From the NCBI GenBank assembly GCA_963809985.1, contig CAWELW010000002.1, positions 120,395 through 184,394 on the forward strand: a stretch of DNA of 64,000 bases, given 5' to 3'. Origin of the DNA: an uncultured Alphaproteobacteria bacterium. Lineage in GTDB: Bacteria; Pseudomonadota; Alphaproteobacteria; Rhizobiales; Beijerinckiaceae. A model generated the notes under the pieces. That model saw only the letters and a list, made by a program, of their open reading frames with translations. It was not told the DNA's origin and ran no database searches. Below, piece after piece: positions 1 through 64,000 of the stretch. The number at the start of each line of letters is the position of its first letter. Positions within the stretch are counted from its first letter, which is position 1. Position numbers and translations under genes: made by a program.

Positions 1-3006
<3,006 letters not shown>

Positions 3007-3016
3007 AACGGACGAA

Positions 3017-3049
3017 GCGTGCCCGCTGCGCCATGAATGGCGGGCACGC
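3017..3049 (+). promoter_or_regulatory. Perfect 10-bp stem / 13-nt loop hairpin in the rpoB-rpoC spacer (candidate attenuator or RNA processing site)
   Basis: GCGTGCCCGC (3017-3026) pairs perfectly with GCGGGCACGC (3040-3049). Followed by ATAGTTTTCG. The structure is seen directly; its function is inferred. Confidence 0.35.
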
Positions 3050-3291
3050 ATAGTTTTCGTTGCAAGCACACCGCTCCCACGAAAGAGGGCTCGCGCGAAA
3101 AAGGAAGCAACCTTGGCTCAAGCCGCGGATCGCGTAGCGACCCGAAGTGCTCAATGTTGCGCCGAAAGGCGACCACATCGTGCGCGTATTAGACCATCCG
3201 AGGGTCGTTTGATCGCCGCGTCGCCAAGTCTTGAGTTTTTCCGGCCTGCGGACCGGTGGTTTCCCGCGCAGGCCCACATCAGGAGATAATG

Positions 3292-7560
<4,269 letters not shown>

Positions 7561-7615
7561 GGGCTAGGCTCTGCCTCGTCCGCTCGGCCCGCCCAGCGCG
7601 CGGGAACGAAAGAGC

Positions 7616-7641
7616 AAGGCCGCTTCCGAGCGGCCTTTTTT
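7616..7641 (+). terminator. Rho-independent terminator after rpoC
   Basis: GGCCGCT (7618-7624), loop TCCG, AGCGGCC (7629-7635), then TTTTTT (7636-7641). Lies 56 nt after the rpoC stop. Confidence 0.75.
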
Positions 7642-7906
7642 AGCACGAACGGCTGCTCATACTCCAATCGGGTGGGCGCTCCCTTCGATTGGGAACCTGT
7701 TTGAGCGGCATCGGCTGCGTTTTGGGCGCGGACGCCGTTGCCGGTCATCAGCCGAGCCACGGCTAGCTTCAGCTTTACTTGTTTGGACAGGTGGTTTAAC
7801 CCGGCTTCGGCCGCTCCCTGGCATCTCGATGAAGATTGCGTCTCCCGATGGTCCTGGAGAAAGTCTCTTTAAATGCGCCTCCGCCGGATTTTTGACGGAG
7901 GGAGGG

Positions 7907-7935
7907 TTGACGGCCGAGCCGCAGATCATTAAGTT
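7907..7935 (+). promoter_or_regulatory. Candidate sigma70-type promoter for the str operon
   Basis: TTGACG (7907-7912), 17-nt spacer, TAAGTT (7930-7935). Pattern match only. It would give a leader of about 400 nt before rpsL. Confidence 0.25.
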
Positions 7936-8339
7936 CCGCCGACTTTCGACAGGCGGTAGATTCATTTCTGTTCGGGACAACTCGTCCTGAAGCCATACGA
8001 ATCTAAACGCTGTCGGCCCCAGCGACTGCAATGTCACATCGGATCCAGGCTACGGCCGCGGATCTTCTGGAGGCAAGAACTCGGCGTTGCCGGGGTCCTC
8101 TGCATTTTTCCAGCGCCGGAAGCCCTCGGGCCGAAGGCGCTGATTTGTTTGCGTCGAACGCTGGGACCGCGACCCGCACACCGCAAAGACCGGGCGGTTT
8201 GAGAGGTGAGGATTTCGATGCGCTCGCTTCCGTCGGCGTCTTATCAGGCCTGCCGATCGGAGGGCACGGCAGGATGCAAGACTGGCGGCATGTCGAAATT
8301 GGCGTGTTACCGGACGACCGAAGTTATGAAGGGCAAAAC

Positions 8340-8711
8340 ATGCCGACGATCAGTCAGTTGATCCGCAAGCCGCGGCAGGAAAAGGTATATCGCGAAAAGG
8401 CGCGCCACCTTGGGGCTTGTCCGCAGAAACGCGGCGTCTGCACCAGGGTTTACACGACGACGCCGAAGAAACCGAATTCGGCCTTGCGCAAGGTCGCCAA
8501 AGTGCGCCTCACGAACGGGTTCGAAGTCATTGGCTACATCCCCGGCGAGGGGCATAATCTGCAGGAACACTCGGTCGTCATGATCCGTGGTGGCCGCGTC
8601 AAGGATCTGCCGGGCGTGCGCTATCACATTCTGCGTGGCGTGCTCGATACGCAGGGGGTCAAGAACCGTAAGCAGCGCCGTTCGAAATATGGCGCGAAAC
8701 GGCCGAAGTAA
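8340..8711 (+). CDS. rpsL: 30S ribosomal protein S12
   Basis: [12 protein letters not shown]..., 123 aa. ATG 8340 chosen inside longer ORF 8031-8711. GAAGGG lies 6 nt upstream. Confidence 0.97.
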
Positions 8712-8728
8712 TTCGGTCTCGAAGTTGA

Positions 8729-9223
<495 letters not shown>

Positions 9224-9261
9224 GGCCGACGAAACATCTCAGCGTTTAAAGGAAACTGCAC

Positions 9262-11337
9262 ATGCCGCGCAGCCATCCGATCCGAGACTACCGAAACTTC
9301 GGTATCATGGCCCATATCGACGCGGGCAAGACGACGACGACGGAGCGTATCCTTTACTATTCCGGCAAGTCCCATAAGATCGGCGAAGTTCACGAAGGCG
9401 CCGCGACGATGGACTGGATGGAACAGGAGCAGGAGCGCGGCATCACGATCACGTCCGCCGCGACGACCACGTTTTGGAACGGCAAGCGTCTCAACATCAT
9501 CGACACACCCGGGCACGTCGATTTCACTATCGAGGTGGAACGTTCGCTGCGCGTGCTCGATGGCGCCGTCTGTGTGCTCGACGGCAACCAAGGGGTCGAG
9601 CCGCAGACCGAAACGGTCTGGCGGCAGGCGGACAAGTACAATGTTCCGCGTGTCGTCTTCGTCAATAAGATGGACAAGGTCGGAGCGGATTTCTTCCGCT
9701 GTGTCGAAGACATCAAAACTAAGGTCGCGGGGCGACCGGTCTGCATCCAGTTGCCGATCGGCTCGGAAGCCGATTTCAAGGGCGTCATCGACCTCGTCCG
9801 GATGAAAGCCGTTGTCTGGGAAGACGAAGCTCTCGGGGCGAAATATCGCGACGAAGAGATTCCGGCCGCCCTGAAGCAACGCGCCGTTGAATGTCGCCAG
9901 ACGCTGCTCGAAGCGGCGGTCGAACTCGACGATGATGCGATGACCGCCTATCTCGACGGCGTCGAACCGGATGAAGCAACGCTGAAGGCGCTGATCCGCA
10001 AGGCCGTGAAGGACATTATCTTCATCCCGATCCTTTGTGGCTCGGCCTTCAAGAACAAGGGCGTGCAGCCATTGCTCGATGCTGTCGTCGATTATCTGCC
10101 CTCGCCCGTCGACCGCGAAGCGATCAAGGGCGTCGATATGCTGACAGGTAAAGAGACCGTGCGCTGGCCGCGCGACGATGAACCTTTCTCCATGCTCGCT
10201 TTCAAGATCATGGACGATCCCTTCGTCGGGACGATAACCTTCTCGCGCGTCTATTCCGGCCATATCGAATCGGGCACGACCGTACTCAACTCGACCAAGG
10301 ACAAGCGCGAGCGTGTCGGCCGCATGCTTTTGATGCATGCGAATAATCGCGAAGACATCAAAGAGGCCTATGCCGGCGACATCATCGCTCTCGCGGGTCT
10401 CAAAGATACGCGAACCGGCGATACTTTGTGCGATCAGCACAAGCCGGTCATTCTGGAGCGGATGGAATTCCCTGAACCGGTGATCGAGATTGCGATCGAG
10501 CCGAAGTCGAAAGCCGATCAGGAGAAACTCGGAGTCGCTCTATCCAAGCTCGCGACGGAAGATCCCTCCTTCCGCGTCAGTGTCGATCAAGAATCCGGCC
10601 AGACGATCATCAAAGGCATGGGCGAACTGCATCTCGACATCAAGGTCGACATCTTGAAGCGCACCTACAAGGTTGATGCAAACATAGGTCAGCCGCAGGT
10701 TGCCTATCGCGAGAAACTGACACGGCGCATTGAAAAAGACTATACGCACAAGAAGCAGTCGGGCGGTTCCGGCCAGTTCGCCAAGGTCAAAATCGTCTTC
10801 GAGCCGACCGAACCCGGCGCGGGGACGAGTTTCGAGTCGAAGATCGTCGGCGGCGCGGTGCCGAAAGAGTATATTCCCGGCGTCGAGAAAGGCTTCAACA
10901 GCGTGCTGGGCTCGGGCGTTCTCGCCGGTTTCCCGGTCGTCGACGTCAAGGCGACGCTGATCGACGGCGACTATCACGACGTCAATTCCTCGGTGCTCGC
11001 TTTTGAAATCGCCGGTCGCGCCGCTTTTCGCGAAGCTCTGCAGGAGGGCGGCTGCGTGCTTCTCGAGCCGATTATGAAGGTCGAGGTGACGACGCCGGAG
11101 GATTACACCGGCTCCGTCATGGGTGACCTTCTGGCCCGGCGCGGCCATGTACAAGGCCAAGACATGCGCGGCAATGCGGTGGTGATCAACGCAATGGTGC
11201 CGCTCGCCAACATGTTCGGCTATGTCAATACGCTGCGGTCCTTCAGCCAGGGCCGGGCCAACTACACGATGCAATTTGATCACTATGAACAGGTCCCTGC
11301 GGGGGAAGCCGCCAAGGTGCAAGCCAAATTCGCCTGA
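9262..11337 (+). CDS. fusA: Elongation factor G
   Basis: 691 aa with G-domain motifs [14 protein letters not shown] and NKMD. Canonical str-operon position. Confidence 0.98.
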
Positions 11338-11384
11338 GCGATCTTGGTTGAACTTTGATTAGAAGGGTTTGAAGGAGCCGAGAT

Positions 11385-12575
<1,191 letters not shown>

Positions 12576-12678
12576 GAAACTGCACCGAACACGTCGCAGG
12601 CGTGGTCCGCCTTTTCGGAGAATCTAGTTGGGCCGGCCGAGCGACCATGGGTCGAGGCCGGTCGACGGGGAAATGATC

Positions 12679-12987
12679 ATGAACGGCCAAAATATCCGCA
12701 TTCGCCTCAAGGCATTTGACCATCGCATCCTCGATTCTTCGACCAAGGAGATCGTGTCGACGGCGAAGCGGACCGGTGCGCAGGTGCGCGGTCCGATTCC
12801 GCTGCCGACCAAAATCGAAAAATTCACGGTCAATCGCTCGCCGCACGTCGACAAGAAGTCGCGTGAGCAATTCGAGATCCGGACGCACAAGCGAGTGCTA
12901 GACATCGTCGATCCGACGCCGCAGACCGTCGACGCCTTGATGAAGCTCGACCTTGCCGCGGGCGTCGACGTCGAGATCAAGCTCTGA
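12679..12987 (+). CDS. rpsJ: 30S ribosomal protein S10
   Basis: [16 protein letters not shown]..., 102 aa. ATG 12679 chosen inside ORF 12628-12987. Confidence 0.96.
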
Positions 12988-13042
12988 TTTGAGAACAAGG
13001 GGCCTTCTGCGCTGAGGCGGCGGCTCTTGAGGGAATAGAACC

Positions 13043-13777
13043 ATGCGATCAGGTGTCATCGCACAAAAACTCGGCATGACGCGCGTCTTTACGGAGGCAG
13101 GCGAACATGTGCCTGTCACGGTTCTGAAGCTCGACGGGTGCCAGGTCGTCGCGCACAGGACCAAAGAAAAGAACGGCTACACGGCGGTGCAACTCGGAAT
13201 CGGCAAGGCGAAGGTCAAGAATGTGTCGAAGGCAGAACGCGGGCGCTTTGCCGTCGCCAAAGTGGAACCGAAGTTGAAGCTCGCCGAATTTTGCGTCGGC
13301 GAGGACGCGTTGTTGCCGGTCGGTGCCGAAATCACGGCGGATCATTTCGTCGTCGGCCAGTTCGTCGACGTCACCGGGACGAGCGCCGGCAAGGGCTTTG
13401 CCGGTCCCATGAAGCGCTGGAACTTCGGCGGCTTGCGCGCGTCGCACGGCGTCTCGATTTCGCATCGCTCGCATGGTTCGACCGGGGGTCGGCAGGATCC
13501 CGGCAAAACGTTCAAGAACAAGAAGATGGCGGGCCATATGGGTGTCGATCGGGTGACGACGCTCAATCTGCGGGTCATCCAGCTCGATGTCGCGCGCGGC
13601 CTCATTCTCGTCGAAGGCGCCGTGCCCGGCACGCGAGGCGGCTGGATCCATGTTCGTGACGCGGTGAAGAAGGTGCTCCCGAAAGATGCGCCCTTGCCCG
13701 GCAGATATCGCTTGAGCGCAGAACCCAATGGGGCTGCACGCGAGGCGGTGCTCGCCGAGGCGACGACGGAAGGATGA
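13043..13777 (+). CDS. rplC: 50S ribosomal protein L3
   Basis: [16 protein letters not shown]..., 244 aa. S10-operon order. Confidence 0.97.
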
Positions 13778-13784
13778 GCGCCAC

Positions 13785-14405
13785 ATGAAGATCGACGTGA
13801 CATCCCTCGACGGATCGCAAGCCGGCTCGATCGAATTGAACGATGAGATTTTCGGTCTCGAACCGCGCCAGGACATTCTCGCGCGGATGGTGCGCTATCA
13901 GCTCGCCAAGCGTCAGGCCGGCACCCACAAGACCAAGGGGCGGGCCGAAATCGCCCGCACCGGCAAGAAGATGTATAAGCAGAAGGGCACCGGCAACGCC
14001 CGCCACGGGTCGGCTCGCGTGCCGCAGTTCCGCGGCGGCGGCCGCGCCTTCGGCCCGGTCGTGCGTTCGCATGCGCATGACCTGCCGAAGAAAGTCCGCA
14101 CGCTCGCGCTCAAACATGCCCTGTCGGCAAAAGCGAAAGTGGGTGAGATCGTCGTCTTTGCCGAGGCTCGGGTGGCCGAGCCCAAGACTGCGTTTCTCAA
14201 GCAGAATCTCGCGCGGTTGGGACTGACCAATGCGCTGATCGTCGACGGCGCCGAGTTGCAGTCCAATTTCCGTCTCGCGGCCTGCAACATTGCCAATATC
14301 GACGTGCTGCCCGTGCAGGGCATCAATGTCTACGACATTTTGCGGCGCCAGAAGCTCGTCCTTACCAAAGCCGCGGTCGACGCGCTGGAGGCCCGATTCA
14401 AATGA
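13785..14405 (+). CDS. rplD: 50S ribosomal protein L4
   Basis: [10 protein letters not shown]..., 206 aa. ATG 13785 chosen inside ORF 13728-14405. Confidence 0.96.
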
Positions 14406-14713
14406 GCTCGCCGAAAGTCTTCGCCGACGCGCGTCATTATGATCTGATCATCGCGCCGATCATCACCGAGAAGGGGACGTTCCTTTCGGAACACAATCAA
14501 GTTCTCTTCAAGGTCCGCAAGGATGCGACGAAGCCGCAGATCAAGGCGGCGGTGGAACGGCTGTTCGACGTCAAAGTCGAGGCCGTGAACACGATCGTGC
14601 GCAAGGGCAAGAAGAAAGTGTTCAAAGGCACGCGCGGCGTCCAATCCGACGTGAAAAAAGCGATCGTTACCCTTGCCAAGGGTCATACGATCGATGTGAC
14701 GACCGGGCTCTGA
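14402..14713 (+). CDS. rplW: 50S ribosomal protein L23
   Basis: 103 aa. ATGA start/stop overlap with rplD. Correct operon position. Confidence 0.96.
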
Positions 14714-14735
14714 GCGACGAACGGCGGGAAGTAAA

Positions 14736-15575
14736 ATGGCACTGAAGACATTCAAGCCGATCACCCCGGGCCTTCGTCAGCTCGTGATCGTCGATCGCAA
14801 GGATCTCTATAAGGGCAAGCCGGTCAAGCAATTGACCGAGGGCAAGTCGTCGACTGGCGGACGCAACAATCATGGCCGCGTGACCGTACGTTTTCGTGGC
14901 GGCGGCCACAAGCAGGCCTATCGCATAGTCGATTTCAAACGCCGCAAGCTCGGTGTACCGGCCAAGGTCGAGCGGATCGAATATGATCCAAATCGGACCT
15001 GTTTCATCGCTCTGATCCGCTATGGCGATGATGAATTGTCCTACATCATCGCACCGCAGCGTCTGTCCGTCGGCGACGAAGTGATTTCGGGCCAGCAGGT
15101 CGACGTGAAGCCGGGCAATGCCATGGCTCTGGCCAATATGCCGATCGGCACCATCGTCCACAACGTCGAGATGAAGATCGGCAAAGGCGGCGCCATGGTC
15201 CGTTCGGCCGGCACCTTTGCGCAGGTGGTCGGCCGCGATCAAGGCTATGTCATCGTCAGGCTCAATTCCGGCGAGCAGCGGCTGATCCACGGTCAATGTT
15301 TCGCGACCGTCGGCGCCGTTTCCAATCCCGACCACATGAATACTTCGATCGGCAAGGCCGGGCGCAAGCGCTGGATGGGGCGAATGCCGCATAATCGCGG
15401 CGTCACGATGAACCCGGTCGACCATCCGCATGGCGGCGGCGAAGGCAAAACGTCGGGTGGCCGGCATCCGGTCACGCCTTGGGGCAAGCCGACCAAGGGC
15501 AAGAGGACGCGGACCAACAAGTCCACCGGCAAATTCATCGTGACCTCGCGTCACAAAAGCAAGAAGAAGGGCTGA
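14736..15575 (+). CDS. rplB: 50S ribosomal protein L2
   Basis: 279 aa, [14 protein letters not shown]..., with the HPHGGGEG motif. Confidence 0.98.
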
Positions 15576-15578
15576 GCC

Positions 15579-15857
15579 ATGTCGCGCTCGATCTGGAAAG
15601 GTCCGTTCGTCGACGGCTATCTGCTCAAGAAGGCGGATTCCGCACGCTCGTCCGGCCGCAGCGAAATCATCAAGATCTGGAGCCGGCGCTCCACCATCCT
15701 GCCGCAATTCGTCGGCCTCACCTTCGGCGTCCACAACGGGCACAAGCATATTCCCGTTTCGGTCAGCGAAGACATGATCGGTCATAAGTTCGGTGAATTC
15801 GCGCCGACCCGGACCTTCCATGGTCACGCGGCCGACAAGAAAGCGAAGCGCGGCTGA
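15579..15857 (+). CDS. rpsS: 30S ribosomal protein S19
   Basis: [12 protein letters not shown]..., 92 aa. Confidence 0.97.
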
Positions 15858-15868
15858 GGGGGCTCGAA

Positions 15869-16258
15869 ATGTCCAAAGAGAAAACCATCCGCGCGTTAGG
15901 CGACAACGAAGCTAAAGCAGTCTGCCGCATGCTGCGCGTCAGCCCGCAGAAACTGAACCTGCTTGCGCAATTAATCCGTGGCAAGAAGGTCGAGCAGGCG
16001 CTCGCCGACCTCCAGTTCTCTCGCAAGCGCATTTCCGTCGAGGTCAAGAAGACGCTGGAAAGCGCGATTGCCAATGCCGAAAACAACCACGGTCTCGACG
16101 TCGACGACCTTGTCGTTGCCGAGGCCTTCGTCGGCAAGGCCCTGGTGATGAAGCGGTTCAGCCCACGTGCACGCGGCCGCGCCGGACGCATTGAAAAGTT
16201 CTTTTCGAACTTGACGATCGTCGTGCGCGAAGTCGCAACCCAAACGGCGGAAGCCTGA
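15869..16258 (+). CDS. rplV: 50S ribosomal protein L22
   Basis: 129 aa. Correct operon position; [10 protein letters not shown]... region present. Confidence 0.96.
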
Positions 16259-16267
16259 GGAACGAAT

Positions 16268-16987
16268 ATGGGACAGAAAGTCAATCCGATCGGTCTTCGC
16301 CTCGGCATCAATCGGACTTGGGATTCGCGCTGGTTCGCCGGCAAGGCCGAATACGGCAAGTTGCTGCACGAAGACATGCACATCCGTGAAGTTCTCATGA
16401 AGGCGCTGAAACAGGCGGCCGTGTCGAAGATCATTATCGAGCGGCCGCACAAGAAGTGCCGGGTGACGATCCATTCGGCGCGTCCGGGCGTCGTCATCGG
16501 CAAGAAGGGCGCCGACATCGACAAGATCCGAAAGCTCGTGGGCAAGCTCACCGAGTCCGAAGTGGTCATCAATATCGTCGAGGTGCGCAAGCCGGAAATC
16601 GACGCGAACCTCGTGGCGGAGTCGATTGCCCAGCAGCTCGAGCGGCGCGTCGCCTTCCGGCGTGCGATGAAGCGGGCGGTGCAATCGGCCATGCGGCTCG
16701 GCGCCGAAGGCATACGCATCAATTGCTCGGGCCGCCTCGGCGGTGCCGAAATCGCCCGGCTCGAATGGTATCGCGAGGGGCGCGTGCCTTTGCACACATT
16801 GCGTGCCGACGTCGATTACGGCGTTGCGACCGCACATACCGCCTATGGCACATGTGGAATCAAGGTCTGGATCTTCAAAGGCGAGATCCTCGAGCATGAT
16901 CCGATGGCGCAGGACAAGAAGATGGCGGAACAAGATCATCAGCCAAGCGGCGGCGAGCGGCGTCGGCGCGATCGCGACGCTGCCTGA
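16268..16987 (+). CDS. rpsC: 30S ribosomal protein S3
   Basis: [22 protein letters not shown]..., 239 aa. Confidence 0.97.
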
Positions 16988-17019
16988 CAGGCTTTGCCGA
17001 AAATTCAAGAGTTTGAACC

Positions 17020-17434
17020 ATGTTGCAACCCAAGCGCACGAAGTTCCGCAAAGCCTTCAAAGGCCGCATCCATGGCGCGGCGAAAGGCGCCTTCGACCTA
17101 AATTTCGGCCAGTTCGGCCTGAAGGCTATGGAACCTGAGCGCATCACAGCCCGCCAGATCGAAGCGGCGCGGCGTGCCATGACCCGCCATATGCGGCGTG
17201 CCGGTCGAAGTCTGGATCCGCATCTTCCCGGACGTTCCAGTTTCGAAAAAGCCGACCGAAGTCCGCATGGGCAAAGGCAAGGGTGCCCCGGAATTGTGGA
17301 CCTGCCGGGTGGCGCCGGGGCGCATCATGTTCGAAATCGACGGCGTGCCGCTCGATACGGCGCGCGAGGCATTGCGTCTCGCTGCGGCGAAATTGCCAAT
17401 CAAGACGCGCTTCATTCAGCGAATCGCCGAATAA
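17020..17434 (+). pseudogene. rplP: 50S ribosomal protein L16, frameshifted as sequenced (one extra nt near 17208-17209). The gene is essential, so this is probably a sequencing indel.
   Basis: Frame 1 from ATG 17020 gives [11 protein letters not shown]...TRHMRRAGR and then nonsense. Frame 2 (ORF 17198-17434) gives [28 protein letters not shown]...[10 protein letters not shown], with stop at 17432-17434. The span is 415 nt (3n+1). Confidence 0.9.
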
Positions 17435-17447
17435 GAGGGACGCCGAG

Positions 17448-17663
17448 ATGAAAGCGAAGCAACGGTTGTCGGATTTGCGCGTCATGTCCGAAGATCAGAT
17501 CGAGCAGGAGATTTTGAACCTGAAGAAGGAGCAGTTCAATCTGCGCTTTCAGCGGGCAACCGGGCAATTGCAGGATACGACCCGCGTCCGGGTCGTGCGG
17601 CGCGACATTGCACGGGCGAAGACCATCGCCGCGCAACGCCGCAGTGCTGGCAAGAAGGATTAG
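17448..17663 (+). CDS. rpmC: 50S ribosomal protein L29
   Basis: [35 protein letters not shown]..., 71 aa. ATG chosen inside ORF 17283-17663. Confidence 0.95.
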
Positions 17664-17669
17664 ATCGAA

Positions 17670-17927
17670 ATGCCGAAACGGATCCTGCAAGGCGTCGTCG
17701 TCAGCGACAAGCAGAACAAGACCGTCGTCGTGAAGGTCGAGCGCCGTTTTACGCATCCGCTTTTCAAGAAGACGGTGCGCCGCTCGAAGAATTATCATGC
17801 GCATGACGAGACCAACCGCTTCAAGGTCGGCGATACGGTCTCCATCGAGGAGACGCGTCCGATCTCGCGCATGAAGCGCTGGGCGGTCGTCGAAACCGCG
17901 GCGGCAGCCGCAGCGCCGAACGAGTGA
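17670..17927 (+). CDS. rpsQ: 30S ribosomal protein S17
   Basis: [27 protein letters not shown]..., 85 aa. Confidence 0.96.
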
Positions 17928-18135
17928 TTTCATCCGATTCGGATTGACGATAAACGCCGCGAGCCATGCTCCTGAATGCAGGCTCGGCGGGACGACGGAA
18001 AGGGCAAGCGGCGCGCCTTCATATGTGTGCCGCATCGCCATTGTTGAACATGTTGGAGGCGTGAGCCTCCTTCAGGCGTAGTCCGGCGGCGTCGAGACGA
18101 AGCCGGAAACCGATCTGACAGAAGGGCACAAAGCC

Positions 18136-18504
18136 ATGATACAGATGCAATCCAACCTCGACGTCGCCGACAACTCCGGCGCGCGTCGCGTCATGTGCAT
18201 CAAGGTCCTCGGCGGTTCGAAACGGAAATATGCCGGCGTCGGCGATATCATTGTCGTCTCGATCAAGGAAGCCATTCCGCGTGGCCGGGTCAAAAAAGGC
18301 GACGTGATGAAGGCGGTCGTGGTGCGGACGGCAAAGGACATCAAGCGCGCCGACGGGTCGGTCATCCGATTCGATTCGAACGCGGCTGTCTTGATCAACA
18401 ACCAAGCTGAACCGATCGGCACGCGCATTTTCGGACCGGTGCCGCGCGAATTGCGCGCGAAGAACCACATGAAGATCATTTCGCTCGCGCCGGAGGTTCT
18501 GTGA
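18136..18504 (+). CDS. rplN: 50S ribosomal protein L14
   Basis: [27 protein letters not shown]..., 122 aa. Confidence 0.98.
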
Positions 18505-18821
18505 TGGCCGCGAAAATCAAGAAAGGCGACAAGGTCGTCGTTCTCGGCGGCCGCGACAAGGGCCGCTCGGGTGAAGTCCTGCAGGTGCTCCCCAAGCTCG
18601 ATCGGGCCTTGGTGCGCGGTGTCAACATGGTCAAACGTCATCAGAGCCAGACGATGAAGCAGGAAGCTGGCATCGTCTCGAAGGAAGCGACGATCCATTT
18701 GTCCAATCTCGCCGTTGCCGATCCGAAAGATGGCAAGCCGACGCGCGTCGGCTTCAAGATCCTCGACGATGGCCGCAAGGTTCGCATCGCCAAACGCTCG
18801 GGAGAAATGATCGATGGCTGA
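18504..18821 (+). CDS. rplX: 50S ribosomal protein L24
   Basis: [20 protein letters not shown]..., 105 aa. TGATG overlap with the rplN stop. GGAGG lies 7 nt upstream. Confidence 0.96.
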
Positions 18822-19533
18822 GGATAAGAAGAGCGGGGCCAAGGGCGGCGCGAAAACCGCTGGTGCGAAAGCCCCAGCCAAACCCGCGGCAGCTGGCGCC
18901 AAAGGCAAGAAACCCGAACAGAAGGAAGGTCGCGGTGCAGCGCCGGCCAAGGCGGCAGCTTCGCGCGAGTCTCTCGTGCTGCCGCAGGATTATGTGCCAC
19001 GGCTCAAGAAACATTACGACGAGGTCGTGCTGCCGCGCATGATTGAGCAGTTCGGCTATAAGAATCGGCACGAAGTGCCGACGATCGAGAAGATCGTGCT
19101 CAATATGGGCGTCGGCGAGGCGGTGAGCGACAGCAAGAAGGCGACGCTCGCGGCGGCCGATCTTGCTCAGATCGCCGGGCAGAAGCCGATCATCACGCAC
19201 GCCCGCCAGGCCATCGCCACGTTCAAAGTGCGCGAGAATATGCCGATCGGCGCGAAAGTGACTTTGCGCAAGACACGCATGTACGAATTCCTCGATCGAC
19301 TCGTGACGATCGCCTTGCCGCGGGTGCGCGACTTTCGCGGACTGAACCCGAAGAGCTTCGATGGTCGCGGCAATTTCGCGATGGGGATCAAGGAACATAT
19401 CGTCTTCCCGGAGGTCGACTACGACAAGGTCGAGAGCGTTCTCGGCATGGATGTCATCGTGTGCACGACGGCAAAGACCGACGATGAAGCGCGCGCTTTA
19501 TTGCGGGCATTCAACTTTCCGTTCCGGCAGTGA
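18814..19533 (+). CDS. rplE: 50S ribosomal protein L5 with an Ala/Lys/Pro-rich N-terminal extension of about 54 aa. A canonical-length alternative starts at GTG 18976.
   Basis: The C-terminal 185 aa are canonical L5 ([11 protein letters not shown]...NFPFRQ). ATG 18814 overlaps the rplX stop (ATGGCTGA) and has GGGAG 9 nt upstream. GTG 18976 has no obvious SD. Confidence 0.9.
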
Positions 19534-19573
19534 GACAGGTGCGTCTCAAACGCGGAAACCAGAGGTAAGCTTT

Positions 19574-19879
19574 ATGGCGAAGAAGAGTTCAATCGAGAAG
19601 AACAAGCATCGTATCAAGCTCGTGAAACAGTTTGCGGTGCGGCGGAAGCGTCTCAAGGCCATCGCCGGTGATGAGACATTGAGCATGGAGGAACGCTTCG
19701 CGGCGCGCCTACGGCTTGCCGAACTGCCGCGCAATTCGTCGCCGGGCCGGATTCGCAATCGCTGCGAAGTCACGGGTCGCCCGCGCGCCTTCATCGGCAA
19801 GATGAAGATGTCGCGTATCGCCGTTCGGGAATTGGGCTCGCGTGGCCTCATTCCCGGTCTCGTGAAGTCGAGCTGGTGA
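19574..19879 (+). CDS. rpsN: 30S ribosomal protein S14
   Basis: [13 protein letters not shown]...LVKSSW, 101 aa. ATG chosen inside ORF 19361-19879. Confidence 0.96.
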
Positions 19880-19891
19880 GGAGGGCGGACC

Positions 19892-20290
19892 ATGGCAGTG
19901 AATGATCCTTTGGGAGATATGCTGACCCGCATCCGCAATGCACAGATGCGGCGCAAGGGCAGGGTGCAGACGCCCGGCTCCAGACTGCGTGCGCATGTTC
20001 TCGACGTCTTGCAGTCGGAAGGCTATATTCGCGGTTATTCGACGACCGAATACGGCAATGGCCGCACTGAGTTCGAGATCGAACTCAAATATTATGACGG
20101 ACAGCCGGTGATCCGCGAGATCCAGCGCGTGTCGAAGCCGGGCCGCCGCGTCTACGCCGGGGTCTCGGACATGCCGCAAGTCGCCAATGGTCTCGGCATT
20201 ACGATCGTCTCGACGCCGAAAGGCGTCATGGCCGATCACTCGGCGCGCGAGGCGAATGTCGGCGGTGAAGTCCTTTGCAAGGTCTTCTGA
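19892..20290 (+). CDS. rpsH: 30S ribosomal protein S8
   Basis: [20 protein letters not shown]..., 132 aa. Confidence 0.97.
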
Positions 20291-20313
20291 CCGGAAGAAT
20301 GGGGAAGTAATCC

Positions 20314-20847
20314 ATGTCGCGAGTCGGAAAGAAGCCTGTCGCCATACCCGCCGGCGTGACGGCGAAGGTCGAAGGCCAAGCGATTTCGATCAAAGGTGCG
20401 AAAGGCGAATTGCGCTTCGTCGCGCCGAACGACGTCAACGTGAGTTTCGCTGAAAATCGAATCAAGGTGGAACCGCGCGATGAGACGAAGCGTGCGCGCG
20501 CCATGTGGGGCATGACCCGTGCCATGGTGAACAATCTCGTCGCCGGCGTCTCGAAGGGCTTCGAGAAGAGGCTCGAAATCACCGGCGTCGGCTACAGGGC
20601 GGCGGTGTCCGGCAAGAATCTGCAATTGTCGCTCGGCTATAGCCACGACGTGCAATTTCCGATTCCGCAAGGAATAGCGATCGTGACACCGAAGCCGACG
20701 GAAGTCACGATCACTGGCATCGACAAGCGCCAAGTCGGCCAGGTCGCCGCCGAAATCCGTGCCTTGCGACCACCGGAGCCCTACAAGGGCAAGGGTGTCA
20801 GATATGCCGGCGAATTCATTTTCCGTAAGGAAGGCAAGAAGAAGTGA
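20314..20847 (+). CDS. rplF: 50S ribosomal protein L6
   Basis: [15 protein letters not shown]..., 177 aa. Confidence 0.97.
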
Positions 20848-20883
20848 TCGCGGCTCAAGCCGCACGATCATGAGGAGCATGAG

Positions 20884-21246
20884 ATGGTGAAGTCAAACGA
20901 GGCGGAGGCCCGCCGCAAGGCGCGCGTGAGGCGCACGGTCAAGGCGCGCGCTCATGGCAAGCCGCGTCTCTCCGTTCACCGTTCTTCGAAACAGATCTAT
21001 TGCCAGATCATCGATGATAGGGAAGGACGCACGCTCGTCTCGGCCTCCTCGCTCGAGAAGGCAAATCGCGAGAGCTTGAAGACAGGTGCGACCGTCGAGG
21101 CGGCGCGGGTCATCGGCCAGCAGCTTGCGGAGCGGGCGGTCGCGGCCGGGATCAAAGAGGTCGTGTTCGATCGCGGTGCTTACATGTACCATGGCCGCGT
21201 CAAGGCGCTGGCCGAAGGGGCCCGCGAAGGCGGCCTGCAGTTCTAG
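20884..21246 (+). CDS. rplR: 50S ribosomal protein L18
   Basis: 120 aa, ending ...[19 protein letters not shown]. Correct operon position. Confidence 0.96.
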
Positions 21247-21317
21247 GGGTTTAAGGACATCAGAAGTTGCCGTGCGCTGTGGGCGGCTTCTGGGGAAATG
21301 AAAGGCAACATGGGTTC

Positions 21318-21356
21318 ATGCGCATAGCTTCTCTCGTTGAGAGAAGCTATGCGCAT
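21318..21356. repeat. Perfect 18-bp inverted repeat (hairpin, 3-nt loop) in the rplR-rpsE spacer
   Basis: ATGCGCATAGCTTCTCTC (21318-21335), loop GTT, GAGAGAAGCTATGCGCAT (21339-21356). No T-tract follows. Confidence 0.9.
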
Positions 21357-21414
21357 CCTATTCGAAGCGAGCGGCCGGCTCCAAGGTCGACCGCGCAAGT
21401 GACGGAAAGACAAA

Positions 21415-21990
21415 ATGGCACGTGAACATGAAGGCGGCCGCGGACGGGACCGCGACCGGGACGAACGCGACAGCGAATTTGTGGATCGGCTGGTCCACAT
21501 CAATCGCGTCGCCAAAGTCGTGAAAGGCGGCCGCCGCTTCGGCTTTGCCGCGCTCGTCGTCGTCGGCGATCAAAAAGGCCGGGTCGGATTTGGCCACGGC
21601 AAGGCTCGCGAAGTGCCGGAGGCCATCCGCAAGGCCACCGAATCGGCAAAGCGCTCGCTGATCCGGGTGCCATTGCGTGAAGGGCGTACGCTGCATCACG
21701 ACGTTAACGGGCGCCATGGTGCCGGCAGTGTCGTGCTCCGCGCGGCGCCTCCGGGCACCGGTATCATCGCCGGCGGACCGATGCGCGCTGTCTTCGAGAC
21801 CCTCGGCATGCACGACGTCGTGGCAAAATCGCAAGGCTCGTCCAATCCCTACAATATGGTGCGGGCGACCTTCGACGCCCTACAAAAGGAAGATTCGCCG
21901 CGTGCGGTCGCAGCTCGGCGCAGCCTCAAGGTCTCGGTCTTGCAAGCTCGCCGCCAAGGCGGCGAGACAGAAAACGCAGCGGAAGCGTGA
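21415..21990 (+). CDS. rpsE: 30S ribosomal protein S5
   Basis: 191 aa, ...[22 protein letters not shown].... Arg/Asp-rich N-terminus. Confidence 0.97.
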
Positions 21991-21998
21991 GGTGCAGC

Positions 21999-22193
21999 AT
22001 GAGCCAGTCTCAAACCAGAATCACGCTGGAACAGATCAAGAGCCCGATCGGCCGTCCGGCCGAGCAACGCGCGACGCTGGTCGGTTTGCGCTTGAACAAG
22101 ATCGGGCGGCGCTCGTCACTGACGGACACACCAGCGGTTCGCGGCATGATCGCCAAAGTGGCGCATCTCGTTCGCATCGTCGAAGGGGAGTAA
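21999..22193 (+). CDS. rpmD: 50S ribosomal protein L30
   Basis: [19 protein letters not shown]..., 64 aa. GAGG lies 6 nt upstream. ATG chosen inside ORF 21987-22193. Confidence 0.95.
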
Positions 22194-22199
22194 ACGGCG

Positions 22200-22685
22200 A
22201 TGAAGCTCAACGATATTTCGGATAATGCCGGCTCCTCCAAGACGCGCATGCGGGTCGGGCGGGGCATCGGCTCGGGCAAAGGCAAGACCGGCGGGCGGGG
22301 CGTGAAAGGCCAAAAGGCGCGCACCGGCGTGGCGATCAAGGGTTTCGAAGGCGGCCAGATGCCCTTGCATCGGCGCTTGCCGAAGCGTGGTTTCAAGCCG
22401 CCTTTCGCAATCAATTACAATGAAGTCAACATCGGGCGTATCCAGGCCGCGGTCGATGCCGGCAAATTGTCGCGCGAAGCGCCGATCACAGCGGGGACGC
22501 TCGTCGAAGCCGGGCTGTGCGCCAAGCTGCGTGACGGCGTCAAGATTCTCGGCATGGGCGATCTCACCGCAAAACTCGCGTTTCAGGTGGCCGCGGCTTC
22601 GAAGAGCGCCGTAGCAGCGATCGAAAAGGCCGGCGGATCAATCACTTTGCTCTCCGTTTCTGGAGCTGACACGGAAACTGCCTGA
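22200..22685 (+). CDS. rplO: 50S ribosomal protein L15
   Basis: [34 protein letters not shown]..., 161 aa. Confidence 0.97.
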
Positions 22686-22967
22686 ATTCCCAGCAAGCCG
22701 GTGGAAGGTTTGATTGAATTTCGGTAATCCTTCGCTGCTGGACGGATCGAAGTCTGATGCCAGCGTGGCGGCGACTGCGGGTCGGAAGGCTCAAAAACCC
22801 GGCCAGGGAGGCCCATATTGGGCTGAAGCGTCCGGCTAAAGGCGTCGCGCCGCACCCCACAGAGATTGTTTGCACCGAGCCGCGAAATACACGATCAATC
22901 GGGCTCGTGGCACGGTTGAACATTCCTCGAGAATACCCGGCACGTCCTCTGCCGGTTGGAGCTATAT

Positions 22968-24302
22968 ATGGCATCTGCCGCTGAACAGCTTGCCGCCAAT
23001 GTGAACTGGGCCGCTTTCGGCAAGGCCGAAGAGCTGCATAAGCGCCTCTGGTTTACGCTTGGCGCCTTGATCATCTATCGGCTCGGCACCTACATCCCTC
23101 TGCCGGGGATCGATCCCGCCGCATTCGAGGCGAATTTCACCGGCAATCGGCAAGGCGTCCTCGAGCTTTTCAATATGTTCGCCGGCGGCGCCGTGCAGCG
23201 CATGGCGATCTTCGCCTTGAGCATCATGCCTTATATTTCCGCCTCGATCATCATTCAGCTCTTGACGACGGTTTTTCCGACGCTCGAAGCGCTGAAGAAG
23301 GAGGGCGAGGCGGGCCGCAAGGTCATCAATCAATATACGCGCTATTTGACGGTCGTCATAGCCGCTTTCCAGGCCTATGCCATCGCCATCGGCCTCCAGA
23401 GCCAGCCCGGAGTCGTAACCGAACCTGGGATTCTCTTCACCATATCGGCCGTCTTGAGTTTGATGGGCGGGACGATGTTCCTGATGTGGCTCGGCGAGCA
23501 GATTACCTCGCGCGGCATAGGCAACGGATCGTCCCTGATCATTTTTGCGGGCATTGTTGCGGCCTTTCCTTCGGCGATCGTCAACACGCTCGAACTCGGC
23601 CGGCAGGGCGCGCTGTCGACCCCGGTCATTATTGCGGTCATGCTCATGGCAATCGCGGTGATTGCCTTCATCGTCTTTTTCGAGCGGGCACAGCGGCGGC
23701 TCGTCATCACTTATCCGAAGCGCCAGCAGGGCAACCGGGTCTACGAAGGGCAGACGTCGTTTCTGCCGTTGAAGCTCAATACGTCCGGTGTCATTCCACC
23801 GATCTTTGCGTCGTCGCTTCTGCTTTTGCCGACGACTGTCGCCAATTTTTCAAGCGGTCAGGGCGGCACTGGCTTCTTGGCGATGATCTCGACCTATCTC
23901 GGCCACGGTCGCCCCCTCTATATGGTTGCCTACGTCGGTCTCATTGTGTTTTTCACATTTTTTTACACGGCCATCGTGTTCAACCCGACTGAAACCGCGG
24001 ATAATCTGAAGAAACATGGAGGGTTCATCCCGGGTATTCGACCTGGCGAGCGCACCGCCCAGTTTATAGACAAAATCCTGATGCGAATCACGGTCGTCGG
24101 CGCCGCCTACCTCGCGGTGATTTGCCTGTTGCCCGAAATGCTGATTTCTTATACAGGCGTGCCATTCTACTTTGGCGGAACATCGCTGCTCATCGTCGTC
24201 AGCGTCACCATGGACACGGTCGCTCAAATCCACGGCCACCTTCAAGCGCATCAATATGAAGGACTGGTCAAGAAAGCTAAATTGCGGGGGAAACGAAGAT
24301 GA
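22968..24302 (+). CDS. secY: Preprotein translocase subunit SecY
   Basis: 444 aa polytopic membrane protein, MASAAEQLA...[11 protein letters not shown].... GGAG lies 6 nt before ATG 22968. Confidence 0.97.
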
Positions 24303-24898
24303 GGCTTATTCTGCTGGGACCGCCCGGAGCGGGGAAGGGAACGCAAGCGGCTCGGCTTATTGAGAAGCTCAGCATTCCGCAACTTTCCACCGGGGACATG
24401 CTGCGCGCGGCGGTCAAAGCCGGGACGCCGATCGGGCTCAAGGCGAAATCGATCATGGATGCCGGCGGCCTCGTGTCTGACGAGGTCGTAGTGGGCATCG
24501 TCGCAGACCGAATCGAAGAGCCAGATGCGGCGAAAGGCTTCATCCTCGACGGCTTCCCGCGCACCGTCGCTCAAGCCCAGGCGCTCGATGAAATGCTCCA
24601 TGCCAAACACATGGAACTCGATGCAGTGATCGAGCTGAAGGTCGACGAATCCCGCCTGTTGGCGCGGATCGAGAAGAGAGCCAGGGAAACGGTCGCGGCC
24701 GGCGGCACAGTACGTGCCGACGACAATCCCGAGGCGTTCAAGAAGAGGCTCGAAGCCTACCATGCCCAAACGGCGCCGGTTTCGGCCTATTACGCTAAGA
24801 AAGGCGAATTGAAGCTCGTCGACGGGATGGCGCCGATCGAAGACGTGACCGCCGCGATCGACGAAGTTCTCGCGGCCATTGCGAGAGCGGGACCCTGA
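24299..24898 (+). CDS. adk: Adenylate kinase
   Basis: [17 protein letters not shown]..., 199 aa. ATGA overlap with the secY stop. Confidence 0.97.
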
Positions 24899-24981
24899 AA
24901 GCGCGGATCTCTACCAAAAAACTGTTGACGGATGTCTCCGCTGACACTACAAGCGCCAATTCCCGCCTGTGATGAGCGAAG

Positions 24982-25011
24982 CCGGACGACCGTAAACGGT
25001 GTCCGGTTTTT
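24982..25011 (+). terminator. Rho-independent terminator-like hairpin between adk and rpsM
   Basis: CCGGACGACCG, loop TAAA, CGGTGTCCGG: a 10-bp stem with one bulged G. Followed by TTTTT (25007-25011). Confidence 0.6.
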
Positions 25012-25101
25012 GGTCGTTTTGGGCCCCCGCAAGGGCCGGGCTCCACCGGACGCGGGGAAATCGCCGCCCCCGATGACAGGGCGGCCTCATGGAGAGGTTT
25101 T

Positions 25102-25470
25102 GTGGCTCGTATCGCAGGCGTCAATATTCCAACGAACAAGCGCGTCGTTATCGCGCTCCAATATATCCACGGGATCGGTCCTAAGAAAGCACAAGAAATT
25201 TGCGCCAAGGTGCAAATTCCGGCGCAGCGGCGGGTCTTCGAACTGTCTGACGCCGACGTTCTGCAGATCCGCGAGGCAATTGATCGCGACTATATCGTCG
25301 AGGGTGATCTGCGCCGCGAAGTGGCGATGAATATCAAACGTTTGATGGATCTCGGCTGCTACCGCGGCTTGCGCCATAGACGCCAGCTTCCGGTGCGCGG
25401 TCAGCGTACGCACACGAATGCGCGGACCCGCAAAGGCAAGGCCAAGCCGATCGCCGGCAAGAAAAAGTAG
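25102..25470 (+). CDS. rpsM: 30S ribosomal protein S13
   Basis: GTG start, [15 protein letters not shown]..., 122 aa. GGAGAGG upstream. Confidence 0.97.
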
Positions 25471-25720
25471 ACCCTGGCGGGAATGTGGCGGCCGCCTCCA
25501 AAGTTTGAAGGTTGGCGCGCAGTCCGGTCGGACGATGCATCGACAACAAAGGGTTTTCGGTTTCCGCACGTTCGTCGAATAGCGAAAACCAATAGAGGAT
25601 CATGGTTGCGCGTGCGCCTCGGGCGGCCGCGCATTGCGATTATCCGACGTTTCGATATTCAGCGAAGCACCGGTCTAGCCCCAGCGCCTGGCATTACGGG
25701 CGCGTTCGAAGGATAGAGCA

Positions 25721-26110
25721 ATGGCAAAAGAAGCAGCGCGCGTACGCCGTCGCGAGCGAAAGAACATCGTCTCGGGCGTCGCGCATGTGAACTCAACGTT
25801 CAACAATACCATGATCACCATTTCCGACGCCCAAGGGAATACGATTTCGTGGTCTTCTGCGGGAACGATGGGGTTCAAAGGCTCACGCAAATCGACGCCT
25901 TATGCTGCGCAGATGGCGGCGGAAGACGCAGCGCGCAAAGCGGGGGAACACGGCATGCGCACGCTCGAAGTCGAAGTTTCAGGGCCGGGGTCGGGGCGCG
26001 AATTGGCGCTACGGGCATTACAGGCGGCAGGCTTTACGGTGACATCGATCCGCGACGTAACCCCCATTCCGCACAATGGTTGCCGGCCTCGCAAGCGCCG
26101 CCGCGTTTGA
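25721..26110 (+). CDS. rpsK: 30S ribosomal protein S11
   Basis: 129 aa, ...[18 protein letters not shown].... Confidence 0.97.
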
Positions 26111-26201
26111 GCGGGATTTTTGCTCCTTTCGAATGCGCGCGTTTTCCGGCCGCGCCGACAGGACTTCAGGCGGTGCGAGCGCCTCAAAATAGGGTGCAAA
26201 C

Positions 26202-27218
26202 GTGATTCAGAAGAATTGGCAGGAACTCATCAAGCCGAGCAAGCTCGAAGTGACATCGGGCGATGATGCGAAGCGGTTTGCCTCGATCATCGCCGAACCG
26301 CTCGAACGGGGCTTTGGACTGACGCTCGGCAATTCGCTGCGGCGCGTTCTTTTGTCGTCGCTTCAAGGAGCTGCGATCACTTCGGTTCACATCGACGGCG
26401 TGCTGCACGAATTCTCGTCGATTCCAGGCGTGCGTGAGGATGTGACCGATATCGTCCTCAATATCAAGGATATCGCCATCAGGATGCTGGGCGATGGCCC
26501 GAAGCGCATGGTGTTGAAGAAGCAGGGACCGGGCAAAGTGACCGCCGGCGACATCAGCACCGTCGGCGATGTTCAGGTCCTCAATCCGGGCCTCGTGATT
26601 TGCACGCTCGACGAGGGCGCAGAGATTCGTATGGAATTCACGGTGAATACTGGCAAGGGTTATGTCGTTGCCGAACGCAACCGTGGAGAGGATGCCCCGA
26701 TCGGGCTGATCCCGGTCAATTCGCTTTATTCGCCCGTCAAGAAAGTGAGCTATCGCGTCGAAAATACCCGCGAAGGGCAAATTCTCGACTATGACAAGCT
26801 GACCATGCAGATCGAGACCAACGGGGCGATCACGCCGGAAGATGCGGTCGCGTACTCCGCCCGTATTTTGCAGGATCAGCTCAACGTCTTTGTCAATTTC
26901 GAAGAGCCGCGGCGCGAAGAAGTGGCGCCGTCCATCCCCGAACTCGCATTCAATCCGGCTTTGCTCAAGAAGGTTGATGAACTCGAACTTTCAGTGCGTT
27001 CGGCGAACTGCTTGAAGAACGATAATATCATATACATAGGCGATCTCATCCAGAAGACTGAGGCCGAAATGTTGCGGACGCCGAATTTCGGCCGCAAGTC
27101 CTTAAACGAGATCAAAGAGGTCCTCGCCCAAATGGGTCTCCACCTCGGCATGGAAGTGACCGGTTGGCCGCCGGAAAATATTGACGATCTCGCCAAACGC
27201 TTTGAAGAACATTATTGA
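26202..27218 (+). CDS. rpoA: DNA-directed RNA polymerase subunit alpha
   Basis: GTG start, [12 protein letters not shown]..., 338 aa. C-terminal domain contains [12 protein letters not shown]. Confidence 0.97.
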
Positions 27219-27310
27219 AGGATGATCGCCTGTTCCCGTGTTCGAAAGAGCTCGGGAAAGGGCAGCGGCCGTACCTTGGCACGGCGGCCGCATAAGAAAC
27301 GGAGAGAGCC

Positions 27311-27730
27311 ATGTATCACGGTCGCGCCAAACGCCGCTTCAACCGTACCCACGAACATCGCAAAGCGATGTTCGCCAATATGTCGCAAGCGTTGATCAAG
27401 CACGAGCAAATCGTCACGACCTTGCCGAAGGCCAAGGATCTGCGCCCGGTGGTCGAAAAACTCGTGACGCTCGGCAAGCGCGGTGATCTCCATGCCCGAC
27501 GCCAAGCCATCGCCCAGATCAAGGATGTCGATCTCGTCAAGAAACTGTTCGACGTCTTGGGCCCGCGCTACAAGGACCGCAACGGCGGCTATACGCGCGT
27601 CCTCAAGGCCGGCTTCCGCTATGGCGATAATGCCGCCATGGCGGTCATCGAATTCGTCGATCGCGACGAAGACGCCAAAGGCAAGGATTCGGGACCCGAG
27701 CCCGAAGCTCAGGGCGAAGCAGCCGCTTAG
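27311..27730 (+). CDS. rplQ: 50S ribosomal protein L17
   Basis: [24 protein letters not shown]..., 139 aa. Confidence 0.96.
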
Positions 27731-27981
27731 GTAATACGCAAGAAAAAACGGATCGATCGCACGTCATGGCCAGGCTTGTCCCACGCGTTCCGATTCGTGT
27801 GGCCCTTCGAGCTCGGATGGACTTGATTGCAATTAGTTTCAAAGCATCGCGGCTGCAGGCGGACACGGTATCGTGGCGCATTCCCCCTCCCGTTTGTGGG
27901 AAGCTGGGCGCAAACGGGCACACTTAATCTTGCGTATCATCTAAGTTCCCGCACCTCCGTGAGCTCACGAACGGGGAAGGC

Positions 27982-29406
27982 ATGAACCGAAAGACGACCC
28001 TTCTCCTGTTATGCTTCTGTGCGGTGATGCTCGCCGGGTCGATCGCGGCTCCCTCGAGCCGGGGCGAAGCTCCGCGTGAGACGCCGGCAAGCCGCGCCGA
28101 AGTCATTTATTCTTTCGCCCCGGTCGTGAAAAAGGCGCAGCCTGCCGTCGTCAATGTTTTCGCGTCGCGGACCGACCGGCGGCCACGCAATCCTTTATTC
28201 GACGATCCGATTTTCCGGCATTTCTTCGGCGACCAGGGCAATGGTCGCCCAGGCGGCCCGACGGCGCAATCGCTTGGCTCCGGCGTGCTCGTCGATTCCG
28301 CAGGGCTAGTCGTCACCAATTTTCACGTCATCGAAGGCATGACCAACGTCAAGGTCGTCCTGTCCGATCGGCGCGAATTCGAGGCGGAAATTGTGCTGCG
28401 CGACCAGCGCACTGATCTTGCGGTCCTGCGTCTCAAGGGCGGCGCGGATTTCCCCTTCATGGAATTCGGCGACTCGGATTCGCTGCAGGTCGGGGACCTC
28501 GTGCTGGCGATCGGCAATCCGTTCGGCGTCGGACAAACTGTGACGCAGGGCATAATTTCGGCTCTCGCCCGGACACAGGCGGGAATCTCCGATTATGGTT
28601 TTTTCATCCAGACCGATGCATCGATCAATCCCGGCAATTCCGGCGGCGCGCTGGTCGACATGAACGGACGCCTCGCCGGCATCAATTCGGCCATCGTCAC
28701 GCAATCGGGAGGTTCGGTGGGCATCGGCTTTGCAATCCCGGTCAATATGGTGAAGATCGTCGTGGCCGCAGCGAAGACAGGCGGCAAACAGGTCAAACGG
28801 CCCTGGTTGGGAGCGAGTTTGCAGCCGGTCACACGCGAGATCGCCGAATCTTTAGGTCTCGATCGCCCTGTCGGAGCGCTCGTCACCGACGTCGTCGGCG
28901 GGGGCCCCGCGGCCGAAGCGGGCCTGCGGCACGGCGACGTCATCACCAACGTCGACGGGCAAGCGGCGGATGATACCGAGGCCGTCCTTTATCGATTTGC
29001 GACGAAGCCGCTCGGCGCGATGGCCCGCATCCGCGTGATCCGCAATGGAAAGCCAGAAGACCTGACCATCAAGCTCGTTGCGGCGCCGGAAATCCCGCCG
29101 CGCGATCCGGTCAAGATCAAAGGCTTTTCGCCTTTCGCCGGAGCGACGGTCGTCAATCTTTCGCCGGCGGTGGCGGAGGAGTTTTCCATCGCCGGGGCAA
29201 AGACCGGCGTCGTCATCAGCGACATTGATGAGGAATCGACGGCGGCCGCGGTCAATCTGCAAAAAGGCGATTTGGTCTTCTTCGTCAACGATACGAAGAT
29301 CGAATCGACCCATGACCTCGAACGCGCCACGCTCGGCCGGCGCTCTTTATGGAAGCTCAGCATCGGCCGAAGCGGCCAAGTGATCAACACGGTGATCAGC
29401 GGATAA
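27982..29406 (+). CDS. Periplasmic serine endoprotease, DegP/HtrA (Do) family, with two PDZ-like regions
   Basis: 474 aa with an N-terminal signal peptide. Catalytic-triad contexts TNFHVI, DLAVLRL and GNSGGAL are present. Confidence 0.92.
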   Translation: MNRKTTLLLLCFCAVMLAGSIAAPSSRGEAPRETPASRAEVIYSFAPVVKKAQPAVVNVFASRTDRRPRNPLFDDPIFRHFFGDQGNGRPGGPTAQSLGSGVLVDSAGLVVTNFHVIEGMTNVKVVLSDRREFEAEIVLRDQRTDLAVLRLKGGADFPFMEFGDSDSLQVGDLVLAIGNPFGVGQTVTQGIISALARTQAGISDYGFFIQTDASINPGNSGGALVDMNGRLAGINSAIVTQSGGSVGIGFAIPVNMVKIVVAAAKTGGKQVKRPWLGASLQPVTREIAESLGLDRPVGALVTDVVGGGPAAEAGLRHGDVITNVDGQAADDTEAVLYRFATKPLGAMARIRVIRNGKPEDLTIKLVAAPEIPPRDPVKIKGFSPFAGATVVNLSPAVAEEFSIAGAKTGVVISDIDEESTAAAVNLQKGDLVFFVNDTKIESTHDLERATLGRRSLWKLSIGRSGQVINTVISG

Positions 29407-29441
29407 CCGGCCTCGCAAATCTTTCGAGTGCGCCGCGGCGT

Positions 29442-30101
29442 TCAGGCCGCCTTGCAGTCCGACTGACCAAAGAGCTTCAGCCGCGCAAGCCGCCGCCGCA
29501 AAGAAGCCCAAAGCTGCCGCATTTCTTCTGCCGCGGCACCTGTCGGATCTATCTCCGTCGGTCCCAAGCCGCGACGGATGGCTTCTTGATAATCGACCCG
29601 CGACGATATCAGTGGGCGCAGAAGTCCGCCCATGGCTTCCAGTGCCGCGGCGCCATCTTGGACACGGCGGTTGCCCTGCAAGATAGGGCACTGATTGAGC
29701 ACGAAGACATATTCTTTTCCAAGCTCTTTGGCGCGGCAGCGCGTAACTTCGCTGGACCAGATGTCGAAGACGGTCGGCCGAACCGGAATGATGATGAGAT
29801 CGGCGGAAGTCATTGCGGCTTCAGCAGCGACGGAATAAGTCGCGGGGGTGTCGATGATTACCAAAGTAATACTGCTTTGCGCAAGCGCGCCGAGTGCAGC
29901 AGGCAATTTACTCGCCGTAACCGCTTCGACGCCGAGATTTTCGTCGTACCAATTCGCCGCCCATGTCGTCAGTGATTTTTGCGGGTCCATATCGAGCAAG
30001 AAGACGCGCTCGCGTCGTTCTTGCGCCGCGACGGCAACACCGGCCGAAAGCGTGCTCTTGCCGGAACCGCCTTTCTGTGTGACGAAGGCTATCGTGCGCA
30101 T
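29442..30101 (-). CDS. Small ParA/MinD-superfamily ATPase (type Ib ParA-like), copy 1
   Basis: MRTIAFVTQKGGSGKST (deviant Walker A), DMDPQKS, IIDTP; 219 aa. ATG 30101 with GAGG 6 nt upstream. The in-frame upstream extension to 30434 is judged non-coding. Confidence 0.88.
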   Translation of the reverse strand: MRTIAFVTQKGGSGKSTLSAGVAVAAQERRERVFLLDMDPQKSLTTWAANWYDENLGVEAVTASKLPAALGALAQSSITLVIIDTPATYSVAAEAAMTSADLIIIPVRPTVFDIWSSEVTRCRAKELGKEYVFVLNQCPILQGNRRVQDGAAALEAMGGLLRPLISSRVDYQEAIRRGLGPTEIDPTGAAAEEMRQLWASLRRRLARLKLFGQSDCKAA

Positions 30102-30176
30102 CGCGGACCTCGTTTTCCTTTCCCGGGCCGACTGGCCGCGGGCTGATCGAATTCGGCGAACATTTTCTTCAAGGAG

Positions 30177-30210
30177 TGTTAACCAAGATGATGAGGAAGT
30201 TGTTAACCAA
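30177..30210. repeat. Two direct copies of TGTTAACCAA, 24 bp apart, upstream of parA-like copy 1
   Basis: Copies at 30177-30186 and 30201-30210. Each contains the GTTAAC palindrome. They lie about 75-110 bp upstream of the ATG at 30101. Confidence 0.8.
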
Positions 30211-30537
30211 CGCCTCAATTGGACAGGAGGAGCTTTTTGCGACGCTGAGAGCGTGATTGCATAAGATTGGATCATAATCACGCCTGAAGTCTTTGTTTTG
30301 ACGCATGATCTTATCCGAAGAATCTGCAACTTTCCGGAACTCATGCTTTGGAAGTCGGCGGAGGGATGGTCGACGGACGCTTCAGTCAAACAAAGAATAG
30401 AGCCGAGCCGGTGTTGCTTAAGCACATCGGTCATCTAAGAGATCAGATTAAATAAATAATACAAGTTATTGCTTTGTATATGTATTTTTATAGAGAACTG
30501 CCCGAGGCGGCTTCCGCCGGATGCGAAGGCGGCCTTC

Positions 30538-31197
30538 TCACGCCACCTTTTTCGTTGCCTTGTCAGTCTGTCCGAGGCGGCCGAGCCGTCTTTTCAAAGA
30601 GGTCCACAAGAGCCGCATTTCGTCCGCGGCCTTGCCGTTTGGATCGATTTCCGTCACGCCCATGCCTTCGCGCGCGGCTTCCTGGTAGTCGACGCGCGAG
30701 GCGATCAGAGGCCGCAACAAGCCACCCATGGCTTCGAGCGCCGCGGCGCCGTCTTGGACGCGTTGGCTCGCCTGCATGGCAGGGCATTGGTTCAAGACGA
30801 ACACATAGTCCTTGCTCGAGGTCTTGAGTTTGCCGCGGGCAATTTCGCTCGACCAGATGTCGAAAATGGTCGGTCGCGCGGGAATGATGCAAAGATCGGC
30901 CATGGCTATGGCTGCATCCGCCGCCGGCGTATCGACGGCCGGCGTGTCGACGATCGTGAGCGTGACTTGGCCCTTGGCGAGGGCGGCCAGTGCGGAGGTG
31001 AGCTTGGCCGCCGAGACGGCTTCGACCGGCAGCTCCTTATCCTGTCTCCGATGACCCCATTTCACCAAGGATTTTTGCGGGTCCATGTCGATGATGAAGA
31101 CACGCTCGCCGGCATCACGGGCGGCAACGGCGAGGCAAGCAGCAAGCGTACTTTTGCCCGAACCACCCTTTTGATTGATGAAAGCGATCGTGCGCAT
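30538..31197 (-). CDS. Small ParA/MinD-superfamily ATPase (type Ib ParA-like), copy 2
   Basis: MRTIAFINQKGGSGKST, DMDPQKS, IVDTP; 219 aa. 141/219 identical to copy 1 in an ungapped hand alignment. ATG 31197 with AAGG 8 nt upstream. Confidence 0.88.
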   Translation of the reverse strand: MRTIAFINQKGGSGKSTLAACLAVAARDAGERVFIIDMDPQKSLVKWGHRRQDKELPVEAVSAAKLTSALAALAKGQVTLTIVDTPAVDTPAADAAIAMADLCIIPARPTIFDIWSSEIARGKLKTSSKDYVFVLNQCPAMQASQRVQDGAAALEAMGGLLRPLIASRVDYQEAAREGMGVTEIDPNGKAADEMRLLWTSLKRRLGRLGQTDKATKKVA

Positions 31198-31315
31198 TCG
31201 GTGAACCTTGGCAAGTCGATCCCAAATCGGGGAAATCTTCCCACCAATTCTCAACGAAAACCTTTACCAAGTGCTAACATTGCAGTGCCCGCCCATTGTT
31301 TTGCACCGCACGAAG

Positions 31316-31338
31316 CCCAAATTCACACCCAAGTTCAC
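31316..31338. repeat. Tandem 11-mers CCCAAATTCAC / CCCAAGTTCAC in the parA-like / rarA divergent spacer
   Basis: Copies at 31316-31326 and 31328-31338. A related inverted copy, GGTGAACCTTGG, lies at 31200-31211. Confidence 0.7.
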
Positions 31339-31342
31339 GACA

Positions 31343-32653
31343 ATGTCCGATCTCTTTTCCGCCGCCGGCCTTGCTCGAGATGTGCCGCATCCGCTCGCCG
31401 ATCGGCTGCGGCCGCAAACGCTCGGCGATGTCGCCGGGCAAGATCATCTCTTGGGTCCCGACGGCGCTTTGACTCGCCTCCTGCACGCGCGGTCGATCGG
31501 CAGTCTGATCTTTTGGGGGCCGCCGGGGACGGGCAAGACCACTGTGGCGCGGCTCTTGGCCCGCGAGACGAAGCTCGCACTGGTGCAGATCTCGGCGATC
31601 CATTCCGGCATTGCCGATCTCAAGAAAGTCTTCGAAGAGGCGCGCAAGCGACGTGCGACCGGGCAGGGGACCTTGCTGTTCGTCGACGAGATTCACCGTT
31701 TCAACCGCACCCAGCAGGATAGTTTCCTGCCGGTTGTCGAGGACGGGACGATCACTTTGATCGGCGCGACGACGGAAAATCCGAGTTTCGAACTCAATGC
31801 GGCGCTTCTGTCGCGCGCGCGTGTCCTGACATTCCGGCCCCTCGATGAAGCAGCACTCGAAAAGCTCCTGCAGCGGGCCGAAGCGATCGAAGGCAAGCCA
31901 TTGCCGCTCGACCGCGAAGCGCGGGACGCCTTGCTGGGCATGGCCGACGGGGACGGCCGTGCGGCGCTGTCGCTCGCCGAAGAGGTCTGGCGCGCCGGTC
32001 GCGAGGGCGAAACCTTCGATAAGGGCGGCCTTGTGTCGGTCGCGCAAAGGCGCGCGCCGATCTATGACAAGGCGCAAGAGGGTCATTACAATCTGATCAG
32101 CGCTTTGCATAAGTGTGTGCGCGGCTCGGACCCGGATGCGGCGCTGTATTATCTCGCCCGCATGCTCGATGCCGGCGAAGATCCATTGTTTCTCGCCCGC
32201 CGGATCATACGCATGGCAGTGGAGGACATCGGGCTTGCCGATCCGCAAGCGCTCGTCGTCGCCACGGCGGCCAAGGAGGCTTATGATTTCCTCGGCTCGC
32301 CGGAGGGCGAATTAGCACTTGCCAATGCCGTGATCTATGTTGCCACCGCACCGAAATCGAATGCCGCCTATGTGGCCTATCAACGAGCGGCGCGGCTCGC
32401 CAAGGAGCATGGCTCGCTGATGCCGCCGAAAGTCATCTTGAACGCCCCGACCAAGTTGATGAAGAGCGAGGGCTATAGCGAGGGCTACGTTTACGACCAT
32501 GACACGGCGGAGGCTTTCTCGGGCCAGGATTATTGGCCGGACGCGCTCGGCCGCCAGGAGGTCTATGAACCGGCCGACCGCGGCTTCGAACGCGAAATCA
32601 AGAAACGCCTCGATTATTGGAAGAGATTGCGCAAGGAACGCCAGCGGCTGTGA
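31343..32653 (+). CDS. rarA: Replication-associated recombination protein A (AAA+ ATPase RarA/MgsA)
   Basis: MSDLFSAAG..., 436 aa. Walker A GPPGTGKTT, LFVDEIHRFN, ATTENPSFELN. ATG 31343 chosen inside ORF 31208-32653. Confidence 0.93.
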   Translation: MSDLFSAAGLARDVPHPLADRLRPQTLGDVAGQDHLLGPDGALTRLLHARSIGSLIFWGPPGTGKTTVARLLARETKLALVQISAIHSGIADLKKVFEEARKRRATGQGTLLFVDEIHRFNRTQQDSFLPVVEDGTITLIGATTENPSFELNAALLSRARVLTFRPLDEAALEKLLQRAEAIEGKPLPLDREARDALLGMADGDGRAALSLAEEVWRAGREGETFDKGGLVSVAQRRAPIYDKAQEGHYNLISALHKCVRGSDPDAALYYLARMLDAGEDPLFLARRIIRMAVEDIGLADPQALVVATAAKEAYDFLGSPEGELALANAVIYVATAPKSNAAYVAYQRAARLAKEHGSLMPPKVILNAPTKLMKSEGYSEGYVYDHDTAEAFSGQDYWPDALGRQEVYEPADRGFEREIKKRLDYWKRLRKERQRL

Positions 32654-32739
32654 CGAGGGAACCGGGCGTTCGCGAACGACGCTTGCGCACTAAGCCAGTC
32701 GATTTCTCCACACTAGCTCACTAGGTTGCGAGTGCTCCC

Positions 32740-33780
32740 GTGAACGTGCAAACCTTGAAAGTCAGCGAAGACGAAGAGGGCATGCGGCTCGACCGCTGGT
32801 TCAAGCGGCGGCTGCCGTCATTGTCGTTGTCGCATTTGAACAAGATCGTCCGCACCGGGCAAGTGCGTGTCGACGGTGCACGGGTCAAGACGGCGACGCG
32901 TCTTTCGGCTGGCCAATGTGTGCGGGTTCCGCCTCTCGAGGTTGCGCCGCCGCCGGCGAAGCCGGAGATATCGCTCGAAGACCAAACCGCATTGCGCGCG
33001 ATGATCCTCTATGAGGATCGCGACCTCATCGTGCTCAACAAGCCGTATGGGCTCGCGGTCCAGGGCGGCTCCGGCACCAAGCACCATATCGACGCCATGC
33101 TCGCCTCCTTGCCGAATGAGCGCGGCGATCGTCCCGTCCTCGTCCATCGCCTCGACCGCGATACGTCCGGCGTTCTGCTTGTCGCCAAGACGAGGCGGAT
33201 TGCCGCCGATCTCGGCGAGATCTTCCGCTCGCGCCAGGCTCAGAAGATCTATTGGGCGCTGGTCGAAGGCGTGCCGAAACCGGCGCAAGGCCGCATTTCG
33301 CTTTATCTGGCCAAAGGGGAAGCAATGGGCGATGTGCGGCCGAAATACGTTGGCGGAGATCGCGCTGCAGTCGAGAAAATGCGCATCGCCAAACATGGCG
33401 AGGAGGATGCGCAGCATTCGGTGACCTATTATACGATCGTCGACAAGATCGCACCGCGGCTCGCTTGGCTTTCTCTAAAGCCGATCACCGGACGGACGCA
33501 TCAATTGCGCGCCCATTGCGAAGCGATCGGCCACCCGATCATCGGCGATCCGAAATATCGCGGCGATCGGAAAGATCCACGCCGTCTCGATCCATTGCGC
33601 GGCATTCCCGACGCCGTCGAGCACAAATTGCATCTCCTCGCGCGTCGTATCCTTCTGCCGCACCCGAGTGGCGGCATCCTCGATGTCACGGCGCCTTTGC
33701 CGCCGCATATGAAAAAAAGCTTCGACATGTTCGGCTTCGACGTGAAGCACTATGATCCGATCGTGGCCGCGCCGGAATAG
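32740..33780 (+). CDS. RluA-family 23S rRNA pseudouridine synthase (RluC/RluD-like) with an N-terminal S4-like domain
   Basis: 346 aa, catalytic HRLDRDTSGVLL motif. GTG start; the exact start is uncertain. Confidence 0.9.
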   Translation: MNVQTLKVSEDEEGMRLDRWFKRRLPSLSLSHLNKIVRTGQVRVDGARVKTATRLSAGQCVRVPPLEVAPPPAKPEISLEDQTALRAMILYEDRDLIVLNKPYGLAVQGGSGTKHHIDAMLASLPNERGDRPVLVHRLDRDTSGVLLVAKTRRIAADLGEIFRSRQAQKIYWALVEGVPKPAQGRISLYLAKGEAMGDVRPKYVGGDRAAVEKMRIAKHGEEDAQHSVTYYTIVDKIAPRLAWLSLKPITGRTHQLRAHCEAIGHPIIGDPKYRGDRKDPRRLDPLRGIPDAVEHKLHLLARRILLPHPSGGILDVTAPLPPHMKKSFDMFGFDVKHYDPIVAAPE

Positions 33781-34028
33781 GGCAGTGTGGCGGTCGAGAC
33801 CTTTGATCGATCTAACTTGCAAGAGCGAAATGACAATTGGTCTGGTCGAAGCTTGCGGTGAAGCGATCAAAAATGAATTTTGTGTCATTGGAATTGCGGC
33901 ATGTGACCATTCACGATGCGTTCACGCGAAGGGCGCAATGGTCCCGCCTCGATCGGCATCGCCCGGACCGGCCTCTCAATCGAGTACTGATCCGCCAGCG
34001 CCGGTCGTTCTCTCAATGAAGTCATCAC

Positions 34029-34409
34029 GTGAAGACATTCGCCGCTTTACTCTTGGCCGGCATGCTCGTTGCCGGGCCGGCCTTTGCTCAACAAAATCCC
34101 CCGCCTGCCGCAACCCCGCCCGCTCAGGAAACCAAGCCTGCGGCTCCCGAACTCACCAAATCCGGCAAGCCCAAGGCGAGAGACGTGCGCGAGGATTGCC
34201 GCGCTGAGGCCAAGACGCAAGGTCTCAAGGGCGCGGAACGCAGAAAAGCCGTGGAAGATTGTTTCATCAAGGCGCGGCCAGATCTTGCCGCAAAGGAAAA
34301 GGCAAGGGCAGCCGTGAAGGAGGAATGCCGGCAAGATCCGAAATTGAAAGATATGGATAAAGACGCACGCAAGGCCGCCATCAAGGAATGCGTCAAGAGC
34401 AAGAAATGA
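34029..34409 (+). CDS. Secreted PsiF-repeat-like small protein
   Basis: GTG start with signal peptide MKTFAALLLAGMLVAGPAFA. Contains the repeat C..EAK.QGLKG.ERRKAVEDCF.K, resembling the PsiF repeat (recalled from memory). Confidence 0.7.
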   Translation: MKTFAALLLAGMLVAGPAFAQQNPPPAATPPAQETKPAAPELTKSGKPKARDVREDCRAEAKTQGLKGAERRKAVEDCFIKARPDLAAKEKARAAVKEECRQDPKLKDMDKDARKAAIKECVKSKK

Positions 34410-34429
34410 GGCGTCAGCGGGACCCATTT

Positions 34430-34447
34430 CACATTTGCCGAAATGTG
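34430..34447. repeat. Inverted repeat CACATTT-GCCG-AAATGTG downstream of the PsiF-like gene
   Basis: Perfect 7-bp arms 20 nt after the stop codon. No T-tract follows. Function unknown. Confidence 0.6.
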
Positions 34448-34850
34448 GACACGCGTCATCGCTTCACGGTGAAAAGCACAACAAGCCTCGAACACTAGCT
34501 CGCCGGCTCATCATGACCGCCCCCGGGATCACAGTCCGGGGACGGCCATTAGCAAATCCTGCCGCGCTCTACCGAGATAATCGCCGGATTGCGGCTCAGT
34601 CACAGATTAAGGCTGTTGCCGCGCCCGCGAGCCAAGCAGCACCACGGCGTTCAAGCCTTTGCCATAGACTTCATCCAGCACCGCCCTGAAGCGCGTAACG
34701 ATGGGATTGTTTGATGCTTTTTCATTCATCGGCAATGCACAGTGCAAACTCGCAGCAAGCGCCGCTTGCGTTGCTCTTTGATATCAAGGAAAAACGGTAC
34801 CCCGCGAACCCACTCCCCGTGCGAATGATTCTTACCGATCGGGACATGTT

Positions 34851-36767
34851 CTAGGTGTCTGGCTTGATTTCCAGAATCCTCTCGACGCTGAACAGCCGTT
34901 CTTCTTTGCTCGTCAGACAAAACGCTTTCATGCCGAGGAATTCCTTATCCTTGAAAATCTCCTGCCCCAGCGTGCGCGGATAGACCGAACGCATTGTTTT
35001 CTCTCCATCGCCTTTCAGATAGACGATATCGATGCGCGCGCAATCGCGGATCGCGCGTTCAATCAGAGCGATGGTGCCGTTCCCGCTTTGCGGCGGTGTG
35101 GTTTCGGCGGCGCAGCGTTCTATGCAACGTTCCATGAAGCCGTGGATGCGCGGATCAATATGGATATGCTGGCGCTTGATCGGCGTTTTGAGCGTGATGC
35201 CCTCAAACGCAGTGCAGCGGCTGAGCGCGACATAGACTTGCCCGCCCGCGAACGCGCCGGCGCCGATATCGATCGTCACGCGCTCGAAAGTCTTGCCCTG
35301 GCTCTTATGGATCGTCACCGCCCAGGCGAGGCGGAACGGATATTGCTCGAATGTGCCGACCGGCTCGGATTGAATTTGATTATCAGCGAGCACGAAATGA
35401 TAGACTTCCCATTTATGCGGATAGACTTTGACCGCCTCGTCGCGGTCTTGCAGATTGACGCTCACGAATTCGCGGCCCGATTCATCCTCCTGAACCGAAG
35501 CGATCACGCCGATGCTGCCATTGACCCAGCGCCCGTCGCGGTCGTTGTTGAGCAGCATGATCTGCGCACCCGGCTTGAACGACAATTCGGGCGCCGCCGG
35601 GAAATAGTCGCGCCCGAAATCGCCCTGCACATCGGCAGTCGCATGATAGGTTTTGCCGCGCAGGGCCGCCAGATGCGCGCCGTTGATATCGTCGGCGCGC
35701 AGGTTCGTAGCCGTCAGCGTGATCGAAAAACGCGCATCCTCGAGCGCCGAGGCGGGACCATAACGGCTGTTCAGAAGCGCGATATCATCCGCCGTCACCG
35801 TGTCGTTGCGCACGCGGTTGAGCAAAGCGACGAAGGCGCGGTCTTTCTGGCGGTAGACTTTCTCGAGCTCGATCACCGGAAAAGAAAAATCACGCAATGC
35901 ATGCGCGCTGAAGAAATAGGGCGTCTCGTAATACTCGCTGAAAATCGCGCGATCCTGCGATCCCACGACCGGCGGCAATTGGTAGAGATCACCGATGAAG
36001 ATCATCTGCACGCCGCCGAACGACTGCCCCGGATGCGGGCCGTGCAGGCGCAGGAAAGCTTCAACGCAATCGAGGACATCGGCACGCACCATCGATATTT
36101 CGTCGATCACGATGGCATCGATTTTCTTGTAGAGCTTGGGATTGCGAATTTTGCGGCGGGACGCGACTTTCTGCGGCGTCACATCGATCGTGAAGCGGAA
36201 GAAATGATGGATCGTCTGCCCGCCGACATTGAGCGCGGCGATGCCTGTCGGCGCCAGCACGACGAGATTCTTTTTGGTATGGCGGCGAAAATGCCTCAGC
36301 AGAGTCGATTTGCCGGTGCCCGCCTTGCCGGTGATGAAAAGCGATTGATCGGTATCCGTCATCAGCCGCAGCGCTTCGCCGAAACGCGGATTGATCTCGG
36401 CGGCGGTTTCTTCTTCCTGCGGCTTGCGGGAAATTTTCATCGCCGCGCGCGCGACCGCTTTTTCGGCGCGTTTCTGCGCCGCCGCCGTCGGCGCATAATC
36501 CGGGCGCGGTTCGATGACCTTACCGTCTTCGTCCAGCAGCCCGAGTTTTTTCAAATGAGATCGGATGCCGCCCGGCGTGCGCGCATGTGCGGCGGCAAGA
36601 GCGGCCTCGCTTTCGCCCGCGACGAATGCGGCATAGAGCCACCGCTCCTCCTCTTCGTTCCAGGGGAGGCCGTGACGCGCAGGCTTTTCAGGTTCTGGCG
36701 CTTCGGTCATTTGGCGGACGCAAGTGTTGTCGATATGTTTGTAGACCGCCGATAGGGCGCGGGGCAC
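34851..36767 (-). CDS. Pif1-family SF1B DNA helicase with N-terminal HTH-like region and C-terminal WYL-like domain
   Basis: Motifs GKAGTGKST, VLAPTGIAA, VIDEISMV, GDLYQLPPV, TIHKSQGKTF and YVALSRC. The C-terminal IDIVYLKGDGEKTMRSVYPRTL...FCLTSKEERLFSVERILEI matches the WYL pattern. Start is GTG 36767 or ATG 36710. Confidence 0.88.
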   Translation of the reverse strand: MPRALSAVYKHIDNTCVRQMTEAPEPEKPARHGLPWNEEEERWLYAAFVAGESEAALAAAHARTPGGIRSHLKKLGLLDEDGKVIEPRPDYAPTAAAQKRAEKAVARAAMKISRKPQEEETAAEINPRFGEALRLMTDTDQSLFITGKAGTGKSTLLRHFRRHTKKNLVVLAPTGIAALNVGGQTIHHFFRFTIDVTPQKVASRRKIRNPKLYKKIDAIVIDEISMVRADVLDCVEAFLRLHGPHPGQSFGGVQMIFIGDLYQLPPVVGSQDRAIFSEYYETPYFFSAHALRDFSFPVIELEKVYRQKDRAFVALLNRVRNDTVTADDIALLNSRYGPASALEDARFSITLTATNLRADDINGAHLAALRGKTYHATADVQGDFGRDYFPAAPELSFKPGAQIMLLNNDRDGRWVNGSIGVIASVQEDESGREFVSVNLQDRDEAVKVYPHKWEVYHFVLADNQIQSEPVGTFEQYPFRLAWAVTIHKSQGKTFERVTIDIGAGAFAGGQVYVALSRCTAFEGITLKTPIKRQHIHIDPRIHGFMERCIERCAAETTPPQSGNGTIALIERAIRDCARIDIVYLKGDGEKTMRSVYPRTLGQEIFKDKEFLGMKAFCLTSKEERLFSVERILEIKPDT

Positions 36768-36981
36768 GAGCCATTCTACCTTCCCTTCAATGATCGCGAA
36801 AGATGTGTAATCACGCTAGAGACGCGCTTCGACCAATCCGAATAAATCAGAACCTTTGGGAACGCCTAAGCAGCTGTTGGCCGATTTGAGCAGATGAGCC
36901 GGCCCAGCATCTGGCCATCGACGCACCCTAAACACCGACTGCGCAGACGCTGCCCTTGGATCTCACCTCTGCTGTGTTAAA

Positions 36982-36991
36982 CTGTGCACAG
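36982..36991. promoter_or_regulatory. Palindrome CTGTGCACAG 24 nt upstream of the RHH gene (candidate autoregulatory operator)
   Basis: Perfect 10-bp palindrome in the helicase/RHH divergent spacer. The operator role is inference only. Confidence 0.25.
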
Positions 36992-37014
36992 TCAAGTCAC
37001 ATGAGCCCGACTCG

Positions 37015-37260
37015 ATGGAAAGCACCGCTCTCACCGTGCGTCTGCCGCCCGAGGTCAAGGCTCGGCTCGGCAAGCTAGCGCAGCTCATGCAGCGCACCAA
37101 GTCTTTCCTGGCTGGCGAGGCGATTGCCGATTTCGTCGCACGCGAACATGCAATCGTCGAAGCCATCGAGCGCGGCATGAAGGATGCAAAAGCCGGTCGC
37201 GTGTCGCCGCATGACGATGTCGTTCGCGAGACGAAAGCGATCCTCAAAGCCGCGAAGTGA
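37015..37260 (+). CDS. Ribbon-helix-helix (CopG/ParD-like) antitoxin-type DNA-binding protein, with no adjacent toxin
   Basis: 81 aa. LTVRLPPEVKARLGKLAQLMQRTKSFLAGEAI has the RHH pattern. The C-terminal ...DAKAGRVSPHDDV... is typical of antitoxins paired with RelE/ParE toxins. Confidence 0.8.
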   Translation: MESTALTVRLPPEVKARLGKLAQLMQRTKSFLAGEAIADFVAREHAIVEAIERGMKDAKAGRVSPHDDVVRETKAILKAAK

Positions 37261-37293
37261 GGCGGTCCTCGTCCCATTTGCCCATCATCGTCT

Positions 37294-40081
37294 TCACCCG
37301 CTGTTGCGCAGTCCCGCCGAAATGCCGTTGATCGCCAGCTGAATGCCGCGCAGCAAAGTCTCGTTTTGCGGGTCGGCGCGGTGCAGTTTCAAGAGCTCGA
37401 TCTGCAAGTGATTGAGCGGGTCGAGATAGGGCACACGCATGCGCAACGACCTATCGAGCAAAGGACTGTCCTGCAGCAATTCCTTCTGTTCCGTGATAGC
37501 GAGGAGCGCGTCGATCGATTGCGTCCATTCGGCGCGGATGCGGCCGAAGATCGTGTCGCGCAGCGCCTTGTCGGGCACGAGTTCGGCATAGCGCGACGCG
37601 ATCCCGATATTGCTCTTCGCCAGCACCATTTCCATGTTCGACAAGAGCATGCGAAAGAACGGCCAGTCCCGATACATGGCCTGCAGCTGCGCGAGGTCTT
37701 CACTTTTGGCGAGCCAGGCGGCGCATGCGGTGCCGAAACCGTACCAGCCGGGCAGCATCAGCCGGCATTGAGCCCAGGAAAACACCCAGGGAATTGCGCG
37801 CAGATCGTCGATCCGGCGCGCCTTCGTCCGCGACGCCGGACGGCTGCCGAGATTGAGGCTCGAAATCTCGTTGATCACCGTCGAAGACCAAAAATAGGTT
37901 TCGAACTCTGGCGTCTCGTAAACGAGGGCTCGATAGGCCGAAAACGCGATCTTCGACAGGTCCTCCATCGTTTCGAGATAGGCTTTACGCGGCGGATCGC
38001 GCTGCGGCGAAAGCAGCGAGGCTTCGAGCGTCGCGGACACGAATATTTCGAGATTGCGGCGCCCGACGTCCGGGTTCGAGTATTTGCTCGAAATGATCTC
38101 GCCTTGCTCGGTGACACGGATCTGGCCGCCGACGGCCCCCGGCGGCTGCGCCAGGATTGCGTCATAGCTCGGCCCGCCGCCGCGGCCGACCGAGCCGCCG
38201 CGGCCGTGAAAGATCCGCAGCTTGACCCTGTGCTTGCGGAAGACTTCGATGAGTTCGATCTGGGCTTTGTAGAGTTCCCAGCCCGAAGTGATGAAGCCGC
38301 CGTCCTTGTTGCTGTCGGAATAGCCGAGCATGATTTCTTGGATGTCGCCGCGGCTCGCCACGAGCCGGCGATAGGCCGGCAGTGTGAAGGCTTCATCCAT
38401 CACGGCGGCGCAGCGGCGGAGATCTTCGATCGTTTCGAAGAGCGGCGCAATATCGATTTCGCTGCGGCCCGCGGCGGAGACGAGGCCGACCTCTTTCAGA
38501 AGGACCGCGAGCTCGAGAAGGTCGGAGACCGATTCGGCCTTGGAAATGATCGAGGTGCGGATGATCTCGCCGCCATAGATGCTGCGTGCCGTCGCTGCCG
38601 CGTGGAAGAGCGCGAGTTCCTTTTGGGTTTCTTCCGAATAGAGCAGGAAGGGTGAGGCGAGCGGCCGCGGCGTTGCGAGTTCATCCGCCAGGCAGGCGAC
38701 CCGGGCTGCCTCTGCAAGGCCTGCGTACTTGATTCCCGGCGCCGCAGCCTCCAAAAGTTCGGCGATCGTGCGCGCGTGCACGGCCGAATTCTGGCGCAGA
38801 TCGAGGCTCGCAAGATGAAAGCCGAAACAATCGACCGCGCGGCGCAGGCTCTTGAGGCGTCCGCCGGTCAAGATCCGTGCACGGTTGTCGCGCAGCGAGC
38901 GATCGATGATGTCGAGATCTCGTGCAAGCTCGGATGCATTGGAATAGGGGGGCAGGGTCGCCTCCAGCGCCCGGCGCGGATGCTCGGCGTCGATCCCGGC
39001 GAGCGTAGCCGCGATCCGCGCGCGAATGGCAGAAATCGCCCGCCGGTAGGGCTCGGCGATCCGGTGCGGCGAGGAATCAGGCGACATTCTCGCCAGCGCA
39101 TATAGGTCTTCAGAAACAGGAACGATCTCGGTGCTGATCGAAAGCTCTTCGGCGAGCTTTCCGAGCTGCTCGAAATAGTGTTCGAGGATGCGTGTGCCAT
39201 GCATTTGGGTCGACTGCCGCAGCACCAAGGAATCGACGTTGGGATTGCCGTCGCGGTCGCCGCCGATCCAGCTGCCGAGCCGGAGAAAGGAGGGGATTTC
39301 CGAATCGTCGGCAGAATCGACGAGATCCGCCGCGGCATGATCTTGCAAAAGGCGCTCGACATCCTGATAGAGCAGTGGCACTTCGCTGAGGAACGTATAG
39401 TCGTAGTAAGAGAGCCCATTGGCCACTTCATCGGCGACCGTGAGGCGGGTGCGGCGCAGAAGGCTGGTTTGCCAAAGCAGCAGCATGGCACGGCGCAATT
39501 TGTCTTCAAGTTCTCTTTCTTCCCGGTGCGAGAGCACGATGCGGTCACGCTTGTCGAGCAGACCCGCAATCGCCAATTCGCGGGTCATCGTGCTCTTGCG
39601 GCGCACTTCGGTGGGATGTGCCGTGAGGACCAGGCTCATAAAGGCGGATTCGACGAAATCGGCGCAGTTCGACCGGGCCGAGCCCTGCCTCTCGCGCCCG
39701 CTCGAAGGCGCGGGCGAGCGTGCCCGGCTGCGGCGAAAGGCCGGCCATCGCCTGTTGTCGCAGATTGCGAATGAGCTGCTGATCTTCGGCAATGTTCGAC
39801 AGATGCGAGAAATAGCTGTAGGCGCGCACGATCTGGAAGGATTGGACTGGCGTCAGCTTGGCCAGGATGGTTTCGAGCTCATGCCGTGCTGCTTCCTCGC
39901 CGTCGCGATGAAAGCGGACCGAGGTCTGCCTTATGGTTTCGACGAGTTCGTAAATCTCGTCGCCTTCCTGCTCGCGCACATTGTCGCCGAGCAGGCGGCC
40001 GAGGAGTCTTATGTCATCTCTCAGGCGCGGATCCGGCCCGGGCTCGAGGCCCAAGTCCCGGTGGTCGGTTCTTGTGTTCAT
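37294..40081 (-). pseudogene. ppc: Phosphoenolpyruvate carboxylase, frameshifted as sequenced (one extra nt near 39660-39665)
   Basis: The N-terminal part is in ORF 39545-40093 (MNTRTDHRDLG...LGPVELR). The rest is in ORF 37294-39792 ([23 protein letters not shown]...[10 protein letters not shown]). The span is 2788 nt (3n+1). Confidence 0.9.
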
Positions 40082-40194
40082 GTCGCGTCCCACCAGATTT
40101 CGCGAAGGCGATCAATTCCGGGCAGATTGCTCCAACTTAATCTTCGGTGTGCGCCGCGTCATTGGGAATGAGCGCGGCTAATGTTATCTGATTT

Positions 40195-41016
40195 GTGGAA
40201 AAGGCGGCAACAAAGCCCATGCGTGACGATTCTGCAAAACACGGCCAGGCCAGCCCGAGCGATCCTGTAGCGCTGGCACGGCGGAATCTGGCAAAGTCGC
40301 TGCCGCGGCGCTTCTACAAGTCCGTCGGCGTCGAGGCGAGGGGGAATCAATTCATCGTCACTCTCGATGAGCGCCCGGCGAAGACACCGGCGAAAGCAAC
40401 ATTGGCTTTGCCGACCCGTGCCCCCGCCGAGGCCGTTGCGGCCGAGTGGAGGGCGCAAGTTGAATTGATTGATCCCACGACTATGCCGCTGACCCGGCTT
40501 GTCAATGTTGCGCTCGACGGCGTCGCACGCGAGCCCGTCGCGATCGTCGCCGCGATCAGCAAGTATGGCGACAGCGATCTCCTATGCTATCGCGCCGTAG
40601 GGCCGGAAAAACTCGTGAAAGCCCAGGCGGACGCCTGGGACCCGATCCTTGCCGCGAGCGAGGCGCGGCTCGACGCGCGATTCCTGTGCGGCCAGGGGAT
40701 CGTCTTCGTCGAGCAGCCGGCGCGAACCAAAGAGGCGGTGCGCGCCGCAGTTAGAGCGGTGCAGGCGCAAGCTTTCGGGCATTTCGGGCTTACGGCGCTG
40801 CATGTCATGACCGCGCTCACCGGCTCGGTGCTGATCGCGCTCGCGGTCGCGGCGGGTGAGATGAGCGTCACGGAAGCCTGGGCGGCGGCGCATGTCGACG
40901 AAGACTTTCAAATAGGCCTCTGGGGGGAAGATCCGGAGGCGACGGCGAGGCGCGCGCGCCGCTTTGAAGAAATGGCCGCGGCCGCACGTCTCTGGCGGCT
41001 CCTGCCGCTGGGTTAG
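40195..41016 (+). CDS. ATP12-family F1-ATPase assembly chaperone
   Basis: 273 aa, ...LPRRFYKSVGVEARGNQFIVTLDERPAKTP...WGEDPEA.... Start is GTG 40195 or ATG 40216. Confidence 0.8.
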   Translation: MEKAATKPMRDDSAKHGQASPSDPVALARRNLAKSLPRRFYKSVGVEARGNQFIVTLDERPAKTPAKATLALPTRAPAEAVAAEWRAQVELIDPTTMPLTRLVNVALDGVAREPVAIVAAISKYGDSDLLCYRAVGPEKLVKAQADAWDPILAASEARLDARFLCGQGIVFVEQPARTKEAVRAAVRAVQAQAFGHFGLTALHVMTALTGSVLIALAVAAGEMSVTEAWAAAHVDEDFQIGLWGEDPEATARRARRFEEMAAAARLWRLLPLG

Positions 41017-41031
41017 GATCTCAGTTTGAAA

Positions 41032-41247
41032 TCAAGGGGCGTTGCTAGTCGGTGCGAGGGCTGGCCATCTCGCTTTTGAGAAACGCCAAAGCGCAATAAC
41101 GTTCACGATGGGAACGAGGGCGAGCAGCGACCACCATCCGCTGTAACCTACGCGCTTTAGAATTCTCACCATTGCAATCCAGAACGCAATAAGCAGCCAT
41201 ATTTCCGCAATAACTATAAGCCAATGCCAAATCGATATTGAACCCAT
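41032..41247 (-). CDS. Small two-helix membrane protein (DUF805-like)
   Basis: 71 aa, MGSISIWHWLIVIAEIWLLIAFWIAMV...GYSGWWSLLALVPIVNVIALW. AT-richer than its neighbours. ATG 41247 chosen inside ORF 41032-41397. Confidence 0.6.
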   Translation of the reverse strand: MGSISIWHWLIVIAEIWLLIAFWIAMVRILKRVGYSGWWSLLALVPIVNVIALWRFSKARWPALAPTSNAP

Positions 41248-41498
41248 TTTGTCGCTCCGCCGGGCACTATTTATGGCAAAATACGTATCTTGCCACGTTA
41301 CAGCCAGAAAGCGACCATGCCAAGAGGTCCCAAAGGCGAGACCGGGCCTGGATTTTTTCGACAGCGGCGCGAAAATCCTGATATTTCCACGGTTCAAAGT
41401 ATATAATCACCGCCCAGGAGCGGAATGGGTTTCACCGTCCTTGTTTTCGTCCGGCTTGCAGCATAGGTTTCGCGCAGGTTTAGAAATTGGAGGTTCTA

Positions 41499-41735
41499 AT
41501 GGGTGGTCTTTCTCCTTTGCATTGGCTTCTCATCGTCGGCGTAGCTCTGCTGTTGTTCGGCGGCAAGGGCAAGATCTCCGACATCATGGGCGATGTGGCC
41601 AAGGGCATCAAATCCTTCAAGAAGGGTTTGAGCGAAGACGAGACGAAAACCGCCGGTCCGGCCGAGGCGCCGCGCGCCCTCGATCATCAGGCGACGGAAA
41701 CAAGCCGCTCTTCCGATCTACATAAGATCGGCTGA
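41499..41735 (+). CDS. tatA: Twin-arginine translocase subunit TatA
   Basis: [32 protein letters not shown]..., 78 aa. TGGAGG lies 6 nt upstream of the ATG. Confidence 0.93.
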
Positions 41736-41750
41736 GGGAATTTTCTCTGC

Positions 41751-41774
41751 GCTTCGGCAGATGCGTGCCGAAGC
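41751..41774 (+). other. Perfect 9-bp hairpin in the tatA-tatB spacer
   Basis: GCTTCGGCA, loop GATGCG, TGCCGAAGC. No T-tract follows. Possibly a processing or attenuation structure. Confidence 0.4.
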
Positions 41775-41878
41775 CGCGTCGGGTGCCGAGGCGAGCTCCG
41801 ATGTTTGCCGCGCGTCTGGCCCTGCCGTCCGAGCCGCGTGACGCTCAGCTAAGTGAATCGGCCGAGTGAATATGTCTC

Positions 41879-42415
41879 ATGTTTGAATTCGACGCCGGCA
41901 AACTCATCATCATCGGCATCGTGGCCCTGATCGTGATCGGGCCCAAGGAATTGCCGCGCGTGATGCGTCAGGTCGGCTTGGCCGTCGGCAAGATGCGGAA
42001 GCTCGCCGGGGAGTTCCAGTCACAGTTCATGGAAGCTATGCGCGAAGCCGATGTCGCCGACATCAAGGCCGAGGCGGAAAAACTCGCCAACCAGGCGAAA
42101 ATCGATGTCGGGTTCAATCCTGTGGCGCAGGTGAAGGCGGAGCTGACCAAGGCCTTGCAAGGACCGAACGAAGTTAGCCCGACGAGGCTTCCACCCGAGA
42201 CCCATGCCGCCCCCTCTGAGCCGGCGGCAAGTCTGCCGGCGGGGCAGGGGCCGTCGGTTGCGGAACTGCCCGTGGAAGCCGCTGCCCATTCGGCGCCCGA
42301 AGCCTTGTCGCCGGACCATCTTGCACCGGAATCCCCGGCGCCCAAGCCCGCCGCGGCATTGCCGAGCGAACAACCGGCGGCGCCGGAACCTGTGCCGCTT
42401 CGCACGAGCGCCTAA
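41879..42415 (+). CDS. tatB: Twin-arginine translocase subunit TatB
   Basis: MFEFDAGKLIIIGIVALIVIGPKELPRVMR..., 178 aa, with a Pro/Ala-rich tail. Confidence 0.92.
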   Translation: MFEFDAGKLIIIGIVALIVIGPKELPRVMRQVGLAVGKMRKLAGEFQSQFMEAMREADVADIKAEAEKLANQAKIDVGFNPVAQVKAELTKALQGPNEVSPTRLPPETHAAPSEPAASLPAGQGPSVAELPVEAAAHSAPEALSPDHLAPESPAPKPAAALPSEQPAAPEPVPLRTSA

Positions 42416-42511
42416 TGCGATCGGACCGGCATTTTTCAGCGCGATCTCATTTTGCGCGCGACGGAGCAATAGAGTTCGTCCGCCGCATGTCCCCATAACC
42501 TGGATCTCATC

Positions 42512-43294
42512 ATGACGGACGCTGACATAGACGCGACGAAGGCGCCTCTGATGGATCATCTGATCGAATTGCGGTCACGCCTCATCAAGGCGTTGCTCGC
42601 GTTCGTCGTGATGTTCTTGATCTCTTTTTACTTTGCCGGCGCAATTTACAATATTCTCGTGATCCCCTTTGAACATGCTGCAGGGCCCGAGGCACGGCTC
42701 ATCTATACGGCACCGCAGGAATTCTTTTTCACGAAGATCAGAGTGGCGGTCTTCACCGCGGCATTCCTCTCTTGCCCGATTATTTTTGCCCAGATCTATG
42801 CATTCGTCGCGCCTGGCCTCTATCGCAACGAGCGGACGGCTTTCGCGCCCTATCTCTTTGCGACACCTGTATTTTTCGCACTCGGGGCCGTGCTTGTCTA
42901 TTTCGTCGTCATGCCCAATCTTTTGAGTTTCTTCATCGGCATGCAGCAAGCGAAAGAGCCGGGACGCGCGCAGATCGAGCTGTTGCCGCGGGTGAGCGAA
43001 TACCTGTCCTTGATCATGACCTTGATCTTCGCCTTCGGAATCACGTTTCAATTGCCGGTGGTGCTGACCTTGCTCGGCAATGTCGGAATCGTCAGTTCGG
43101 AATTCTTGAAACGGCAGCGGCGTTATGCCGTCGTCTTCGTCTTCATTATCGCCGGCGTTCTGACGCCGCCGGACATATTCTCGATGTTGGCGCTTGCCGT
43201 GCCGGGCATGCTCCTCTACGAGCTGTCCATCATCTCGGTTGGGATGATCGAGAAGCGGCGCGCCAGAGAAGCCGCGGCGAAAGAGAGTATCTAG
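42512..43294 (+). CDS. tatC: Twin-arginine translocase subunit TatC
   Basis: 260 aa polytopic membrane protein containing PLMDHLIELRSRL. Follows tatA and tatB. Confidence 0.95.
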   Translation: MTDADIDATKAPLMDHLIELRSRLIKALLAFVVMFLISFYFAGAIYNILVIPFEHAAGPEARLIYTAPQEFFFTKIRVAVFTAAFLSCPIIFAQIYAFVAPGLYRNERTAFAPYLFATPVFFALGAVLVYFVVMPNLLSFFIGMQQAKEPGRAQIELLPRVSEYLSLIMTLIFAFGITFQLPVVLTLLGNVGIVSSEFLKRQRRYAVVFVFIIAGVLTPPDIFSMLALAVPGMLLYELSIISVGMIEKRRAREAAAKESI

Positions 43295-43368
43295 CCCGAT
43301 CGGGTGGACCCATCCGGTCAACGGAACGCCGATCGGGGCGCAAGCCGGGCCGATCGCGCAGCCCCTGA

Positions 43369-44784
<1,416 letters not shown>

Positions 44785-45549
44785 ATGCGCATTCTCCTCA
44801 CCAACGACGACGGCATTCATGCCGACGGGCTCGCGGTTCTCGAACGGATCGCGGCGCAGCTTTCCGACGATGTCTACGTCGTTGCCCCCGAGATCGATCA
44901 GTCCGGTGTCGCACATTCCTTGTCGCTCAATGATCCCCTGCGCCTGCGCAAGATTTCCGAGCGGCGCTTCGCGATCAAAGGGACGCCGACCGATTGCGTC
45001 ATCATGGGCGTGCGATCGATTCTCGAGAACCGTGGTCCCGATCTGATTCTCTGCGGCGTCAATCGCGGCCATAACGTCGCTGAGGATGTGACTTATTCCG
45101 GCACGATTGCCGGCGCCATGGAAGGGAGCATCCTCGGCATTCCCTCCATCGCTCTGTCGCAATGTTACGGGCCCGTCAGCGGCCGCGAGGGAATCAGGTG
45201 GGATTGTGCTGAAATCCATGCGCCGGACCTGATCAAACGCGTGCTCGCCGAAGGCATAGAACCGAACAGTCTCGTCAACGTCAATTTTCCCGATTGTCCT
45301 TCGAGCGAAGTGAAGGGGATTTCCGCGACCGCCCAAGGCCGCCGCGATTTTCAAACGATGCGGATCGAGCCGCGCCGCGACGGACGCGGCATTCCCTATT
45401 ATTGGATAGCATACAAGCGTGACGTGCAAGAGCCGCCGCGAGGGACGGATCTCTATGCTTTGTCCAAAATGCGGATTTCCGTCACGCCTCTAAAACTCGA
45501 TTTGACCGATGAGCCCTCGCTCACTCGTTATGCCCGGATTTTCAAATAG
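44785..45549 (+). CDS. surE: 5'/3'-nucleotidase SurE
   Basis: MRILLTNDDGIHADGL..., 254 aa. Confidence 0.95.
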   Translation: MRILLTNDDGIHADGLAVLERIAAQLSDDVYVVAPEIDQSGVAHSLSLNDPLRLRKISERRFAIKGTPTDCVIMGVRSILENRGPDLILCGVNRGHNVAEDVTYSGTIAGAMEGSILGIPSIALSQCYGPVSGREGIRWDCAEIHAPDLIKRVLAEGIEPNSLVNVNFPDCPSSEVKGISATAQGRRDFQTMRIEPRRDGRGIPYYWIAYKRDVQEPPRGTDLYALSKMRISVTPLKLDLTDEPSLTRYARIFK

Positions 45550-45564
45550 GGACCAAGTCCAACC

Positions 45565-46257
45565 ATGGCCCGAAAAAAAGATTTTTGCGCGCGCAGTGCG
45601 GACGAGATGTCCGGACGAGCCGAGACAAAGGCTGCATTCATGCTGCGCTTGCGAGCGCTTGGCATTCAAGATCTCGATGTCTTGCGCGCGCTCGAACGCG
45701 TGCCGCGCGAGCTTTTCGTTCCGCATATCTACGTCGACCTGGCGCGCCGCGACCTCGCCTTGCCGATCGGCTGCGGCCAGACCCTCTCGGAACCCTCTCT
45801 CGTTGCTAGAATGGTCGAAGCTCTGGCGCCGTCTCGCTCCCATCGGGTGCTCGAAATCGGCACGGGGTCCGGCTATGCGACGGCGATCCTCGCCGAGATC
45901 GCCGACCACGTGGTTTCGATCGAGCGATTTCAGAGCTTGGCGATCGCAGCGCGGCTGCGCCTCGAAAAGCTCGCCAAGCAAAACGCCGAAATCATTTGGG
46001 GCGACGGCCTTGCCCTGCCTCTGGAGATCGGCATTTTCGATCGCATTCTCGTGCATGGCCGGCTCGAAGGCGTGCCGACCCGGCTCGTCACTTTATTGGG
46101 CGAGGGGGGCCGCATGATCCTGGCGCGTCAGGACGGAGCGGCGGCGCGCCAGCGGCTCGTCCGCCTCGCCCGCGACGAGAAGGGCACTTTCGCCGAGACC
46201 GATCTTCGGCCCTGCAGGCTACAGTCCGTCGTGCCGGGCTATGGGCGGAGCCTCTAG
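45565..46257 (+). CDS. pcm: Protein-L-isoaspartate O-methyltransferase
   Basis: SAM-binding motif VLEIGTGSGYATAILA. surE-pcm-nlpD synteny. The stop TAG (46255-46257) abuts the IS630 end. Confidence 0.92.
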   Translation: MARKKDFCARSADEMSGRAETKAAFMLRLRALGIQDLDVLRALERVPRELFVPHIYVDLARRDLALPIGCGQTLSEPSLVARMVEALAPSRSHRVLEIGTGSGYATAILAEIADHVVSIERFQSLAIAARLRLEKLAKQNAEIIWGDGLALPLEIGIFDRILVHGRLEGVPTRLVTLLGEGGRMILARQDGAAARQRLVRLARDEKGTFAETDLRPCRLQSVVPGYGRSL

Positions 46258-47385
46258 TACCCACTATCGCGGGTAGTTAAGTCGTGATTCAAGGCTGCAT
46301 GAGCAGCAATATCATTCCAGAAGCTACGCCGATAATTCTGACGGCGGAAGAACGGGCCGAGCTTGAGAGCTTGGTGCGTTCGACGAAGACCGAACACCGC
46401 ACCCGTTTCAAGGCGCGGATCGTTTTGCAGGCGGCGGATGGGGCTGCGACCCGCGCCATTGCCCGCGCGGTCGGCTGCACGATCGGCACAGCGTCCAAAT
46501 GGCGGGTGCGTTACGCCAAGGACCGGCTTGCCGGCTTCAGCGAGACGGGTAACCGCGGCCCCGTGCCGAAATATGGCCCCGAGACAGGCCGACGGATTTT
46601 GGCGCTGCTCGACGAAAAGCCGCCGCAAGGCTTCGCCAATTGGACGGCTCCTTTGCTCGCCAAGGCGCTCGGCGACGTTCATGAGCAATATATCTGGCGT
46701 TTTCTTCGTGCCCAGAAGATCGATCTTTCCGGTCGCAAGTCCTGGTGCGAGAGCAACGACCCCGACTTCGTGGCGAAAGCCGCCGAGATCGTCGGCCTTT
46801 ACATGGCGCCGCCCGAAAACGCGATCGTCCTCGCCGTCGATGAGAAGCCGGCGATCCAGGCCTTGGAGCGCGCCCAGGGCTACCTCAAACTGCCGAACGG
46901 ACGGGCGATGACGGGCCAGTCGCATGATTACACGCGGCATGGCACCACGACCCTTTTCGCCGCGCTCGATGTCGCGACTGGCAAAGTCATCGGCCGCCAC
47001 GCCAAGCGCCGACGGCGCGTCGAGTTCCTCGCCTTCATGAACGAGGTCATCGCCGCCTACCAGGACTGCCATATCCACGTCGTCCTCGACAATCTGTCCA
47101 CCCACAAGCCCAAACACGACAGGTGGCTTGCACGGCACAAGAACGTCACCTTCCATTACACGCCGACCCACACATCTTGGCTGAACCAGATCGAAATCTG
47201 GTTCTCGATCCTTGCCGGAAAGTCCCTCAAGGGCGCCTCGTTCCAGGCCGTCGAAGAGCTCAAGGCCCATATCGACGCCTTCATCCGCACCTATAATGAA
47301 ACAGCTCGCCCCTTCGTCTGGACCAAATCCGAAGTCCATCAGAAACGCCTCAAACCATGTTTCGCGGACCCGTGATTCCGGGTAC
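46257..47385 (+). mobile_element. IS630-family insertion sequence (1129 bp) flanked by a duplicated TA
   Basis: Ends are GTACCCACTATCGCGGGT... and ...ACCCGTGATTCCGGGTAC, an imperfect inverted repeat matching 14/18. TA occurs at 46255-46256 and 47386-47387. One transposase ORF lies inside. Confidence 0.88.
46299..47375 (+). CDS. IS630-family transposase (HTH + DDE)
   Basis: MSSNIIPEATPIILTAEERAELE... About 358 aa with DDE-region contexts LAVDEKP, VVLDNLSTHK and TSWLNQIEIWF. Alternative GTG start at 46284. Confidence 0.92.
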   Translation: MSSNIIPEATPIILTAEERAELESLVRSTKTEHRTRFKARIVLQAADGAATRAIARAVGCTIGTASKWRVRYAKDRLAGFSETGNRGPVPKYGPETGRRILALLDEKPPQGFANWTAPLLAKALGDVHEQYIWRFLRAQKIDLSGRKSWCESNDPDFVAKAAEIVGLYMAPPENAIVLAVDEKPAIQALERAQGYLKLPNGRAMTGQSHDYTRHGTTTLFAALDVATGKVIGRHAKRRRRVEFLAFMNEVIAAYQDCHIHVVLDNLSTHKPKHDRWLARHKNVTFHYTPTHTSWLNQIEIWFSILAGKSLKGASFQAVEELKAHIDAFIRTYNETARPFVWTKSEVHQKRLKPCFADP

Positions 47386-47569
47386 TAGCTTGGATAGCGT
47401 GTTAATTCAACAAATTGTAGAGTAATTTTGATGTTCTTTATGAAACATTCGATGCTTGGCGTTAAGCTTAATCTTGCACAGTTTTTGTAGACATGCATTC
47501 ATCTTAAACTCTCCCTTAACACCCTTGCCACTTAATGGCCCCACGAAGATCGCGTTTGTGGGTTGCGTC

Positions 47570-48811
47570 ATGGGTAGCATCGCATCTGGTCCAGGTTCTT
47601 GTCTTGCATGGCGGTTAGCCCTCGCGGCTTGTCTCGCTGGCCTTTTGGCCGGATGCGCAAATTCAGACCGCTTATCCGATCCTTTCTCCAATCCGTTTAG
47701 CTCTTCGGAGCGAACCGTCGATGCGACACCGACCGCCTCGGTGCAGGCACGGCCCTTGCCGGCGCCAGCGCAGTCTCGCAGCGCGTACGCGCCTTCAGCC
47801 GCCTATTTGGCCCCGGCTCATCCGAGCCCGAGCCTCGCCGCTGCCCAGCCCCCGGCGAGCGACACGACCAGTTCTCTCGCACGCCGGCAAAACGTCGCCG
47901 GCTGGACTGCAGACGGTGGCACTCCGATCGTTGTTGCGCTCGGCGAGACGGCCGACGTCATCGCGAGGCGTTATGGCATTCCGCCCGAAGCTCTGCTGAG
48001 GACCAATGGATTTTCGGCATCGAGCCAAGTGCGGCCGGGCACTCGTTTGATCGTTCCGATCTACAATGCTGCGCTCGCGGTCTCGAGCGGGGCGCACCTC
48101 GCCGAGCAGCGGGCAAAACCGAACGAGAAACTCGTTTTCGTGAAAGGACCTAAGCCGGCCGATGCGGCCAGATCAGCCAACAACGAGACCGACAAGAGCG
48201 AGACTAAGGCGCCAGTGCTGAGGGCGAAAGAAGCAAGTCGAGACCAGCTGCAGAAATCCGAGGCTGCCAAGCTCGAGAATTCCGCGCCGGACGCCGAAGC
48301 CAAGGCGAAAGCCTTGGTTGCCGGCAAAGAGACCGCAAAGCCGGGCGACCAAAAGGTCATCCTCGCCAAGGCCCAAGTGTCGGCGACCGACCCCAAGAGA
48401 CCAGGGCTTGATCCGACGGCAACCGCGAGCGTATCGAGCGACTCGCCTGAATTCCGTTGGCCGGCACACGGCCGTATCATTCAGGCTTTCAAGAGAAATG
48501 GCAACGACGGCATCAATATAGCTCTGCCCGAGGGGACCTCGGTGAGGGCGGCGGAAGCCGGCGTCGTCGCTTATGCCGGGAATGAACTCAAGGGATACGG
48601 CAATCTCGTGTTGATCCGACATCCGAATGGATTCGTGACCGCCTATGCCAATAACGGCGAACTCGACGTGAAACGAGGCGATACAGTCACGCGCGGTCAA
48701 GTCATCGCCAAATCGGGGCAATCGGGCAATGTCGCCTCGCCGCAGCTTCATTTCGAAGTGCGCAAGGGGACGACGCCGGTCGACCCGACGCAATATCTCG
48801 CCACGCTCTAG
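47570..48811 (+). CDS. LysM-domain M23-family peptidase lipoprotein (NlpD-like)
   Basis: Lipobox LLAGC. LysM segment (ADVIARRYGIPPEALLRTNG...RLIVP). M23 C-terminus (GYGNLVLIRHPNGFVTAYANN...PQLHFEVRKG). 413 aa from ATG 47570. Confidence 0.92.
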   Translation: MGSIASGPGSCLAWRLALAACLAGLLAGCANSDRLSDPFSNPFSSSERTVDATPTASVQARPLPAPAQSRSAYAPSAAYLAPAHPSPSLAAAQPPASDTTSSLARRQNVAGWTADGGTPIVVALGETADVIARRYGIPPEALLRTNGFSASSQVRPGTRLIVPIYNAALAVSSGAHLAEQRAKPNEKLVFVKGPKPADAARSANNETDKSETKAPVLRAKEASRDQLQKSEAAKLENSAPDAEAKAKALVAGKETAKPGDQKVILAKAQVSATDPKRPGLDPTATASVSSDSPEFRWPAHGRIIQAFKRNGNDGINIALPEGTSVRAAEAGVVAYAGNELKGYGNLVLIRHPNGFVTAYANNGELDVKRGDTVTRGQVIAKSGQSGNVASPQLHFEVRKGTTPVDPTQYLATL

Positions 48812-48869
48812 AGGTTCGACCGTTCTGCAACTATGGCTATTGTTTGCGCGCGGCGACGCGTGCCATTCG

Positions 48870-49739
48870 TCAGGACGAGGCTTGGCGGAGCGCTGCGATC
48901 GAGGCAACCGCGACTTCGTTTTCTTGCTCGCTTTCCTGCCGCTTCGCCTCATCCCACAGCGCATCCATTTCGGCCAAGCTGACCGAGCCGAGCGACTTTC
49001 CCAGCCGCGCCAATTCGGTTTCGATGAAGCCGAAGCGCGCCTCAAATTTGGCGTTGGTCTTGCGCAATGCGCTTTCCGGATCTGATCCCGCATGCCGGGC
49101 TAGATTGGCGACCGCGAAGAGGAGGTCGCCGATCTCCGCATGCAGACCTGCAGCATCGCCGGCGTCGAGTTCTGCTTCTATCTCGTCGGTCTCCTCGCGA
49201 ATTTTTGCGAGGACTTGCCGTGCGTCGTTCCAATCGAATCCGACGCTGCTCGCCCTCGACTGCAGCTTGACGGCACGCGAGAGTGCGGGCAGGGCGCGCG
49301 GAACCTCGGCGAGCAGTCCGGTCTCGCGGCGCTCCGTGGCAGCAGCCGCGCGCTTTGCCGCCTTTTCTTCAGCCTTGATTTCAGCCCAAAGTGCCATGAC
49401 ATCCGTGGCGGAAAGATTCTTGGCGTCGGCAAAGACATGCGGATGCCGGCGTATCATTTTCGAGGTGACGGCTTCGACGACGGCGCCGAAATCGAATACG
49501 CCGATTTCTTCCGCCATCCGCGCGTGAAAGACGACCTGCAGCAAGAGATCGCCCAACTCCTCCTTGAGTTCGGCGAGGTCGCCCTTGGAAATGGCGTCGA
49601 CGACCTCATAGGCTTCTTCGATTGTGTAGCGTGCGATCGAGGTGAAGTCCTGCTCGAGATCCCAGGGACAACCCGTATGCGGTGTCCGCAGCGCCGCCAT
49701 GATCTCGAGCAGCCGATGGATGTCACGCGCTGGTTGCAT
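48870..49739 (-). CDS. mazG: Nucleoside triphosphate pyrophosphohydrolase MazG
   Basis: 289 aa with tandem MazG domains (TIEEAYEVVDAI..., IREETDEIEAEL...). Confidence 0.92.
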   Translation of the reverse strand: MQPARDIHRLLEIMAALRTPHTGCPWDLEQDFTSIARYTIEEAYEVVDAISKGDLAELKEELGDLLLQVVFHARMAEEIGVFDFGAVVEAVTSKMIRRHPHVFADAKNLSATDVMALWAEIKAEEKAAKRAAAATERRETGLLAEVPRALPALSRAVKLQSRASSVGFDWNDARQVLAKIREETDEIEAELDAGDAAGLHAEIGDLLFAVANLARHAGSDPESALRKTNAKFEARFGFIETELARLGKSLGSVSLAEMDALWDEAKRQESEQENEVAVASIAALRQASS

Positions 49740-49773
49740 GCGGGCGGACCCCTTGAGGATGGAAAGAAGCGCG

Positions 49774-49808
49774 CAAAAGAGCGCGAGAGAATGCGTCTCT
49801 CGCGCTCT
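49774..49808 (-). terminator. Rho-independent terminator of the cold-shock gene
   Basis: Perfect 12-bp stem AGAGCGCGAGAG / CTCTCGCGCTCT (49778-49808) with a 7-nt loop. Followed on the - strand by TTTT. Lies 28 nt after the csp stop. Confidence 0.75.
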
Positions 49809-49835
49809 AACGCCTCAGAAAAGAAGGGCGGAACT

Positions 49836-50501
49836 TCAAGCCAGCGCGATACGCAGAGCTTCGCGACCCTTCGGCGTATCGACGACCTGCATTATCACGG
49901 GCTGCCCTTCCGCCAAGTGCTGAACGCCGGATGGGCCAAGGATCGAAATGTGCACGAAGACGTCTTTGCCGCCGTCGTTCGACTGCACGAAACCGAACCC
50001 TTTGCTGTCATCGAACCATTTCACGGTCCCCGTCACTTCGACAGCGGTTGAAGGATCGGGATGCCGCCGCGGCGCGGCGGCGCCGCCACTGCGTGGAGAG
50101 TTGAATCTTTGTGGAGCGCGTTCGGCTGCGCCGGCGGTGTCGACTTCGAGCACCCGCGTAACCTGTGCGCCCTTTGCCCCGCTCCCCACGTAGACTTTCA
50201 GCTTGGCGCCAGGCGGGACAGTCTCGTAACCAGCTGATTGGAGCGCGCCGATATGTAGGAAAGCGTCGCCAGTGCCGTTGCTCAGTTCAACGAAACCAAA
50301 ACCTTTGTCACCCTTGAACCACTTGACGATTGCATCGACAGGTGTACCGGTGACCGGCGTCGACATATCGGGACCTCCAAAACCAGCGCCACCAAATGAA
50401 GGGCGGGCGGGCCCTCTCGGCCGCGGCATGTCGTAGGGGGAGGGGCCGTCATCGTCGAATCCACGCTTCTTCGGGCCCCGAAAATCTTTACCTTTGCTCA
50501 T
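49836..50501 (-). CDS. Cold-shock-domain protein with two CSDs and a Gly/Pro/Arg-rich N-terminus
   Basis: 221 aa. Two KGFGFV RNP1 motifs (VKWFKGDKGFGFVEL and VKWFDDSKGFGFVQS). Confidence 0.92.
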   Translation of the reverse strand: MSKGKDFRGPKKRGFDDDGPSPYDMPRPRGPARPSFGGAGFGGPDMSTPVTGTPVDAIVKWFKGDKGFGFVELSNGTGDAFLHIGALQSAGYETVPPGAKLKVYVGSGAKGAQVTRVLEVDTAGAAERAPQRFNSPRSGGAAAPRRHPDPSTAVEVTGTVKWFDDSKGFGFVQSNDGGKDVFVHISILGPSGVQHLAEGQPVIMQVVDTPKGREALRIALA

Positions 50502-51182
50502 GATCTGCCTGCTTGTATCCCACCTGCACAGCTAGCTGCAACTTCCAGCGAACCTCTCGTTCCGAACATTCTGCCGACGTGAACGAGTAGCACACATGCG
50601 TCGAAGCCGGCCACCCGTAGGCGCCGGCCAGGATCATGTCGAGGGTATTTGGTCTGAATGTCGGAAGTCCCGCGTTTGAATAATTGATAGCAGAAGATGC
50701 GGTACCTTGGCTACCATTTTGCATGCCATTGGAACGGTTACGTTCGAAAAAGTTATGCTCCAACTTGCACCGAATTTTGGTGGGTTGAGAGAACTCCTCG
50801 TCAAATCAAAGGTTTGCCCGCGCATTCGGTCGCACAGTTCGTCTTCGTGATCGGCAACGGGCGGAATTCATTGATCTTAATCCGGCGCGACCGGATTTGT
50901 ACCAAGACGCCGACTGAAATAATAGCCTGTGGTGACGCCGCAGTCGGCGCCAAGCCATTTCCGTGCGTGCCGGTTTACCCGTCGGCTCAACCTCGGCAGA
51001 TTGCGCCGAAAACCGGCTCGCGCCAAAGCGACGCTCGTCGGTTCGCTCCAGATGGTCCCGCGGGCGAGAACATGGAAAGCTCCGAGCCCAAGAGGCGGTA
51101 CGGGCGATCAAGAACCTCTGCCCAAGTAGCAGGGGGCTTTTGCTGCTCCCGCTGAAAATTCAATGGCCGATCTGCCTTCAGG

Positions 51183-51226
51183 CCCGAGTGTATGGCGCAA
51201 GTTACCCGAGTGTATGGCGCAAGTTA
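51183..51226. repeat. Perfect 22-bp tandem duplication
   Basis: CCCGAGTGTATGGCGCAAGTTA at 51183-51204, repeated exactly at 51205-51226. Confidence 0.95.
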
Positions 51227-51600
51227 CGAGAGAGGAGCTGAATGTGGCTCGGCTCGATTACATGACGGAAGATCTGGCCAAGAGCGATGGAACGGACAAA
51301 GCAAAGAAGATTATGAACGCCTTCAAAAAAATTCCAGCTTGCTATTGAATTGTCCCGAGACGATCGGCATCGCGCAAAGCTTGTCTTGGTTGAGGCGCCT
51401 CTGTTCCGACGAACGCCAGCCGGCCCGGGAGCACCCATTCCTTTAAGTCTGCGATTCGCATAATCAATATTATGGAACCAAAATCGGCGATGTTACACTT
51501 CCCATACCAAGCTACTTGCGCTAGGATCTGAGTCGCATGGAGGCGCGCTATGAACATGCCTCAGCGGCCTATGTCATCCCATACCGAAGATCGGCCTTCG

Positions 51601-51774
51601 TCATGATTGCTTTGGCGTCTTCGGCTTGGGAGGCGTTTCAGTGATCTTCTTGAATGCCTTGTCGAAATCCTTCGGATCTTCGGACGCATCCACTTCCCGT
51701 GCCATATCGACGAAGCGCTTGTGGCGCTCGGAATCTGTGAGTCCGGATTGTTTATTTGGCCGTCTCGTCGCCAT
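51601..51774 (-). CDS. Cargo ORF 3: 57-aa basic protein. It falls below the ORF-track length cut-off and was found by hand translation.
   Basis: MATRRPNKQSGLTDSERHKRFVDMAREVDASEDPKDFDKAFKKITETPPKPKTPKQS. The ATG lies 2 nt after the stop of the 254-aa ORF (TGAtaATG). Confidence 0.6.
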   Translation of the reverse strand: MATRRPNKQSGLTDSERHKRFVDMAREVDASEDPKDFDKAFKKITETPPKPKTPKQS

Positions 51775-51776
51775 TA

Positions 51777-52541
51777 TCAAGCTGCCAATCTGAATGTGTC
51801 GTCGGAATCGTTATCTTGAAAAACGCGACGCGCAGCGCGACGAAGCAATGCCTGATCGCTGGGCTCGAATTTGCCTTCTAAGACCGCGCCCAGGAAAGGA
51901 GGATTTTCGAGACGTGAAACATCATCCAACTTGGAGTAAGCAAAGGCTATCGAGACCGGCGATGGGCTTACGCGGGAAAAAAATCCAGCTCTCTCACTAG
52001 GCAGATTGACCTTAGCATCGAACGGCCACACTTTTGTAGAAGCTCCGGCAATCTCGACATCCTTCGTGACGTTCCGCTCACCGAATATACGCGCGAGTCG
52101 CAAAGACAATTCTTCTTTGCGACGTATCTCAAAACGCTCCGCAAATTTATCACAAGTACGAAGAAGTGTGATAGCAACAGCGTTCGCCACAATAGACGTG
52201 AGCCCTACCAATCTATCTGCCGGGGCCTGAGCTTCAAATATCTCCCAATCATTGAAGGTAAGTTGCAATTCAGCCGCAACTTTCCGAGCTTCGCGACGGC
52301 AAATGTCATCGGCGCCCATCATCTCGGCTTCACGCATTGCGGCGCCGTCATCAGTTATTGTAAAGGTATTGGGTCCGCCCAACAGTCGGATGCTTATCAA
52401 CCGCCCGCTTGGGAATGCGATCGGGGTTTGGATTGAGACATCATTCCCATGGACCTTAGCATAGGCGAGCCCGCGCGCGACCCGCTCCGCAATTTCACGG
52501 AGAGCCTCTATGTCATTCCTTAGAATAAGCTGGCTGACCAT
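51777..52541 (-). CDS. Cargo ORF 2: 254-aa hypothetical protein, possibly DUF1828/DUF1829-like
   Basis: Long ORF inside the IS. Its start overlaps the upstream ORF by 22 nt. ...VSIQTPIAFPSGRLISIRLLGGPNTFTITDDGAAMREAEMMG... resembles the DUF1828 pattern as I recall it. Confidence 0.75.
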   Translation of the reverse strand: MVSQLILRNDIEALREIAERVARGLAYAKVHGNDVSIQTPIAFPSGRLISIRLLGGPNTFTITDDGAAMREAEMMGADDICRREARKVAAELQLTFNDWEIFEAQAPADRLVGLTSIVANAVAITLLRTCDKFAERFEIRRKEELSLRLARIFGERNVTKDVEIAGASTKVWPFDAKVNLPSERAGFFSRVSPSPVSIAFAYSKLDDVSRLENPPFLGAVLEGKFEPSDQALLRRAARRVFQDNDSDDTFRLAA

Positions 52542-53053
52542 GGGGGACTCAGAATCTTTCCGTCTGTGATGATAACATTAAGTTGCGAGCACACAAAGCG
52601 GACAAAAGCATCAAAATCATGCGGTTCTGGGTCAACTGGAACACAAATTGGTAAATTCTTAGCCTGCATCGGTTTGAGCCCAAGTTTCGAATTGTGCCCA
52701 AATTCATGAATGCCGGTCTCAATGGATAATCCCCGCAATTCTCTCGGACCACATTGGTTTAGATGCAGATGCGCAGGCCTCCAATCCATTCTCCATGCAA
52801 CATAATCACGTCCTTGTATGGTCACTATAAGGGAGGCGCTAATATCGCGATCAGGAGTCCCGCGAACAGCGCGCCACGTAATGCGAAGCGTCGCCAGCGT
52901 GAACGGAGGCCCATCCGTCGTTTGTACAATCTCAACCGGAAGAACAAGAATCAAACAATTGCCATTTCCAGCGGTCCAGCCAGCCGGTTCATTTGCGAGC
53001 TTTTCCGCCGTCACGGCGACGCGCATTTCTTCTATAATTTGCGCCTCGTCCAT
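52520..53053 (-). CDS. Cargo ORF 1: 177-aa hypothetical protein with an HEFGH (HEXXH) motif
   Basis: ATG 53053 lies 12 nt after the transposase stop, preceded by AAGGG. HEFGH occupies residues 116-120 (52694-52708). No family recognised. Confidence 0.75.
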   Translation of the reverse strand: MDEAQIIEEMRVAVTAEKLANEPAGWTAGNGNCLILVLPVEIVQTTDGPPFTLATLRITWRAVRGTPDRDISASLIVTIQGRDYVAWRMDWRPAHLHLNQCGPRELRGLSIETGIHEFGHNSKLGLKPMQAKNLPICVPVDPEPHDFDAFVRFVCSQLNVIITDGKILSPPWSASLF

Positions 53054-53065
53054 GGGGCGCCCTTT

Positions 53066-53995
53066 TTATTGCGCCGTCATTCGACTTTCGTGATTAGGCT
53101 GTCGATATGTCAGCCTCTTGCCCTTAGCGCCTTGCAATGCGATTTCCGCACGCTTGGTATCGTCAATACCGAGCTTCGCACGGTTATTTTGGCGGAAATC
53201 GAATTCGGCCAAATACCGATCAAGATGTTTTTCGTCGACGTGCTGATAAATGCCGATCAAACCGCGTTTGAAGATCGAAAAGAAACCCTCAAGAGTATTG
53301 GTGTGAACGTCGCCGCGCGCCCATTCGTACTTCGAATGATCGACACTTTCGTGCTGGCCTGCGTTGACCATGTTCTTGTAATGCTGTGCACCGTCGGTCA
53401 CAAGGCGGCTTTCGAAGTCCAAATGCTCATACAATGCACCTCGGACATTGCGATGGTCGAGGACCATGGAACGGATTGCGCCACCGCGTTCGACTAGGCT
53501 CAGGACTTGAACATTGGGCCGCTCTGGATTGGGCCTGCGAGACTTGTGCGAGCGGCTGAGAACGGTTTCGTCGGCCTCGACGGTCTTGCCTTGGCCACCG
53601 AGGGGCTCGATCGAACCGCGAGCCGGTGCCATTGCCGCGCGAATGCGGTGGCCGAGGAACCACGCGGTTTTCATGCTGCAATTGAGCATCCGCTGGATTT
53701 GGCGAGCGGAAATTCCTTTCTTGCTGGCGCACATCAAATGGATGACCTGCAACCAGAGATGCAAAGCCAGATGCGAGGACTCGAAAATGGTTCCCATCCG
53801 CACGGTGAAAGGCTTTTTGCAGGCGTAGCATTTGCAGAGACCCGGCCGAGTGGTCTTGCCGTTCAATCGGCCGACCTTTGCGGTTTCCCCGCAATGCGGA
53901 CAAACCGGGCCATTCGGCCAAAGATTCTCTTCGACATAGGCGAAAGCGGCTTCTTCGGTTTGGAAATGAGGGGCGGAAAGAACGGACTTGGCCAT
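53066..53995 (-). CDS. IS1595-family (ISXO2-like) transposase
   Basis: 309 aa. N-terminal zinc ribbon CPHCG...CKCYACKKPF. Then the DDE domain (VEADETV..., TDGAQHYK, HTNTLEGFFSIFKRG). Confidence 0.9.
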   Translation of the reverse strand: MAKSVLSAPHFQTEEAAFAYVEENLWPNGPVCPHCGETAKVGRLNGKTTRPGLCKCYACKKPFTVRMGTIFESSHLALHLWLQVIHLMCASKKGISARQIQRMLNCSMKTAWFLGHRIRAAMAPARGSIEPLGGQGKTVEADETVLSRSHKSRRPNPERPNVQVLSLVERGGAIRSMVLDHRNVRGALYEHLDFESRLVTDGAQHYKNMVNAGQHESVDHSKYEWARGDVHTNTLEGFFSIFKRGLIGIYQHVDEKHLDRYLAEFDFRQNNRAKLGIDDTKRAEIALQGAKGKRLTYRQPNHESRMTAQ

Positions 53996-54153
53996 GGGAA
54001 AAGCTCCTATGACCAGGATTCTATATCAAGAGGTCAGGTATGTCAAGTGTAACATCGCCCCAAAATCCCTGGCCAAGCCAAGACAGATGTCATATTCAGT
54101 CCCAGCTAATCAGGCCGCGTTGCGCGCAAACCGGCACCGCGCCGAGGCGGCCT

Positions 54154-54951
54154 TCAAGTCTCGATGCGCATGCCGTCGAAGGCCGGCTCGACATTTGCGG
54201 GCAATTCGCGCCGCAGCCGCTCGAAATCAAGATCCGTATGGAGGTTCGTCAGGATCGCCCGCCGCGGCCGCAATCTGGCGATCCAGTCCAGTGTTTCGGC
54301 AAGACAGAAGTGAGCGGGATGCGGCATGTAACGCAAAGCATCGACGATCCAAAGGTCGAGGTCTTCGAGAAATCCTCGGCTTTCTGCAGGAATGGCATTG
54401 AGATCGGGCGAATAGGCAATATTGCCGAAGCGAAATCCGAGGGCGTCGACGTCGCCGTGTTCGAGCCGGAACGGCAAAAACTCGATCGCACCACCGGCGC
54501 CGCCGATCTTGCAAGCTTTCCCGCTGATCAGGCGCTTTTCATTGAGAAGCGGCGGATAGAAGCTGCCTAGCGGCGTCTCGAATATATAGCTGAATTTGTG
54601 CCGGACAATGGCCGAGGTCGCGGCGTCCATGTGTAAGTCGATACGCCGCTTGGCTGTAAGGACGAGCGGCCGGACATCATCCATTCCATGGGTGTGGTCG
54701 GCATGACTGTGCGTGAGCAGGATAGCGTCGAGCGAAGCGACGCCGCTTGCAAGTAATTGTTCGCGCAGATCTGGCGACGTGTCGACAAGCACTTTGGTCG
54801 CGTCGGTGTCGGCTGCTTTCTGCGCCACTAAAATCGAACATCGGCGGCGCCGGTTCTTCGGATTGTTCGGATCGCAGGCGCCCCAGCCTTGCCCGACGCG
54901 CGGCACGCCGCCCGACGAGCCGCAGCCGAGAATTGTGACGCAAAGGCTCAC
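54154..54951 (-). CDS. MBL-fold metallo-hydrolase
   Basis: 265 aa from GTG 54951, with GTGA overlap with the tatD-family stop. Contains the HSHADHTHG motif. The longer ORF to 55491 overlaps the upstream gene out of frame. Confidence 0.88.
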   Translation of the reverse strand: MSLCVTILGCGSSGGVPRVGQGWGACDPNNPKNRRRRCSILVAQKAADTDATKVLVDTSPDLREQLLASGVASLDAILLTHSHADHTHGMDDVRPLVLTAKRRIDLHMDAATSAIVRHKFSYIFETPLGSFYPPLLNEKRLISGKACKIGGAGGAIEFLPFRLEHGDVDALGFRFGNIAYSPDLNAIPAESRGFLEDLDLWIVDALRYMPHPAHFCLAETLDWIARLRPRRAILTNLHTDLDFERLRRELPANVEPAFDGMRIET

Positions 54952-55748
54952 GCTGGCGCGCCTGCGGGATGCGGAGCGGGCATTTTCGAGAACAGGCGCA
55001 GCGCGTTGGCGCTGGTCGCCGCGGCGATGTCCGGCGCCGACATGGCTTTGACAGCGGCGAGGACCTTCGCAGTTTCGGCGACGAACGCGGGTTCGTTGCG
55101 CTTGCCGCGGTACGGCGCCGGTGCGAGAAACGGCGCGTCCGTCTCGACGAGCAGACGATCGAGCGGAACATCGCCTGCGATGGCGCGCAGCTCGTCGGAT
55201 TTCTTGAAAGTCAGCACCCCGGAAAACGAGATGAAAAGCCCGAGCGAGATGGCCGTTTCGGCCAGTCGCCGGGATGCGGTGAAACAATGCAGCAAAGCTT
55301 TGAAGGCGCCCTTCCCCATCTCGTCTTCGAGAATGGCGGCGATGTCGGCATCGGCGTCCCGCGCATGGATGACGAGCGGCAAGCCGGTTGCGCGTGCCGC
55401 CGCGATATGGGTTCGAAAGACCCGCTTGGCAATATCGCGGGGAGCTCTGTCGTAGTGATAGTCGAGACCCGTCTCGCCAATGCCGACGCATTTGGGGTGG
55501 CCGGCAACGCTCACCAGATCTTCCAGCGTGACGTCGCTTTCTTCATGCGCCTGGTGCGGATGCGTTCCGACGGTGCAGAAGACGTCTGGGTAAGTTTCTG
55601 CCAAGCCCGCGATTGTTTGGAATTCGGCGACGCGCGTCGAGATCGTGATCATGCGCACGAGACCGGCGGCTCGGGCGCGGCCCACAATGGCGTCACGCTC
55701 GCCGGCAAAATCTTCGAAATCGAGATGGCAATGGGTGTCGATCAGCAT
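54948..55748 (-). CDS. TatD-family deoxyribonuclease/hydrolase
   Basis: MLIDTHCHLDFEDF..., 266 aa. ATG 55748 lies 7 nt after the metG stop. Confidence 0.92.
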   Translation of the reverse strand: MLIDTHCHLDFEDFAGERDAIVGRARAAGLVRMITISTRVAEFQTIAGLAETYPDVFCTVGTHPHQAHEESDVTLEDLVSVAGHPKCVGIGETGLDYHYDRAPRDIAKRVFRTHIAAARATGLPLVIHARDADADIAAILEDEMGKGAFKALLHCFTASRRLAETAISLGLFISFSGVLTFKKSDELRAIAGDVPLDRLLVETDAPFLAPAPYRGKRNEPAFVAETAKVLAAVKAMSAPDIAAATSANALRLFSKMPAPHPAGAPA

Positions 55749-55755
55749 TCTTTCC

Positions 55756-57300
55756 TCAGACGGCTTTGGCTTCGACATAACGCGGGAAAATGGCAGCCGG
55801 CATTGGTAGAGGCCGCCCTGAGGCACCGGTCCGCGCTATGTGCTCGAAGCGGCGATGTTCCTGCGCGATGCCCAAAAGGTCGAGCAGCGCCCCCATCGCG
55901 GTGGGCATGAATGGCTGAGAGAGGATCGCGATCTTGCGCAAGACTTCCGTGGTAACGTAGAGGATCGTCGCCATGCGGACGGGATCTGTCTTGCGTTTGA
56001 CCCAAGGCTGCTCGGCCGCAAAATAGCGATTGGCGTCGCCGACGACGCGCCAGATATCGGCGAGGATCACATGCAGCGCGAAGCTCTGCATGGCAAGCCG
56101 CGCCTTGCCCAGGAGCGCATCCGCCTCGCCCAGGATCGCCAGATCCGCCTCCGTGAATTGCGATGGGTTTGGCATTTCGCCTTCACAATTCGTAGCGATC
56201 ATCGACAGTGAGCGCTGCGCCAGATTGCCGAGATCATTGGCGAGATCGGCATTGGTTCGATTGACGATGGCTTCATGCGAATAATTTCCGTCCTGTCCGA
56301 ACGGGACTTCGCGGAGGAAGAAATAGCGCAGCGCATCGACGCCGTAATGTGCCGCCAACGCGAAAGGATCGATGACGTTGCCGACGGACTTCGACATTTT
56401 CTCGCCGCGGTTGAAGAGAAAGCCGTGCACGACGATCTGCTTCGGCAACGGCAATCCGGCCGAAAGGAGAAACGCGGGCCAGTAGACGGCATGGAAGCGC
56501 GTGATGTCCTTGCCGATGACATGCGCATCGGCAGGCCAGAAGCGGGCGCGCGGGTTGTGCAGGTCGGGAAACCCCGTAGCGGTAATATAATTCGTGAGCG
56601 CATCGACCCAGACATACATGACATGTTTGGGATCGCCCGGGACCGGCACGCCCCAGTCGAAAGTCGAGCGGCTGACGGAAAGGTCGTTGAGGCCGCGTTC
56701 GACGAAACTGATGATCTCGTTTCGATAGGTCTCGGGCACGATGAAATCGGGATGCGCGCGATAGTGCGCGAGCAATTTCGATTGATAGGCGGAAAGCCTG
56801 AAATAATAGCTTTCTTCCTCGATCCATTCGACGGGGGCGCCGCTCGGCGCGAGCCGCCCGCCCTCGGCCGTCAGTGTCAGTTCGTCTTCGGCAAAAAATG
56901 CTTCGTCGCGGACCGAATACCAGCCGGGATATTTCGACAGGTATATGTCGCCCGCCGCAGCCATGCGCAGCCAGATTTCCTGTGTAGCCGCTCTGTGGCG
57001 CGGCTGCGTCGTCCGCACGATATCGTCGGCCGGCGCGCTCAGCGCAAGCCCCATGGCGGCAAATTGGGCTGCCGTCTTGTCAGCGAGCTGTTGCGGGGTG
57101 ATCCCTTCGCGGGCCGCCGTTTGCTGCATTTTCTGGCCGTGCTCGTCCATGCCGGTGACAAACAGGACGTCGAAACCGTCGAGTCGCTTGAACCGCGCGA
57201 TCGCGTCGGTCGCGATCCGTTCATAGGCGTGACCGATATGCGGCGCGCCATTGGCATAGGGAATGGCGGTAGAGATGTAGAAGGTGGGCCGGCCGGCCAT
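55756..57300 (-). CDS. metG: Methionyl-tRNA synthetase (short form)
   Basis: [27 protein letters not shown]..., KMSKS motif, 514 aa. ATG 57300 chosen inside ORF 55756-57453. Confidence 0.95.
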
Positions 57301-57335
57301 CAGCGTCGATACTCCGGCCACGTCGCGACATTGCC

Positions 57336-58415
57336 TCAGGCCGCAAGAGCCCGGGCCGCCGCCGCGAGTTCGGCGAAAAGGGATAAGATTAGCGCCCGCT
57401 TGTCGAGGTTCAGCACCTCGGTCTCGCGCGCCGTTTCGCCGACCTTTTCCCATACCTGGGCCAAGGCGGCAAGGCGGGCGGCGCCCCGCCCCGCCTCAGT
57501 CCGCAAGGTTTCGTCGATCCAGTCGATCACCGACGTCATCATCAGCTGAAAATCCGCTTCGGACTCGCGTGTGGCGAGCCGATCGGCAAGCGCATGAACG
57601 CCGCGCCAATCGATTTCCGGCAGCGCCTGCAACAGACTGAGCAGTTGCTCTTCTTGTTCGAGGCCGCGGCCGGCGAGGAGCCGCAACGCCGCCGGCACCG
57701 AGCCTTTCGCACGCTCTGCCGCGGCGCGGCAGGCTTGCGGTCCCGCCTGTGTCCAGGACCCGCCGAGATTCCCGATCACCGCGACGATTTCTTCGGTGCT
57801 GAGCGGTTTGAGCAAAACGATCCGGCAGCGCGACCGTAAAGTCGGCAGGACGAGACCGGGCTTGTTCGCAACAATGAGAAAAAGTGAGCGCGGCGGCGGC
57901 TCTTCGATGAGTTTCAAGAGCGCATTGCCGCTGTGTCGGTTGAAGTCGTCGGCGCAATCGACGATGCAGATACGATAGCCGCCCGCCCCTGCCGCATGGT
58001 GAAAGAGATGAACGGCGCTGCGAACCTCTTCGGCGCGGATCTCGGTGAAAAAGCGCTTCGATTTTTCGTTCCACTCGCGCCGCAAAAGGCAGAGGTCGCC
58101 ATGCGCGTGCGCCGCGAGTTTGCGCGCTACGGGGTGATTGGGGTCGACCGCGAGATCGGTCGCGTTCTGCACGGCGACAGAGATCGGATCGGGATGAGCG
58201 AGGAGGAAACGGCTGAGGCGCCAGGCGAGCGTCGCCTTTCCTATGCCATGCGGTCCGGCGATGATGATGGCTTGCGGCAAGCGGTCGGCACGATAGGCGG
58301 CGAGCAAGTCCCGCTCGACATCGGCATGGCCGACGAGCGCGAACGTCTCGCGCGGATGCGCGGCATCTTCGAAACGATCGCTCTCAGGCTGCGACTCCTC
58401 GGGTCTACGCGCCAT
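57336..58415 (-). CDS. holB: DNA polymerase III subunit delta'
   Basis: 359 aa, with [11 protein letters not shown] (Walker A-like) and typical tmk-holB-metG order. ATG 58415 chosen inside ORF 57336-58505. Confidence 0.88.
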
Positions 58416-59277
58416 GCAATGGCCGTCCCGACGATCGATCGAGCAGGCGATGCGTGATCGCATCCCAAATGGATTGGGCCACCTCGCCTTCGCTCTTTGA
58501 CGCATCGATGACGATACAACGATCCGGTTCGGCGGCCGCGATGGCCAAAAAGGCCTCCCGCAGGGCTGAATGGAAGGCCATGTCTTCGCTTTCGAAACGA
58601 TCGGTGGGCGCGGCTGCGCCGCGCCGTAGCGCGGCGCGCGCGAGACCGACCTCGGCGGGCAGATCTAGAAACACGGTGAGATCCGGCCTGAGTCCGCACA
58701 AAGTGACGCGTTCGAGCGCCTGCAGGAAGCGCGGCTCGACACCCCCTATCGCGCCTTGATAGGCGCGGGTCGAATCGGAGAAGCGATCGCTCACGACCCA
58801 AGTTCCGGCGGCGAGCGCCGGCGCGATCAATTTGTCTATATGGTCGATCCGCGCGGCCGCAAACAAGATGGCCTCGGCCTTTGGTCCAAGTGATTTTACG
58901 GTCCCGGCAAGCAGCAGAGTCCGCAGCATTTCGGCGTCGGGCGAACCGCCCGGTTCGCGCGTCGCGATTGCGTCTATGCCTTCTGCCGCTAGGCGCGCCA
59001 CGATGTGCTGGACCTGCGTTGACTTACCTGCGCCCTCGCCACCCTCCAGCGTTATGAAAACACCCCGTCGTGCGCGGGCGGATGAAGCGTCGCGCAACAA
59101 GTCCGCCGCTGAATAGCTCGGATGAGCGATGGTTGCGGCAGTTTCCGCACGGCCGCCATCGGGTCGTAAAGCGCACGCAACCAATTCGGCGGCGATATCT
59201 ACTATGGGGTCCACGACGCCGGACTTTTCAGCGCGGTCGGCCGCCGGCAGATGCATAATCTCATTTTTTCCAGACAT
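58405..59277 (-). CDS. tmk: Thymidylate kinase (dTMP kinase) with an atypically long N-terminal region; start uncertain
   Basis: Core starts at RGVFITLEGGEGAGKSTQ, about residue 71. ATG 59277 has GGGAGGA 10 nt upstream. Alternative starts are ATG 59256 or TTG 59097, the latter giving a typical 230 aa. Confidence 0.85.
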   Translation of the reverse strand: MSGKNEIMHLPAADRAEKSGVVDPIVDIAAELVACALRPDGGRAETAATIAHPSYSAADLLRDASSARARRGVFITLEGGEGAGKSTQVQHIVARLAAEGIDAIATREPGGSPDAEMLRTLLLAGTVKSLGPKAEAILFAAARIDHIDKLIAPALAAGTWVVSDRFSDSTRAYQGAIGGVEPRFLQALERVTLCGLRPDLTVFLDLPAEVGLARAALRRGAAAPTDRFESEDMAFHSALREAFLAIAAAEPDRCIVIDASKSEGEVAQSIWDAITHRLLDRSSGRPLHGA

Positions 59278-60475
59278 ATTTGCGGATCAATCCTCCCGCA
59301 TATTCGAGACCCGCGTCCATCGCGCGCCGTGGCAGCGAGCCGATTTCGACATCTTTGGCAGTCTGCAACGGCATAGCGAGAATTTCAGTCGTTCCGCGAA
59401 AAATTTTCAATTGCGCCACCGTCCGCCCGGCTTCGACAGGCGCCTTGAGCGGTCCTTCATAGACGATCGCGCCGCTGAGCTTTTCGCCGGAGCCGCGCGG
59501 GACAAGCAATGTCACCGGTTTGGCAACGACGAGCGGGACATCTCCGCTCGCGCCGCCGAAGACTTTCGCCGCGCCGACGACATCGCCGGCCGAAAACAAA
59601 GTCTTCGGCTCGAAAGCACGAAAGCCCCATTGGAACAGGTGGCGCGCCTCATCGGCCCGCTCTTTGGCTGTCCTAGCTCCATAAAGCGCCAGAATGAGCC
59701 GCTGGCCGTTTTGAACGGCCGAAGCGACGATGCCGAAACTATTCGTCTCGATATTTCCCGTCTTCAGGCCGTCGGCGCCGAAGTCCATGGCGAGCAGCGG
59801 GTTGCGGTTCGGCTGTTTGATTTTGTTCCAGGTAAAGTCCTTCTGTGCGAAATAACGATAATAATCGGGATAAGTGCGGATCACATGCGAAGCGAGCAAG
59901 GCCATGTCGCGTGCCGTGACCTTCTGTTCGGGGTCGCCCTTGCCCCATGAATTGGTGAAGGTCGAATGGAGCAGGCCCAGTTCGCGGGCGCGCTGCGTCA
60001 TCCGAGTCGCGAACGCGCCCTCCGACCCCGCGAGACCCTCGGCAAGGACGATGGCGGCATCGTTGCCCGAGACGATGACGAGGCCGCGGATCAGGTCTTC
60101 GACCCGAATTCGGCTCCCGAGGGCGGCGAACATGGTCGAGCCATGCGCCAGCGCCCCGCCGTTGCGCCAAGCCGTCTCACTCACCGTGAATTCATCGTCG
60201 AGTTTGAGCTTGCCCTCAGCGAGCGCCTGAAACACGAGCTCGGCGGTCATCACCTTGACGGTCGAAGCCGGGGTGGCCGGCTCTTCGGCACCCTTTTCGA
60301 AGAGAACGCTTTGCGTTTCGGCGTCGAGCAGAATGGCTTGCGGTACCGGCGTCGCCATGGTCTCTGCGCGGCCGGAGAGCGGCGCCGTCGCGAGACAGGC
60401 GGCGAGAAGAACCGGCCTGAAGAATGAGAAGGCTGGCAAAAGTCTGGAATAATGGCCCAATCCCATCGAAATCAC
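59261..60475 (-). CDS. D-alanyl-D-alanine carboxypeptidase (PBP5/6, S11 family)
   Basis: Signal peptide present. SxxK (ASTVK), SxN (VSGND) and KTG (LKTGN) motifs. 404 aa. Confidence 0.92.
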   Translation of the reverse strand: MISMGLGHYSRLLPAFSFFRPVLLAACLATAPLSGRAETMATPVPQAILLDAETQSVLFEKGAEEPATPASTVKVMTAELVFQALAEGKLKLDDEFTVSETAWRNGGALAHGSTMFAALGSRIRVEDLIRGLVIVSGNDAAIVLAEGLAGSEGAFATRMTQRARELGLLHSTFTNSWGKGDPEQKVTARDMALLASHVIRTYPDYYRYFAQKDFTWNKIKQPNRNPLLAMDFGADGLKTGNIETNSFGIVASAVQNGQRLILALYGARTAKERADEARHLFQWGFRAFEPKTLFSAGDVVGAAKVFGGASGDVPLVVAKPVTLLVPRGSGEKLSGAIVYEGPLKAPVEAGRTVAQLKIFRGTTEILAMPLQTAKDVEIGSLPRRAMDAGLEYAGGLIRKYVWKK

Positions 60476-60783
60476 CGCCAGGGCTGCCCGAAAGAGCGTC
60501 TCCTCAGCTCACATTTTGCAACAACAACACGGGCTGCTGTCGGACAATGCGTTCAATCAAAGAAATAGACCGGCTTTCCGGTCGAGTCCAAGTAGTTTTG
60601 TTCAAGTCGGACTATGGCGAGCCTCGATTGGATGCTCCGATGCGCCGCGCCGCGCCAGTGCCGATTCACGCGACGACAAAAAATGCGTTATATTAGTATG
60701 TTGCCGCGCATATTTCATGTAATTTATAAACTATCGGATCGCAAAAATGGAAAGCGTCGATCAATTTTTTTCCGGGCCATGCG

Positions 60784-61632
60784 CTAACGTTGTGCGATCG
60801 GCACGCCGGCGCCCGGGATCGTGCCGAGATCAAAGGGCCGCGCCGGCGGAAGCGGGGCCGTCCCTGCGAAAGCTTGCCCCGGCAGTATCGCGGCTTCGTC
60901 ACGGGCCGGCGGCATGTTCGCCGTCTCAGCCGAGGCCGTCCGGAGCGGTGTCGCTGCCGCCAACAGGGTCGGCGGGTGCCCGCCATCGAATTTCGCCGGC
61001 GCGCCGTCAATTCGCAAGGTCGCAAGCAATTTGCGGTCGTCGGAGCCCGCAAGGTTCGCCGGCCCGACATATTCGACTTTGACCTTCGTCGTTCCCAGAT
61101 GGCGGAAATCGAGTGCATCGGCAGTCTGGCGCGACACATCCATGATGCGTCCGGCGGCAAACGGCCCGCGATCGTTGACGCGGACAATGATCGAATATTT
61201 ATTCCGCAAATTGGTTACCCGCGCATAGCTCGGCAACGGCATGGTCGGATGCGCCGCGGTAATCGCCGTCCGATCGAAGATTTCGCCATTGGCCGTCCGG
61301 CGGCCATGGAAGGCATCGCCGTACCAGGATGCATATCCGACGGCGGCGTAGCGCTTCTCGTCCGGATAATAGGTCTTGCCGGCGACCGTATAGGGCTTTC
61401 CGACGAGATAGGTGCCGCCGCCGTGCGGAACCGGGTCGTTTTCCGCGACCACCCGCGGGCTCGCGGGTCCGTAGGTGGAAGCCGGAAAATACTCCTTCGA
61501 CTGCGCCAAACGTTGCCCCGGCGGCTGGGCGCAGCCGGCAAGGTCGAGAGCGCAGGCTGCCAGCGCCGCGATGAACAAGGGACGCAGTGCTATCTGGCCG
61601 CCGAACCGAGGCGGGTTGCCGAATTTTGCCAT
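60784..61632 (-). CDS. rlpA: Septal ring lytic transglycosylase RlpA-family lipoprotein
   Basis: Lipobox LAGC. DPBB domain (GYASWYGDAFHGRRTANGEIFD...RVNDRGPF). Start is ATG 61632, 61671 or 61791. Confidence 0.88.
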   Translation of the reverse strand: MAKFGNPPRFGGQIALRPLFIAALAACALDLAGCAQPPGQRLAQSKEYFPASTYGPASPRVVAENDPVPHGGGTYLVGKPYTVAGKTYYPDEKRYAAVGYASWYGDAFHGRRTANGEIFDRTAITAAHPTMPLPSYARVTNLRNKYSIIVRVNDRGPFAAGRIMDVSRQTADALDFRHLGTTKVKVEYVGPANLAGSDDRKLLATLRIDGAPAKFDGGHPPTLLAAATPLRTASAETANMPPARDEAAILPGQAFAGTAPLPPARPFDLGTIPGAGVPIAQR

Positions 61633-62047
61633 CGCGTCTGCTGTGAAACGCGAGAAAACCGTCAACCGCATCCAAAAATCCCTCGTTTCCGCGTCTATGC
61701 CGGATTGCCTCCGAAGGGCTCGGGCTGCGCACGGGCGAGCATGGCCGAGGCCGGCGCACTTTCGCCTGCACCGGCCCATCAAAGAACCCAATCGACAAAC
61801 GTTAGCATGCGAGCGCTTGCCGAAGGTTTAAGATGCACCGCATTTGCCTGAGCGCAGCCGCGACATGATCGGCAGATTGAGACGAAATTGCGGCAAGCCG
61901 GGTGGGAATTTGCCATAGAGCCGGCTCGGGCATGTGTTGCCATGCTAACGGATGCTTCCCATCCGTTAGTTGAATTGCAAGACTGACTCTTCGATCTGGT
62001 GGGCCGACTTGTCCTTGCGCTTGGGTACCAGCGTGAGGGTCGGACGA

Positions 62048-63670
62048 TTAGGCCGCCGCGCGCCCCGCCCCGGCCACGGCGTGCGGCTTGAAGCCGAAAG
62101 TTGCGGCATCAGCGCAAGCCCAAAACTCGGCGTAACGGGGGTCCGCGGTGCCTTCCAGCAAGGAATAAGGCTGAAGCATCGGATAAATGCCGGCGAAACT
62201 GCGCACCTCGGTTTCGGAAATGCGGCGCATGATGTGTTCGGCCCGGAACTCGCGCGGATGATGGAGACCGGCGGCGCCGGTGAGTTCGGCGAGGGCTTCG
62301 AGCGTCGCCGCGTGAAAGCGCCTCACCCGTTCCGACTTGACCGGCACATCCACGGCTTTCTGGCGGACCGGGTCCTGAGTCGCGACGCCGGACGGACATT
62401 TGCCAGTATGGCATGACAGGGCTTGGACACAACCGAGCGAGAACATGAAGCCGCGCGCGACATTGCACCAGTCGGCGCCGAGCGCCAGCGTTCGCGCCAT
62501 GTCGAAAGCCGTGATGATGCGGCCGCTCGCGCCGATCTTGATCTTGTCGCGCAGGCCGGCGCCGACGAGGCAGTTGCGGGCGAACGTCAGGCCCTCGCGC
62601 ATGGGCGTGCCGATATGATCGACGAACTCCAGGGGCGCCGCGCCGGTGCCGCCTTCGGCGCCGTCGACCACGATGAAATCGGCAAAAATGCCGGTTTCGT
62701 TCATGGCTTTGCAAATCGCCATGAACTCATGCGGATGGCCGATGCACAATTTGAAGCCGATCGGCTTGCCCTGCGCCAGTTCGCGCAATTTGGCGATGAA
62801 GTGCATCATTTCGATCGGTGTCGAAAAGGCCGAGTGGCAGGCGGGAGAGATGCAATCGCGGCCGATCGGGACGCCGCGCGTGGCGGCGATTTCGGCCGTC
62901 ACTTTTGCGGCCGGCAATATGCCGCCATGACCGGGCTTGGCGCCTTGCGACAGTTTGATTTCGATCATCTTGACTTGCTCGAGCGCGGCGCGCTCGGCGA
63001 AAAGCGCGGCATCGAAGCCGCCGTCTTTGGTGCGGCAGCCGAAATAGCCGGAGCCGAGTTCCCAAATGATGTCGCCGCCATATTTGCGGTGATAGGGGCT
63101 GATCGACCCCTCCCCCGTATCATGCGCGAAGCCGCCCATTTTGGCGCCCTTGTTGAGCGCCGTGATCGCATTGGCGCTGAGCGCGCCGAAACTCATCGCC
63201 GAAATATTGAGAAGCGACGCCAAATAGGGCTTGCTGCATTGTGGGCCGCCGATTTCGACACGGAAATCCTGGTCTTCGACGTGCTTCGGGACGATCGAAT
63301 GACTCAGCCATTCGAATTCGGGCTGATAGACGTCCTGCAAAGTGCCGAAGGGACGCGAAGCGAGCTGATGTTTGGCGCGTTGATAGACGATCGCCCGTTT
63401 GTTGCGGTTATAGGGCTGCCCGTCGACGTCGCTCTCAAGGAAATACTGGCGGATTTCCGGGCGGATCTTTTCGAGCATGAATCGCAGGTTGGCGAGGATC
63501 GGATAATTGCGCTTGAGGCTATGCTGCCTTTGAACGATGTCGAGGATGCCGAGAATAGAAAGGCCGGCGCAGATAATGAAGAGCGCGACGAAGATCCAGC
63601 CGCCCCCTGCCATCGTCGCACCGAAGACTAGAGTGCCGATGAGGCTCAGGGCGAATGCAGCATAGCGCAT
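62048..63670 (-). CDS. FMN-binding glutamate synthase-family protein (GltS FMN-domain-like) with N-terminal TM helices
   Basis: 540 aa with an N-terminal hydrophobic segment. ...LSQGAKPGHGGILP...VVDGAEGGTGAAP...GASGRI... is typical of the GltB central domain family. Confidence 0.88.
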   Translation of the reverse strand: MRYAAFALSLIGTLVFGATMAGGGWIFVALFIICAGLSILGILDIVQRQHSLKRNYPILANLRFMLEKIRPEIRQYFLESDVDGQPYNRNKRAIVYQRAKHQLASRPFGTLQDVYQPEFEWLSHSIVPKHVEDQDFRVEIGGPQCSKPYLASLLNISAMSFGALSANAITALNKGAKMGGFAHDTGEGSISPYHRKYGGDIIWELGSGYFGCRTKDGGFDAALFAERAALEQVKMIEIKLSQGAKPGHGGILPAAKVTAEIAATRGVPIGRDCISPACHSAFSTPIEMMHFIAKLRELAQGKPIGFKLCIGHPHEFMAICKAMNETGIFADFIVVDGAEGGTGAAPLEFVDHIGTPMREGLTFARNCLVGAGLRDKIKIGASGRIITAFDMARTLALGADWCNVARGFMFSLGCVQALSCHTGKCPSGVATQDPVRQKAVDVPVKSERVRRFHAATLEALAELTGAAGLHHPREFRAEHIMRRISETEVRSFAGIYPMLQPYSLLEGTADPRYAEFWACADAATFGFKPHAVAGAGRAAA

Positions 63671-64000
63671 AGATCAACCTCCTGTGCTTGGGAACCAGGG
63701 CCGCGCGCGCCCGGAAAATGGCCCGATTTTTTTTGTCTTTTCAACTCCGGATAGGCCGGTGGCGAAGACAGGCTCCGAGCTTACAAGGGTTTGAGCCTGA
63801 TTCTACCCCATCCGACTAGGCTTTACCGGCAAATCCCGACAAATTGATTACAGGGTTGTGCTGCATTGTTTTGGCAATCGCCTCACTTAAACAATCCAGT
63901 CGAACGCCGGTCCACCCTTTCCGCATCGGAAGGCACGCACCCCGCCCCTTTGTGAACGTCTAATCTTCGGCTGCGCTGCCGCGATGGCCCCGCAACGCTG

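Follow-up and report, generated by a model that had tools for sequence, protein, structure and literature searches.

The DNA analysed here (hereafter the window) is a stretch of 64 kb from a Beijerinckiaceae chromosome. At an intergenic site it contains an element of 2574 bp, bounded by inverted repeats (IRs), in which four tightly packed genes all lie on the minus strand: a transposase gene (tnp), two genes termed A and B, and a small gene termed C. The features of the element, in window coordinates, are as follows.

51478..51485, no strand: target-site duplication, cargo-side copy, CCAAAATC, an exact 8 bp repeat abutting the IR tip
51486..51508, plus strand: terminal inverted repeat, cargo side, GGCGATGTTACACTTCCCATACC, matching the other end at 15/15 and 21/23 positions
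51509..51600, minus strand: non-coding tail from the stop of C to the IR, with neither an ORF nor an Rfam match
51601..51774, minus strand: gene C, small protein of 57 aa from ATG (59 aa from an upstream TTG)
51777..52541, minus strand: gene B, cargo protein of 254 aa with C-terminal -LAA; AF2 model pLDDT 81.7
52520..53053, minus strand: gene A, cargo protein of 177 aa from an unannotated family, overlapping B by 22 nt
53066..53995, minus strand: full-length IS1595-family DDE transposase, 309 aa (NF033547, E = 2.5e-49; PF12762, 2.8e-24; PF12760, 1.3e-12)
54018..54046, minus strand: sigma-70-type promoter-like site reading into tnp-A-B-C (TTGACA, 17 nt spacer, TAGAAT; 11/12)
54037..54059, minus strand: terminal inverted repeat, transposase side, GGCGATGTTACACTTGACATACC on the minus strand, pairing with 51486–51508
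54060..54067, no strand: target-site duplication, transposase-side copy, CCAAAATC, an exact 8 bp repeat

Gene spacing is close throughout, with 12 nt between tnp and A, the 22 nt overlap of A and B, and 2 nt between B and C; these intervals, the ORF sizes and the overall length were all as given in the original prediction. The -35 hexamer of the promoter-like site falls within the transposase-side IR, and at the equivalent position in two related elements (L021 and L025) TTGACA is followed about 17 nt on by TAGGAT.

The ends of the element also bore out what had been claimed for them. The 15-mer GGCGATGTTACACTT at 51486–51500 is perfectly inverted at 54045–54059, and the match extends to 21 of 23 positions when 51486–51508 is compared with 54037–54059. 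This is the sole exact pair of that sequence within the window, and no other inverted pair there both bounds a transposase gene and has a flanking duplication. Other perfect inverted pairs of 15–18 nt lie within housekeeping genes and were rejected as element ends, being chance matches. The exact direct repeat CCAAAATC, of the 8 bp size expected for IS1595, abuts both IR tips, and the chance of such a match at fixed positions is 1.5e-5. The element is AT-richer than its surroundings, as had been noted: its GC content is 52.8% (A, 49.6%; B, 51.9%) as against 59.3% and 62.3% for the 5 kb flanks and 59.8% for the entire window. Judged from the perfect duplication, a recent single transposition is plausible.

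The exact element occupies one identical site (MBL-fold gene/cold-shock gene) in every carrying contig long enough to judge. A second copy was found neither in the window nor in the contigs carrying the exact element, and a search for the empty insertion site (...GGAACCAAAATCCCTGG...) of the window element returned none. A single copy in the window and a single site would be expected if the element were an immobile fossil, with the extra genes being resident chromosomal genes caught between IS remnants. We regard this as extremely improbable, since the transposase is full length and retains every conserved catalytic position, both IR tips match perfectly, the duplication is exact, and the GC content lies about 7 points under that of the flanks. 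In addition, diverged tnp-A-B-C units occur in other taxa at different, unrelated positions, and each is flanked by an 8 bp duplication of its own; together with the perfect duplication in the window, these argue for mobility of the whole unit.

The transposase scored 168 bits against NCBIfam NF033547 (cutoff 75) and matched both Pfam DDE_Tnp_IS1595 (PF12762) and the N-terminal Zn_ribbon_IS1595 (PF12760). Among the five clade members compared, the zinc-ribbon CxxC...CxxC cysteines are invariant, as are D142, D201, E236-x6-K243 and E264-x3-R268. The element thus combines the transposase type, zinc ribbon, short IRs and 8 bp direct duplication of IS1595, in agreement with the family originally assigned to it. 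It also has the structure of a transporter IS (tIS), namely one transposase, IRs and a duplication, with passenger genes A and B between the IRs, and is clearly an intact IS1595-family tIS. The best fit within the family we take to be the passenger derivatives of the ISNwi1 subgroup (1.75–4.75 kb, ends ggnnatTAT, DDEK+ER4), rather than ISPna2. Like these, the window element has a single DDE transposase with a zinc ribbon, an 8 bp duplication, extra genes inside its IRs, IRs starting GG(C/G/T)GAT and a size inside the 1.75–4.75 kb range. The DDEK+ER4 signature and the GGnGAT(TAT) ends suggest membership of the ISNwi1 subgroup as listed in the ISfinder table.

IS1595 elements that carry passenger genes, the tIS, are an established and named category (TnCentral preprint). 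The original statement that ordinary members are about 1 kb with only a transposase understates these known tIS, and intact relatives sharing a common IR family and carrying 8 bp duplications measure 1869 bp (L027), 2604 bp (L025; duplication TATCTTTA) and 3155 bp (L021; duplication TTTTCTTT). The IR family of the window element is common to L021, L025, L027 and L009. The order tnp-A-B-C is retained in four diverged elements (window, L003, L001 and L021), with extra genes in L003 and L021 at the position of the non-coding tail. No description of the A-B cargo, or of an organisation in which a slot lies between tnp and C, was found in the searchable literature.

Two sister elements are on RefSeq plasmids, L025 on Roseomonas marmotae p1318-1 and L026 on Methylobacterium oryzae pMOC1. 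Their gene order is tnp, a protein of 266–288 aa (X), a PIN/VapC protein (Pfam PIN, E = 5e-6 and 3e-12, respectively) and C. They resemble the window element in transposase (about 50% identical), IR family, 8 bp duplication, size (about 2.6 kb) and layout, in that two cassette genes separate tnp from a small ORF homologous to C. They differ from it in the cassette itself, which is unrelated; hhalign detected no similarity between B and X or between A and PIN.

The distribution of C was followed with an HMM built on six C sequences. C lies downstream of tnp in L027, which has no cassette (E = 4.5e-11), and in L028, where the slot holds one 162 aa gene unrelated to A-B (E = 7.8e-9). It is also present in the PIN-cassette elements L025 and L026 and in the A-B elements (window, L001, L003 and L021), and is missing wherever A-B stands without a transposase. 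As judged from this distribution, C is a backbone gene of the IS1595 clade and not cargo. Because C accompanies the transposase regardless of slot content, the cargo comprises two genes rather than the three first proposed; A and B keep their status, and C, which follows the transposase even where the A-B cassette is lacking, loses it. We hold this anatomy, with its division into backbone and cassette, to be very probably correct.

Cassette type is discordant with the transposase tree, as far as pairwise identities indicate: the transposase of L021, an A-B element, is 63% identical to that of L026 (X-PIN) and 62% to that of L027, but only 51% to that of the window element. This discordance bears on whether A and B are cargo at all, or instead transposition accessory or regulatory proteins of the IS1595 lineage, acting in target selection, immunity or transposase control. 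Such a role would suit genes that share a transcript with the transposase and seem to be coupled to it in translation, that keep their order in the four diverged elements, and one of which (B) has a nuclease-like fold that possibly binds DNA. It is nevertheless very improbable, given that A-B occurs without an IS1595 transposase at no fewer than eight loci, that cassette-less or PIN-cassette sister elements transpose too, with clean duplications, and that the cassette an element carries is at odds with the transposase tree. Should one of the extra genes contribute to transposition, C would be the likelier one.

In every locus examined, A is followed by a B homologue, and the two genes usually overlap. 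The 22 nt overlap is retained in most close relatives, whereas distant pairs overlap by 4–25 nt or, in L023, are separated by an 11 nt gap; conservation of the pair reaches down to about 25–30% identity. The loci without an IS1595 transposase (at least eight) include tyrosine-integrase and Mu-like prophages, and further contexts are phage-like contigs, plain chromosomal sites (islets) and an ICE-like region. The original prediction had proposed searching for the three genes as a trio: A and B do co-occur away from the transposase, but C does not join them there. It had also held that the ORFs at this locus in relatives, without IRs or a transposase, would speak against cargo; such ORFs were found only at other loci, in prophages and chromosomal islets, and the cargo status of A and B stands. 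Transposase-free occurrence at other loci does not refute that status and instead supports A-B as an autonomous, horizontally mobile two-gene module, probably captured by the tIS. The pair is under-counted in databases because gene callers often skip the A gene.

Three distant pairs lie in an Alsobacter prophage (L022), a Mu-like Rhizobium prophage (L023) and a Pseudochrobactrum plasmid prophage (L024), and in all three A-B adjoins an S24/CI-like repressor in the same orientation. The rexA-rexB genes of lambda, a prophage exclusion/defence pair beside the repressor, are likewise a two-gene unit adjoining and co-oriented with a CI-like repressor; the likeness is one of position and orientation. 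The phage link of A-B consists of a handful of prophage-like contexts. These contexts, adjoining the immunity region, and the structural placement of B in a phage protein family (phrog_1960, DUF1828 phage protein) would agree with a pair that benefits the phage, through counter-defence or lysogenic conversion, and was acquired by the IS secondarily, with no toxin–antitoxin (TA) logic. We consider such an origin rather improbable. A-B had no match in IMG/VR or in 50,697 GenBank phage records, it persists at non-phage chromosomal sites and on tIS, and its obligate two-gene coupling, with the analogy of the PIN cassette, fits a self-contained conflict module better.

Window proteins A, B and C gave no significant match in Pfam, NCBIfam, PADLOC or PHROG, consistent with the earlier statement that no recognised resistance, TA or defence gene is among the extra genes. 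A search of 1.84 billion proteins yielded 241 representative clusters of the A family, nearly all 160–180 aa long; the family has no Pfam, PADLOC or PDB relative and no annotated relatives. Its members have a conserved His/Asn/Asp/Trp core. The AF2 model of A is unreliable (pLDDT 54), and any statement about its fold is speculative. Assignment of A as an HExxH zinc metallopeptidase was rejected because the motif is not conserved: H116 is its sole invariant residue, position 117 may be E, G, D or Q, and E, V or C stands in place of the second His.

The AF2 model of B comprises a DUF1828-like N-terminal domain, a long helix and a restriction-endonuclease-like alpha/beta C-terminal domain. Foldseek against BFVD gave a full-length match to a 255 aa DUF1828 phage protein (E = 6e-13), and phrog_1960 was matched by 25 of 29 B family members. 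For the window protein itself, the match to DUF1828 (E = 0.12) lies under the curated threshold and that to the PADLOC defence candidate PDC-M24B is weak (E = 0.042); no match to DUF1829 was obtained for B. The relative L021_B matched PDC-M24B with E = 3e-7, and weaker matches were seen in 5 of 29 close B members. PDC-M24 is a candidate system only, and the significant match comes from one distant member of the B family. B shares with DUF1828(/DUF1829) proteins, phrog_1960 and PDC-M24B a length of about 250 aa and an overall two-domain fold; unlike in PDC-M24B/PADLOC systems, its partner A is without a PADLOC counterpart. We know of no mechanism for DUF1828(/DUF1829), phrog_1960 or PDC-M24B and, to our knowledge, no member of the A or B families has an experimentally known function. 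A validated defence system, DS-6/HipAD, was recently linked to DUF1829 (PMC13092281).

The predicted topology of the C-terminal domain of B (H108-153, E158-165, E171-179, E185-191, H195-209, E216-221) fits the alpha-beta-beta-beta-alpha-beta core of PD-(D/E)xK enzymes, with structural matches that are all weak: Card1/Can2/Cdn1, NucS, MspJI, Cas4 and restriction endonucleases were found by Foldseek at E ≥ 3e-3 and TM of about 0.3, and every PDB fold match of B had E > 1e-3. The canonical PD-(D/E)xK catalytic motif was sought and rejected, as strand 3 lacks a conserved (D/E)xK; an acidic residue at position 175 is conserved, and K204 and D207, both invariant, are located in the helix after strand 3. 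The C terminus ends in -AA in 36 of 39 B proteins. An ssrA-like -AA C terminus can act as a degron through ClpX recognition, and B may accordingly be labile to ClpXP.

A-B has the layout of a type II TA pair, being two adjacent, co-transcribed, usually overlapping genes. A known toxin with a known antitoxin or DNA-binding family was not recognised, the window proteins being without significant Pfam, NCBIfam or PADLOC matches. We read A-B as a conflict-system module because sister elements hold a PIN/VapC toxin cassette in the equivalent slot, and because L021_B matches PDC-M24B, B folds like a DUF1828 phage protein and B proteins end in -AA; this inferred function has, in our estimate, an even chance of being right. 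A precedent is provided by Tn3-family transposons, whose transposition module can harbour TA pairs (Lima-Mendez et al. 2020, PMC7157771). Like A-B, these are small conflict-type pairs beside the transposition genes and not among the ordinary passengers, and several unrelated TA types, PIN included, occupy one position, with evidence for acquisition and exchange (PMC7157771). The Tn3 family differs from the window element in transposon family and mechanism, and in the resolvase and res site that the window element lacks; A-B, unlike the Tn3-family pairs, belongs to no recognised TA family and its toxicity is only putative.

The same evidence can be read more narrowly, with A-B as a pure addiction TA pair, acting by post-segregational killing or by stabilising the transposon, that benefits the mobile element rather than the host and plays no part in phage defence. 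The slot shared with the PIN/VapC cassette, the tight overlap typical of type II TA pairs, the possible proteolytic degron of B, the Tn3-family precedent and the presence of A-B on a tIS, a plasmid prophage and an ICE-like region all accord with this. For a classical type II pair, however, both A and B are large, and a DNA-binding antitoxin domain was recognised in neither; the co-oriented position beside prophage repressors is typical of exclusion or defence genes expressed in lysogens, and one B relative matches a defence-candidate model. We consider pure addiction unlikely. It overlaps heavily with the explanation that we prefer, and many TA systems also defend.

The preferred explanation, a conflict cassette carried on a tIS, would work as follows. 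The backbone consists of the two IRs, the putative IR promoter, the DDE transposase and the small ORF C at the far end, and the slot between tnp and C holds unrelated cassettes across the clade, A-B in the window element. A-B would be transcribed with the transposase from the putative IR promoter, and would pay for carriage of the element through defence, addiction or both. Expression of A-B in the tIS would run via a transposase promoter, and such promoters are generally kept at low activity; this was counted against the conflict reading. B, with its DUF1828-like domain, a nuclease fold without (D/E)xK and an ssrA-like -AA end, may be a labile sensor or neutraliser, and A may be the effector, acting via its conserved His/Asn/Asp/Trp core; this assignment of roles is tentative and, as it stands, doubtful. 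The combined statement, comprising the tIS, its backbone and slot, and A-B as a TA-like or abortive-infection module, is in our judgement about evenly balanced between right and wrong. A bolder version is possible, if on the unlikely side: the IS1595 tIS clade would be a small cassette platform, its fixed backbone of IR promoter, transposase and C repeatedly capturing and exchanging unrelated conflict modules, PIN-toxin pairs and A-B among them. A-B would be a new abortive-infection/TA system in which the -AA end keeps B unstable, and loss of B or blockage of its synthesis frees the A effector.

A-B is a compact, rare and wholly uncharacterised module, and the vehicle itself is ordinary. Its genomic signature is defence- or TA-like: it lies beside prophage repressors, is mobile and tightly coupled, and has one component homologous to a defence candidate. 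Should the function of A-B prove mundane, the element would still be a well-delimited new tIS with its anatomy corrected. IS elements tend to be regarded as transposase genes and little else; this clade points to small transposons that carry self-contained cassettes in a defined slot, with cassettes apparently swapped between lineages, which would extend to IS elements the argument made for TA pairs of the Tn3 family.

The element, an IS1595-family insertion at 51486-54059, is bounded by a 15-bp terminal inverted repeat (IR) tip, GGCGATGTTACACTT, which was found at 51486-51500 and as a perfectly inverted copy at 54045-54059, the longer IR match being 21/23. An exact 8-bp target duplication, CCAAAATC, touches both IR tips (51478-51485 and 54060-54067); at fixed positions, 8 bp would match by chance with a probability of 1.5e-5. 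The element measured 2574 bp, with a GC content of 52.8% as against 59.3% and 62.3% in the 5-kb flanks. The repeats, duplication, size, AT-richness and four-gene layout had all been put forward in the original prediction and were reproduced here. The genes, with A, B and C denoting the three beyond the transposase gene (tnp), are arranged as follows:

53995..53066, minus strand: tnp, 309 aa, separated from A by 12 nt
53053..52520, minus strand: A, 177 aa, overlapping B by 22 nt
52541..51777, minus strand: B, 254 aa, separated from C by 2 nt
51774..51601, minus strand: C, 57 aa, followed by a 92-nt non-coding tail and then the IR

Within the window, the exact 15-mer occurred only at the two element ends. 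Other perfect inverted pairs of 15-18 nt lying 1.4-4.7 kb apart (8883/13609, 31738/33127 and 42042/44472) were rejected as element ends and attributed to chance matching in GC-rich DNA, because they fall inside coding sequence (tatB and serS for 42042/44472, housekeeping genes for the others). No Rfam family and no tRNA was detected when the window was scanned for them.

The transposase matched NCBIfam NF033547 (E = 2.5e-49), PF12762 (2.8e-24) and the zinc ribbon PF12760 (1.3e-12), and by these profiles it is unambiguously an IS1595-family protein, as first called. It is full length when compared with relatives of ~50% identity, a level that also applies to its closest annotated counterparts, the transposases of sister elements in Roseomonas marmotae (L025) and Methylobacterium oryzae (L026). 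Residues D142, D201, E236-x6-K243 and E264-x3-R268 were invariant in five clade transposases, and the clade bears the sequence signature HTNTxEG...AEFDFR. The "DDEK+ER4" pattern of the invariant residues, together with GGnGAT(TAT)-type ends, points tentatively to the ISNwi1 subgroup of the ISfinder table; a tentative assignment to the ISPna2 subgroup (GGCnnTG ends) was dropped once this pattern had been seen. In ISfinder, the ISNwi1 subgroup includes passenger-carrying forms of 1.75-4.75 kb. Insertion sequences with passenger genes form an established category, the transporter IS (tIS), reportedly limited to the IS1595 and IS66 families (TnCentral preprint).

A near-consensus sigma-70-type site (TTGACA, 17-nt spacer, TAGAAT; 11/12) was located at 54046..54018 on the minus strand, its -35 hexamer falling within the IR. 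In L025 and in a Brevundimonas balnearis element (L021), TTGACA is followed ~17 nt downstream by TAGGAT at the same position. Given this promoter-like site and its kept position, tnp, A, B and C most likely form a single operon with a predicted promoter in the IR, from which tIS-borne A-B would be co-expressed with the transposase. Another promoter-like site, weak and directed outward (51469-51496, minus strand; GTAACA, 16-nt spacer, CATAAT; 9/12), covers the cargo-side IR and junction and faces the cold-shock gene region; chance may account for it.

The identical element was found in its host, a Beijerinckiaceae MAG to judge by the cluster name of the neighboring cold-shock protein, and in several metagenomes; its position was the same in every sufficiently long contig, with metG-tatD-MBL upstream of it and a cold-shock gene downstream. 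The latter (49836-50501, minus strand) encodes a two-CSD protein called as 221 or 176 aa, and the ~1 kb that separates it from the element (50500-51480) holds only short, unconvincing ORFs. A look-up of the flanking MBL-fold protein, aimed at the predicted empty target site ATTATGGAACCAAAATCCCTGGCCAAG, yielded no record with the exact sequence. The same site in all judgeable contigs, with no second copy in the window and no empty site found, would suit an immobile fossil, but this explanation is disfavored by the intact transposase gene, perfect ends and duplication. Recovered target duplications were all AT-rich 8-mers (TTTTCTTT, TATCTTTA, an A-rich one and CCAAAATC), and these tIS may prefer AT-rich intergenic or terminator DNA as a target. 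The L021 target site lies immediately after a terminator-like T-run, and rpmB (ribosomal protein L28) was seen close to two independent tIS copies (L001:3888-4187, metagenomic, and L021:3568-3864).

Related transposase-linked elements are given below, X being a 266-288 aa protein that precedes PIN/VapC:

L003-L006, metagenome: ~70% nucleotide identity to the window element; tnp-A-B-C order; contigs end inside tnp; extra 90 aa ORF before the far end, AAGTATAATATCGCC
L001, metagenome: A-B-C; tnp truncated by an IS5-like element
L021, Brevundimonas balnearis: tnp-A-B-C and one more gene; 3155 bp; IR GGCGTATATGCATTTGACAAACC; duplication TTTTCTTT
L009, metagenome: A-B convergent with a frameshifted tnp; ICE-like region; another IS just upstream of A
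L025, Roseomonas marmotae p1318-1: 2604 bp; duplication TATCTTTA; X (266 aa), PIN/VapC and C
L026, Methylobacterium oryzae pMOC1: X (288 aa), PIN/VapC and C
L027, Pseudosulfitobacter plasmids: 1869 bp; 24-nt IRs at 96%; tnp and C, no cassette
L028, Mesorhizobium plasmid: degraded tnp, then a 162 aa gene, then C

Several of these loci carry further features. In L003, C and the IR are separated by the extra ORF (1784-2056, minus strand), whose N-terminus (MISYDLRKKDEF...) resembles Cas2/VapD on visual inspection; a Pfam search gave no match. In L021, a 217 aa gene with a hydrophobic N-terminus (6359-7012, minus strand) sits within the IRs on the opposite strand and has a weak tRNA_anti-like OB-fold match (E = 8.6e-4). 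The L009 element (4048-7938) is rearranged, with A-B and a 52 aa ORF convergent with the frameshifted IS1595 transposase; the IS immediately upstream of A is of the DDE_5 type (28-nt IRs at 4048-4075 and 5448-5475), and genes for a type IV coupling protein and a MobA relaxase surround the locus. By eye, the PIN-cassette tIS of L025 (2693-5700) seemingly lies within an IS30-family transposase gene, with an HTH N-terminus on the upstream side and a downstream reading of "...RQIAAQLGRSPSTISREIGRNGG". The L001 insertion (8-1071) is an IS5/IS427-like element made up of a DUF4096 ORF and a frameshifted DDE ORF; it replaces all but the last ~80 codons of the IS1595 transposase.

For C, tblastn with the 57-62 aa proteins was too weak at database scale, and a local HMM made from six of its sequences was used. 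This profile matched in all listed transposase-linked elements except L009, most weakly in L027 (E = 4.5e-11) and L028 (7.8e-9), and found no C downstream of A-B in transposase-less loci. C proteins have in common an RF·E·AR···DE····F motif and a Pro/Lys-rich tail, and gave no Pfam or other family match. A three-gene cargo had been proposed at first; A and B stand as cargo, whereas C, which follows tnp with or without a cassette and is missing from transposase-less A-B loci, is by its distribution a backbone gene of the element clade. That C tracks the transposase-linked elements gives an anatomy of IR-promoter-tnp-[slot]-C-(optional extras)-IR, the slot being the space between tnp and C. The L021 transposase, which accompanies A-B, is 63% identical to that of L026 (X-PIN) and 62% to that of L027 (no cassette), as against 51% to that of the window (A-B). 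Such discordance between cassette type and transposase tree implies repeated gain or exchange of cassettes. Homology of B to X, or of A to PIN, was rejected (hhalign probabilities <1%).

A was followed by B in every locus examined, so that the two form an obligate pair; the junction is usually a 22-nt overlap, and in distant pairs a 4- or 25-nt overlap or an 11-nt gap. The pair also occurs in plain chromosomal sites, in two phage-like metagenomic contigs with terminase genes, and in three prophages:

L022, Alsobacter prophage: A-B between an S24 repressor and the integrase
L023, Mu-like Rhizobium prophage: A-B at the prophage end, adjoining an S24 repressor
L024, Pseudochrobactrum plasmid prophage: A-B directly beside an S24 repressor and a Cro-like HTH gene

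In all three, A-B has the repressor's orientation; co-orientation beside the repressor is the place of lysogen-expressed exclusion or defense genes. A phage-beneficial moron or counter-defense pair is possible on such placement, but no relatives of A or B were found in IMG/VR or among GenBank phages. That A and B are transposition accessory proteins is disfavored, given the many A-B occurrences without a transposase and the sister elements with other cassettes or none; C would be the better candidate for such a role. The close A-B family is rare: two loci in 185,579 species-representative GTDB genomes (searched for B) and two more in a JGI metagenome scan. Both scans covered the close family; the broad alignments diverge too far for a pattern-based locus search. 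Plasmids gave one B relative only and no A match by tblastn.

For A, a word-indexed search returned 10 close relatives, none with a family annotation, partly because gene callers often skip A; by tblastn, an A gene lies upstream of every B. It is uncalled in L009 and in L010, a further related locus, and its 90% cluster representative, a 67 aa fragment from an error-prone contig, masked the window's own A in the first homology search. An exhaustive profile search expanded the family to 241 representative clusters, nearly all of 160-180 aa, with no relative in Pfam, PADLOC or PDB. The conserved core comprises K18, W26, R88-x-D-W-R-P93, H97-x-N99, H116-x-F118, N121, N133-L-P135 and P170-x-W172. 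A zinc protease was rejected, the eye-catching HEFGH motif not being conserved, as was an RNase A-like protein, the PDB phmmer matches (E >= 0.006, tandem RNase A constructs) covering 40 residues by chance. The AF2 model was unreliable (pLDDT 54) and every fold match had E > 0.1, so that the fold search was uninformative; at most, the model faintly suggests a beta-beta-alpha (His-Me-finger-like) arrangement near H97, H116 and N121.

B, with 39 close relatives, gave a usable model (pLDDT 81.7), in which a beta-rich N-terminal domain is followed by a helix of 45 residues and by a C-terminal domain of beta-beta-beta-alpha-beta-alpha-beta-alpha topology. Its best structural match was a 255 aa phage "DUF1828 domain-containing protein" (full length, E = 6e-13); DUF1828 matched weakly in 11/29 members and phrog_1960 in 25/29 (best 7e-5). 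The distant L021 B matched the PADLOC candidate PDC-M24B over ~170 residues (E = 3e-7), with weaker matches in five of 29 close members. By these matches, B is remotely homologous to a phage protein family, and one relative of B also to a defense-candidate protein; the literature yielded nothing on PDC-M24 or DUF1828 function. Weak PDB matches to Card1, Can2, Cdn1, NucS, MspJI and Cas4 recurred, as did BFVD matches to restriction endonucleases, and the predicted C-terminal topology fits a PD-(D/E)xK core. A canonical PD-(D/E)xK nuclease was rejected, the catalytic motif not being conserved: over deep divergence, conservation is confined to an acidic residue at 175 and to K204 and D207 of the next helix. 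The C-terminus is -AA in 36 of 39 B proteins and in all six translated from loci (-LAA in 17). ClpX recognizes ssrA tags, the alphaproteobacterial tag included, by a C-terminal -LAA/-AA, and by analogy the B terminus may be a built-in degron.

The tIS in the window is intact, its backbone and cassette slot are defined, and its cargo is an autonomous, mobile, tightly coupled gene pair. We infer that A-B is a toxin-antitoxin (TA)-like or abortive-infection module, from the slot held in common with PIN/VapC toxin cassettes, placement in prophage immunity regions, horizontal mobility and foreign composition, one proteolytically labile-looking partner, and the precedent of TA pairs embedded in Tn3-family transposition modules (PMC7157771). 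Tentatively, and with low confidence, B would be the labile sensor or neutralizer and A the effector. A-B would either stabilize the element or confer a host benefit that offsets carriage; a pure addiction module is a rival that overlaps with the TA-like or abortive-infection reading.

The vehicle is a new IS1595 tIS of a kind already known. What goes beyond known tIS is the tnp-[slot]-C organization with exchangeable conflict cassettes, of which the searchable literature holds no description (ISfinder or TnPedia may), and A-B itself, an uncharacterized pair with a defense/TA-like genomic signature and an unannotated A family; nothing was found in the literature on IS1595 tIS with TA-like cargo. 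The A-B tIS comes as no surprise, but it is a solid lead that can be tested.
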